From Octopus vulgaris (Eukaryota): 64,000 nt of DNA. Shown in pieces: positions 1 to 64,000 of this stretch (position 1 is the first letter of the stretch; every line of letters begins with the position of its first letter). The stretch is from NCBI GenBank assembly GCA_951406725.2, contig OX597816.1, forward strand, positions 102,672,001-102,736,000, read 5' to 3'. Position numbers and translations under genes: made by a program. The notes under the pieces are model-generated. The model was given only the letters and a program-made list of their open reading frames with translations. It searched no databases and was not told the DNA's origin.

Positions 1-339
1 GCATCTACAGGGAATTACATATAGGACAGCTGGTGAAGTGATGTACTAGCTTGGTGGTCTTGGCACACCATCTCACTCTGTCTGATTATTATGTTGTTCG
101 TTGGTCTTGTGTCTGTTGTTACTTGTTCATGTACAATGCCAACAGACACTTTGTTGGTCATTTATTATTCATACGTACGCACACACATATGTAGACATAC
201 ATACATACATGCATACATAATGCCTGTGTATATGTGTGTGTGTGTGTATACTCAATATATTTATGTGTGTGTATGTAAATAAGTACATGTACATGGGTGG
301 TGTGCGTGTATAGTGGCAGAAATGAATGAAGAATAGGTG

Positions 340-880
340 AAAGACAACAGAAAAGGAAAAAAAAGTTTGACACATTAATGAAAGAAGAAAGCGTTACACT
401 GTTTCGGACGTTAGTCCTTCATCAGAACAAAGAAAGATTGAGCTATAGAGTGAGTGAGACAAAGAAATTATCACAGAACAAAATGAGTGGCAGATTAGGA
501 ACCGAAGAAGGGGAGGTTGCTTTTTATGGGGGGGGGGGGGTTAGATGGAAGCCAGTATAAGACTATATTAACATCTGGACGTGGGCATAAGCTGTAGCTT
601 GTGTCTGTTTTATGTGGTATGCGTATATGTATACAGGTATGCAAGTGCGGAAGTATATGGACGTTGGTTAGTGGATGTAGAGTATTTCTATGTTTAATAT
701 GTTTGCAATTGTTAGGTGGACAACCTGTATATAAGGAGGTGAGTTTGAGAGAATAAAGATATTGGTGAAGTACATAGGCTGGTAAGAGCATTGCCAAAGG
801 TATTGTTGATGTGTAGAAATGTTACTAAACAAAGAGGAAAAGCTTAAAGTGCGCGAATTTTGTGAAAAGAATAAGTCAAA
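340..880 (-). mobile_element. Decayed Penelope-like retroelement 3' region (possible GIY-YIG endonuclease remnant followed by hammerhead-bearing terminal repeat)
   Basis: The minus strand has weak C-T-S...LY(T/I)G similarity to the PLE GIY-YIG region (ORF 495..797 'SLYTG'), followed by a pyrimidine-rich tract and a hammerhead motif at 392-430. Protein similarity is weak and judged by eye. Confidence 0.4.
392..430 (-). ncRNA. Minimal type I hammerhead ribozyme motif (Penelope-type), stem I degenerate
   Basis: Reverse complement reads ttgtt CTGATGA A GGAC-taac-GTCC GAAAC agt GTA acg: intact core boxes, 4-bp stem II and a GUA triplet. Stem I pairs poorly. Confidence 0.6.
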
Positions 881-950
881 GAAATTACTAAAAATTACTC
901 AAGAATGGTAAATGCTTCGGAGAGTTTGATAGCATTTCCAGAGATACAGC

Positions 951-952
951 TA

Positions 953-1039
<87 letters not shown>

Positions 1040-1092
1040 TTATCTATCTGTCTGTCTGTCTGTCTATATGTCTGTCTGTCTGTCTGTCTATA

Positions 1093-1178
<86 letters not shown>
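951..1178. repeat. Compound (TATC)n/(TGTC)n microsatellite
   Basis: Read directly; source of the IYLS/VCLS pseudo-ORFs. Confidence 0.95.
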
Positions 1179-1230
1179 CATAACTACATGCATACGCGCG
1201 CGCACACACATATTTATTCATACACATTGA

Positions 1231-1410
1231 TTTCAAATTTTGGCACAATGCCAGCAAGATCGGAGGAAGAGGTAAGTCGATGACATCGATTCCAGTTCTC
1301 AACTGTAACTTATTTTATCAACTTCTAAACGATGAAAAGCGAAGTCGACCTCAACAGAATTTGAGCTCACAGTGTAAAAACGGAAGAAATATAGTCAAGC
1401 ATTCTGCCGA
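1231..1410 (-). mobile_element. Degraded tRNA-derived SINE (family A, tail type iii)
   Basis: tttcaaattttggcacaa...aagtcgatgacatcga...gatgaaaagcgaagtcgacctc...gaatttgagctca matches the reverse complement of the SINE core at 5974-6206. Confidence 0.8.
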
Positions 1411-1605
1411 CAATGTATGCAGGTGTGCGTGCGTGTATGTGTGCGTGTATGTATGTGTGTGTGTGTGTGCGTGTGTGCATGTGCCGTGGAAAGCATACAT
1501 TAACAAAAACAGAGGAAGAAAGGTAAATTTAATGAGAGAGCCAGCCTCCATTTTGTGTGTACTTACAGCATAATTCGGGTTCTCATTAAACACTCACTCA
1601 TTCGT

Positions 1606-1636
<31 letters not shown>

Positions 1637-4360
1637 GAAGCGAAAATTTCTTAATGCTAACATTCCTTAATGTAGTGCATTTGTGTGGAATATGGAAGTT
1701 GAAAGAGAGACTCGAAGGGAGAGAGAGACGGAGAGAGGGAGTGAGAGAGGGTGAGAGAGTCAATAACTCGCTCATAATCTCTTGCATCCATTTATCGGAC
1801 GAATCTTATACAATACATATACATAGATACATAGGTATATACATACACATTCATATATATATATATATGCTGTGTGCGTTCACGTGTGAATGAATACACG
1901 TACACACACACACGCGCACACACACACACATATACACACACATATGCACGCGCGCGCACGCGCACTCACTCACTCACACACACACACACACACACACATA
2001 CACATACACACATGTATGCGATCTTCATCGGAGTGGCGTGGAAGTCGAATCACGAGACAAACACTCACCTTTAGTTTCAATAAAATATCATATCCTCTAC
2101 AATTTGTATTGAGCACTCCTTTCTTATTAGTTTGACATTAAGTAACGTAGGTGTATGTGTGTGCGCGCGAGTGTATATATATAAGAGAGAGAGAGAGAGA
2201 AGAGGATAAGAGATGTAGGAAAGAAAGGGGAGGGGAAGGAGAAGGGGAGTGAGCGCGGACAGTGAGGGACGAGAAAAAGGGGGAGAGTGGAGAGAGGTGG
2301 AAAGAGAGAGTATATGTGTGGTGTGTGTATCTGTGCATGTATGTGTGTATATATGCGCGCTTCTGTATGTGTGTGTGTGTGTGCGCGTTTTGCAGCTTCC
2401 AACCACCAAGGCAATTTACCATTTAACCATTTCGAATGTGTCATTCCCATACATTTTTCATAAACTTTAAGATATATAAATATATATATATATATAACTT
2501 CCAGAATTCAGGATGTCACTTTGATTCATGTGATACTAGAGAAACAGGATTAAGGCTTTGTCGGAAAGGAAAAGACTTTTGCACTTGTCTGCAATTTAGT
2601 GTTGATTAACAATTGAATACTTTTGAGAACTGCAATTGCTAAAATAAACGCTTCACTAAGGCTCGGCTTTGACCAATTTCCGCTGTTGTATAGCATAGCT
2701 TGATATTTCCTCCAGTTTGTAAAAGATCCCACTATTGGCATATTATATTTAGAGCTACAGTAATTATATTAATCCTTTGTTAAAATGGTAGGGTGAATTT
2801 CGAAAGAGATTTGGTTGGTATTCCTAGCAGTTCCTGTTACAGTATAGAGAGGTTTCTTCGATAAGTATTGTGGAATGTATTGCCACTATTATGTATAATG
2901 CCCGCTATTGTGCAGTATTGGGTAAATTTTGACTATTGTGTGATATATCAAAATAAATTTCCGTTTTTGCTTACACGGCAAGATAAGGCGCATTAATGTG
3001 GAACACAGCAAGATATATTCACCATTGTGTAAGCTTGCAATATATCCCGTCTTAATTTGATGTGATCGCGAGAACTGATCACGTATTTGCAAAACACATT
3101 CTTCAGAGTAACGCATGATGATTTCGTCAAGAGGTAAAGTTCTCGATGCTTGCATGAATATGAGAACAATAATATAAACTGGAACCAATTAATATTAGTT
3201 TGTAAGGAGATATGACAGACGATAGTATTCAAGGATTAGTACCTTCTCCTGGTTAGCAAGAGACGCGTAATTCGATTCCTGCCATGCACTTCGCTGTGGT
3301 TTTCGTTGTCAAGGCTTGTAAATCTCTAAGCTAAGATGTTCTAGCCATGACCATCCTGTCTTTTGTATAATTGGGACTGCATTGTCTACTGTATCATTCA
3401 CCACCCTATTTTTTAAAAAAAGATAATGATTTAATTTGAGGAAGACGTAGCTGCTATTTTTAGCAGATTAAGTGACCGATTTGAGCATGAATGGTATCCC
3501 CTTACATTGATATTTGAAACTACCCGCTGACGAAGTCTCTAAAATCCTCTGTGAAAATACCGTTTAAGTCTTAATAACAAAACAGTAATTTAATATATGT
3601 TGTATCTCCATGAATTTGTACAATTAATAATTCATTATTTTCTTAGCGCAGATGCGCTTCTATAACTTCTTATATATACTAGTCCTAGTGTAGAAGCCCT
3701 CTCATAGGTTTGTACTGTTATCTATTCCTATGGACGTTTACTCAATAAAACAGAAATACATTTCAGAAAACCCAGTTAGCATTCAGAGCAATCAACTTCC
3801 GCTGAATGAACTTCAAGCGCTGAACGTTGGGGAAGTTTGGTATATATATTTTATTTTTTACTGTCTCCTTGCAAATTGAATTTAGTTATATAGTTACATA
3901 AACATTTAAGTATATAAACACTTGATTACATAAATATTTCATTACATAGACATTGGACCTCATGGGTAATGCATAGACATATCTATATATATCTGTAGTT
4001 ATACATCACTGAATGAATAACTGAAGGTGAATATTGATATTTTCCTTTCCACTCACTTCTGATGTGACATTCGTACAAATTGGTCAACATACTTCTCATT
4101 TCAGTATACAGTTCATTTACGTTTATTTATTTTAATTTTGTTATTATTTTTGTTGCTGTTGCTGTTGTTTTTCTCCCACATTCTCGAGAACAATATGTGA
4201 GTTGTTTGTTAAAATTTGGTGGAACTTATGAGTGTATCTGTGTATGTGTGAGTGCGTGCATGTGTGTGAGTGTAAGGGTGTGTGCATATATGTTATTAGA
4301 AGCTTCAGCTTCTGATAAATAATATGCACACATACATAAAACATACACGCGCGCGTGCAC

Positions 4361-4393
<33 letters not shown>

Positions 4394-4426
4394 AACAAAT
4401 ACACACAAACAAACACACACACAAAT

Positions 4427-4463
<37 letters not shown>

Positions 4464-4494
4464 TAGCACACCTATATAAATAAATCTTTCTTTT

Positions 4495-5680
4495 AGGAGA
4501 TGAACTCTCAACAAGTACGATTTTCACAATGGCAAAGACTATTGAACTCAATATCTGTATCACTTTGATACATTTTAGATGCTCTGAGAGGATGATCCAG
4601 CACAGATGTTAGTTTCCCATCACAGTATACCATTGAATAAAATCAACTTTGGGATCTGTCTAAAACTGTCGTAGTGGATTTAGTGTTTTTTGATTAACAA
4701 AATCCAACACGCTGTGTTCGATGAAATTCACTCAAATCCAACGTAAGTCGTTAGTGCTGTCACAAAGTGCTGTGTCGGGCTCACACCATTTCGCAATTTA
4801 TATACACGATGTCACAAATATCATCAAACACTAACATAATCATTTTTGCAGATGATTCCAAATTCCAGAAAGTCAGCAATGTAGTTGGTGACCAAACAGA
4901 ACGCTATTCCGACTCTACACGCTGTGATTCAATGGGCGGAAAGAAATTCTAATGTGCTGCTAAACGAGGAAAAATTTGAGCTCATCCATTTAGAAAAGAG
5001 GATGTGCTTAAACAGTTATATTCTCTTCCTTCGACAGAACCTCCCATAGCGACGAATATTGTTAAAAATTAACGGATTACAACCCAGACAAGAGAGCTTA
5101 TATTATCAAGTTGATATAGTCTGCAGGATGTACCCTTGAATCTATAGAACTTTTGGATTCCGAGACCCAGACGCAGAAATTCTTTTATTCCTTACATTTG
5201 CTCTACCTAATATCAAACAGAACATTATGAAAGCCGAAGCACACCGGAGATTAATAATCAAAATGAAATAATAAATAAATGAAGCAACAGGCTACAATTA
5301 TAGGAATCATCTCAAAATACTCAGATTCTATTATATCCAACGCCGTCATGGTCAGTAAATCAGTTTCACAAGGTGGAAAATATTCCCTCTTCTTTGCACA
5401 ATCGATGTTAGAAACAAAAGTTTAAAAGTTACCCAGAACTAGGTCACGTAGTAAACACCTTCTTCAAAATGTTTGCCTCACCTCATATAACCATATTGCG
5501 ACAAAACTCTTTTATCTCAGAAAACGGTACAGTAGAGCAGAATAATATTTATTCAAATTTATATTTTGAAAAGTCACCATTCAAGTTTTGCGATTCCGTT
5601 TCATCAAGCGACTGATGATACCACCGCCTGGCTTCTACTTATTAAAGAAGTATCACCAAAGTTCCTGATGAAGAGGAAGC
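4495..5680 (+). mobile_element. Decayed CR1/L2-type LINE, reverse transcriptase and C-terminal region
   Basis: RT motifs occur in order across frameshifts: QHGF..G..C.TQL-like (~4500-4550), HFD.IL.AL, WI..FL, SGVPQG.VLG-like (~4750-4780), IIIFADDSK (FADD at 4845-4856), EKFEL.H, YS..RR, PRLG-like and KVPDE (~5658-5672). Many stops. Confidence 0.85.
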
Positions 5681-5973
5681 GACCACAGTATGCTTGCAGT
5701 AAAATGGGTGATAGTTAAAAAGAAACAAGAAACCAAAAACAAACTCGAATAGTAGCGGAATGTATGTATGTATGTATGTATGTATGTATGTATGTATGTA
5801 TGTATGTATGATGAAATGCTCTGCTTGGCATCAGGACAATTTCAAGATTTCGCCGTTGAAAATTTTGTTTAGTCCCGAGTCGGTTGTGATTCAGCAGATC
5901 TATGATTAAAAGCGCTTCAGTCAGAACTATCTCTTCTTTTTTTTCGGATACCATATATCTAATACTATCATGT

Positions 5974-6206
5974 AAGGCGGCGAGCTGGCAGAGTCGTTAG
6001 CGTGCCGGGCGAAATGCTTAGCAGTATTTCGTCCGTCGTTACGTTCTGAGTTCAAATTCCGCCGAGGTCGACTTTACCTTTCATCCTTTCGGGGTCGATA
6101 AATAAAGTACCAGTTTCGCACTGGGGTCGATGTAATCGACTTAATCCCTTTGCCTGTCCTTGTTTGTCTCCTCTATGTTTAGCCCCTTGTGGGCAGTAAA
6201 GAAATA
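5974..6206 (+). mobile_element. Full-length young tRNA-derived SINE (family A, tail type i) with 14-bp target-site duplication
   Basis: Head aaggcggcgagctggcagagtcgttagc (A-box-like), B-box gagttcaaattcc, core gaggtcgactttacctttcatcctttcggggtcgataaa, tail cccttgtgggcagtaaagaaata. TSD taatactatcatgt at 5960-5973 and 6213-6226. Confidence 0.95.
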
Positions 6207-6512
6207 TATATATAATACTATCATGTTTTGAAAACTTGTAGAGTACAATTTAAAAGAAACGTGCCTTCTATATCTAGCAGGTCTAGCTACCACCACGCAG
6301 GGAACCAGTTGGATTCTACTGTTGTTATAGTTGGTACTTTTAGTCATCGCTGTCGTCACCGACGTTGTTCTTTTTGCTGTTGTTGTTGTAGTAGAATGGT
6401 TTCCCTAAGGAAAACAGGAAATTGTGCCCCCCGTCGTGCTACGAACTATACACCCATTCAACATACACGGTACAGTAAACGAAATTCTTGCTCCCGTAAC
6501 ACATTTATTCAA

Positions 6513-6515
<3 letters not shown>

Positions 6516-6547
<32 letters not shown>

Positions 6548-6584
6548 CGACGACGACGACGACGATGACGACGACGATGACGAT
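6516..6584. repeat. (GAT)n/(GAC)n trinucleotide repeat
   Basis: Read directly; source of the poly-D/poly-M pseudo-ORFs. Confidence 0.95.
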
Positions 6585-6840
6585 GGTAGTGGTACTGATT
6601 GTGGTAATTGTAGATACAGTGTTAGTGGCGTAGGTGAAGTTGGTGATGCTGAATGCATGTGCAAGTGCTAATTAGCATATTCCGCTCCGGGTGGGGAGAA
6701 CGTTTTTCTCTTGATGTAACCGCGTAAGTTCAGAGAGTGTGCCCCACATTTTGACTTACAAAGAACTTCTTTCTCAACACTCCTTTATCAAGATAACACA
6801 CACCCTCCTCTCTCTCTAACTATTATCTATCTATCTATCC

Positions 6841-6915
<75 letters not shown>

Positions 6916-6936
6916 AGTCCATCTTTTTCTCTCTAC

Positions 6937-6968
<32 letters not shown>

Positions 6969-7082
6969 GTATAACGTTTAGAAATGTGGAACGGCACCAG
7001 ATATAATATTTTGTGTCAGAGAAACAACTCAATGAGAGCTAACTGTTAAACATACAGAGCTTCGCTCAGAACGCCGGTGAAT

Positions 7083-7127
7083 CGCCAGACACGATGTTTC
7101 AACTTCATTTGGCCTCCTCAGTAACAA
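7083..7127 (-). ncRNA. Degenerate type I hammerhead ribozyme motif
   Basis: Reverse complement: ttgtta CTGAGGA GGCC-aaatga-AGTT GAA ACA-tcg-TGT C tggcga. Core boxes, a 3-bp stem III, a GUC site and a wobble-rich stem I are present; stem II is eroded. Confidence 0.55.
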
Positions 7128-7663
7128 ATAGCTTGGATGTTGTGAATGAAGCACTGTGTCTTAAACAGACATAAGTGTCTTTAATATATACTTCTCTGAA
7201 ACAAAAATATCTCAGCTTGCGCCATTCCATGTTTGTTTGGACATTATAGAAGTTAAATGTATTGGTATTTTAATCTAAGTGTCAAATGCATGTATCAATT
7301 TAATTTTAGCTTCGTTGGTTTTCGCATAAATCAGTAAATGGTTCGTTTACCGATTTACTTACAGTCAAAGAACCGCTTATCAATGCAGCAAACAGAGAAT
7401 CTATGACGTCATACATCACATGACACATCTCCATCCTATCGATTGTTTTAATAACCGTTTTTCCACATTCCTGCATAGAAGCGTGAAAGCCTCGTAGGAC
7501 AGTAGTCACGGGCCAAATATACAAACTGTTCCAATATTTGTCGGGCGCTATTCATGAACACGTTCGTTTGTTCACACACACACACACACACACACACAAT
7601 ATATATATGTGTGTGTGTGTGTCTATTTGTGTGTGTGTCTGTAATGTTGCATGCAGTTTCCGT

Positions 7664-7831
<168 letters not shown>

Positions 7832-8699
7832 GTACTGTGTACTAATTTCTTGTAGACCATTACATTCTTGGTTCGAATTCCTCCCAGCCCTTCCGTCAAT
7901 CAATATAATCGTTCTATGCACTCTAAGAGTCGGTATCCTAACATGTTTATCATAAAAGAATAAAAAGTAAAAGAAAAAAACTACAAAAAGAAAAAAACAT
8001 GTAAATTATGCCGGTAGAGGATTCTAGAAGCATTGTTTTGTGATATGAGTATTAATTCTCAGGGAATAATGGCGGAGAGCCGAGTTCGATTCTTGGTTGA
8101 AGCCACTTAGTCTTCATTTACACCGAAGTGGAATATATGCTAGTTCTCTAAGGTGATATTTTGCTGACAGTATAACATATAACAGAGATATATTTCAGTG
8201 ATGCTACGATTATGGCGGTAATTGTGGTGGTGATGATGATGATGATAATAAGGAGGTTTATGAGGTGTAGTAGGAGATGAATAGTGATAATAATTGCCCC
8301 TTTCGTAGTGTTGGTAATGGTAATGTTAAACATGATAATAATGATGATGATAATCATAATGGTGCCGACGATGAGGATGATGATGTCGATGGTGAGGTTA
8401 TGATGATGATGGTGGTGGTGATGATGATGATAACGATGATGATACTGAGGGCGACGACGACGATGATGATGGTAGTAATGAAGACCATGTTTTCTCAATT
8501 ATTCTAAAGATAGATATTTCATTTTTCATTCTCTCTTCCTTTCTTTTCTCCCTTTCGCTTCCGTACATTTTACTTCATTTTTTTCCTGTTTTAACATCTT
8601 GGCAAAGCAAGTCAGATTGAAATTAAGAATATGTCATTTTAATGGAGATTTATAATTTTTTTTTATTAAGGAACCATCTGAAACTGTAAGCCAAAAATT

Positions 8700-9025
8700 T
8701 GGAGTGCGAGAAATCACGGCGGAGTCCAGACGAAGAATATATCAGGTGAGGTTTTTGGTGAGTTAAAATAAACGTTAACATTAAGTATATTAGGAAACAG
8801 AAATTAAAGAAAGAATTAATATAATAAAAATTTTTTAAATTTTAATCTTAGAGATATATTAACTGGGTTTAGTGGTTTAAAGATGCTATCAAAATTATAA
8901 TTAAAGCTTTGATAAGATACCTTTGGAGACGGATTAGAGGACTGATGAGAGGAAATAGATAAGCTAACATTGCAATAAGAGTGCACAAGATATGTAGTGG
9001 TAAAAATCAAGGTATAAGTTTAGAA
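8700..9025 (-). mobile_element. Possible very old LINE fragment (endonuclease/tether region)
   Basis: Only faint LINE ORF2-like composition on the minus strand; no intact motif. Confidence 0.25.
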
Positions 9026-9047
9026 ATAACATATAGCATATCATACT

Positions 9048-9186
9048 GGCGCAGGCGTGGCTAGGTGCAGGTGTGGGCGTGAGATGAGAAGTTTACTTCC
9101 GTAGCACCTTGGGTGTCGTCATACTATAGCCTCCGGCTGATCAGGGCCTTGTATATAATACATACATACAAACGTATATATCTATA

Positions 9187-9264
<78 letters not shown>

Positions 9265-9288
9265 ATATTTCTGCTGCTTTTAAATAAA

Positions 9289-9326
<38 letters not shown>

Positions 9327-9566
9327 TTTATTATAAATATACACCACAAACGTGTATATATATATATATATATATGTGTCGTTGCGTTTGTGTTTGCCCC
9401 GACCACCGCTTGAAAACCGGTGCTGGTGTAACCTAGCGACTTGGCATAAGAGACGGATAGATTAAGTATAAGTCTTAAAAAGGTTGAACTGAGGTCGATT
9501 CGTGCGACTGAAACCTGTCATGGCGATGCTCTAGCATGGTCGCAGTCCAATGACTGAAACAAGTAA
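9048..9566 (+). mobile_element. Degraded tRNA-derived SINE (family B, CORE-like, internal microsatellite)
   Basis: Head ggcgcaggcgtggct, gcaccttggg...tactatagcctc, internal (TA)n, and 3' ...agcatggtcgcagtccaatgactgaaacaagtaa. Colinear with the copy at 41663-42116. Confidence 0.85.
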
Positions 9567-10993
9567 GTGAATATAAAAAAAAAAAAGATAGAATTCGAAG
9601 TCGCAGGTTCGTTCCTCAGTATATCGCTCATACTAAAAAAAATATTATCGGCTCAATTCAAAGGAAAAGATTTTCTAAATCAAAGTGATTCACTAAGGCT
9701 AATAATAAATTTCTCCGATTTCCGAAACGTTAAGATAATGAGAGAATTAAATTTCGCACAGGAAACAATGTGGGCATATCATAGGTTGAATTTCTTCGTT
9801 ACAACAAGAGAAACCCAGCATTAATGGTAGCGAATTACTCGTTAAAGCAAATCGTTCCTCAAATTCACAGTGCGGTCGCCCTTTACAGTGACGATTATTA
9901 TTAACATTTCACACCTACATAAAGCTAAGTGGAATGTAAAACGTTTTAGTACCCATTCACATTCATGTGGTATTCTATTCCTATGTTAAGCATTTCAGGA
10001 ACTCAAAGACTGTACTCCACTGAAGTACCTGCTTATAGAATTAAGTTATATCATTTCCTGTAATATATATTTTCATAAATCAAGTCCTGGTAGTTTTTTG
10101 CTTAGACGTAGATGTACATGGATAACAAACAATAAACACGTACAATTTCGAAATATGTTTTCAGTTATAGAAAGATCGCTTATAATTTTCCACAGGGTGA
10201 TATGTTCTTCTAAACTTCTGAGGATGAGAGGCATGAGACTTGAGTGGGGTTAATAAAGGTGAAACAAGTGTGTGTGTATGCATGTGTATATATATAATAT
10301 AATATTATATTATTATATTATATTCATATTTACACTTGTCGCCTTTACTACATGACAGGTGGGGTCGGGTTCTACGGGCAGCCTTCAACTATTTCTATCC
10401 ATAAGGGTTTTTCAACCGCAAATTTACATGCTATTAACCACAGCTTTACGTGGATGCTTTCAGATTTTCCAAAAGGGAATTAGTTCACGCTTTCTCGAAA
10501 GTTTATAACATTTTAATGACATCGACAATATATATATATATATATAAATATATACACACATATGTGCGTGTGTGTGTATATATGTATGTATGTATTTATG
10601 TATGTATGAATGTATTTTTGCATGTATGTATATACATAAATATATATATATATATATGTGTATATATACAGACACACGTACACATACGTATAAAGTGGGA
10701 GGTATATTCAAACAGATTCAGAATTGCGTTCAACACTCTCTGTTGTATAAAGTTTTTATAGTTCGATGTGATTGAATTTGTTTTAATATATTAATACTAC
10801 TTGATTCACAATTTCGTCGTAAATATCTTTACATACATACATACATACATATATACATACATACAGACAGACAGACACACACACACACCAATTTTTATAT
10901 CTATATCTATATATATATGTGTGTGTGTACACATATACAGATATTTACAGAAAACATATTTATCTACGCATGTGTATGTGCATATACGTGTGT

Positions 10994-11041
<48 letters not shown>

Positions 11042-11366
11042 GTGCGCGCGTACGTGTATGTATGTAAGTATGTACTAACTTTTACAAAAGATAAGTTTGA
11101 TAGTGACTTCGAAATATCGGTGAGCTCGACTTCATGACAATGCAAAAGTTAATTAATATGGACTCAATTAAAAGATTTTTCACTAATCCTCCATTTAATG
11201 TTAGATTACTCATATATGCATTACACCTTGAATACATGCATGTATACACACGTACATATACGTGTATATATAAACATGCATTCATATATATGTACATGTA
11301 TATATACGTATATATATACGTATATATACGCACTCGCATGTATATATATACGTATATATACACACG

Positions 11367-11397
<31 letters not shown>

Positions 11398-11468
11398 GTA
11401 CATATATATGTGTGTGCGTGTGTGTATATATATGTTTAAATACATACATGCATATATATAAATGTATG

Positions 11469-11503
<35 letters not shown>

Positions 11504-11953
11504 GGGGTGGGGAGAGGGGGAGAGAGAGTGTGACAGAAGGAGAGCGAGAGAGAAGGTGGAGGGGGCTTATAATTATAAATTTGATTAACCACGTTAATTT
11601 CCAGAAGGAAATCTCATTGGAAACCAGAGAGCCATTCAAAACAAAAGGGCCGTACATGAATCTATATCTATATATGCAAGACTGCGTAGGCGCTTCTTTA
11701 CATACAGCGGATGTCAACCATAGACCAATATGTAAATTTCTTAATGCTAGTAACAGATCTCTAAAAATCGGCGGCAAATATGTATGACTGAATTAAAGCT
11801 GTCGCTTGATCCCTGATGCAACTGAAGAAAGCGAAAGTAGTCTGTTGATCCTTGCAGAGAGCTGTCGAAAATTCAAGTATATAACAGGGTTTCATATATA
11901 AACCGCGACACCAATTATGTATTTCTTAATTAGATTATGCTAGATTGTGGATC

Positions 11954-12003
<50 letters not shown>

Positions 12004-12266
12004 TCTTAAAATTAATATCGGGTAGGAAAATAATTAAAGAATTTTTTTCTACCAGTGGCCTTAGTATGTATACAAAGTCAATACACATATTTTTCATATA
12101 AAAATTAGTATACATTTAAGCACGATTTATATGTTAATGCTTTGGCGTATCCGCTGATGAGAACTTCGAAATTACTCCTAACTGTGGTTTGGATTTTTTT
12201 GACTGGTCTTTCTAGTATGTTAGGCGACCTGTTAAGGCTCGCCTCTTTGTGTTTAAATGTACACAA

Positions 12267-12311
<45 letters not shown>

Positions 12312-12315
<4 letters not shown>

Positions 12316-12490
12316 ATCCAAACAAGAAAACACAAAAAAAACACAACAAAGCGAGGACGTGGAACAAATATAGTATTATTGGACGCTCAGGAAAGAAGGG
12401 AAGAAGGAGGGTTTAACGTTTCGAGCGGAGCTCTTCGTCGGAAACATAGGAGAAGGAAAGATCCCGAGAAGGGAAGACAGAGGAAAAAAA
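12312..12490 (-). mobile_element. Short hammerhead-bearing Penelope-like terminal-repeat element between (TA)n arrays
   Basis: (TA)n on both sides; hammerhead at 12411-12445; homologous segments at 51032-51129 and 26699-26783. Confidence 0.8.
12411..12445 (-). ncRNA. Minimal type I hammerhead ribozyme (U4C variant in this copy)
   Basis: Reverse complement: gttt CCGACGA A GAGC-tcc-GCTC GAAAC GTT aaac. Stem I gttt/aaac, 4-bp stem II and palindromic ACGT stem III. The sister copy at 26699-26783 has canonical CTGACGA. Confidence 0.75.
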
Positions 12491-12911
12491 ATATATATAT
12501 GTATGTATGTATACATATACTGTATATGTACATTATATATGTTATATATGTAGATATATGTATATATATGTATGTATATGTACATGTATATACATATACA
12601 TATACATATATATATATATATACACACGCACGCACACATACACACACACACACACACACTCATATATACTATATGTATGTATACATATTTCGCTTAGGGA
12701 TTGCGAAACTAAAAACCCGGTGCAGAACTCAATATAGCCATGTCTCAGAACAAAGGATTAGGTTGAGTATAGAGCGGTAATAAGGAGAAAGAGGAAAAGA
12801 GACCACCAGGAAAAATAATCGTCATGTTACGAATTTCATAAACTTACGGCTGTTTCTGCAATGAGATTCTGTGGACCCTTAGCTGATTGCCTGGATAACA
12901 TGTTACAGCTC

Positions 12912-12951
<40 letters not shown>

Positions 12952-13143
12952 GTGTGTGTATATGTATACACATAGATATGTACATATGACAGTTGCTTTG
13001 AAGTTTGATGACGGCTACTAAGTTGAGTCTTGGAAATAAATGTCAACCTCTCCCCTATATACAACGCTTTATTGCAGGTACTGGGTAAGCCGTCAGTTTG
13101 ACGTTTCATTGTATATATATAAATGTACAAAGACATAAATATT

Positions 13144-13187
<44 letters not shown>

Positions 13188-13612
13188 ACGTACCTACATA
13201 TGTACATACAATCACACATAATACATACATACATACATACATACATATGTATATGTATATATAAAGATAGATAGATAGATAGATAAATATACAGCATGTA
13301 TGTGTGTATGTGTATGTAGGCATAATATATCATATGACAAACATCAGAAGAAATTGCGGTATTTTCTTAGCAAATTATTATATTTAATAACTTGATTAAC
13401 CATCAAATGTTCCAGATGGAATTCTCATTGGAAACCAAACCGTTTCTAACAAGAAAAGGCCATTTCTGAAGGCTGGGAAGTGCCCAATGGTGTCGGTGTT
13501 GAAGAGAAAGATTTCTCACTGTACTGCGTACCCTCTTCTGCTGTGGGAAATAAATTATTATGAATGTCGATAAATACACACACACACACACGCGTGCACA
13601 CACACACGCGTG

Positions 13613-13643
<31 letters not shown>

Positions 13644-14604
13644 ACGCGTGCACACACACACACACACACACACACGCATAATGTTAATATATATACATAT
13701 ATTTATGTAAATATATACACATAGATATATACATTCGTACATTAATACACACAAACACACGCACACACATACACACACACTCGGATATATACACATAAAA
13801 GTGTATATATTTGTATGACTTTTACGAATGAGATACATGTGTATGAGATAAATATGTATAAATATATACACGCACACACATCCACAGATATATATATATA
13901 TATATATTGGCGTCACCCATATATGTAAATATATCTAAATCTGTATATATATTAAATAATACACATTTTGAATGGATTCTATGTTTTGCCTGTTTGGTTT
14001 TTTCAACCAGATTAATTTGTTTACAAAATTTGAATTGAATCCCCCTCTATACCTTACGTTCATTGGTAAATGTTTTGTTCATATTCAGAAATGCCTAAAT
14101 ATATGTGTTTGAGAGTGAATATGTGTATGTGTGTTTGTATGTGCGTGTGCGTGTTTGTGTGTGTATGTGCGTATGTATGCATCTATCTATTTTTCTCTCT
14201 TTTTTCTTTCTTTCTACATCTATATATATATATACACACATGAAGGTGCGTGGCTAAATGGCTAGGCTATTCGTCTCTCAACCGTAAGGTCGTGAGTTAC
14301 AGAACAATTGAATACCACAGACCAGGCAAGGCATCTCGCCTCCTAATCGTCGACAATGGCAAATGTCGAAATTTCGCCATTATTGCGACTTATCAATACC
14401 GTAATCTCAAAACGAAGTGAATCGTTTGTCTGTGACTTCTATGCAAAGAGAAGGAAGTTTATTTGATGATGTGCTGCAGCGCAGCACATGTGAAAGAAAA
14501 TTAAAGATCCAAATTAAAAGTAGCTCTTGTAATGCAAACATTATTGGTTGCACATACATCGTTTATGTCTTTTGCTTATACGCCAAATATTCGGTGATTC
14601 TGAA

Positions 14605-14724
<120 letters not shown>

Positions 14725-14768
14725 CAAACAAATATACACACGCATACATATATATATTTATATCACTG

Positions 14769-14831
<63 letters not shown>

Positions 14832-15392
14832 AAATAAGCATCCGTACATATAGGTATTTATCTACATTATAAGTGTATGCTTGTGTGAATGTATGTATGT
14901 AAATGTGCTTAAATTCGCGTGCGAGCGTTTGTTGGTGTATTTTCTAAATTTATCATTTCTATTAAATCTTTTGACATCAATCCGCCCTAAACCACTTCTG
15001 TTTCTACGGTACAAACATCCCATTTTAAAATTGTGTAAATTAAATTTTCCTGTGAAAATCTCATGCTATGTGTTAAAAAAAATCAGTTTCGTAATGACAA
15101 ATCATTTTAATATATTTGTCATTATTTTTTATGTTATTTGAAATAGAATGTGTATAGCAACAGAACTTTGGTAGCAAAACGTTGCTTTATAAGTAATATC
15201 TCTTTTCAAGTCTTGTCACATTGTTGTCGAAAATAAAAAAAAAATGTATTCTATTGTTCAGAACTGCACTGAAAAAATGTCTTAAAATACTAGTTGTTCA
15301 TGCACACATATTTATATACATACATAGAGACAAACTCTCTCTCTCTCACACACACACACACACATTCATATCCAGTCATCCATTCATCCAAC

Positions 15393-15455
<63 letters not shown>

Positions 15456-15471
15456 ATACATACGCACACAT

Positions 15472-15575
<104 letters not shown>

Positions 15576-15890
15576 TGTGTGTGTGTTTTTGCTATATATT
15601 CTGGGTTTTTTTTCTTTCCCAAATTTTATTCTATATTTACGTGGGAAAAATAACTCGAGCTAAATAGTTTCTACATGGTTGCTGGACTTGCTTATGATTA
15701 GCAGTGTAATATATTTCATATATATATATATATATATATACATACATACATACATATATATATGTGTGTGTGTGTATGTGTGTGCGCGTGCGTGCGTGTG
15801 TGTATGGGTGTGTGTTTGCGTGTGTGTGTGTGTGTGTGTGTGTTTGTGTGTATGAGTGTGTGTGTGCGTATGTGTAGAAGATATATATAC

Positions 15891-15990
15891 TTGGCTGTGT
15901 AGTAAGAACCTTGTTATCCAACTACATTGTTCCGGGTTCAGTCCCACTGAGTGAAATTTTGGGCAATTGTCTCCTACTATTGCCTCGGGC
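15891..15990 (+). mobile_element. 5' fragment of SINE family B
   Basis: tggctgtgtagtaagaacc...gttccgggttcagtcccactg...ttgggcaattgtctcctactattgcctcgggc matches the head of 41663-42116. Confidence 0.8.
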
Positions 15991-15994
15991 GTGC

Positions 15995-16051
<57 letters not shown>

Positions 16052-16204
16052 TTTTAATGCTACTTATGAAATATATGAATTGTAATGTTATATGCCCAGG
16101 GTACTCAGTGTAGTGGTGTTCAGATCCGATGTCGTTAATTACACTAGTCTATAACATGACCGTTGGTCGATCTCTATCTTACTCTATTAACTCTGTTGTA
16201 TCTC

Positions 16205-16520
16205 ATTCTTTCTTCTATATGTTGATGGCTTTCAAAAATTCTTATATCTAACCAGTTGTCAAGAACAGAAACTCTGAAAAACTGCAAAGCAGTTACGACA
16301 ACCTAGTCTCTTTCATCAACTTATACAGGATCTATATAGCTTACATCTATAAGGAGGCAGACTTGTACTCCACATTCCGTTATACACGAGGAACACTAAT
16401 CTAAACCATTTCAAATTGTTACATATATTATCAATTGATCACAAACTATTTGTGAAAAGAGCAACCAGAAAGCTTGGATTCTTGTTCTGGCCAAGAAAAT
16501 ACTTCTACTCTGATCTTTAA
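16205..16520 (+). mobile_element. Highly decayed jockey/CR1-type LINE RT fragment
   Basis: YVD- (YADD-like) near 16218 and V-K-R-A-T-R-K-L-G-F-L-F-W-P-R-K-Y-F at ~16452-16505, resembling the conserved A..KLG.L.R...YF motif after the RT. Confidence 0.55.
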
Positions 16521-17334
16521 TGTGTTTCATTGCCACAACCCACAAACTGAAGAAACCTTTTCAGAAATGCAAAATTGTTTGTTTTTCTTTCTGTTACCTA
16601 TGTTGAGCATACAAAAGCTGTATATACATTATTTTCTTACCTCTTCATCGGATTAAGCAATAAAAAAAAGCTTTATCTTAAGCTGGAGGTAACCGCTAAT
16701 ATATTTTGAATAAACTATTATACTAAATTGAGGTATAGAGTCTAGAAATCTATGGGAAAACAGTGAAAGCTTTTCAGCTGAGAGTGGTTTGGAAAATAAT
16801 AAAATCGCGTACTTCTGACCAGACTGCAATCCATCAAATATCTTGGTCGTGTGTAATTCAAAGACACACAGAATGCCGGATTTTAGGCGAAATCGAATCC
16901 CAAACGAACGGAAAAATTTGACGACAGAAAAACATCATGCATGTTAAGGTTGTTTGTGAGAAAAAAAGAATGTTTCATGTTTCGGTTTGAGTTTTTTAAT
17001 GGAGTATATAAACACAAGAAATTTTATCTTTGTCATATTTGGCTAGCTAGAGTGCTTTCTTCTTACATGCAGCAGAACTATTTGAAAAGCAATTTTATCG
17101 AACTTGGAGTTAGATGCAAAAGTTAATAGCAGGTAATGCAGAGAATAATAGAATAAAGAATGAGAGAATAGAAAATTAGGGAGATAGCTGGAATAAATAG
17201 AGTGAAGGCAGAGTGAGATTTAGTTTTTACTCTATTGGTTCTTGTCAATACACGTCTCTACTGTAAGCTTCGCTGGAAAGATTTGACAAAATTGTAGCGG
17301 AATTCATAAACCATTGAGCAATTGTGTTATGGAT

Positions 17335-17545
17335 GGTTGTGTTTAACCCCAGGTCATTGCACACCGAGCAAACTAATGATCGAAAGTGCTTACTCCATGG
17401 CAGCACTGTTCTTCTCTTGGTCAATGCAAAACTAGAACTGCATTATCCAATGTCTTTCCATTATAACTTTTCGCAGCTGTAAAGTGTAATTTGAGGGAAA
17501 GTTGACAGCTATTTCTAACAGTTCGAGCAACCTCATAAAGACACC
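17335..17545. repeat. Copy of a third dispersed repeat family (family C: gtttarccccaggtc ... atttgagggarr.ttggctgctatttctagcag)
   Basis: Related degraded copies at ~2783-2850, 3300-3490, 5860-6300 (split by the SINE), 37555-37760 and 40610-40810, and in reverse at ~22600-22700, 34940-35040 and 60285-60490. The last ends in (CAA)n, suggesting a SINE read on the opposite strand. Confidence 0.65.
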
Positions 17546-17729
17546 CTTATTACTTCACCGTGGGGACAAACAAAGTAAGTGACTGGGAATAGGGTTTATA
17601 ATTCAGTAAAGGAGACGCAGGAATATTGGACGCCTTCGTTAAAAGGAATTCTCAATGAATGCATATAATGTCCTGCTCGGCAGACATGCAAATGATGAAA
17701 GGATATTCATGTCAAGTTTGCGTGTGTAT

Positions 17730-17806
<77 letters not shown>

Positions 17807-18055
17807 GAGAGAGAGAGAAAGTGAGAGAGACTGAGAGAGAAACGGTAAGTTGGATGGACACAAAGGTGTTTGGAGCGTGCAATATGTATAGAAGGAAATA
17901 AAAGTGAAAGTGGCGTGTCGAGAGGGCAACTCGAAGGTGTGAATGGATCCGGTCTGTGTGGAACTGGGAGATAAAAGAAATAACAATGTCCTGTTAAAAG
18001 GGAAGCAGAAAATGCCATGCTCGACGTAAGGGATGATATGGAGCTTAGTAACAGT

Positions 18056-18133
<78 letters not shown>

Positions 18134-18343
18134 GTGGATGTAGGAGAGGGGAATTAATGATGCGTGGAAGGAAATCTGGTGAGCTTTGGGATGGATACTG
18201 CAAGGGAACACAAAGGAACTAGGGCTTTAGAAGTATAACAATAAAATTTTCTGTGGATGGCTAAGCTAAGCTGTAACATGCATTCTAAGCAAAATTTGCT
18301 CCATCATTAACATGCAGAAACAAATATGTATGTTTGTGTGTGG

Positions 18344-18378
<35 letters not shown>

Positions 18379-19441
18379 AGTGACTGGATGAAGTTAAGAA
18401 AAATGAAAGCGATATCAGATGTATGCAGGCTTAAGGAAAGGAGACAAAGGACGAGAGAAACAGTTTAGCCTTCGCTGTCTGGGTGTAAAATACTTGCTGG
18501 GAAATCAAAAATCAAAAAAGGCCTAACAATAAACCAATGGTCATAAGCATCAATATGACAACAAATCAAGGAAAGACTTGAGAATGGGAAATGCGATGTA
18601 ATAGAAATAAAACCAGATGGGGCAAAATAAAAAGAAAAAAGGAAAATGGCTGCTATTGAAAATAGAGAAAGAATGCATTGAGCTGGGATTCCAAATATCA
18701 TAGAAGATAAAAAAAATTGTCATTGCTAGGAAAGTTATCTTTATATATATAAAACTGAGAATGTGTGTCTGTCTGTCTGTCTGTCTGTGTGTACCCAACC
18801 AATTTCATTCAAATTTTACACATGCCTTACTTAGGGTCCATGTAGTTTCATGGGCAAAAAACAATGTTCAACTTCTTGCCTAGAGCGAGCCCATAGCAAT
18901 ATCATATCTTCTCCACTATTTCAGTATTACGTGTTAAAAGTGAAACAAAAATATTTCTCTATTTTATGGTTGTGGAGCACTGCATTAAAGGCAAAGCTGA
19001 CTATGATGTGATTTGAACTCAGTTCATAAGAAACAGGAAAAATATCGCAAGACAATTTTACCTGATGCTCTTAACGATTCTGCTAATTCAGAATAATAAT
19101 TAAATATATTCTTAATTTCTAACATGGTGTCAAATTTGAGGGGAGGACTACAACGAATTCAATCAACCACAGAACATGACTAGTGCTTGGTGGTATAGAT
19201 TTTGGAATAATGAGTTGGGTATGTATGTATGTGCAAATTTGTATGTCTTATGTATGTATTCTCATGCATATAGTTGCATGTCTAGACATGCTCACATATA
19301 TTTAAATGATAATCTGGAAAGTTTTACAGATTTTTACAATTCCAGCATGCATGTATGTATGTATGTATGTATGTATGTATGTATGTATGTATGTATGTAT
19401 GTATGTATGTATGTATGTATGTATGTATGTATGCATGCATG

Positions 19442-19491
<50 letters not shown>

Positions 19492-20709
19492 AACCCTAAT
19501 ACGGACCCCTACATCCAATCTCAGCTGTGAACTTGGAACCTAATAGACGACCAGCTTTTACACTTACTCAGCGTACCTATTCGTTTAGATCACCAGTGAA
19601 ATAAACCCCGTATGTATGTATGTATGTATGTATGTATGTATGTATGTATGTATGTATGTATGTATGTATGTATGTATGTATGTATGTATATGACGAGAAG
19701 GAGACGGCATTGACGATATCGCTGTATTTTCTGAGTAGTTAAAAAAAAATGAGATACTTCTCGAAGTACAAGGGATGAAACGGCAAAAATTCTAAGCGAT
19801 TCGGTTTTTGTAGAACTTTGAAGTCAGTGGTTCAGAGATTGAGTCGTCGTTTGAGGCAGCGTTGGTTGTATGTGATTGAATCCAATGCCATGAATATAAA
19901 TGGCAGCCAAAGATACGCTGCTTGAACACAGAGGAATCGGCTCAAAGACTAACTGAATTGAGTAAATGAATGTGTGTGTATGTATGTATACATCGTATTT
20001 ATGTATGTATGTATGTATGTGTGTGTGTCTGCGTGTGTGTACATATATGTGTGTGTGCATATGTTTCTCTGTGTCCGAGGGAGAGAGAGATGAGAGTGGG
20101 AAGAGAAGAGAAGAAAGGAAAACGTGACAACGCTATACCACATGAATGTTTGCATATATCATACGCATATATATATATATAAAATATTATGCATACTCAC
20201 ACACACACATATATATACGCATATATACATACATGTATATACATATACATACACATATATATACATATATATATATATGTATATATTTTATAAGCATGTA
20301 TATATGTATGTATGTATCTATCTATATGTATCTATATGGATATAGATATACATACATAGACATATATTAAATAATTTTAGATGTATATATTTAATAAACA
20401 TACATTTAATATCGCAGTGTCTGTCAAGAGGTCGAATGGTTAAAAAACTAGGCTCTCCCTTCTCCTTCCTTCTCACTCTGTCTCTTTCTCTCTCTCTCAC
20501 TCTCTTTTATTTTTTCTCTCTTTCTATCTCTCACTCTCTGTCTCTCTCTGCTCAACGGAATAGAGAAATGCTCTACAAGAGCAGTTTCATCCGGTTTTTA
20601 GTGACTCCTTAAGATTTCCTGGCCCGTGCTGCCGCATAGAGGTAGTGAGAGCTAATATGCACTTATCAAAAGAACATTTATTGCGTCGATTTCATACAGT
20701 TGCATATAT

Positions 20710-20862
20710 TCTCCCTCTCTCTTTATTTTCTCTTATTCCTTTCTGTTGAAGAGCGTAGGCTCGAAACGTAAAAGATTTTCTCACTTTCCCGAGCGTCAGA
20801 ACCATACAACTGCATGTTGTTCATACACCTGCCTTCGTCTTTTGTCTTTCTGTAAATTTCAA

Positions 20863-20863
<1 letters not shown>
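20710..20863 (+). mobile_element. Short hammerhead-bearing Penelope-like terminal-repeat element (sister family), 3' end abutting (TA)n
   Basis: Hammerhead at 20739-20774, then ttcccgagcgtc...ttgttc...T-rich tract...ttcaag, then (TA)n. Same layout as 12312-12490. Confidence 0.75.
20739..20774 (+). ncRNA. Minimal type I hammerhead ribozyme (A6U variant core)
   Basis: cttt CTGTTGA A GAGC-gtag-GCTC GAAAC GTA aaag: stem I cttt/aaag, 4-bp stem II, palindromic ACGT stem III, GUA site. Confidence 0.7.
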
Positions 20864-20898
<35 letters not shown>

Positions 20899-21051
20899 GC
20901 ACACACGAACGCACACACACACACACGTACACGTAACATACACATATATGTGAATAGTGGTTTGGAGCAATGGATCTATCACACAATTGTTTTTACTGTT
21001 ACTAGTTATAGCACTCCTCTCCACTACTATAACCACCCCACCCCACCACCT

Positions 21052-21109
<58 letters not shown>

Positions 21110-21506
21110 AACTACTGCTGCTGCTGATGCTGCTGTCACTACTGCTGTTGCTGCTGTCACCACTGCTGCTGCCACTGCTGCTGCTGTTGCACTGCTGCGA
21201 CTACGTCGGCTGTAGATACCACAAGAACTATGACATTACCATTATTACTACAACTACAACTGCTTCTATTGTTGTTGTTGTTGTTGTTGCTTATGATGCT
21301 GATGATTCTACTCACACATACACACACACATAAGCACACACAAACACACACACACATACACACTCATACACATACACACAGATATACAATTTCTTTTTGG
21401 AATTGTGAACCTCGAAGCAGATAAAGCTACAAATAATAGCGTCCTTTGGAGAGAAAAGTCAAAGGCTGCATGCATAATACATATACATACATGTGTTTGT
21501 ATGTGA

Positions 21507-21559
<53 letters not shown>

Positions 21560-21865
21560 AATGTCACCACCATTGCTATTGATGAAGATAAGAAACCTTT
21601 GATCACACATTTACTATTGTCTCCACCCTGATACTATTTCACACAATACTTCCAGTGCCATTCCCCTCTCTGAAATATCACTGGAATTATCTCCTTTCAT
21701 TTCAAAGTAATCCATCCAACACTGCCACGACCACATTTTTACCATTTACTCTGACTTCTTCCCTCTTGACTGACCCTACGTGGTTACACTATCTGTTAAA
21801 TATAACAGCTACATATCCAATTTTTACGTTTTTATGCATACCATCAAATTAGTTCATAATATCAT

Positions 21866-22562
21866 TTTCTACTCTAGGTACAAAGCTCGAGGTTTTGGAG
21901 TAGGTGGTACTTGATTTATCGACCCCGAAAGGATGAAAGGCAAAGTCGACTTCGGCAGAATTTGAACTCAGAACGTAAAGACAGACGAAATACCTATTTC
22001 TTTACTACCCACAACGGGCTAAACACAGAGAGGACAAACAAGGATAAACAAACGGATTAAGTCGATTATATCGACCCCAGTGCGTAACTGGTATTTATTT
22101 AATCGACCTCGAAAGGATGAAAGGCAAAGTCGACCTCGGCGGAATTTGAACTCAGAACGTAACGGCAGACGAAATACGGCTACGCATTTCTCCCGGCGTG
22201 CTAACGTTTCTGCCAACTCGCCGCCTTATTAGTCCATGATATTCTATGAGATCACACAGTCTTGTTTGGAACATCTCTTATCAAAGATCCACTCCATGAG
22301 GATTGACTCAGGGTAGAGGTGAGTGTACACAACAGCAATAATAATAACGGTTTCAATTTTTGGCACAAGGCCAGCAATTTCAAGGGAGGGGCTAAGTCGA
22401 TTAGATCGACCTCAGTGTTCATCTGGCACTATTTTATCAACCCAGAAACGATGAAATGTAAAGTCGACCTCGGCGGAATTTGAGCACACAGCATAAAGAT
22501 GAATGAAATGCCGTTAATTCATTTTGCTCGGCGTGCTAGCGATTATGCTAGCTCATCCCCTT
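21866..22562 (-). mobile_element. Cluster of family A SINEs, including a young tail-i copy (21995-22227) fused to a headless tail-ii copy
   Basis: The core gaaaggatgaaaggcaaagtcgac occurs three times in the same orientation; head ctcgccgcctt ends at 22227. Confidence 0.9.
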
Positions 22563-22905
22563 CACAACAGTAATAATAATAATTATAACAATGAGGCAGC
22601 AATCATGTGGTTTCTCTGCCTCCTAGAAATAATAGTGAAATCTCTTTAAATTACATACATGTGCCCTCTCGAAGAAGAAGGCGCATTGATTAACTAGAAT
22701 CTAAAGGACAGCTTGTTCATAGGCGATCTTCAATAGCAAAGGCATAAAGGCCACAAATCCAAGCACAAACACCATGTGCCCAAAATGTAGCAGTTATTAC
22801 CTTGGCAGTATTATCAACTTCATCAGTCCTTTACGAACACAGAAAAACCAATCAAGGACTTAGCGGAAGTTATGTTCTTCATCGATCACCGGTGGATGAT
22901 GATGA

Positions 22906-22954
<49 letters not shown>

Positions 22955-23426
22955 GCATAAGTATGGCTTTATATCAAACATAAGTAGACAAGCATTTTTT
23001 AAATATGTACTTATGAGATAAAATACAAGCGTACACACAAAAATATTCTTAAGTTATACGCTTTAGATATTTTAACCGTTTATTCCCAAGAAATAAACGA
23101 AAATCAATTTAACGACCTTTTTTTCCGAAATGATTAAAATGTCCCTTAGACGATGCTCTAACTTTAGTTTCAACTCAGTTACAGATCATGTCATTTGCCA
23201 AATAAATACAACTCTGTAACTCTATATATTTTCTGTGTCATATACATTCATTAATTGCATTATAAATGAACAGTGTTATGTTTCATGTATATTACTTATT
23301 CATATTGTGTATAGTTTATTTGAAAGAAGATATACACATCTGTTTGAAACAAGATATACTACATTGCAGCTCTCATATATATCAACGTATGTGGACGCGT
23401 ATGTACATAGATTAGTACATACATAC

Positions 23427-23474
<48 letters not shown>

Positions 23475-23902
23475 GTATATATATATGCACGTAAATACAC
23501 ATACACACAACTGATAAATTCATTGTCATTTCTTTCATAAAAATCCATTTGATGTGTGTTAAGTTTATCAACAGCAAAAACAAATATAAGCCGGTGGTGA
23601 ACTCTCCCCAAAATATTCATTTCTTTTTGAATCTCCATGCACTCTCAGAATCGTTGCTCAACAAAAAACCTTGATAAGAGATGCTCTGTATGCCATGACA
23701 AAAGATATGCATGGATTTGTTTCTAAACTTGAGATGAAGTGTAGCTTCTTTTAGACTCTCGGCTGTTATATGCGACGTCATATTTCGAAGTTGGTGCTTT
23801 TGCAAATTAAGGACAAGAGATAATTACAAAATATCTGTTGGACAAAAGTCACAGAGAAGTCTTTAAATCCATTTATATGTAAAACATGAATATTGGTATA
23901 TT

Positions 23903-23934
<32 letters not shown>

Positions 23935-24015
23935 TGTATGTATGTATGTATGTATGTATGTATGTATGTATGTATGTATGCATGCATGTATATATGCACG
24001 TTTGTATGTGTGTGT

Positions 24016-24068
<53 letters not shown>

Positions 24069-24391
24069 CATACATACATGCAAAAATATATATGCATATA
24101 CTCACACGCACGCACGCACATGTAAATATGTATACGTGTGTGTGTACATGTGTGTGAGAGCGTGTGTGTGTGTCTGCACGTGAGATAGGTCACATGTACG
24201 CTATGATGTTCCGTGCATTGAATGTATGACTATTCTGTGATAGTGAGAATATAAAGCAAGTGGACCGGCTGGCCAGTTCAATGGTTAAATGTTGTTGATC
24301 GATATTGATTTATTTGATCTATTTTTGCATAAGCACGTGATCGGTTTTGTGACAGAATGGATAGTACAATCGATTGAATTTTATCTAAGTA

Positions 24392-25035
24392 TCAGGTCAT
24401 CCCATAAGTTCTGTCCGAATTTTGAATAAAGAAAACAAGTGATCAAGTGTTATATTTAATTGAAATTTAATCGTCAATGTACTTTCCTTGATTATCTATG
24501 ACTTCCTTCCATCTATTTACAAGCTTTTTAATCCCATCAATGTAAAACTCCTTTGGTTTCAAAGCGAAGAACTCTGAAATATCAGTTTCTACCTCCTCCT
24601 GGCTTGCGAAAGTTATGACTCCCAAATGGTTCTGTAAACTACGAAATAAATGGTCGTCTGAAGGGGCAAGGTCGGGAGAATAAGGTAGATGAGGAATTTT
24701 TACCCAACCAAGCTCTTCGATCTTCTGTGATGTGGTCTTTGCAGTGTGGGGTCGCGCATTGTCCTGATGAAACATCACTCCTCTTCGATTGACTAAAGCG
24801 GGTCTTTGATTCGAATGCTCTAATTGCTGATAGTAGCATTGATTGTTGCATTAGGTGGTAACAATTCAAAGTGAATTACTAATTTGCAATCCCACCAGAT
24901 AGAGAGAAAAAAAATTTGCCCAATGAAGTTCCCTTCTTGGTTGTGGTTGAACTTTTTCCCTTTTACCAAGCCACTGTTTATGACATTTAACATTTCGATA
25001 GAAGATCCTTTTTCATCACCAGTCACAAGTCTATT
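24392..25035 (-). mobile_element. Mariner (DD34D) transposon remnant: frameshifted catalytic domain plus one terminal inverted repeat
   Basis: TGDEK (25026-), WWD, HQDNARPH...PYSPDLAPSD.HLFRSL with 34 residues between the 2nd and 3rd Asp, and the C-terminal GIKKLVNRW.EVI..QGKY. TA then tcaggtcatcccataagttctgtccga at 24390-24418. N-terminus and second TIR are absent. Confidence 0.92.
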
Positions 25036-25748
25036 AATCTACCTAATCTCAGAATCTTCATGGAAAGAAACTATTAGCTCTTATTTAAAGTACTGTGTAC
25101 ATTGAATGATATTTATCTCTCACCGGATGGCATTCTTTTTTGTTCATCCTAACTCAAAGAGACATGCATACACATAGAATGGATAATATACATCTATTTA
25201 TTCAAGGCTCGCATATGATTCGGATAAGTTTTGGTGGGAGTTCCGTTGTTCAATCGTATCAATAGATAGATCTGTCTGTCTGCATGCATGTGTGTATGAG
25301 TGCACGTATGTGTATGTATACCTCAGCGCTTACAAATCTCTGAGCAATGCGGAGTACGTTAACGAATAATTATGCATATATGTATATATATATATGTGTG
25401 TGTGTGTGTATATTTATGTGTAAATATATATATACATTCACATATACATACATAGATACATACATATATATATATATAATATCTTTACAAACACCCACAC
25501 AAAACACTCACTCAAACACCTGCCCACACAAACGCACACACGCGTACAGATATGCACACTTAGGCATACATATACAAGGTCTCTCTTTCATGCGAGTGAT
25601 GTATGTGCGTGCGCACACGCATGCACACACATACACACGCACAGTCACAAACAAGCACACACACAAAAGGAATCCTTGAATATCGATTAAACAATTGGAA
25701 ACCAATAATGATTCTGGCTTCTTAGTTTGTTTCATAGATACAAACTAT

Positions 25749-25804
<56 letters not shown>

Positions 25805-25856
25805 ATGTATCACCTAGTTGTCCGGATGATTTGCGTTTTTGTCCCATTTTCTATTT

Positions 25857-25916
<60 letters not shown>

Positions 25917-26209
25917 ATATATATATATATATACAAATTAATATATGTGTGTTTGCATATGTATACATATACATATATACAAATATATATATAATATATA
26001 TATGTATATACATATATATATGTATATATATATATGCATGTGTGTGTATGCATGCATCTATATATACATACTTATAGGCATATATATACATATATATATG
26101 TTCATATATATATATGCACATATATATATTTATATGTATATGCATATATATATATATATATTTATATGTGTATGCATATATATATATATATATATATGTG
26201 TGTGTATGC

Positions 26210-26240
<31 letters not shown>

Positions 26241-26343
26241 TATATATATATATTTATATATATTTATATATATATTTATATATATTTATATATATATATA
26301 TATTTATATATTTATATATTTATATATTTATATATATATATAC

Positions 26344-26393
<50 letters not shown>

Positions 26394-26525
26394 GCATGTG
26401 TGTGTGTGTGTATAACCTCGGCGCGCCATTGCTCTTCTTGTTCTACGATCAAAAGCATTCCATTTATGAATAACCAGTTTTTCTTTCGGACATAGAGAAT
26501 CTAGAAATACATTAACTAATGTGTG

Positions 26526-26582
<57 letters not shown>

Positions 26583-26594
26583 GTCGCCATCAAT

Positions 26595-26698
26595 AAAGTG
26601 CTGAACTGGCAGAATCGCTACCGCGCTTGACAAAATACTTAGCTAAACCTCTGACTATTTTTACGTTGTTCTGCGCTCAAATTCTTCCGAGGTCGACT
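26595..26698 (+). mobile_element. Degraded 5' part of a family A SINE following (ATT)n
   Basis: gaactggcagaatcgcta...aaatacttagc...acgttgttctgcgctcaaattcttccgaggtcgact. Confidence 0.7.
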
Positions 26699-26781
26699 TC
26701 TTCGTCAGATACATAGGAAAAGGAAAGATCCAGAGAAGGGAAGACGGAGGGAAAAAAATCGCCAACGGTACACACGCGGGC

Positions 26782-26783
<2 letters not shown>
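26699..26783 (-). mobile_element. Upstream half of the hammerhead element family of 12312-12490, broken inside the ribozyme
   Basis: cttcgtcagatacataggaaaaggaaagatccagagaagggaagacggagggaaaaaaa aligns with 12433-12490; the other end abuts (TA)n. Confidence 0.8.
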
Positions 26784-26863
<80 letters not shown>

Positions 26864-27001
26864 CATGTATATATATGTATATATACACATATATATATAT
26901 ATATATTTATGTATACATATATATATATATATATATAGGTATGTATGTATGTATATATATACGTGTGTATATATATACGTATGTATGTGTGTATATATAT
27001 T

Positions 27002-27046
<45 letters not shown>

Positions 27047-27047
27047 G

Positions 27048-27099
<52 letters not shown>

Positions 27100-27266
27100 T
27101 ATGCCGGAGCACCACCTTCAACGATTTTCGTCCAACAAACTGAATCCAATTTATATATATAGGCGCACATCTATGGAAAGCATTTGGCGAATGGAAGGAT
27201 TCTTTGGCAACATATACATACATCCGAACTTATCTATCAATCTGTCTATCTATCTATACACATACA

Positions 27267-27306
<40 letters not shown>

Positions 27307-27787
27307 TATCTATGTATATATACATGTATGTATGTATCTATGTACGTGTGTATGTATATTATAATAGTGTTTTATATTTTATGGCGAAGACCATGACTCA
27401 CAGTGTTATGGTCATATTTTTGTTTTGTCATTAGGTACGTGTGTGAGTAAATTTGTGACACATGTTTTTTCTCTGTATGAATTCACAAACTCACTCTCAC
27501 ACACACAGGCACACACACACATACATACATACATACATATGTATAGTTAGACATATAGGTAAGACATATAAATGTATGATATACAAGTACATACATTTAT
27601 ATGTCTGCTAGAGTGTGTGGGAGTGTGTGTGTATGATTGCATATTTATGAAAATATGAACATGTGTGTGTATGTACAAATATCATCTATTTATTTATCTA
27701 TCTATCTGTATGTATGTATATATGTGTGTGTGTGTATGTGTATAAAAGATATTTTATGTATATATGTGTATATACACATGCATATAT

Positions 27788-27843
<56 letters not shown>

Positions 27844-28324
27844 TTATGTGTGTATATATGTGTAGATATATATTCATATATATATACACACAGATGTATT
27901 CATAAATGCACACACACACACACACATATATATATATACATACATACATGTGTTCATACTTACACATATATATATACATATGTATTTGTGTGTGTGTGTA
28001 TGTGAGTGTGTGTGTGCGTGTGCGAATCATTGTATGTATATACGTGGCCATGTGCGTGCGGAATGGTTATATTTTACAGATTTATTCGCTTTTCCGTCCT
28101 TTATATAACGTATATTGAATCCTCTTTGGTTTCAGATCTCTTTGATCTTTGATGTAAGGGTTTATCCACACACACACACACACACACAGATGCGCGTGCA
28201 CGCACTCATACGAACACACACATACACGCTGACACACATACACACGCACGCACAGACACACACACAGACATTTTTGCATGCGTGCGTAAGCATGAATTCG
28301 CGAGCTTCTGAATGTTCTGTTCTT

Positions 28325-28369
<45 letters not shown>

Positions 28370-28588
28370 ATGTTTGTGTGTGTGTTTGTGTGTGTGTGTG
28401 AGCGCGCGCGTGTGTGTGCATTCTCCACGGCTGCCTGGTTTTCTTCTTAATGAACACCCCCACTGTCTGCTTATCTCTTCATGCCCACCTTTCTTTTCTC
28501 CTTTTTTTCCCATCCACTGACACCCCGCTCCACCCTTTACATAATACAATACACAATATACACACACACACACACACACAATACTCAA

Positions 28589-28619
<31 letters not shown>

Positions 28620-29187
28620 TTCACAGCTCATACATTCGTGCACTCTACACCCTTAACTTCTTTCACTACCAACTCCATACCACTCTCACTTTACTCCACT
28701 CTTCCCGCCAAATAATAACCCCCAGCCCACATTCATTCATACGTAAAGCACACACACCTCTCGCACACATACACTATACTCTCTCTTTCTCTCTCTTTCT
28801 GTCTGTCTGTCTCTCTTTCTCTGCCTGTCTGTCTGTCTCTCCCCCCTCTCATTATATATATATATATATATATTATAAGAATCCGCACATACACCTCTGT
28901 TTGATCTCACTCGTTTCAATATGCCTCACATCAACTTCAGGCAAATACACGCACACACACACACACACACACACCCACGCACGCAGCCACACGCACGCGA
29001 GCTTGCACACACACACACACATATATATATAATATATATACATGGCGGTGCCCCAGCATGGCCACTTGCTTGTGAGCTGAAACTAGATAAAAATAAAAAA
29101 TGTGTGTGTATGTACATGTATATATGTATGTAAATATATATATATATATATGTGTATATGTGTTTATATATATATATGTGTATATGT

Positions 29188-29231
<44 letters not shown>

Positions 29232-29521
29232 GTATATATTTGTATGCATGTATATATACACTGGTTTTCCTACAGTCGAAACATCCAACACCGTAACTCC
29301 TACCCATCACATTACATAACATGATAACGTCAATTACTGCTTCCTCTTTTCTCTTCTCTTCTCTCACCACCGCCATTATTAGAACCTCCACCACTACGCT
29401 GCAACCACAGCTTTTCCTGAATTAATGCATTATTGTATTACTCTTTCTGTACATCTACTATCCTCTCTTTCTTTCATGATATATATATATATATATATAA
29501 ATACATACATACATACATACA

Positions 29522-29602
<81 letters not shown>

Positions 29603-29632
29603 CTCTATCTCTCTCTATATATACATAAATAT

Positions 29633-29707
<75 letters not shown>

Positions 29708-30729
29708 CATGTATATATATTCATTTATATATATACATACACACACTTACGTATATGTATGTATGTATATGTGTGTATGTGTATATATAAGTGTGTGTGT
29801 TGTGTTTTTGTATGAATGAATATACACGATGGTCTTCTTTTAGTTTCCGTCTCCTATATCCACTCACAAAGACGACCTGCGATTATAGTAGAAGACACTT
29901 GCCCATGGTGCTGTGCAGTGGCTATGAACTTTAGACAACACAGCAGTACACCACAATTATAGAGAATATGAAAGACACTGTAGAATCCAGATTTAAATGG
30001 TTTAAATAATTCTATTTTTTCTACTTCGGCGTTACAAACCTATTATGTTAAAAAAAAATATGTATATATATATACATATTTATATATCCTTGCATTTCAC
30101 TTAGTTTACGTCGCAAGAAATGCATCCTTATAAGATATCACAATCTTAGCAGATATCAGCAAATTTCAATTTTTTTGTCTATCTGAGGCAGCAGGTCGGT
30201 TATATTGAGATGAGAGTATTCTCCAGTATGAAACTGGTACTTCATTTTATCGTCTTATGTAAGTACGAAAGCAAAGTCGATCTCATCAGGTTTTAGAACT
30301 CAAAATGTAAAGAGCCGCGAAGGAATCTCGCAAATTATATTTTTCCGATGCTCAGCTATTCTGATAATCCACGAAAATGATAATATTTAGCAATATAGGC
30401 TCAAGGCTTGAAATTTTGATGGTTGCGGTGTAGTTTAATATATGTTATATATCCCAATACTTAACTAGAGTTACATAATATTTTAGTCTCCCTGGTAGGA
30501 TAAAGGCTATAGTTGACCTTGACGGTTACCAAAATCAGAGTGAAATATCTGTGGGCAATTTGCCCGATGTGTTACCGATTCTGCCAGATGATGGTGGTGA
30601 TTAATATCCTACAACAGTCATAAATTTCGTATAAATGTGTTTTAGCACTTCTTAACCACCGTACATTTTTTTTCCTTTTTATACGATATCTTACATATTT
30701 TTGTTCTGAATGTTTGTTACATGAAATAA

Positions 30730-30790
<61 letters not shown>

Positions 30791-30899
30791 TATGTATATA
30801 TGTATATATGTATGTATGTATGTATATACATATATATATATACACACGCACATATATATTTAGACATCATATATATAGTCATATATATACATATATATT

Positions 30900-30946
<47 letters not shown>

Positions 30947-30955
30947 ATTTATATA

Positions 30956-31005
<50 letters not shown>

Positions 31006-31234
31006 CCTCTGCGTGTGTGAGTGTGTGTGTGTTCGTATGTATGCATACACACATGCAGATACGTATAGGGATGTGTGTTCAACTGGCCTTCATTTGCAAG
31101 TGAGTATGGCTTGGTAACCTGTACCATGCTTTTACTAATTATTTTAGGTGCCTGTGTAATCACAAGCAAAACATATATGGTCCAGCAGAACATATACACT
31201 GTGAATGCAGGAGGGAGAGAGGAAAGCATCAGTA

Positions 31235-31359
31235 ACCGGGTGGTATTTATTATAGCTAAGTAGACTGTCCTTGCTCAAGGACACAAGGCATTTCTCTATC
31301 CAGGAACTGAACCAACAACCTCCTTGATTATGAATCAAACACCATAACTCTTGGGCCAC
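31235..31359 (-). mobile_element. Degraded tRNA-derived SINE with a V/CORE-like gtgtccttgagcaagg block (family D)
   Basis: Reverse complement: cgtggcccaagagtta...ggttcagttcctgg...ttgtgtccttgagcaaggaca. A similar head lies at ~14245-14300 (+). Confidence 0.55.
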
Positions 31360-31377
31360 GTATCAGCTCACAATACA

Positions 31378-31456
<79 letters not shown>

Positions 31457-31531
31457 GCGCGCGGACACAGAAACACACAGACACATGCATACACATACAT
31501 GCATACACAAATGTATATAATCTTTATTATA

Positions 31532-31608
31532 CAGGGTGCGGCAGAAAGGTTGCCCCGATTTCAAATTATTAACCTTTGAAATCGGGGCAACCTTTCTGCC
31601 GCATCCTG
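31532..31608. mobile_element. 77-bp Tc1/mariner-type MITE made almost entirely of TIRs
   Basis: 34-bp arms cagggtgcggcagaaaggttgccccgatttcaaa / tttgaaatcggggcaacctttctgccgcatcctg (1 mismatch), 9-bp spacer, TA on both sides (31530-31, 31609-10). Confidence 0.9.
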
Positions 31609-31627
31609 TATATATTATGCATTACTG

Positions 31628-31816
31628 CGTCGGACAAAATGCTTAGTAAAATTTCTTCCGTCTTTATGTTCTGAGTTGAAATTCCTCCGAGGTTGTTCTT
31701 TACCTTTCATTATTTCGGGGTCGATAAAATAAGTACCTGTTGAACAATGGGGTTGATGTAATCGACTAGTCCCCTCCCACAAAATTTCAGGCCTTGTGCC
31801 TATAGTAGAAAGAATT
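31628..31816 (+). mobile_element. Family A SINE (tail type ii), 5' end missing
   Basis: aaatgcttag...gttctgagttgaaattcctccgagg...tttcggggtcgataaaataagtacc...aaaatttcaggccttgtgcctatagtagaaaga. Confidence 0.85.
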
Positions 31817-32160
31817 ATATGCATACATGTATATATATTTTTTCTCTATATATATGTGTATATGTGAATATAAGTGTGTATGTGTACATATACACTCACA
31901 TGCGCGGGCACACACACAAAATTTTGCAATGCGGAACATGCCTGCTTTCAGGCAGAGTGAGGGGATGGGCTCTAGATGTCAAGGATACCGTGAGGGCTTC
32001 AGTTTTATTTACTTATTTAACTATGTTTGCAACCCTTAGGTTTTTTCCCCTTCTCTTTGACTGTCCGAGTCCCTTAAAGAAGAGCCAGCTGAACGCTCTC
32101 TTTTATAAGGTCTGTATTTACACGCACACATTGGATGAGGAAAAGGGCAAAATTTATTGG

Positions 32161-32221
<61 letters not shown>

Positions 32222-32339
32222 CATTGAGCGAAGTAAGGTTTTGTTAGCGATACTACGTATAACAGTAAATTGTATAAAACGTACCCCGGCTAGTAACTGC
32301 ACCTCAAATCTATTGTTATGTTTTCGGACAATAATTAAC

Positions 32340-33500
32340 TGAAACTTGATTTATCGACCTTAAAAGTATAAAATGCGAAACCGAATCAAGCTTGATCTGA
32401 TCTGAAAACTTAGGAATAAAAAATCAACAATTGTATCGCTGGGATTTTGGCGTGGCGACCAAGCGATTCTGCCAACGTATTTGATTAAAGTTTTAGTAAT
32501 CTTTAACATCGATATATTATATTTTATCGACCTCTGAATGATGAATCATTAAATTTACTTCGGCATGATTTGATCTCAGAACGTAAAGGGTTGGCATCTA
32601 CATAGAATGTATTCTCACTGACGCTCTAACTATTCTGTCAAGCAACCACTTACCCTTCATATAAAAATTACTTCCAATTAAGGTGTATAGTAAGCAATTT
32701 TGACGGGTGGGATTAGCCGTTACTATCGATCCCAGTACTTCGAAATCAGAGCGTAAAGAGCCGCAATAGATATCGGTTTCAAATTTTTGCACTAGGCCAG
32801 CATGCTCAGGGAAGCGGGTAAGTCAATTACATCGGAACTATTTTATCAATTCCAAAAGTCGGCTTTGGCAGAATTTGGGCTCGGAACATGAAGACGGATG
32901 AAATGCCACTAAGCATTCTGACCGGTGTACTAACGATTCTTATTTCTTTATTGCCCACAAGGGGCTAAACATAGAGAGGACAAACAAGGACAGACAAACG
33001 GATTAAGTCGATTACATCGACCCCAGTGCGTAACTGGTACTTAATTTATCTACTTCGAAAGGATGAAAGGCAAAGTCGACCTCGGTGGAATTTGAACCTA
33101 GAACGTAGCGGCAGACGAAATACCGCTAAGCATTTCACCAGGCATGCTAACGATTCTGCCGGCTCGCCGCCTTACAGAACCAGAATGGATATCACAAAGC
33201 AATATTACCGACACTCTACCGAATCTGCTAACTTAATAACAATGGTTTTTGATATAAGTACAAGGTTAGTAATTCTGAGGCGGGAAAAGGAGTTTAGTCG
33301 AATGTCATCAACTTTAATATTTGATTACTATGTTATGTTATTGACTCCGGTGGGATGAAATGCAACGTTGATCTCAGCGAGGTTTGAACTGAGAAGGTAA
33401 AGAGCCAGAATAAAACAAACAAAGAAGTAAACAAAAAAAAAAAGTCACAAGGCATTTTCCTGGAAGCCTTTAGTACCCTCAACATTTCTGCTAGCTCCCT
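32340..33500 (-). mobile_element. Cluster of family A SINEs of different ages; young tail-i copy at 32941-33173
   Basis: Several same-orientation cores; intact head ctcgccgcctt ends at 33173. Confidence 0.85.
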
Positions 33501-33801
33501 CGACAAACAAACAAAAAGAGGAACAACATCAACAATGATAACATAAACAACAATGGTTATGACGATAATAATAATAGTAATAATAATAATAATAATAATC
33601 ATTATCATCATTATCATCATCATCGTCATCCCCACCACCAACACTGCCGTCGCCACCACCACCACCATCACCACCATCATCATGATCATCATCATGGCAA
33701 CAATAACAATTTGTGTGTGCGCCATATTACCAGTCATGAGCTAACAATGAGCAATTCACAACGATACTCATATTTGATAGGCCAGTATATGTTGACGTAT
33801 A

Positions 33802-33873
<72 letters not shown>

Positions 33874-33988
33874 CGCATTAGATATGCGGTCACAGAGAAC
33901 GAACACACATTGTAGGCATATTTATTTGTATACACATACATGACATATATACAAAAAAATACAGACATTTATCTTCTCTCCCCCTGTC

Positions 33989-34022
<34 letters not shown>

Positions 34023-34417
34023 GCACTCTCACACTCTCTCTCTCTTTCTCTCTCTCTCACACACACACTCAAATGCATACCCCTGGGTAGCTGTATTTAA
34101 CAAGAATTGTGGTTTTCATTATAACATATTTACATACATACATACATACATATATACATCATACACACACACACATATATATATACAAGCAAACATGGAT
34201 AAATAAGAGTAATTTTAAATATAGATACATGTTTATGCATTTATGAATGTATGTTTATATATATACATATATTTCTATGTGTGTATATGCATATATATAT
34301 ATATATATGTGTGTGTATATACATATGTACATATATATATGTGTATGTATATATATATATATATATGTGTGTGTGTATATATATAATACACACACTTACA
34401 TACACATGCATACACAT

Positions 34418-34448
<31 letters not shown>

Positions 34449-34771
34449 TGAAGAATGAGCAAGAAGAGAAAAACACAAGAGAAACAACATGCAAAGACAT
34501 ATACGAATATAACTCTGTTTACTACGGTATCCATTAACTTAAATGTAGTATTATTAATAATCAAATAATCATACACAATAATTATATGAATGACATCAAC
34601 GAAGTAGCATTTGAATGTTAAATGTTGATTCATATTCAATGAAATGAAACGTTTTTACCAATTTGAAGCCACTAAAACTCATTAAAATTCACTTTAAATT
34701 ACTAATAATCGTTATACGGAGAAAGCATCAACATCGCATTCTCTCATTCTCGTTTTTGTTATTTCAATAGA

Positions 34772-34778
34772 AATAATG

Positions 34779-34877
<99 letters not shown>

Positions 34878-34887
34878 ATAATAATAA
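34772..34887. repeat. Back-to-back (AAT)n/(ATT)n repeat
   Basis: An AAT run switches to ATT at ~34846 and back at ~34876. Confidence 0.9.
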
Positions 34888-35201
34888 AACATTAGTACTA
34901 ACTCAGAAACATAACCCGAAATAAAAAAGGTGTCTCCGGGTAATCACTTGACCTAGAAGAAGTAACAACGAAATGATTTTAAAATAACGATTTGAGTCTT
35001 TAAAAAGAAAGGATCTTTGATCTGTCTGTTCAGTTTTGACCTGACAACGCATATTTTGATATTTAAAGGGAACGTTCATTATGTGTGTGTGTATGTGTGC
35101 GAGTGTGTGTGTGTGTGTTTGTGTGTGTGTGTGAGTTGATATGTATATATGTATGATTTTGGCGAGCGACCAGCCCTTTAAATATCCACTATATATGGTA
35201 T

Positions 35202-35547
<346 letters not shown>

Positions 35548-35735
35548 GTTTCGTGCTGACTGACCGAATAAAGAGTACTCAGTAGTATAGATAAGATTAT
35601 TAACACATTTTATCGCTCCAGTCTCATGCTGAACTCAGAGTTACACCTCTGTGGGTACACTGGATTTTTATATATATCTGTATATATGTGGACGTGTGTA
35701 TTTGTATATACAAACATGCATACATACATGCATAT

Positions 35736-35772
<37 letters not shown>

Positions 35773-36752
35773 TGTATGTGTGTGTGTATGTATGTATGTA
35801 TGTGTGTGTATGTATGTATGTATGTATGTATGTATGTATGTATGTGCGTGTATGTACGTATGTATGTGCGTGTGTATGTATGTATGTATGTGTGTGTGTA
35901 TATATGTATGTATGTATGTATGTATGTGCGTGTGTATGTATATATGTATGTATGTATGTGTGTGTATGTATGTATGTATTTATGTATGTATGTGTATATG
36001 TACAGAGAAAGTGGGAGAGACAGAAACGGGGAGGGAGAGAGAGAGCTTAGTGGTAGCAATTGCAGTGCTTTCGTGCTATTGAAGACGGCGGCTTTTGATT
36101 ACAATGTGCAGTATTGGTGGAAATTGCTTACAGGACCCTCCTTCATCTTAAGGATAGAAATAAAAGAACAAAATTCCGTTATGCCAGAATCCAAAGCCGT
36201 TGTAAATGAGAGGTGAAAACACTATTGAGCAACGGAAGAAAAAAAAATTGTTTCTTTTTTATGAAATAGTGAAACACTGTAACAAAACTATCTCGGCTTT
36301 TTCCGAATAACATGCGCAGAAGGTATTCGGATTCGAATCCACGCACTAGCATAAGCGTCCTTAATTTTCCGTGTACCAAACTCAACTAAGCTCTACCCCT
36401 CCCTCTCTCTCTTCTCACGAACGTGCATACACACGCACACACACAGGCACACACAGAGGCACACACACACACAGACATACACAGAAGCACACACATAACC
36501 CCCCCCCCCCACACACACACACACTCAACCACCACCTCACCCTAACCAACACACACGCACTCACACACATATACATGTCTTGAACAGATATATATTTTCA
36601 AGATTTAAATTTGAAGGAATTGATACCTTTCCTATAAGTGACCTCTCACTCTCTTTCTTTCTACCTCTCTCTCTTTCTTTCTTTCTCTCTCTCTCTCTCA
36701 CACACGTGTGTGTGTGTGTGTGTGTGTGTGCATATACAGTATACGTGTATAT

Positions 36753-36827
<75 letters not shown>

Positions 36828-36851
36828 GCGCACAAATATATATATATTTTC

Positions 36852-36901
<50 letters not shown>

Positions 36902-37833
36902 GAACATATATAACGTATTTATGGCTGTTGTGTAGGGGGAGTTATTTTTAAAAATATTTTATCTGTAAAAGAACCACATTGTTTCCAGTGTGTCCTTCTT
37001 AAGTTTAAGTGTTATGTGAGGAAGCTTTGTGGGTATTTCTAGACGGTCGAGTAACGACTCGATCCAGTCAGTAGCTTATTGAGTGATTCGAGTGGTCTAG
37101 GATGAAATTTTAATGGCTTCAAGCTGCGAAAGATTTGTTATATATCATCAAGGTAGTTAAGCAGATAAGCAAAAGTATTTGTTAAAAAAGGCCAAAAATA
37201 AAAGAAGAAAAAGGTGATAAACAAATCTCTCTCTCTCTATCTTTCTCTCTCATACACATAAACATACACACACGCATAGACGTTCCACAGAAAATGACTA
37301 AGAAAAGTTATTCGTTTACTTACCTTTCGATTTCATTCTTCATTAGCCGTTTTCTTCTATTTCTACCACCACCACCACCACCTCCATCATCATCACCATT
37401 GTCATGTGAACAACTTTATTTTTGTTTTTGAAAGAGAGGGAAAGAAAGAGAAAGAGAGAAACAGAGATTGAGCTTGATGTCATACAGGTGGCGTTGTTGT
37501 AAAAGATATATACTTGCGTAAAATGTGCGTTAGTATGTGCGTTATATTTGTGTTGTTTATGGCTTAGCCAAGCCAACAGATTGATTAATCAAAGAAGACA
37601 TTCCAGCCATGCCTGTCACTATTTTATTCTCCAACAAGAAAGAACTATACTGTCCAACGTTTTACTCCTTTGTTTTAAGACAGTCGGACACGATGTGATT
37701 TGAGGTAAAAATTTGCCTGTTATAAGCTCGCAGGACGAGCGACTGACTGTGTAGAGAGGCGTTTTACATGGCGTGTGTCTGCTACTGCCTCTGTTCGTGT
37801 TCTGCCGAAATGGTTTCTCTGTTCAGGCTTACC

Positions 37834-37901
<68 letters not shown>

Positions 37902-38048
37902 CTACACACACATATATACATATATGCAAAGACACCACACACACGCATACAAACTCGCATACACCTCGCGCGTACTCAGACACACACATACGCATGCTTA
38001 CATACACACACACGCGCGCATACACACACGCATACACATGGCGCGCGT

Positions 38049-38101
<53 letters not shown>

Positions 38102-38389
38102 CAACATTTGTAATTTCCTTGTCTCGTTTCAAATACATTTTTGTTTTAACAAGAAGACACTCCTTCGTGTGTCATCATCATCATCATCATCCTCATCACC
38201 ATCGTCACCAACATCAACAACATCATCATCATCGTGAATATCATCGTCATTCATCACCCTCTCGTCATTATCGTCGTTGTAGTTGTTGTTGTTGTTTAAA
38301 CGTCATTCTTTTCTGTCCGTAAATTACTGTGAAAGTAAATTGTTGTTGTTAGCAATAATTCTTGATATTATTAGAATTTTACTAGATTG

Positions 38390-39335
38390 TCGCACCAAAA
38401 TGCATCGCAGTATTTAAATACGACCCTTTACATTCTGAGTTCAAATCCTGGTTAAAGTTGATTTTGTCTTTCATCCCTTCCATACCTGGGAACGTGATTA
38501 AATAGAGCGCCGCTTAATTTTAGCATGGTCGATATAAATGACTGTTAGCCAACATTCCTATAAGGCGAATAGTTAGCATGGCGGACAAGAAACCTAAACG
38601 GCATTTCTTCCTTCTTTGCATTCTGAGTTCAAATATCGCCAAAGTGGAGTTTGCTGTCCGTGTGCCATTAATTATAAAAGAATTATTATTATTATTATTA
38701 TTATTATTAAGGCGGCGAGCTGGCAGAAACGTTAGCACGCCGGGCGAAATGCTTAGCGGTATTTCGTCTGCGGTTACGTTGTGAGTTCAGATTCCGCCGA
38801 GGTCGACTTTGCCTTTCATCCTTTCGGGGTCGATAAATTAAGTACCAGTTACGCACTGGGGTCGATGTAATCGACTTAATACCTATGTCTGCCCTTGTTT
38901 GTCCCCTCTGTGTTTTTAGCCCCTTGTGGGTAATGAAGAAATAGAAATAGGTATTTCATCTGCCGCTACATTCTGAGTTCAAATTTCGCCGAGGTCGACT
39001 TTGACTTTCAGTCTTTCGGGGGTCGATTAAATAAGTACCAGTTACACACTGGGATCGGTGTAATCGACTTAATCTCCCCCACCCCCCGAGCTGCCCTTGC
39101 GGCAAAAATTTAAAAATAATAATCATTATTATTATCATTAAGGCGACGAGCCGGGCGAAATGCTTAGCGGTATTTCGTCTGCCGTTACGTGCTGAGTTCA
39201 AATTCCTCCGAGGTCGACTTTGCCTTTCATCCTTTCGGGGTCGATAAATTAAGTACCAGTTACGCACTGGGGTTGATGTCATCGACTAGTTCCCTCCCCC
39301 AAAATTTCAGGCCTTGTGCTTCCAGTAGAAAGAAT
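38390..39335 (+). mobile_element. Head-to-tail cluster of about five family A SINEs separated by (ATT)n
   Basis: Heads aaggcggcgagc at 38709 and aaggcgacgagc at 39140, each directly after ATT repeats; tails i, iii and ii are all present. Confidence 0.9.
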
Positions 39336-39343
39336 TATTATTA

Positions 39344-39380
<37 letters not shown>

Positions 39381-39497
39381 CATTATTCCTTTCTTTCTCT
39401 CCCTTTACTGTACTATATACTACGTATCCTTCTCTTCTTTGTTTAACTGTATACTGTGTATACTCTCCCTCTCTCTCTGTACATTTATACACACACA

Positions 39498-39579
<82 letters not shown>

Positions 39580-40364
39580 TTTCTTTCTTATTTCATAAGT
39601 AAACCCCTCACTTTATATCTGTTTTCGTACTGTTCTCATCATCCTCGCCCCGGTGGCAAATAAAAGAAAACATTATTATTATTAGTATCATTAACATTAT
39701 CATTATTATTATTATTATTGCTATTGTTATTTCTGTAGTTCTGAGTTCAAATACAACTAAGAAACCTTGCGATTGGGGGAGGGGGGGCAGCGGACTGGGT
39801 GGCTAAACTAGGGTACCAGTTACGTATGAATATATATATATAGAGAGAATTAAATCGATTAGATAGATTTATAACCCTGCTTACCATTCCAATTTCACCG
39901 TGTCTTATCAGTAGCAGCAGTAGCAGCAGCAGCAGCAACAACAACATCATCGACATTATATTTTATAATATCCAGGGATCGATATTTCACAGATTTTTAG
40001 AGTTTAAATTGGAAATCATACTGATTACCTTTACGATTTCTGTCACTTTTACCGATCATGTAATTCCCGAAAGATAGTGATGTGTGTGTGTGCATGTGTG
40101 TGTACGCGCGTGTGTGTGTGTGTGTGTGTGCATTTGCGTCTGCGTGTGTGCATGTGAGTGTGTGTGTGTATGTGTGTGTGTGTATGTGTCTGTGTGCGCG
40201 CGTGCGTGTGTGTGCGCGTGCATGAAACTGTTTTAACGAACAAGTCATATTTTATAGCGGCTTCCTCTCGTCGGGTGTTATGCGTGTGTGCTGCGGTTGA
40301 AAGACTGTGTACAAGTGTTTGTGTGTGTGTGTGTGCGTGTATGTATAGGCATACGTGTATGTGA

Positions 40365-40421
<57 letters not shown>

Positions 40422-40851
40422 TTAATTCACACAGTGTCCTTTGTGCACACGCGCATGAAGTCGTGCGTGTGTGCATACATAAATCGCTCCCCGTTCAGAA
40501 ACAGATAATGGTGCCTTGGGTATAATCCGAAAGTCATCCACACATAGACGAATAAATGAATGAATATTGTGGTCGTTCTTGCTGTTATTGCTCTTGTTGT
40601 CTGTCACTCACTGTTGTTTAGCCCCAGGTAGGTAAAATTCGGTTGATCTATATAACCAGAGGGATTCCAGCCACGAATGTCATGTCCTTTTCATTGAAAC
40701 GAATAAATCCAGTGGCAATCATTCTTTTAAAAAAGACGAATTGGATGTGAATTGGAAGGAGAAATACTTTCGACTGACTGCTGTTTTTAGCAGCATTACA
40801 GAACCGACACCACGGCTTGTTAGTCATGATTGGAAAGCACACGATGAAAAC

Positions 40852-40919
<68 letters not shown>

Positions 40920-41488
40920 AGATGATGGTGGTGATGATACAGCACGCTACATTTGAAGCTCTGAGTTGAGGCGGCCGCTGTTGCTGCTGCTGCTCTAAGA
41001 GGGGGGATGTTCGGAGGGTGTTGGAGAGAGCTTTTTTTTTGTAGGAGGGAATAAGATTCGGCAGTAGTAGTAGTCGTAGTAGTGGTAGCTGTAGTAGTAG
41101 TCGTAGTAGCAGCAGTAGCAGCGGCAGCAGCGGTAGCAGCGGCAGCAGCAGCAGCAGCTGAGCAATGGCAGTGGTTTGTTGGTGGGGGAAGCAGCAGTAG
41201 CAGAATATATATTTGGTGTTCTACCATTTGCGATTAGTAACAAACATGACTCGTATACAGCATAACGCAACCAGCGAATTGTTTTGCCCTGTGGTCCCAG
41301 ATAGACGTTTACACTCCCACATTACGATCATTGGAATATATTTCGCTTATATTCACGGCTCCACAATTTACTAAATCACAAGATGGAAGTGGAAAAAACA
41401 AAGCAGAACGCGTTTCATTTACGACCAATCAAATATGCATATGTCTGTGAGCATATGTGTGTGTACAGAGGAATACACACACACAGAG

Positions 41489-41520
<32 letters not shown>

Positions 41521-41572
41521 ATGCACACATGCACACATTCATGAACACACACATATACACGCGCGCGCGCAC

Positions 41573-41609
<37 letters not shown>

Positions 41610-41662
41610 CATGGTTGTGTTTATATATGTTTGCATATATGAATGTATCTCTCTATTTTTTT

Positions 41663-41882
41663 CTCTTTTACTTGTTTCAGTCATTTGACTGCGGCCATGC
41701 TGGAGCACCGCCTTTAGTCGAGCAACTCGACCCCCCGGGACTTATTCTTTTTTTGTAAGCCCAGTACTTATTCTATCGGTCTCTTTTTGCCGAACCGCTA
41801 AGTGACGGGGACGTAAACACACCAGCATCGGTTGTCAACCAATGCTAGGGGGACAAACACAGACACACAAACAAACACACAC

Positions 41883-41950
<68 letters not shown>

Positions 41951-42116
41951 TACAACAGGATTCTTTCAGTTTCCGTCTACCAAATCCACTCACAAGGCTT
42001 TGGTCGGCCCGAGGCTATAGCAGAAGACACTTGCCCAAGGTACCACGCAGTGGGACTGAACCCGGAACCATGTGGTTGGTTAGCAAGCTATTTACCACAC
42101 AGCCACTCCTGCGCCT
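41663..42116 (-). mobile_element. Near full-length SINE family B with internal (TA)n/(CA)n
   Basis: Reverse complement: aggcgcaggagtggctgtgtggtaaatagcttgc...ggttccgggttcagtcccactgcgtggtaccttgggcaagtgtcttctgctatagcctcgggccgacc...(TA)n...ggcggtgctccagcatggccgcagtcaaatgactgaaacaagtaaaagag. tRNA-like A/B boxes. Confidence 0.92.
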
Positions 42117-42362
42117 ACATAGTTCAAACCTTTTTCTCTCTCCCACTCTCTCTTTCTCTTTCTCACTACATGTCTATATATCTATATCTATATCTATCTA
42201 CACACACAAACACACACACACACACATACTTAGACAACACGTATGTATATGTATGCATGTGTGCAGGAATATATGTATCTACATGCGTGTATGTTTGTGT
42301 ATATCAATGCACATAAATACTGATTTACGTGCATATATATTGTGTTTATACGTATCTATGTA

Positions 42363-42416
<54 letters not shown>

Positions 42417-42658
42417 GGCATATGTGTGTGTTATATATGTATGTGTGAGTGCGCGTCTACGTGTGAGCATGTGTGTGCGTGTATATATATATACATATAT
42501 ATTATATATTTATATGTAAGATATTACATAATATATGTGTATATATAATATATATAAAGTCTCTCACTCTCTCTCACTATATATACATATGTATATGTAT
42601 GTATGTATATAATATATATACACACACACATATATATATATTTTATATGTGTATATTT

Positions 42659-42700
<42 letters not shown>

Positions 42701-42713
42701 TAAATCCTCATAC

Positions 42714-42768
<55 letters not shown>

Positions 42769-42903
42769 TACATACATACACAAAGATAAATCTACATACC
42801 TATATATATATATGTATAGGAATATAAATATATACATATATGTATGTATATATATACTCACACACAAGCACATACGTAAATCCTAATACACACACACACA
42901 CAT

Positions 42904-42938
<35 letters not shown>

Positions 42939-43211
42939 CATGTACATACTTGCTTCTATACATACGTACATACATACACACGTATATATGTGTGTGTACG
43001 TGCGTGTTTAAGTGTGTGTTTGTGCGTGTGTGCGTGAGTGTTGTGTAAATATATACATAGACAAATGAGTGTTGAGACTAATATAATTTTAGATATATCT
43101 ATATATATATACCTCTCTATATATACATGAATACATAGACGCATACCTTCATATGCGCATACTTATGTATATATTTATATGTATATATAATATTTATATC
43201 CATGTATGAAC

Positions 43212-43260
<49 letters not shown>

Positions 43261-43335
43261 TCTGTATGGATTTATACTGTGTGTGTGTGTGTGTGTGTGT
43301 GTGCGCGTATAAATATGTAGCGAAATATGTATGGG

Positions 43336-43403
<68 letters not shown>

Positions 43404-43490
43404 GTATCTATCTATATCTATATATTTATATACATGTAGGTATGCATAGATATGTTAACATATCGATGTTTACTGAATATTTAGAAGCAA

Positions 43491-43535
<45 letters not shown>

Positions 43536-43741
43536 GTGTGTGTGTGTATATGTATGTAAGTACATATGTATATACAATCACGATTAGATGTATAAACGCA
43601 TACGTGTTATGTACATAGCTATGTGATATATTTATATGTTACACCAGGTATAAATATATACATTTCACTCTATAATATTGATGCATATATTATATATCAA
43701 AACATGTTTATATATATGTGCTTTTATAACTTTGTTAAATG

Positions 43742-43822
<81 letters not shown>

Positions 43823-43831
43823 GTATAGATG

Positions 43832-43868
<37 letters not shown>

Positions 43869-43971
43869 GTGTGTATGTGTGTGCGTGCGCGCAAGCATGT
43901 GTGCTTATGTATGTATATATGTATGTATAGCATCCACTTGCAAATGCATGTATTCAAAAAGATACATTAAA

Positions 43972-44041
<70 letters not shown>

Positions 44042-44042
44042 G

Positions 44043-44167
<125 letters not shown>

Positions 44168-44385
44168 GTATGTATGTATATGAAAATGCATATATACCTC
44201 TCTACGTGCATATATGCACATACACATACATAAATATGTTTATATCTGTATGTGTGTTAGTGTGTGTCTGAGTTTGTGTCAATATGTGAGTGTATGAGGT
44301 TGTATCTCTGTAAACTTGTATAGATTGATATACGCAAGTATATCACACATACATTTATATATATATGTATATAGCATATACATAC

Positions 44386-44427
<42 letters not shown>

Positions 44428-44817
44428 GCTTCCAGAAACATATGCATACATACGTACACAGACATGTATGTATATGTATATGCAAGTATATATATATACA
44501 TACATACATATATATATATATATATGTACAAAAATATGTGTGTAGGTACATATATATACTTCAACTACATATCGATGTATATGTATGTGCGTGTGTGCAT
44601 GTATATGTTTAGAAGCTATGTATATTGAAAAGAAGTAGAAGGTTGCAATTGTATGTATGTGTATATGTATGACATACATATATCTGTAAGTATGCATGTA
44701 TGTATAATGCATATGCACGTGCAATATTAGTATTTATATACGCATATACATACAAATATATACATGTATATATACATATTTCTTTGTACACATACATATA
44801 CATATATATATACATGC

Positions 44818-44851
<34 letters not shown>

Positions 44852-44945
44852 GTATATACATATATATAAGCATATATGTACATTTCTCTCTCTCCCTCCA
44901 ACACTCACTCTCTATATATAGAGAGATAGATTGGTAAATAGATAG

Positions 44946-44997
<52 letters not shown>

Positions 44998-45128
44998 TGA
45001 TAGATAGATAGACAGACAGATATCCAAGTATATACATGTATATATTTATTTATATATATTTGGAGATTTTCATTAACATATAGTATATATATATGTATAT
45101 GTGTAATATGTATTTATAAATGCGTATA

Positions 45129-45165
<37 letters not shown>

Positions 45166-45660
45166 ATTTATACTTATATATATTTATATATATATATACT
45201 TATATATATATATATATTCATATATATATGTATTTATATACATTTGTATATATATTTATATGTAAAAACTTATATATATATTTATATATTTAAATGTATG
45301 TTTATTTATATATATTTATATTTATGTATTTATACATATATTTATATATTTATACATACACACACACGTATATATATATACACACATTTATATTTATATA
45401 TATGTATATATATACATATATATTTATATATAAATATATATACTTACCACACAGGCACTCCTGCGCCTACTTGAAATATATATATATATATATATATATA
45501 CATACATATATATATATGTGTGTGTGTATATATATATATATGTACATGTAGATAAAGGACATAGAAAAACAAGAATATCGATCGATAGATATATATGGAC
45601 AACTACATTCCAGTCTCTACATCTGTGTGTGTTTTGTATATATATATATATATATATATA

Positions 45661-45797
45661 CTTTATTTAAGAGCAGCAGAAAGTTAACAAAAGCTTTCGT
45701 TAAATTTCTGCTGCTTTTAAATGAAGCATATTACTCTACCTCTGGTATTTGAGTACTCTTTTTTGCACCTTGTTTCACATTTATGTCTTTACTCCGG
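45661..45797. repeat. Short dispersed element within (TA)n beginning with a 28-bp inverted repeat
   Basis: Arms at 45661-45688 and 45699-45726 (3 mismatches); one arm is also present alone at 9259-9289. Confidence 0.75.
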
Positions 45798-45830
<33 letters not shown>

Positions 45831-45866
45831 GGTATTATAGTATATTTATATATATATATATATTTA

Positions 45867-46060
<194 letters not shown>

Positions 46061-46062
46061 GA

Positions 46063-46093
<31 letters not shown>

Positions 46094-46167
46094 TACATTT
46101 ATATTGATCTGTACATTTGAAGGTAGAAATATATATGCATGTTTATGTGTATGCATATACATATACA

Positions 46168-46218
<51 letters not shown>

Positions 46219-46588
46219 GTGTGTGTGCGTGTGTGTATATATATATATATATATTGATATGTACATGCACGTGTTTTTACACTCGTGTGTCTTTGTCTGA
46301 TGTATTTGTGTATATGTATGTGTGCGTACCTGTATCATGTGGTTATATATATTTCAGGTATAAAATATACATACATATTTTCCGAAGTGGCAACTCACAG
46401 TTTCGAAATTCGTAAAGTTTTGGCAAGCATTATATATTTACATCGTTTATCTTCTTACATTATAGAAATGTATGTGTCTGATATATATATACATCATCTA
46501 ACTAGTATACATTTTCCCTCGTATTTTTCTATATACGTGTTTCTCTTCCAGATAGTAGACCAATGGGAGTCACGCCAGTGAAGATTAA

Positions 46589-46931
46589 CCGCAAATCTCT
46601 GGCGAATATATGTTTTGCGATCATTCACTGATCGTCTATTATGGATGAGCACTTTTAGTTACCCACCGAAGGAAATAATTACATGATCGATTAAGGCATG
46701 GTATCTGACACCACTTTGAAATGAAGTGGTTGGTGGATGTTTCTGCTGAAAAGCTCTAAATCTGTTCCAATGAATTTTGAAAATTATGAAAAAATTAGTA
46801 AAATAATTGTTCCCGCATTAATACAAACTAATATAAGATTATTATCGGAGATTTTAATTTACATCGCTTTTAAACCATAAAATTGGTAAAATAGAATCAT
46901 GGCAGTGTCGGGCGGGACGGTATGTTAAGGG
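46589..46931. mobile_element. Possible degraded piggyBac-type non-autonomous element
   Basis: ttaacc at the left (46585) and aagggttag at the right (46927-46935); termini degenerate. Confidence 0.3.
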
Positions 46932-46950
46932 TTAGCACATTCTCTGGTAA

Positions 46951-47690
46951 CTATTGATATATGATCGGTAACTCGATCTTGTTGAGAATATACGCGTCGT
47001 ATGAATGCCTCACCTGTTCTGATCTTGTGAAGGGGCTGTTCATGAAATTGTTCTTGTGTCCAACTTGTAGGAGAGGTATTGCATATTTGCACAACCAAGC
47101 AAATGTAAGGAAATTTGTTTCGTCATTCATGAAAAGCGCCATGTTATTTCATCAGATTTTAAGATTTCTTGCGTAGACGTTTCCCGGTTTTCGCAATTAC
47201 GTAAAGTTATTCCCAAACAATCGTAATCTTATAAGGACGAAGATTTCAGACAAGGTGCAGTTATCCTTTGCACATAACAATGTGAAACGCCGAGTGTATA
47301 CTTTGATGTAGGAAAATTGGCGATAAATGCTTTCTAAAGTCTACCTGATGCAATGAATACCATTTCGCATAGATGTTACGACTCGCTTTTCAATGATGAC
47401 TCGGTCATCATTGATGTATGTAATAGACAGAAGTTTTCTATCTGTTACATTATCCTAAGAACAGTTTTCCATGATAGTCCACAGTGAAATACAAGCAGAG
47501 ATTTCGAAGCGTTTGAGTTGCCGAATCACCGGTTCATAAAAAGAAAAAAAAAAATCAACGTTTCGATCACAAAAACACGATATCGTGTAGTCCACCGTTT
47601 TCATATGAAATGAAATGGCGTCATGTGTACTGCTCAACACAACCAAGCACGTGACTTCTCTCACCGTTATTCAAATTACCGCCATTTTAT
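46951..47690 (-). mobile_element. Decayed Tc1/mariner transposase of the DD37D/maT (DUF4817 N-terminus) type
   Basis: Minus-strand motifs in order: R-V-F-V-I-E-T...T-G-D-S-A-T-Q-T-L-R (HTH), LFMNDETNF (cf. F.SDEAHF), LGCANMQY..Y..W....FHEQPLH (cf. G.VNKQN.RYW...HE.PLH), SQQDRVTDH (cf. FQQDGATAH). Frameshifts and an internal deletion. Confidence 0.75.
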
Positions 47691-48043
47691 ATAACAGTTT
47701 TCCTATACATATATACATATATACATAAATACATGCATACATATGTATAAACATTCATAATACAAATATATAATACAAATGTTTATATATAATATATTAA
47801 TACAAGCATACACACACACACACACAATTATATATATATATATATATATATACAAATATACACACACACATATATACATATAAGTATATTTATATCATAA
47901 ATATGCATATATAATAGTATAACATGCATATGTGTATATTTATATACACTTATATATATCTGAGTAGACAGAAATGAATTATATATCATTCTATGTGAAC
48001 TTATATGTTTATTTACAATAAGTACATACACACATACAAATAC

Positions 48044-48112
<69 letters not shown>

Positions 48113-48307
48113 CATATATATATACATACACATATATATATACATACACATGTATATATACATACATATATATATATATACATACATATATATATACATA
48201 CACATGTATATATACATACATATATATATACATACATATATATATACATACATATATATATATATATATATACATACATACATACATACATATATATATA
48301 TATATAC

Positions 48308-48361
<54 letters not shown>

Positions 48362-48429
48362 ACTGCTATTTCTAAATTCGGTGTGTTGGTGAGGCAATTC
48401 GTTGCTAAACCCTTAATTACTTAGTATTA

Positions 48430-48495
<66 letters not shown>

Positions 48496-49383
48496 AACAC
48501 ACACACAAGCACGATCACATCAATATAAATACTCTATTGATCTGTGACATTAGCAAACAGAAGGCTGTTATGTACATATCAATCATATTTATATATGCAT
48601 CTATATTTACAAATATACACACACACATATCTTCATGCATGTATGTGTATATATGTGCGTTTGTGTTTTTGTGTGTATATATGTATGTATATTTATGTAT
48701 GTATATATGTATGTATCTATCTATCTATCTATATGTAAGTATATATACATACTTATATATACATACATATATATATTGATATATCTATATACATTAAAGT
48801 ATACACATACATATACACATACTGACGAACCATCCTCATACACATCGTTACACATACACATCATATATATATGTATACATACATATGCACACATACATAT
48901 ATATATATATATATATAAATGTATGCACAACATACACACGCATACATGTTTGATACATCCATCATATATACATGTGTATGTGTGAGCAGCTTTTTATGTT
49001 TGTGTATTTGTGTATGTGTTTTTTTTTTTTAATATTACAGTAATTCTAATATCCATGTGTTTGTTCCCAAAATAATAGACATACCAGGCAATGTGCTATG
49101 TGGTCATACAAATGAATAAATGCATATAACGAACCTGATCTTAATATAATCTTAGGACTTAGGACTGAGAAAAACTGGAATAAAAAAGTACATGCACAAG
49201 ATGTCGGCTATTTCAATTATATAGTTTTAAGTTTCAAATTTTCAGAATTGAAAGCAACCCATACACAGAATATACATGTAAACACACACATGTGTATATA
49301 TACACACACACACATATATGTGTATATTTATATGCATATATATATATATATATATGACTGATATACATACATACCTACATACA

Positions 49384-49459
<76 letters not shown>

Positions 49460-50005
49460 CATATATATATATTTATGCTATTACGTTTAATTGCGCGCTC
49501 GTATACCTGTGTATACATATGAATTCATACACACTCACACACACATATATATATACACACATAACTCCCTACAGACATATATATGTGTGTGCGCGTGTGT
49601 GTGTATGTGTGTGTATTTATGTATACATGCCTAATATATCACTACACACACATGCACACACACACAGTATGCACATACATGCACACATAACCTGTCTCAT
49701 TAGATTTACGTATTTTATTTTCTCTTTAACTCCTACTCACACTTAAAACCTTTATCATATACTCACATTCAAACTGCCATTCACTCATATACCCATACAC
49801 ACATTCACACGCAACTATACATTCATGCAAACATTCATACACCTACCTAACCATGGCTACAATCATTCTTACAAGCGACTTCCATTTGTGTTTCTCTCAC
49901 GTCTTATTCTTTTTCTCTGCCTCTCTCTTTCTTATTCTATCGTTTTGTTTATCTGCCTATCATGAGCTTTCACTCAACTTATGCTCACATACTTCTTATT
50001 TTATA

Positions 50006-50220
50006 CGAAGGGTTGCTGAAAAGTGCCTGGCTATGGATAAACGAAAATACAGGAGGATCATATGATTTTATTTAACATATTCCCCTCTCAGATTCACACA
50101 ACTATTGCAGTGGACTTCCAGTTTTTTTTTTTAAGCCTGTAAAAGCACTCGGAAGGTTGGGCTTCCTATCAGGCCTTTCGCGAGCTCCTTAAAGGCAGGA
50201 ACTTTTCAGTACCTCCTCCA
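50006..50220. mobile_element. Mariner-type MITE, about 215 bp
   Basis: TA + cgaagggttgctgaaaagtgcctggct ... aggcaggaacttttcagtacctcctc: imperfect ~27-bp TIRs. Confidence 0.7.
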
Positions 50221-50261
50221 ATGCAACCTTCTTTTCTGACCCATAGTTTCTCTGTCTAAAG

Positions 50262-50387
50262 CAGTCATGGGTGAACTGCAACCCGCCGGGCTCTCTGAGT
50301 TACCTTGAAATTTATTAGTTGTGCAGCCCACCTTACGACGTACCATGTCTCAAGTGGCCCGCTTCTCGAAAAAGATGTCCATGTCTG
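50262..50387. mobile_element. Degraded hAT-type MITE
   Basis: Termini cagtcatgggtgaact / gatgtccatgtctg with subterminal gcccgc/ggccc motifs typical of hAT MITEs; no intact 8-bp TSD. Confidence 0.5.
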
Positions 50388-50551
50388 CTCAACTGTCTCC
50401 TTACTGTATATATTTTCTGATATATTTTCATGTTATATAAGCAATCATGCACACACAAACACTTATCCCTCTCTCTCTCACTTTCACTCTCTCTCAACTT
50501 TCTCTCTGTCTGTATCTCTCTCTCTCTCAGACACACACACATATATATATG

Positions 50552-50775
50552 TCTTTACTACTCACAAGGGGCTAAACACAGAGGGGACAAACAAGGACAG
50601 ACAAACGGATTAAATCGATTACATCGACCCCAGTGCGTAACTGGTACTTAATTTATCGACCCTGAAAAGATGAAAGGCAAAGTCGACCTCGGCGGAATTT
50701 GAACCCAGAACGTAACGGCAGACGAAATACGGCTACGCATTTCGCCCGGCCTGCTAACGTTTCTGCCAGCTCGCC
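50552..50775 (-). mobile_element. Family A SINE (tail i) with a probable 17-bp TSD in a microsatellite
   Basis: Full head-core-tail; acacacacatatatata at 50533-50549 and 50776-50792. Confidence 0.9.
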
Positions 50776-50975
50776 ACACACACATATATATAAATATAGC
50801 TTTACACGCGTGTACGCACATAGACACATATACAAAGAAATCTTGGCCTACATCCATGAGCGCTCGCTTCATTACCTCTAAACGTAGATATACATTCGAT
50901 ACACACATACACACGACTGTCAGAGTATGTTATTTATACATGTGTACATACATAATAACATACTTACATACGTAC

Positions 50976-51031
<56 letters not shown>

Positions 51032-51036
<5 letters not shown>

Positions 51037-51125
51037 ATCCTTCTTTCCTTCTTTCCTGAGCGTCCAATAATACTATATTTGTTCCAAGTCCTCGCGTTGT
51101 GTTTTTTGTGCTTTCTTGTTTGGAT

Positions 51126-51129
<4 letters not shown>
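51032..51129 (+). mobile_element. Downstream (post-cleavage) half of the hammerhead element family, inserted in (TA)n
   Basis: aaaccatccttctttccttctttcctgagcgtccaataatactatatttgttcc...ttgtttggattaac matches the reverse complement of 12312-12414. Confidence 0.85.
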
Positions 51130-51202
<73 letters not shown>

Positions 51203-51296
51203 AGGTATATGTATATATACATATAGAGAAAAGGTGGCTATATATATATTTATGCTTGTGTATGTACACGTATGTGTGTATCTATGCATGCATAAG

Positions 51297-51328
<32 letters not shown>

Positions 51329-52140
51329 TCTATCTATCTATATATTTATACACACAAACGTACATATACATATATTACATATATGTGAGTGTGTGTGTGT
51401 GTGTGTATGCTATGTATTTGTATATTTTTATACATTCTTATAAGTATATATTAATACACGTTCTGTACACAACTTAAGCACAGAAAAATCACATCATTTT
51501 AAACACTCAGTCATAAACGATATACCTCTCGCCCATCCCCGCCCAACACACACAGCCATGGATTAATGCCACTAGTGAAAATTTCAACGGATGCGAGTGG
51601 AATTTTTCTTTTCGTTCGGTTGAAGGAAGGAAGTCGTGTGACATGTTAATCTCCGTCTTCGTTTTTTTTCACACTTGTGGTTTTTACATATGGCGAATAG
51701 CTGGAACTCTTCGGTTCTCACGCATACTCACATGTGTAAAGTAAGAAGCAGTGATGATTTCATGTTAATGCTCAAGTTTTGTAATCTGACGAGAAAGGGA
51801 CCGTATTCGATTTGATTGATCTATTCCATGGTTTGACCTAGCGCTGATCTATTATTATCGACTACATTACCGGATAAAAAAAAAATTTATAGTGGAAACG
51901 GTTTAATAAAGAAACATCACTAATTTGATGAATGGCTGGATCCTCTTTCTATTAAATTACTACTTATTCATGAAGTCGAATAAAATTGATACTTTTAATT
52001 TTGCCGATTCCACCTACAGAAGGTTGTATAACCTCGTTGATGTTCACATCCAGAACGTAAAAAAAAACCCCCAGAAACTTAATTTAATATCGCAAAGAGA
52101 TTTTGCTTACTGCTCTGATAATTCCCTTTAATAATAATAT

Positions 52141-52790
52141 TCTTTTCTACTCTAAGCACAAGGCCCGAAATTTTTGAGGAGGGGGCCAATCAATTAGATC
52201 GAGCCCAGTACGCTGCTGGTACTTAATTTACCGACCCTGAAAGGGTGAAAGGCAAAGTCGACCTCGGCGGAATTTGAACTGAGAACGTAAAGACAGACGA
52301 AATACCGCTAGGCATTTTGTTCGGCGTCCTAACGTTTCTTATTTCTTTATTGCCCACAGGGGGCTAAACATAGAGGGGACAAACAAGGACAGACAAAGGG
52401 ATTAAGTCGATTATATCGAACCCAGTGCGTAACTGGTACTTATTTAATCGACACAGAAAGGATGAAAGGCAAAGTCGACCTCGGCGGAATTTGAACTCAG
52501 AACGTAACAGCTACGCATTTCGCCCGGCGTGCTAACGTTTCTGCCAGCTTGCCGCTTTTTTAATAATAATAACATTACTGGCACAAAGTTAACATTTTTG
52601 GAAGGGAAAGGGTTGGACGCTAGCTTTGACACTTGTATTTGACTGGTACTTTATCTTATCGACCCCCAGAAGGATGAAAGGGGAAAATTATAACGACAGG
52701 AACCGTTCTCAGAACGTAATGAGATGCATCTAAACACCGCAGCAGGATATTGCCCGCCGTTCTACCAGTTCTCTGCCATCTGATATTATT
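52141..52790 (-). mobile_element. Cluster of three family A SINEs; tail-i copy at 52340-52557
   Basis: Same-orientation cores; followed by (AAT)n. Confidence 0.88.
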
Positions 52791-52793
52791 AGC

Positions 52794-52833
<40 letters not shown>

Positions 52834-52864
52834 GTTTCTAACAAAGGCACAATGATAATAATAG

Positions 52865-53080
<216 letters not shown>

Positions 53081-53947
53081 GAAGGTGGGTGTGTGTGTGA
53101 GAGAGAGAGAGAGAGAGACAAAGACACAGAGAGTGAGAAGAAGCTGAACAAACCCATGCATATTTCTCTGGTTAAGGTACCCGGTAACATGTATATATTT
53201 ATATACATATATATCTTTTTATATTACGTTGGTTTGGTCGTTTTGTTGCAGTTGCTTCCTTTTCCGTTTTTTGTTGTTGTTTGTTTTTAATTTTAGTTGG
53301 TTGTGGTGGTAGAAAAATTTGTAATGGTTTTGTATCTCAAGCAAAGTCATAAGAAATTTAATTACATTTTCACATCCATTTTGACATACATAAGTAATTA
53401 TCTCTATATATATATACATATATATAATGCATACAAACATAAATGTGTGTGTGTGTCTATGGTGTTGTTTACCTGCATTCAAATGAAATTTTAAAAAAAT
53501 TAAATACTACATTGATGTTGATATAAATAATATGAATTAAAAAAATAAATAAGGTAATAATTTATAATGATAGCAATGAAAAAGAAGAAAGAAGAAAACA
53601 GGTACTTTGTTAAAAAGAGTTGCATGTAAGCTATTATAAAGCTTATGCTTACGGTAATGTTTGTGGTCGGGTTTCAGATACTGAATGAGAGAGAGAGAGA
53701 GATAGTGAGAGTGAGTAAAACAATGAAATGAACACTAAGAGGTAAGAGTGAGTGAAACATAGATACGGAAAAAGGAGTAGAAAGAAACAAAGATAAAAGG
53801 AGAGGAGAGGAGAGAGAGAGACCTGGAGTAGGAGAGAAAGAAGAAGAGGGAGGAGGAGGAAGAGGAGAGGGAGGAAGAGAGAGTTACTATTTGGTAATGT
53901 TTGGAGTGGGAGTCACTCAGAGCAATTGTGTAATTAAGAGTGTGTAT

Positions 53948-54018
<71 letters not shown>

Positions 54019-54266
54019 CATACACGTATATATATATGTGTATGAGAAGGAAAGGAGTGTAGTCGAAGTCAACTATATATAGATTCACATAATACCTCAC
54101 CATAAAATATACTCTCTCTCTCTCTCGCTCTCACGCGCTCTTTCACACACACATAAATTATGCACATTATATGTAATATGCATATATGTGTGTATGTATG
54201 TATACGTATATATGTGTGTGTATATACATACATACATACATACATACATACATAATATATATATAC

Positions 54267-54377
<111 letters not shown>

Positions 54378-54830
54378 GAAAGACGCGGAGAGTTGTGGGG
54401 TGAGTGGGCGATGTAAAATATTTCTTTTAAATCGAGAAAAGTGAGAGGGGTAGAGAGAGAAAGAAACAGAAGAGAGAACAGTGAGAGTCGGAAATGCTGT
54501 AATGAGGAAGGAGGAGGAATGTGTGAGCTGGAGTGAAGCGAGTAGCAAGCGAGAGCATGATGGCGGATAAGAATGCGTCTATGTGTGTATGTATGTGTGT
54601 GCGGGAGAGAGAGAGAGGTGGGTGGGAGGAGAAAGGTGGGGGTATTGGAGGTGTGGGTGGAGAAAGGTAGTGAGGAATGAGAGAGGGTTGGTAAAAAGAG
54701 TAGCAGCGCTGACTGTGAAATGAAGGAAGAGGCACGAAGGAGTAAGAACATAAAACAAAACGGTGGAGGAGAATTAGAGAGGTGTCGAGAAAATAAACTG
54801 AGACATTAAATAGAAGGGAGAGAGAGAGAA

Positions 54831-54862
<32 letters not shown>

Positions 54863-54884
54863 GATTAGAGGTATATTTATAGAT

Positions 54885-54919
<35 letters not shown>

Positions 54920-54996
54920 CACACAAACACACATATGCATATATATATATATATACACACAAACACACATATGCATATATACATATATATATATAT

Positions 54997-55051
<55 letters not shown>

Positions 55052-57469
55052 TACATATGCATATATATATATATATGCACACATATAATTACAAATATAG
55101 ACATATATATATATATATATACATACATGCACACATATAATTACAAATATAGCGAGGTATATAATACAATGTATATTCATTAAGAGGGATAAGAAGATGT
55201 GAATACCTGTGTTCATTAGTGTGTGTATGTGTATGTGGTGAATGTGTGTGTTTAGTATTACACAAACTCCCCATATTTCTTCAATGGCTAAAGAGGACGC
55301 TACTCCCTTACAACAACGACGATCACCACCACCACCACTCTCACCACCACCTCCACTACTACTACTAAGAGCGTCACCCTCCACCTTCACTCCCACTATC
55401 ACCATTACACCACCTCCTTCCACCACTATTCATACTACTGCCACTAATACCACCACCATTAGCGCTCCTCTTAATCCCCCCACCCTACTACCACCAATGG
55501 CAGTAATACCCCATTGCTGCCGACACCACCATCAAATGAATTAAACATAATTTAAGCATTATTATATTTCACCCTTACTCAAATGTATACTTCACTTTTC
55601 TCTCTCACCTCTTTGCCTTTCACCTCTCTTGTTACCACACTCCCTTTCTAGGTTTCTCTATCTCTCTATTTCTAATTTCATTCTCACTCGCTTTCTGTCA
55701 GTCTTATCTCTCTCTCTCCCCCTCTCTTTCCACCTCTCTCCCCCTTCTCTCACCAATCAGTTTTTGTTTTCTTTCTCTCACTCTATTTGACTTTTATATT
55801 ATCCTTGTCTTTCCTCCCTCTCATCTTTTCTCGATCCTGAACGATCCATTTCCTCTTTTCTCTCCCTCATTCTCAGTCTGTCTCTCTACTCCACTTCCTC
55901 GACGCTTCACCACCACTCTTATTCCTCCTCCTCGTCCTCTTTATTTGATTTAATTCTTTTCTTGCTTTCCTCATTCTTTCTTCTACTCTTTCATGTACTC
56001 TCTATTTCACTTTTAGTCACTCTCAATTTTTACTCACTCCCTTTCTTAATCTTCCACGTCCTGCCTATTTAACACTTTCATTCAAGCCCTCAATCTCTCT
56101 GTCTATCTTCCTTGCTCCTTTTTTACCGCCTCCTTCTCTCCTTCTGCTTACATCATATTACACTATCTTTCTCTAATTGAGTAAGAGGTGGTTGGGGTGA
56201 TCGTCTGCCAATTGTGGACATAATAATGTCGTCTGCTATTGACTCACTATCGATTGCAGACGACACACTTTTGCGGACACAAGCATACATGTGTGTATAC
56301 AAGCTTACTCATGCACACATATCTGCTTATAAACGCACATACATATCAGTGTACACGTGCATTTGAACGCACAAACCGACACACGCATAGAACAGGGGAC
56401 GTGAGATGGAAATTAGAGTTGGGTCGAAATATTAAAGAAAGCGGAGATATCAGATGTGTGTGTATATCCGTGTGTATGTGTGCATGCGTGTATGTATATT
56501 GTATGTATGTGCATGTGTTGCAAGTGCATGTGTGTGTGAGAGAGAGGGGGAGCGAGAGGGAGAGGGAGAGGGGCAATTGGACAGTGTACATAATCTAGAG
56601 GAAAGAGAATGAATAGAGCGGGAAAATAGGGAAAAAGTAGAAACGAAGTTAAAGAACTACAGCAGTGATGGCAGCAAGGGGAAGGTGGAGATAGTGCAGT
56701 TATGAGTGAAGTAATGGTGGTAGTGGAGGGGGTAACCGATAGATGCAATGAAACATAGTGAGAGGCGAGTAGGAAGTGCAGTGTGAGGAAGAGGACAAGG
56801 TAGTGGAGGGAGGGGAGAAGATGGAATATAAAAGGGGGAAAATGGAAAAGAAGGTGGGAAGACATGGAGACAGAGCAGATATAAGAGGAAGAAAGGCGGA
56901 ATGGAAATGGGAAAAGAGAAAAAGAATGCAATGGACGATAGAAGTTGTTTGAAGTATGTGACGACATGGTGTTAGGGGTAATAGCATCACAGTGTAACCT
57001 AGTCTGTTTCTATGCAGTTGCTCGAACCATTTCATAACATCCCACTAACACCTAACTCTCCCTTTCCTTTTCCTTATAGAATCTACTCCATGAGATATAT
57101 GAAATTATGCCAGTGGGTTGGAAACACTGGGCTGTGTTTAATTTGGTCCCTCTACGTTTTTTTTACTTCAATATTCCTGTAGGAACTAACTTCTGTCATT
57201 CTGAAGTCAATAAAGTACTAGTTATGTATTGGGGTCGTTTCAATTACCTTCTTTCGTTTTGTTTTGTTTTTTTTTCAAGTTGTAATGCACATCGATCCGT
57301 AATTGGTCGGTTTGAGTCGAATATCAATCATTCTTTTATATGAAAATTCGTTACTAACTAACCTCTTCGGTTAACCCTTTTTTGAATTTCTTAGTGAAAG
57401 TGGTTGTGAGTAGTTCGTACGAAACTTATCACAGATGACGCAAACTAGCAGATTCCGTGAGAGATATTT

Positions 57470-58742
57470 TATCTATCAACACCGGAAGGATTTAAAGTAA
57501 AGTTGACCTCGGTGGGATTTGAACTTGAGAAAGCAGAAAGCCGGAACAGAATCACACGACCTTTTATTCAACGTTCTAACGTTTATGCCAATTCGTCACC
57601 TTCCAATTGACGATTATCTTATCAATATAGGAAATAGACGCTGCGCCTTGCCAAAATAAATAATCTAATGAAATTAGGCGTCACAATGTCCCTTACTGTT
57701 TCTTCCAATGTATGTAACGCTTAAACGAACTTAAAGAGAGACTTAATTCTTTCGTTGATTTTTAAAGAAGCTAAACAACAACAATAATAATAGTAATCCT
57801 TTCTAGTGGAGGCACAAAGCTTCGAATTTGTGTGGGGGGAGGGGACTAGTTGATTACATCGACCTCAGTGTTTTACTGGTTTTTAATTCATCGGCCTCGA
57901 AAGATAAAGTCAAACTCGGTGGAATTTGAACTCAGAACGTAGTGACAAGCGAAATACGTATTTCTTTACTGCCCACAAGGAGCTACACACAGAGGGGACA
58001 AACAAGGACAGACAAATGAATTAAGTCGATTATATCGACCCCAGTGCGTAACTGGTACTTATTTAATCGATACCGAAAGGATGAAAGGCAAAGTCGATCT
58101 CGGCTGAATTTGAACTCAGAACGTAGCGGCAGACGAAATACTGCTAAGCATTTTACCCAGCGTGCTAACGATTCTGCCAGCTCGCCGCCTTAAAAATAAT
58201 TATTTCAAATTTTGATACAATGTCAGTAATTTCGGGGAAAGGGTCAAGTCGATTACATCGACCCTAGTGCTCAACTGTAATTTAATTTTATCGATTTCGA
58301 AAGGATAAAGGCAAAGTCGACCTCGGTGGCATTTGAACTCAGAACGTTAAGACGGCGCGTTAACGATTCTGCCAGTTGCCGCCTTAATAATAATGATTTC
58401 AAATTTTAGCACAAGCCCAGCAATTTCGGGGAAAGGGGTAAGTCGATTATATCGAACCAGTATTCAACTGGTACTTATATCATCGACCCCGAAAGGATGA
58501 AAGGCAAAATCGACCTCGGCAGAATTTGCACTCAGAACATAGCGGCAGACGAAATACCGGTAAGAATTTCGCCCGGCGTGCTAACGATTCTGCCAGCTCA
58601 CCACAAGGGCAGCCATTTTAAAGGAGGGGATGATCCCCCAGTATTTCACTGGTACTAAATTTATCGACTCCGAAGGGATGAAAGGCAAAGTTGACCTCGG
58701 CGAAATTTGAACTCATACTAACGATTCTGCCAGCTCGTTGCC

Positions 58743-58800
<58 letters not shown>

Positions 58801-58997
58801 TTTAAAATTGTTTGCCACAAGGGCAGCTTGGGGAGGGGATTAAGTCGATTACATCAACCCACAGTGCGTAACTGGTACTTATTTAGTCGATCCTGAAAGG
58901 ATAAAAGGCAAAGTCGACCTCGGCGGAATTTGAACTCAGAACGCCGCAAAACATTTCACCCGGCGGCGTGCTAAAGATTCTGCCAGCTCGCACCTTA
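57470..58997 (-). mobile_element. Tandem array of about seven family A SINEs separated by (AAT)n
   Basis: Core aaaggcaaagtcgacctcggcggaatttgaactcagaac and head gattctgccagctcgccgcctt repeat, all in the same orientation. Confidence 0.92.
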
Positions 58998-59012
58998 ATA
59001 ATAATAATAATG

Positions 59013-59076
<64 letters not shown>

Positions 59077-59511
59077 TAATAATAATAATAATAATAATAA
59101 TAATGTAATTTCCCAAGAAACCCAGAAAAAGAAAATGGCATGCATAAGATTAGCTGTCAGCAAGTCAAGAACATGATGCGGTTTGAATCTGCTGCTAATA
59201 ATGCACTTGACAAAATCTTGTATATAGCAGTTCTTATTTCCCAAGTCTTTTCCTGGAATGACGGAAGGGATCTCTATGCGTAATGTTTAAAACATAAGAT
59301 GATTTAAATATAAAAATAAAATCTTGTATTCAGTATTATTTTCAAGCTGATTTATTATTCTGCTATATAAACCCCGTCATATCCAGGAAGATGAACAGGA
59401 TTATGTGATCCCTCTGTGTTTCACTGCTTGCTACACCGTTTCTTCAAGTGGGAGGAAGGACAAGTAAATTTGACCTCAGCGGGATTTGAACTAAGAGCCG
59501 ATCTCTCAACC

Positions 59512-59573
<62 letters not shown>

Positions 59574-59630
59574 ATGTGTATTTATACATTCATATGTATG
59601 TGTATGTATGTGTGTGCGTGTGTCTGCGTA

Positions 59631-59694
<64 letters not shown>

Positions 59695-59708
59695 CATACA
59701 TACATACA

Positions 59709-59800
<92 letters not shown>

Positions 59801-60019
59801 CACACAACATATGCAGCACGGATTTTTGTCAGTGATCAGGTCGCGGTCTTAAAGCGACGAAAATATTTTGACAAATTAAATTTAAATGTTGAAGTGAATC
59901 GAACGGCTTTTGTGTGTTTGTCGAATGGCTTACAAACACCTTCCACGCTGCAATTGTTTTCGTTTCAGCACACGATTGCAGATCAAATCACTTGCTATGC
60001 AAGTACATCTCCGTAATAT

Positions 60020-60073
<54 letters not shown>

Positions 60074-60182
60074 AATAAATGCGCCCTTTTAACGCCTAGC
60101 CAAACTCATGGGCCTGATTTCCCGGTTTCGATATATATACATATATACAATAATATATGTATGTGCGCGTGTATATATATAT

Positions 60183-60225
<43 letters not shown>

Positions 60226-60923
60226 CATACATACACATATAAATGTATGTACACACACACATATCATTACTGTCATTATCATTGGTTGCTAGAAATAGCT
60301 ACTAAATCTCCCTAAAATCGCAGTTCAAGTCTTAAAAAAAATGGAAAAGAAAGAAACACATTGAATAATGTAGTAATACATACACTGTGTTTGACGGAGA
60401 GGCGAGACGGTCACAGCAGGAATGCATTTTGTTCGTAAATGGAATTGACCTAGCCTGATCTGGTATTAAGCAACAACAACAACAACAACATCATCGATAA
60501 CGTAACAGAGGAGAAACAAACAGATTAAATTAAAGAGAAATTTAAAAATAAAAAAATATCGAAATATCATACAGTTATGAGAATTATGGCTAAATAGAGA
60601 GGTCATGTTGCATGGTATGGATCATCTCCCGCTCTCTCAATATGCAGTAGTAGGTGTTGTAATGAGGACGGCTGACTGCAACTGGAGGAATCAGTGTTTG
60701 AAGCAAGATATGCACCGGGTTTAGATATACGCGCGCATGTACACACGAATATATCGACAGCTACATACACAGACATGCGCACGGACACACACACACGAAA
60801 GCAAATATACTTACATACATACACATAGGCACACATAAACGCACGGGTATCTATCTATCTACATATGGATAAACGTATCAAACCATCTCCCTCCCTCCCT
60901 CTCTAACTCTTTCTCTCTCTCTT

Positions 60924-61001
<78 letters not shown>

Positions 61002-61121
61002 TATATAAATATATGCAAAGGTACATACATATATGTACATACCTGCACATATATGTTTCATATAAATGATATGATCGAACGCCACGCATTCTTTTCCAAG
61101 TAAGTTTTATGTATATATGTA

Positions 61122-61167
<46 letters not shown>

Positions 61168-61241
61168 ATAATATAATAAATAAAATATATGCATATATAC
61201 ATACATATATGTACATACTTACATCTACATGTATATATACA

Positions 61242-61298
<57 letters not shown>

Positions 61299-61301
<3 letters not shown>

Positions 61302-61464
61302 TGCAGGACACCACAAATAAACGTAGAACACAACGAGAAACGAAAACATAAAATCAAACAAGGAAACGGACTTTTTTTTTAAACAACGAAAAAACAGAGT
61401 ACAGGACAAACAATACAAGGAAAATTCCCCTTCATCAGCTGCCCCTGGTTCGACTCAATGCGTG
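61299..61464 (-). mobile_element. Short Penelope-like terminal-repeat fragment abutting (TA)n, with a partial hammerhead box
   Basis: Reverse complement: ...ggggcag CTGATGA aggggaattttcctt g..., a T-rich tract, then gtcctgcactc and (TA)n. No GAAA box in this copy. Confidence 0.5.
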
Positions 61465-61476
61465 AAGTTTTTATCC

Positions 61477-61534
<58 letters not shown>

Positions 61535-62259
61535 GTATATATGATGTGAACAAGATATATGTATGTGTGTATGCGTTTATATGTATGTGAGTGTGTGTAT
61601 AATCTACCTATCTGTCTATATATACAAGTGCGTGGGTGTGGGTGTGTGCGCTTGCGAATTTGTGCGCGCGCGCGCGTGCGTGTGTGTATTCGCCAGTGCA
61701 TGCAAACCCAATTGGTAAGAGTTGATTTCAGTCTTTGACAGATGAAGAGTAGCAGTAGTAGTAGCTGTTGCTGTTTAGCCCCAGGTCACCTCCGATGAAG
61801 TGGATATATGATCCAAGATTAGTTTGGTTGCTATTGTAGTAGATAGTATTGATAATAGTAGCAACAGATGTGTATGTGTGTGCGAGTATGTGTGCGTGTG
61901 TGTGTGTGTGCATGTGTGTGCATGTGTGTTCGTGTGTGTAGATGATGAAACCTGTTATATAGTCGTCATTTATTCTCTCTCCTTCCTCAAACTCTATCAT
62001 CCCTTTCCTTCTTCCTTTTCTTTCTTCCTCTTCTTCTTCTTCTTCTTCTCCTCCTCCTCTTCCTCCTTCCCAACACGCCTATGTACTCTCCACTTCTCCA
62101 TTGAATATTATAACACACACACACACACACTCACACACATACGCAAACACACACACAGAAACATATGTTGCAACATGGTGAGTCTTAAATATTACGAGCA
62201 ATGGAAACCATCTCTATCAGAGATCAAGACAATAATAGCAACAACAACAACAACAATTA

Positions 62260-62822
62260 TCCTTTCTGTCATAGGCACAAGGTTAGAATATTTGGCGGGA
62301 GAGGGGAGGAAGATAGTCGATTACATCGCCTCCCCCCCCCCCCCCCAATGTTCGATTGGCACTTATTTCATCGGCCCCAAAAGGGTGATAGGCGAAATCA
62401 ACCTCGGCAGTGTTTGAACTCAGAACGCAAAGCCGAAAAATATGCAGTTACGCATGTTGTCCGGCGCTTTAACACTTCGTTTCTACTCTGAGCACAAGAC
62501 CCGAAATTTTTGATGAGCAGGCTAGTCGATTAGATCGATCCCAGTATACAACTGGTACTTAATTTATCGATCCCGAAAGGATGAAAGGCATCAACAACAA
62601 CAACCAATAATAATGGTTTCAAATTTTGGAACAAGGCCAGCAATTTCGGGGGAGTGGATGATTCGATTACATATTTAATCAATATATATTTCTTTATTGC
62701 CCACAGGGGGCTAAACATAGAAGGGACAGACAAAGGGTGTATGTTGAAAGGTAAAGTCGACCTCGGCGGAATTTGAACTTAGAACGGCGCGCTAGCGATT
62801 CTGCTAGCTCGCCGCCACCTTA
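62260..62822 (-). mobile_element. Cluster of partial family A SINEs
   Basis: Tails ii, iii and i and the cores all lie in the same orientation. Confidence 0.85.
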
Positions 62823-62863
62823 ACGACGCCACCTTAACAATAATAACTTCAGTAATAGTTTAA

Positions 62864-63085
62864 CCCTTTAGTGTTCACATTATTCTGCCATAATTAATGC
62901 TTCTTCATCCACATTGTTTTGAACTAATCATGCATTATCTTGTAGCTATGAGATTTTGATGAGGTAGCAGTTAATTTTTAAAATGATATTGTAGGGTTGG
63001 TGTGAGAGACCAGACCTGGCCAGTTTTGAACATAAAACAAGCAGAATACTTTTGGGCGGATATGGCCGGTTTAAATGCCAAAGGG
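62864..63085. mobile_element. piggyBac-type MITE (222 bp) with TTAA target-site duplication
   Basis: TTAA (62860-63) ccctttagtgtt ... aatgccaaaggg TTAA (63086-89). Confidence 0.85.
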
Positions 63086-63302
63086 TTAAAAAAACAAAAT
63101 CCCTTTTCCTCAATAAACAAAACAAGCAAGCATAAAAATATATAAATAAGTAATTGAACAAGCGAATGAATAATTAAAATAAATTTATTTGGTAAAGACT
63201 TGATCGTTCAGTTCCGAGCCAGTAAAGTACAATGAAACTACAGGCAAGGAAAACGAGCAAAAATATAGTTAGTAGTTTTTGTATTAAAGAAGTAGATCAT
63301 CG

Positions 63303-63443
63303 TAGCAGTATTTCGTCTGCCGCTACGTTATGGGTTCAAATTCTGCCTAGGTTGACTTTGCTTTTCATCATTTCGAGGGTAATTTTATAAACGACTATCC
63401 CCTCCCCGAAATTTCACGCCTTGTGTTCTAATAGAAAGGATTA

Positions 63444-63496
<53 letters not shown>
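63303..63496 (+). mobile_element. 5'-truncated family A SINE (tail ii) with (ATT)n tail
   Basis: tagcagtatttcgtctgccgctacg...gttcaaattctgcc...gactttgcttttcatc...ccttgtgttctaatagaaagg(att)n. Confidence 0.8.
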
Positions 63497-63691
63497 TGTA
63501 CACACACACACAATATGTGCGTATATCAGTATGTGTGTGTATGTGAGCGCGCAGTTGTCATTTTAGATCAGGACCCACGCATTTGAGGATTGCATGTTTA
63601 ATTCTTCACGAGAAACTGCTATGCATCTTTTATGCATATGTTCAAATATAAGCAAAAAGGCGCACGCACATACACCATACATATATATACG

Positions 63692-63746
<55 letters not shown>

Positions 63747-64000
63747 AAGAGAGAGAGGTAAGTTTGTGTGTGTGTGTGTGTGTGTATGTGTGTGTGTTTC
63801 AAGCCGAGTGACTCTTCTCTTTACCTGTAACTTACTTTGGAAGCTCAGATGTACAGACCCTTATTTTCCCGAACGTACCCTGTACCTTCGACCTCATAGT
63901 CAGTAGGTGTACGGGCTAAAACGCTAAGAGATGCGGCGTTTACTAAAGATCTCATTGCGTGACAGGCCTAGTTATACTGCTATAAGAAAACCGTTCCTTA

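Follow-up and report, generated by a model that had tools for sequence, protein, structure and literature searches.

5' ends of a Penelope-like element in Octopus vulgaris accumulate just past its predicted hammerhead cleavage site

Introduction

The closest described relatives of the octopus repeat analyzed here are Penelope-like elements (PLEs) of the Neptune type, as characterized in the available portions of two reports (PMC4209133; PMC8557442). Shared features are a pLTR-ORF-pLTR arrangement, a CX4CxxC linker, (TA)n targets, heavy 5' truncation and an RT homologous to proteins with GIY-YIG domains. Both also carry a minimal type I hammerhead with an extra base before stem II, a G-C first pair and a palindromic stem III. 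PLE hammerheads are described as cleaving poorly in vitro, with in vivo evidence lacking (PMC4209133, available portion), and their function has been called unclear (PMC8557442, available portion). The octopus element differs from Neptune-type PLEs in that its 5' ends step up at the predicted cut, with a step that scales with the cleavage triplet, and in having a C at core position 4 in most copies and a ~2-kb microsatellite-rich 3' region.

Three other systems offer points of comparison. The Poseidon element of the green anole (PAc; PMC11167929) resembles the octopus element, in the text accessible to us, in its internal priming downstream of the hammerhead, its AT-rich targets and its use of uncut RNA as the main template. 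That text reports that uncut RNA was the dominant template in vitro, that no RNA-seq reads ended at the cut and that insertion in vitro did not require cleavage. The priming site of PAc lacks homology to its target, whereas the priming tract of the octopus element matches (TA)n; the same text reports no genomic pile-up, whereas the octopus element has one. R2 elements with a 5' HDV-like ribozyme (PMC3774820, in the part available) are similar in that the ribozyme cut is the 5' junction of inserted copies. The R2 cut yields a full-length element, whereas cleavage of the octopus element would be a minor route to ~100-nt copies without the ribozyme, which also belongs to another class. Non-LTR retrozymes (available parts of PMC7229834 and 10.64898/2026.07.22.740005) have in common with the octopus copies a type I hammerhead, short and non-coding units and a link to PLEs. 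Retrozymes are described there as tandem 150-450 bp units with mostly canonical hammerheads and circular RNAs, whereas the octopus copies are dispersed solo pLTRs of a coding element.

If 5' ends step up at the cut, and more so with the canonical triplet, this would point indirectly to cleavage in the germline and to use of the linear product as template, and a 5'-end map is a cheap comparative test for other genomes. Our search of the openly accessible literature found no earlier map of this kind; subscription papers and supplements may contain one. Genomic 5'-end evidence on the role of the PLE hammerhead seems previously unreported; the element type itself is known.

A candidate Neptune-like pLTR in the octopus genome

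The window, a 64,000-nucleotide stretch of O. vulgaris contig OX597816.1, contains a short solo pLTR copy of a Penelope-like element on the plus strand (51032..51129), which extends from the first base past the predicted hammerhead cut to a fixed 3' end. It is preceded by a (TA)n run (50979..51031, plus strand), whose last T (51031), like the A that follows, fits run and element alike. A second (TA)n run directly downstream (51130..51176, plus strand) is likely the target microsatellite and the primer of reverse transcription. The short copy aligns with positions 76-179 of another pLTR copy on the minus strand (12312..12490; 91% over 104 nt). This 12 kb copy is itself 5'-truncated, beginning at position 28 of the ~206-nt unit, and retains an intact hammerhead motif. 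A third copy (26699..26784, minus strand) comprises the 5' half of the pLTR only and is broken inside the hammerhead core. A preliminary description of the window had placed the start of the short copy at the predicted cut and had noted a 3' end in common with the 12 kb copy. Both points are confirmed: AAACC follows the (TA)n run, and the two copies end alike in GGATTAAC(TA)n.

Across the assembly (2.8 Gb, 227 contigs), 4,872 places match two exact anchors on either side of the cut, which is a lower bound on the number of copies. The unit is about 206 nt long and the cut falls after position 103. The first 254 loci comprise 249 distinct copies, of which 227 share one 3' end, followed nearly always by TA-type repeats, and 5' ends vary among copies; the family thus combines a fixed 3' end with variable 5' truncation.

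Walking upstream led to a full-length copy (L272) in which direct pLTRs (2164-2358 and 7406-7611) flank an RT ORF, as in EN+ Penelope-like elements. Its parts are, in order, the 5' pLTR, TTTATATA, a leader, frameshifted ORF pieces with RT (RVT_1, E 1e-4, below the Pfam curated cut-off), ~2 kb of microsatellite-rich sequence and the 3' pLTR. A search with the RT piece gave 465 homologues at E<=1e-20, and GIY-YIG (PF01541) is present in 21 of the 120 listed. Two scanned copies gave no Pfam GIY-YIG match, the C-terminal parts of both seemingly being partly deleted, and a Pfam search with the C-terminal frame of L273 gave 0 matches. L273 contains a CX4CxxC linker, which fits the Neptune CX2-5CxxC motif (PMC8557442, available portion), and this linker goes together with microsatellite targeting in the form of (TA)n at the 3' ends. 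Judged from its sequence, the repeat is a solo pLTR, and the Penelope retrotransposon to which it belongs has (TA)n as its target and is "Neptune-like" by its linker motif and this target.

The preliminary description had envisaged a free-standing mobile RNA of 100-180 nt akin to a retrozyme, which is not supported because the unit is a pLTR and the element it belongs to encodes an RT. Classification as a non-LTR retrozyme was likewise rejected, since the copies read occur solo or as inverted pairs rather than as head-to-tail hammerhead units. The pLTR neighbors in L272 are separated by (TA)n, and the 150 listed of 240 tandem repeats in the window include no head-to-tail unit array. A variant of this idea holds that the ~100-nt unit is a separate non-autonomous RNA, either a retrozyme or a mini-SINE, with a short master of its own from which it was amplified. 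Many short copies do exist, and retrozymes have been reported as derived from pLTRs (10.64898/2026.07.22.740005, available part), but we find this variant hardly credible: the starts of short copies are ragged and spread over several haplotypes common to long copies, short copies lack most of the ribozyme, and no head-to-tail unit array was present among the loci read.

Several structural features of the family were apparent along the way. A (CA)/(CATA)-rich stretch of ~2 kb lies between the ORF and the 3' pLTR (L272:5340-7400, L273 and L274) and is 83-90% alike among copies, which implies that the element spreads microsatellites itself. Inverted pLTR pairs occur at L017, L018, L156 and L374, one of them joined to the downstream leader; in the full-length copy, a further pLTR sits in the (TA)n behind the 3' pLTR (L272:7739-7945). 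In L095, L141 and L150, two short direct repeats within the pLTR bound an internal deletion that removed the whole ribozyme. Several of the (TA)n runs used as targets (L043, L048-L050) are tails of another abundant short repeat.

The pLTR contains a predicted minimal hammerhead

Sequence inspection, a descriptor scan and the features listed in the available part of PMC4209133 locate a minimal type I hammerhead motif on the minus strand of the 12 kb copy (12411..12445). It has a 4-bp stem I, a C at core position 4, an extra A, a 4-bp stem II, a palindromic stem III and a GUU triplet, and the predicted cut lies between 12415 and 12414. The features expected of the minimal type I form are all present, namely the core boxes, stems I and II, an extra base after A9, the G10.1-C11.1 pair, a palindromic 15.2-16.2 and a UH triplet. 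Most copies have C at core position 4, a minority having U, and most have the GUU triplet. Our own hammerhead descriptor, run on 1.01 Mb of fetched loci, matched 122 distinct sites, compared with 0 in a reversed control; 120 of the 122 come from the pLTR family because the scanned loci were chosen for this element. The motif features and the descriptor scan support the Penelope-type minimal hammerhead that the preliminary description had claimed, and we class the pLTR motif as a minimal PLE hammerhead with predicted self-cleavage.

An Rfam search with 12320-12490 returned no hammerhead match and 2 unrelated matches at E>3. Rfam gave 616 matches on the whole window, of which the 150 listed are microsatellite matches to miRNA/snoRNA models, all below the gathering score, with no hammerhead among them. 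When monomer and dimer were folded, the active hammerhead fold was not the minimum-energy structure, and a PDB sequence search gave 0 matches.

The remaining two descriptor sites (L142, L314) belong to another family, with a canonical core, a longer stem II and a GUU triplet; the core is conserved and the stems are wholly different. The window also holds two more hammerhead-like motifs in other repeat families, at 20728-20870 (plus strand) and at about 380-440 (minus strand), the former with a similar tail followed by (TA)n.

5' ends accumulate just downstream of the predicted cut

DNA searches ranked by top match favor long copies, and the cut zone is invisible to them; when the 40 best matches to the 98-mer were followed up, not one of the 29 other loci fetched began exactly at the cut. 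We therefore mapped (TA)n-flanked copies with exact anchors, to which the following counts apply. Positions are numbered relative to the cut, +1 being the base that directly follows it; for (TA)n flanks, -1 and +1 denote the same junction. An anchor at +24..+42 with a (TA)n run within 60 nt gave 253 A-ended and 469 T-ended matches genome-wide. From the first 100 of each class, we fetched every locus on contigs C1-C3 and on the part of C4 that ends at 151 Mb, together some 28% of the genome, which gave 139 loci. Four were dropped (three internal deletions and one inverted junction), leaving 135, and 14 of the 5' ends were set manually because the alignment had extended into the flank.

Of these 135 ends, which span -34..+23, 86 fall in -1..+15 (5.7/nt), compared with 41 in the upstream interval -34..-2 (1.2/nt) and 8 in the downstream interval +16..+23 (1.0/nt), an excess in the zone over its flanks with p 4e-17. 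A two-rate fit with free edges placed the zone at -1 to +14 for all copies, every other left edge being >2 log units worse. The fitted left edge is -1 both for all copies and for the GUC set described below, which is the cut itself given the shared T, and -3 to +2 for the rest. The commonest 5' end is +7 (16/135). Exact-cut starts number 11, including the copy at 51032, against 10 at -34, where TAT provides microhomology. Copies do not usually begin exactly at the cut. The genome-wide plot of 5' ends that the preliminary description had proposed as a check thus gives an excess whose left edge is at the cut and no sharp peak at the exact cut.

The excess follows the GUC lineage

The GUC triplet cleaves better than GUU. 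Both are treated as cleavable and left unranked in the available part of PMC3138052, and our literature search found no paper that ranks the two. Among copies that span the cut, a 3' signature marks 8 of 12 with GUC, 0 of 124 with GUU and 0 of 1 with GUA, the signature having been derived from partly the same copies as those tested. It is present in 34 of 86 cut-zone copies versus 8 of 137 spanning copies (p 6e-10), in 6 of 41 copies that start within the ribozyme and in 0 of 8 that start downstream. Enrichment of the zone is 12.5-fold with the signature versus 3.3-fold without it (Fisher p 0.0045), and cut-zone copies belong to several haplotypes.

A search of this lineage with a 3' anchor only gave 265 matches, the first 100 of which correspond to 91 loci after 9 repeats were dropped. 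Among these 91, 43 start in the zone and none at -9..-2; by hand tally, the others start at unit positions 1-36 (37 copies), at 37-69 (2), within the ribozyme (5) or downstream (4). The search is only partly independent because most exact +1 starts escape it and some of its loci are also in the C1-C4 set. GUC is found in 37 of 43 spanning copies of the 3'-anchor lineage, and by rough scaling the zone share in other lineages is under a tenth. In the two-anchor search, GUC occurs in 7 of 100 listed copies, an undercount caused by a sub-lineage with ATA after the cut.

This GUC sub-lineage, with AUAC after the cut, accounts for 16 of the 43 spanning copies (L353, L362, L364 and others). Its stem I contains a U-U mismatch, and the cleavage site could be covered by a different pairing; the 5' part of this sub-lineage has diverged and the ribozyme core is unchanged.

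Controls and other explanations of the pile-up

Local sequence composition and processes other than cleavage could also concentrate 5' ends near the cut. One possibility is that transcription also starts within the pyrimidine tract immediately 3' of the ribozyme, which would give short RNAs without cleavage. TCT-type initiators are C/T-rich, and the cut zone resembles them in this; its breadth and its mode at +7 would also suit a start of this kind, and internal promoters are known from pLTRs (PMC6765202, available portion). Against it, the fitted left edge is the cut itself, a similar tract at unit positions 57-69 has no pile-up and the excess follows the GUC triplet lineage, and we regard a second start as unlikely. 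In a hand tally of T-ended junctions on contigs C1 and C2, a pyrimidine-rich control region (unit positions 37-69) has 16 starts in 33 nt versus 33 in 15 nt at +1..+15 (p 2e-7). A downstream control with another anchor gave 297 T-ended matches over about 63 nt genome-wide, a density that scales to roughly a third of that in the cut zone. Pile-ups are not unique to the cut, since a T-run behind the natural 5' end (unit positions 28-36) has 30 starts in 9 nt and is as dense as the cut zone.

A second possibility is that ordinary 5' truncation, microhomology joining to (TA)n and a lineage-specific bias together produce the excess, its match to the cut being coincidental. T/TA at the cut, with ATA there in one GUC sub-lineage, provides such microhomology, the TAT at -34 gathers as many starts as the exact cut, and microhomology suffices for the single copy at 51032. 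However, 25 of 34 starts with the GUC signature lie at +5..+14, where there is no TA microhomology, matching local sequence upstream has about one fifth the density, and the T-rich stretch at +16..+23 is at background. We consider this combination quite improbable as the source of the excess. Over the whole genome, an A-run control counted 54 starts at +1..+3 versus 9 at -7..-5, a ratio inflated by TA microhomology at +1 (absent at -7) and by the ATA sub-lineage, to which 24 of the 54, called as +3, possibly belong. The pair +3 versus -5, considered as a control of equal microhomology, was dropped on account of the ATA after the cut in this sub-lineage; the cleanest pair, +2 versus -6, stands at 11 to 4 (p 0.12).

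Stalling and drop-off of RT at the 3' foot of a folded, possibly dimeric, hammerhead would place ends in the same location, stem I ending at +4. This is very unlikely to be the cause: RNA folding is no better than that of shuffles (z -0.43), most copies read through, and two GUU copies have a longer hairpin predicted over the motif than two GUC copies, yet the GUC excess is larger.

A proposed model for copying of self-cleaved RNA

In our favored interpretation, the copy at 51032 is a 5'-truncated PLE pLTR, and the excess of starts 1-15 nt past the predicted cut probably stems from reverse-transcribed self-cleaved RNA. An endonuclease would nick (TA)n, and RT would prime internally at the TTTATATA tract of the upstream pLTR, which in L272 lies about 103 nt 3' of the cut. 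On uncut RNA, RT would pass through the ribozyme to near the pLTR start and so give rise to the frequent copies of ~200 nt; when copying the 3' cleavage product, it would exhaust its template after ~103 nt. A few bases would then be lost, through nibbling of the RNA or microhomology joining, leaving the smear from +1 to +15. A similar smear of starts is seen behind the natural 5' end. Uncut RNA remains the main template, and in an unselected set of 30 spanning copies, 18 begin in unit positions 1-4. It is likely, in this account, that self-cleaved PLE RNA is sometimes reverse-transcribed in vivo. Contigs X7 and X10, which are RNA only by guess, show the presence of element sequence but not its ends.

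The preliminary description had read the copy at 51032 as reverse-transcribed from a self-cleaved RNA, while allowing for chance truncation of a lone copy. At the population level the pile-up just 3' of the cut is far above chance and favors this reading; for the single copy, the coincidence is no greater than TA microhomology could give. The copy is indistinguishable from a TA-microhomology truncation, and its origin from self-cleaved RNA is about evenly balanced because it carries the 3' haplotype of GUU-type lineages, where exact-site starts (5 outside the GUC signature, itself included) do not exceed those at -34 (8).

A broader view, which we put at an even chance, is that the genome holds a quantitative fossil record of PLE hammerhead cleavage. 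Nearly half of the (TA)n-flanked insertions of the GUC lineage would then derive from self-cleaved RNA, with cleavage shortening the element's own template and lineages with weaker ribozymes leaving more long copies. If so, the share of copies that start at the cut would be a read-out of in vivo ribozyme activity, applicable to any PLE family in any assembled genome.

Two isolated cases touch on the cut position. The raw DNA runs X22 and X23 gave only 4 and 44 placed reads; in X23, three reads (two starts) on L272:7508-7551, too small a number to carry weight, contain a tandem joint leading back to roughly the cut position. One copy with a long upstream part (L258 / L275:6656-6657; G000:C2:103786850 region) jumps from unit position 9 to +1. 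This deletion, which ends exactly at the predicted cut, may reflect a template switch from the 5' end of a cleaved RNA; it is one case, with a 2-nt microhomology if the donor was GUC.
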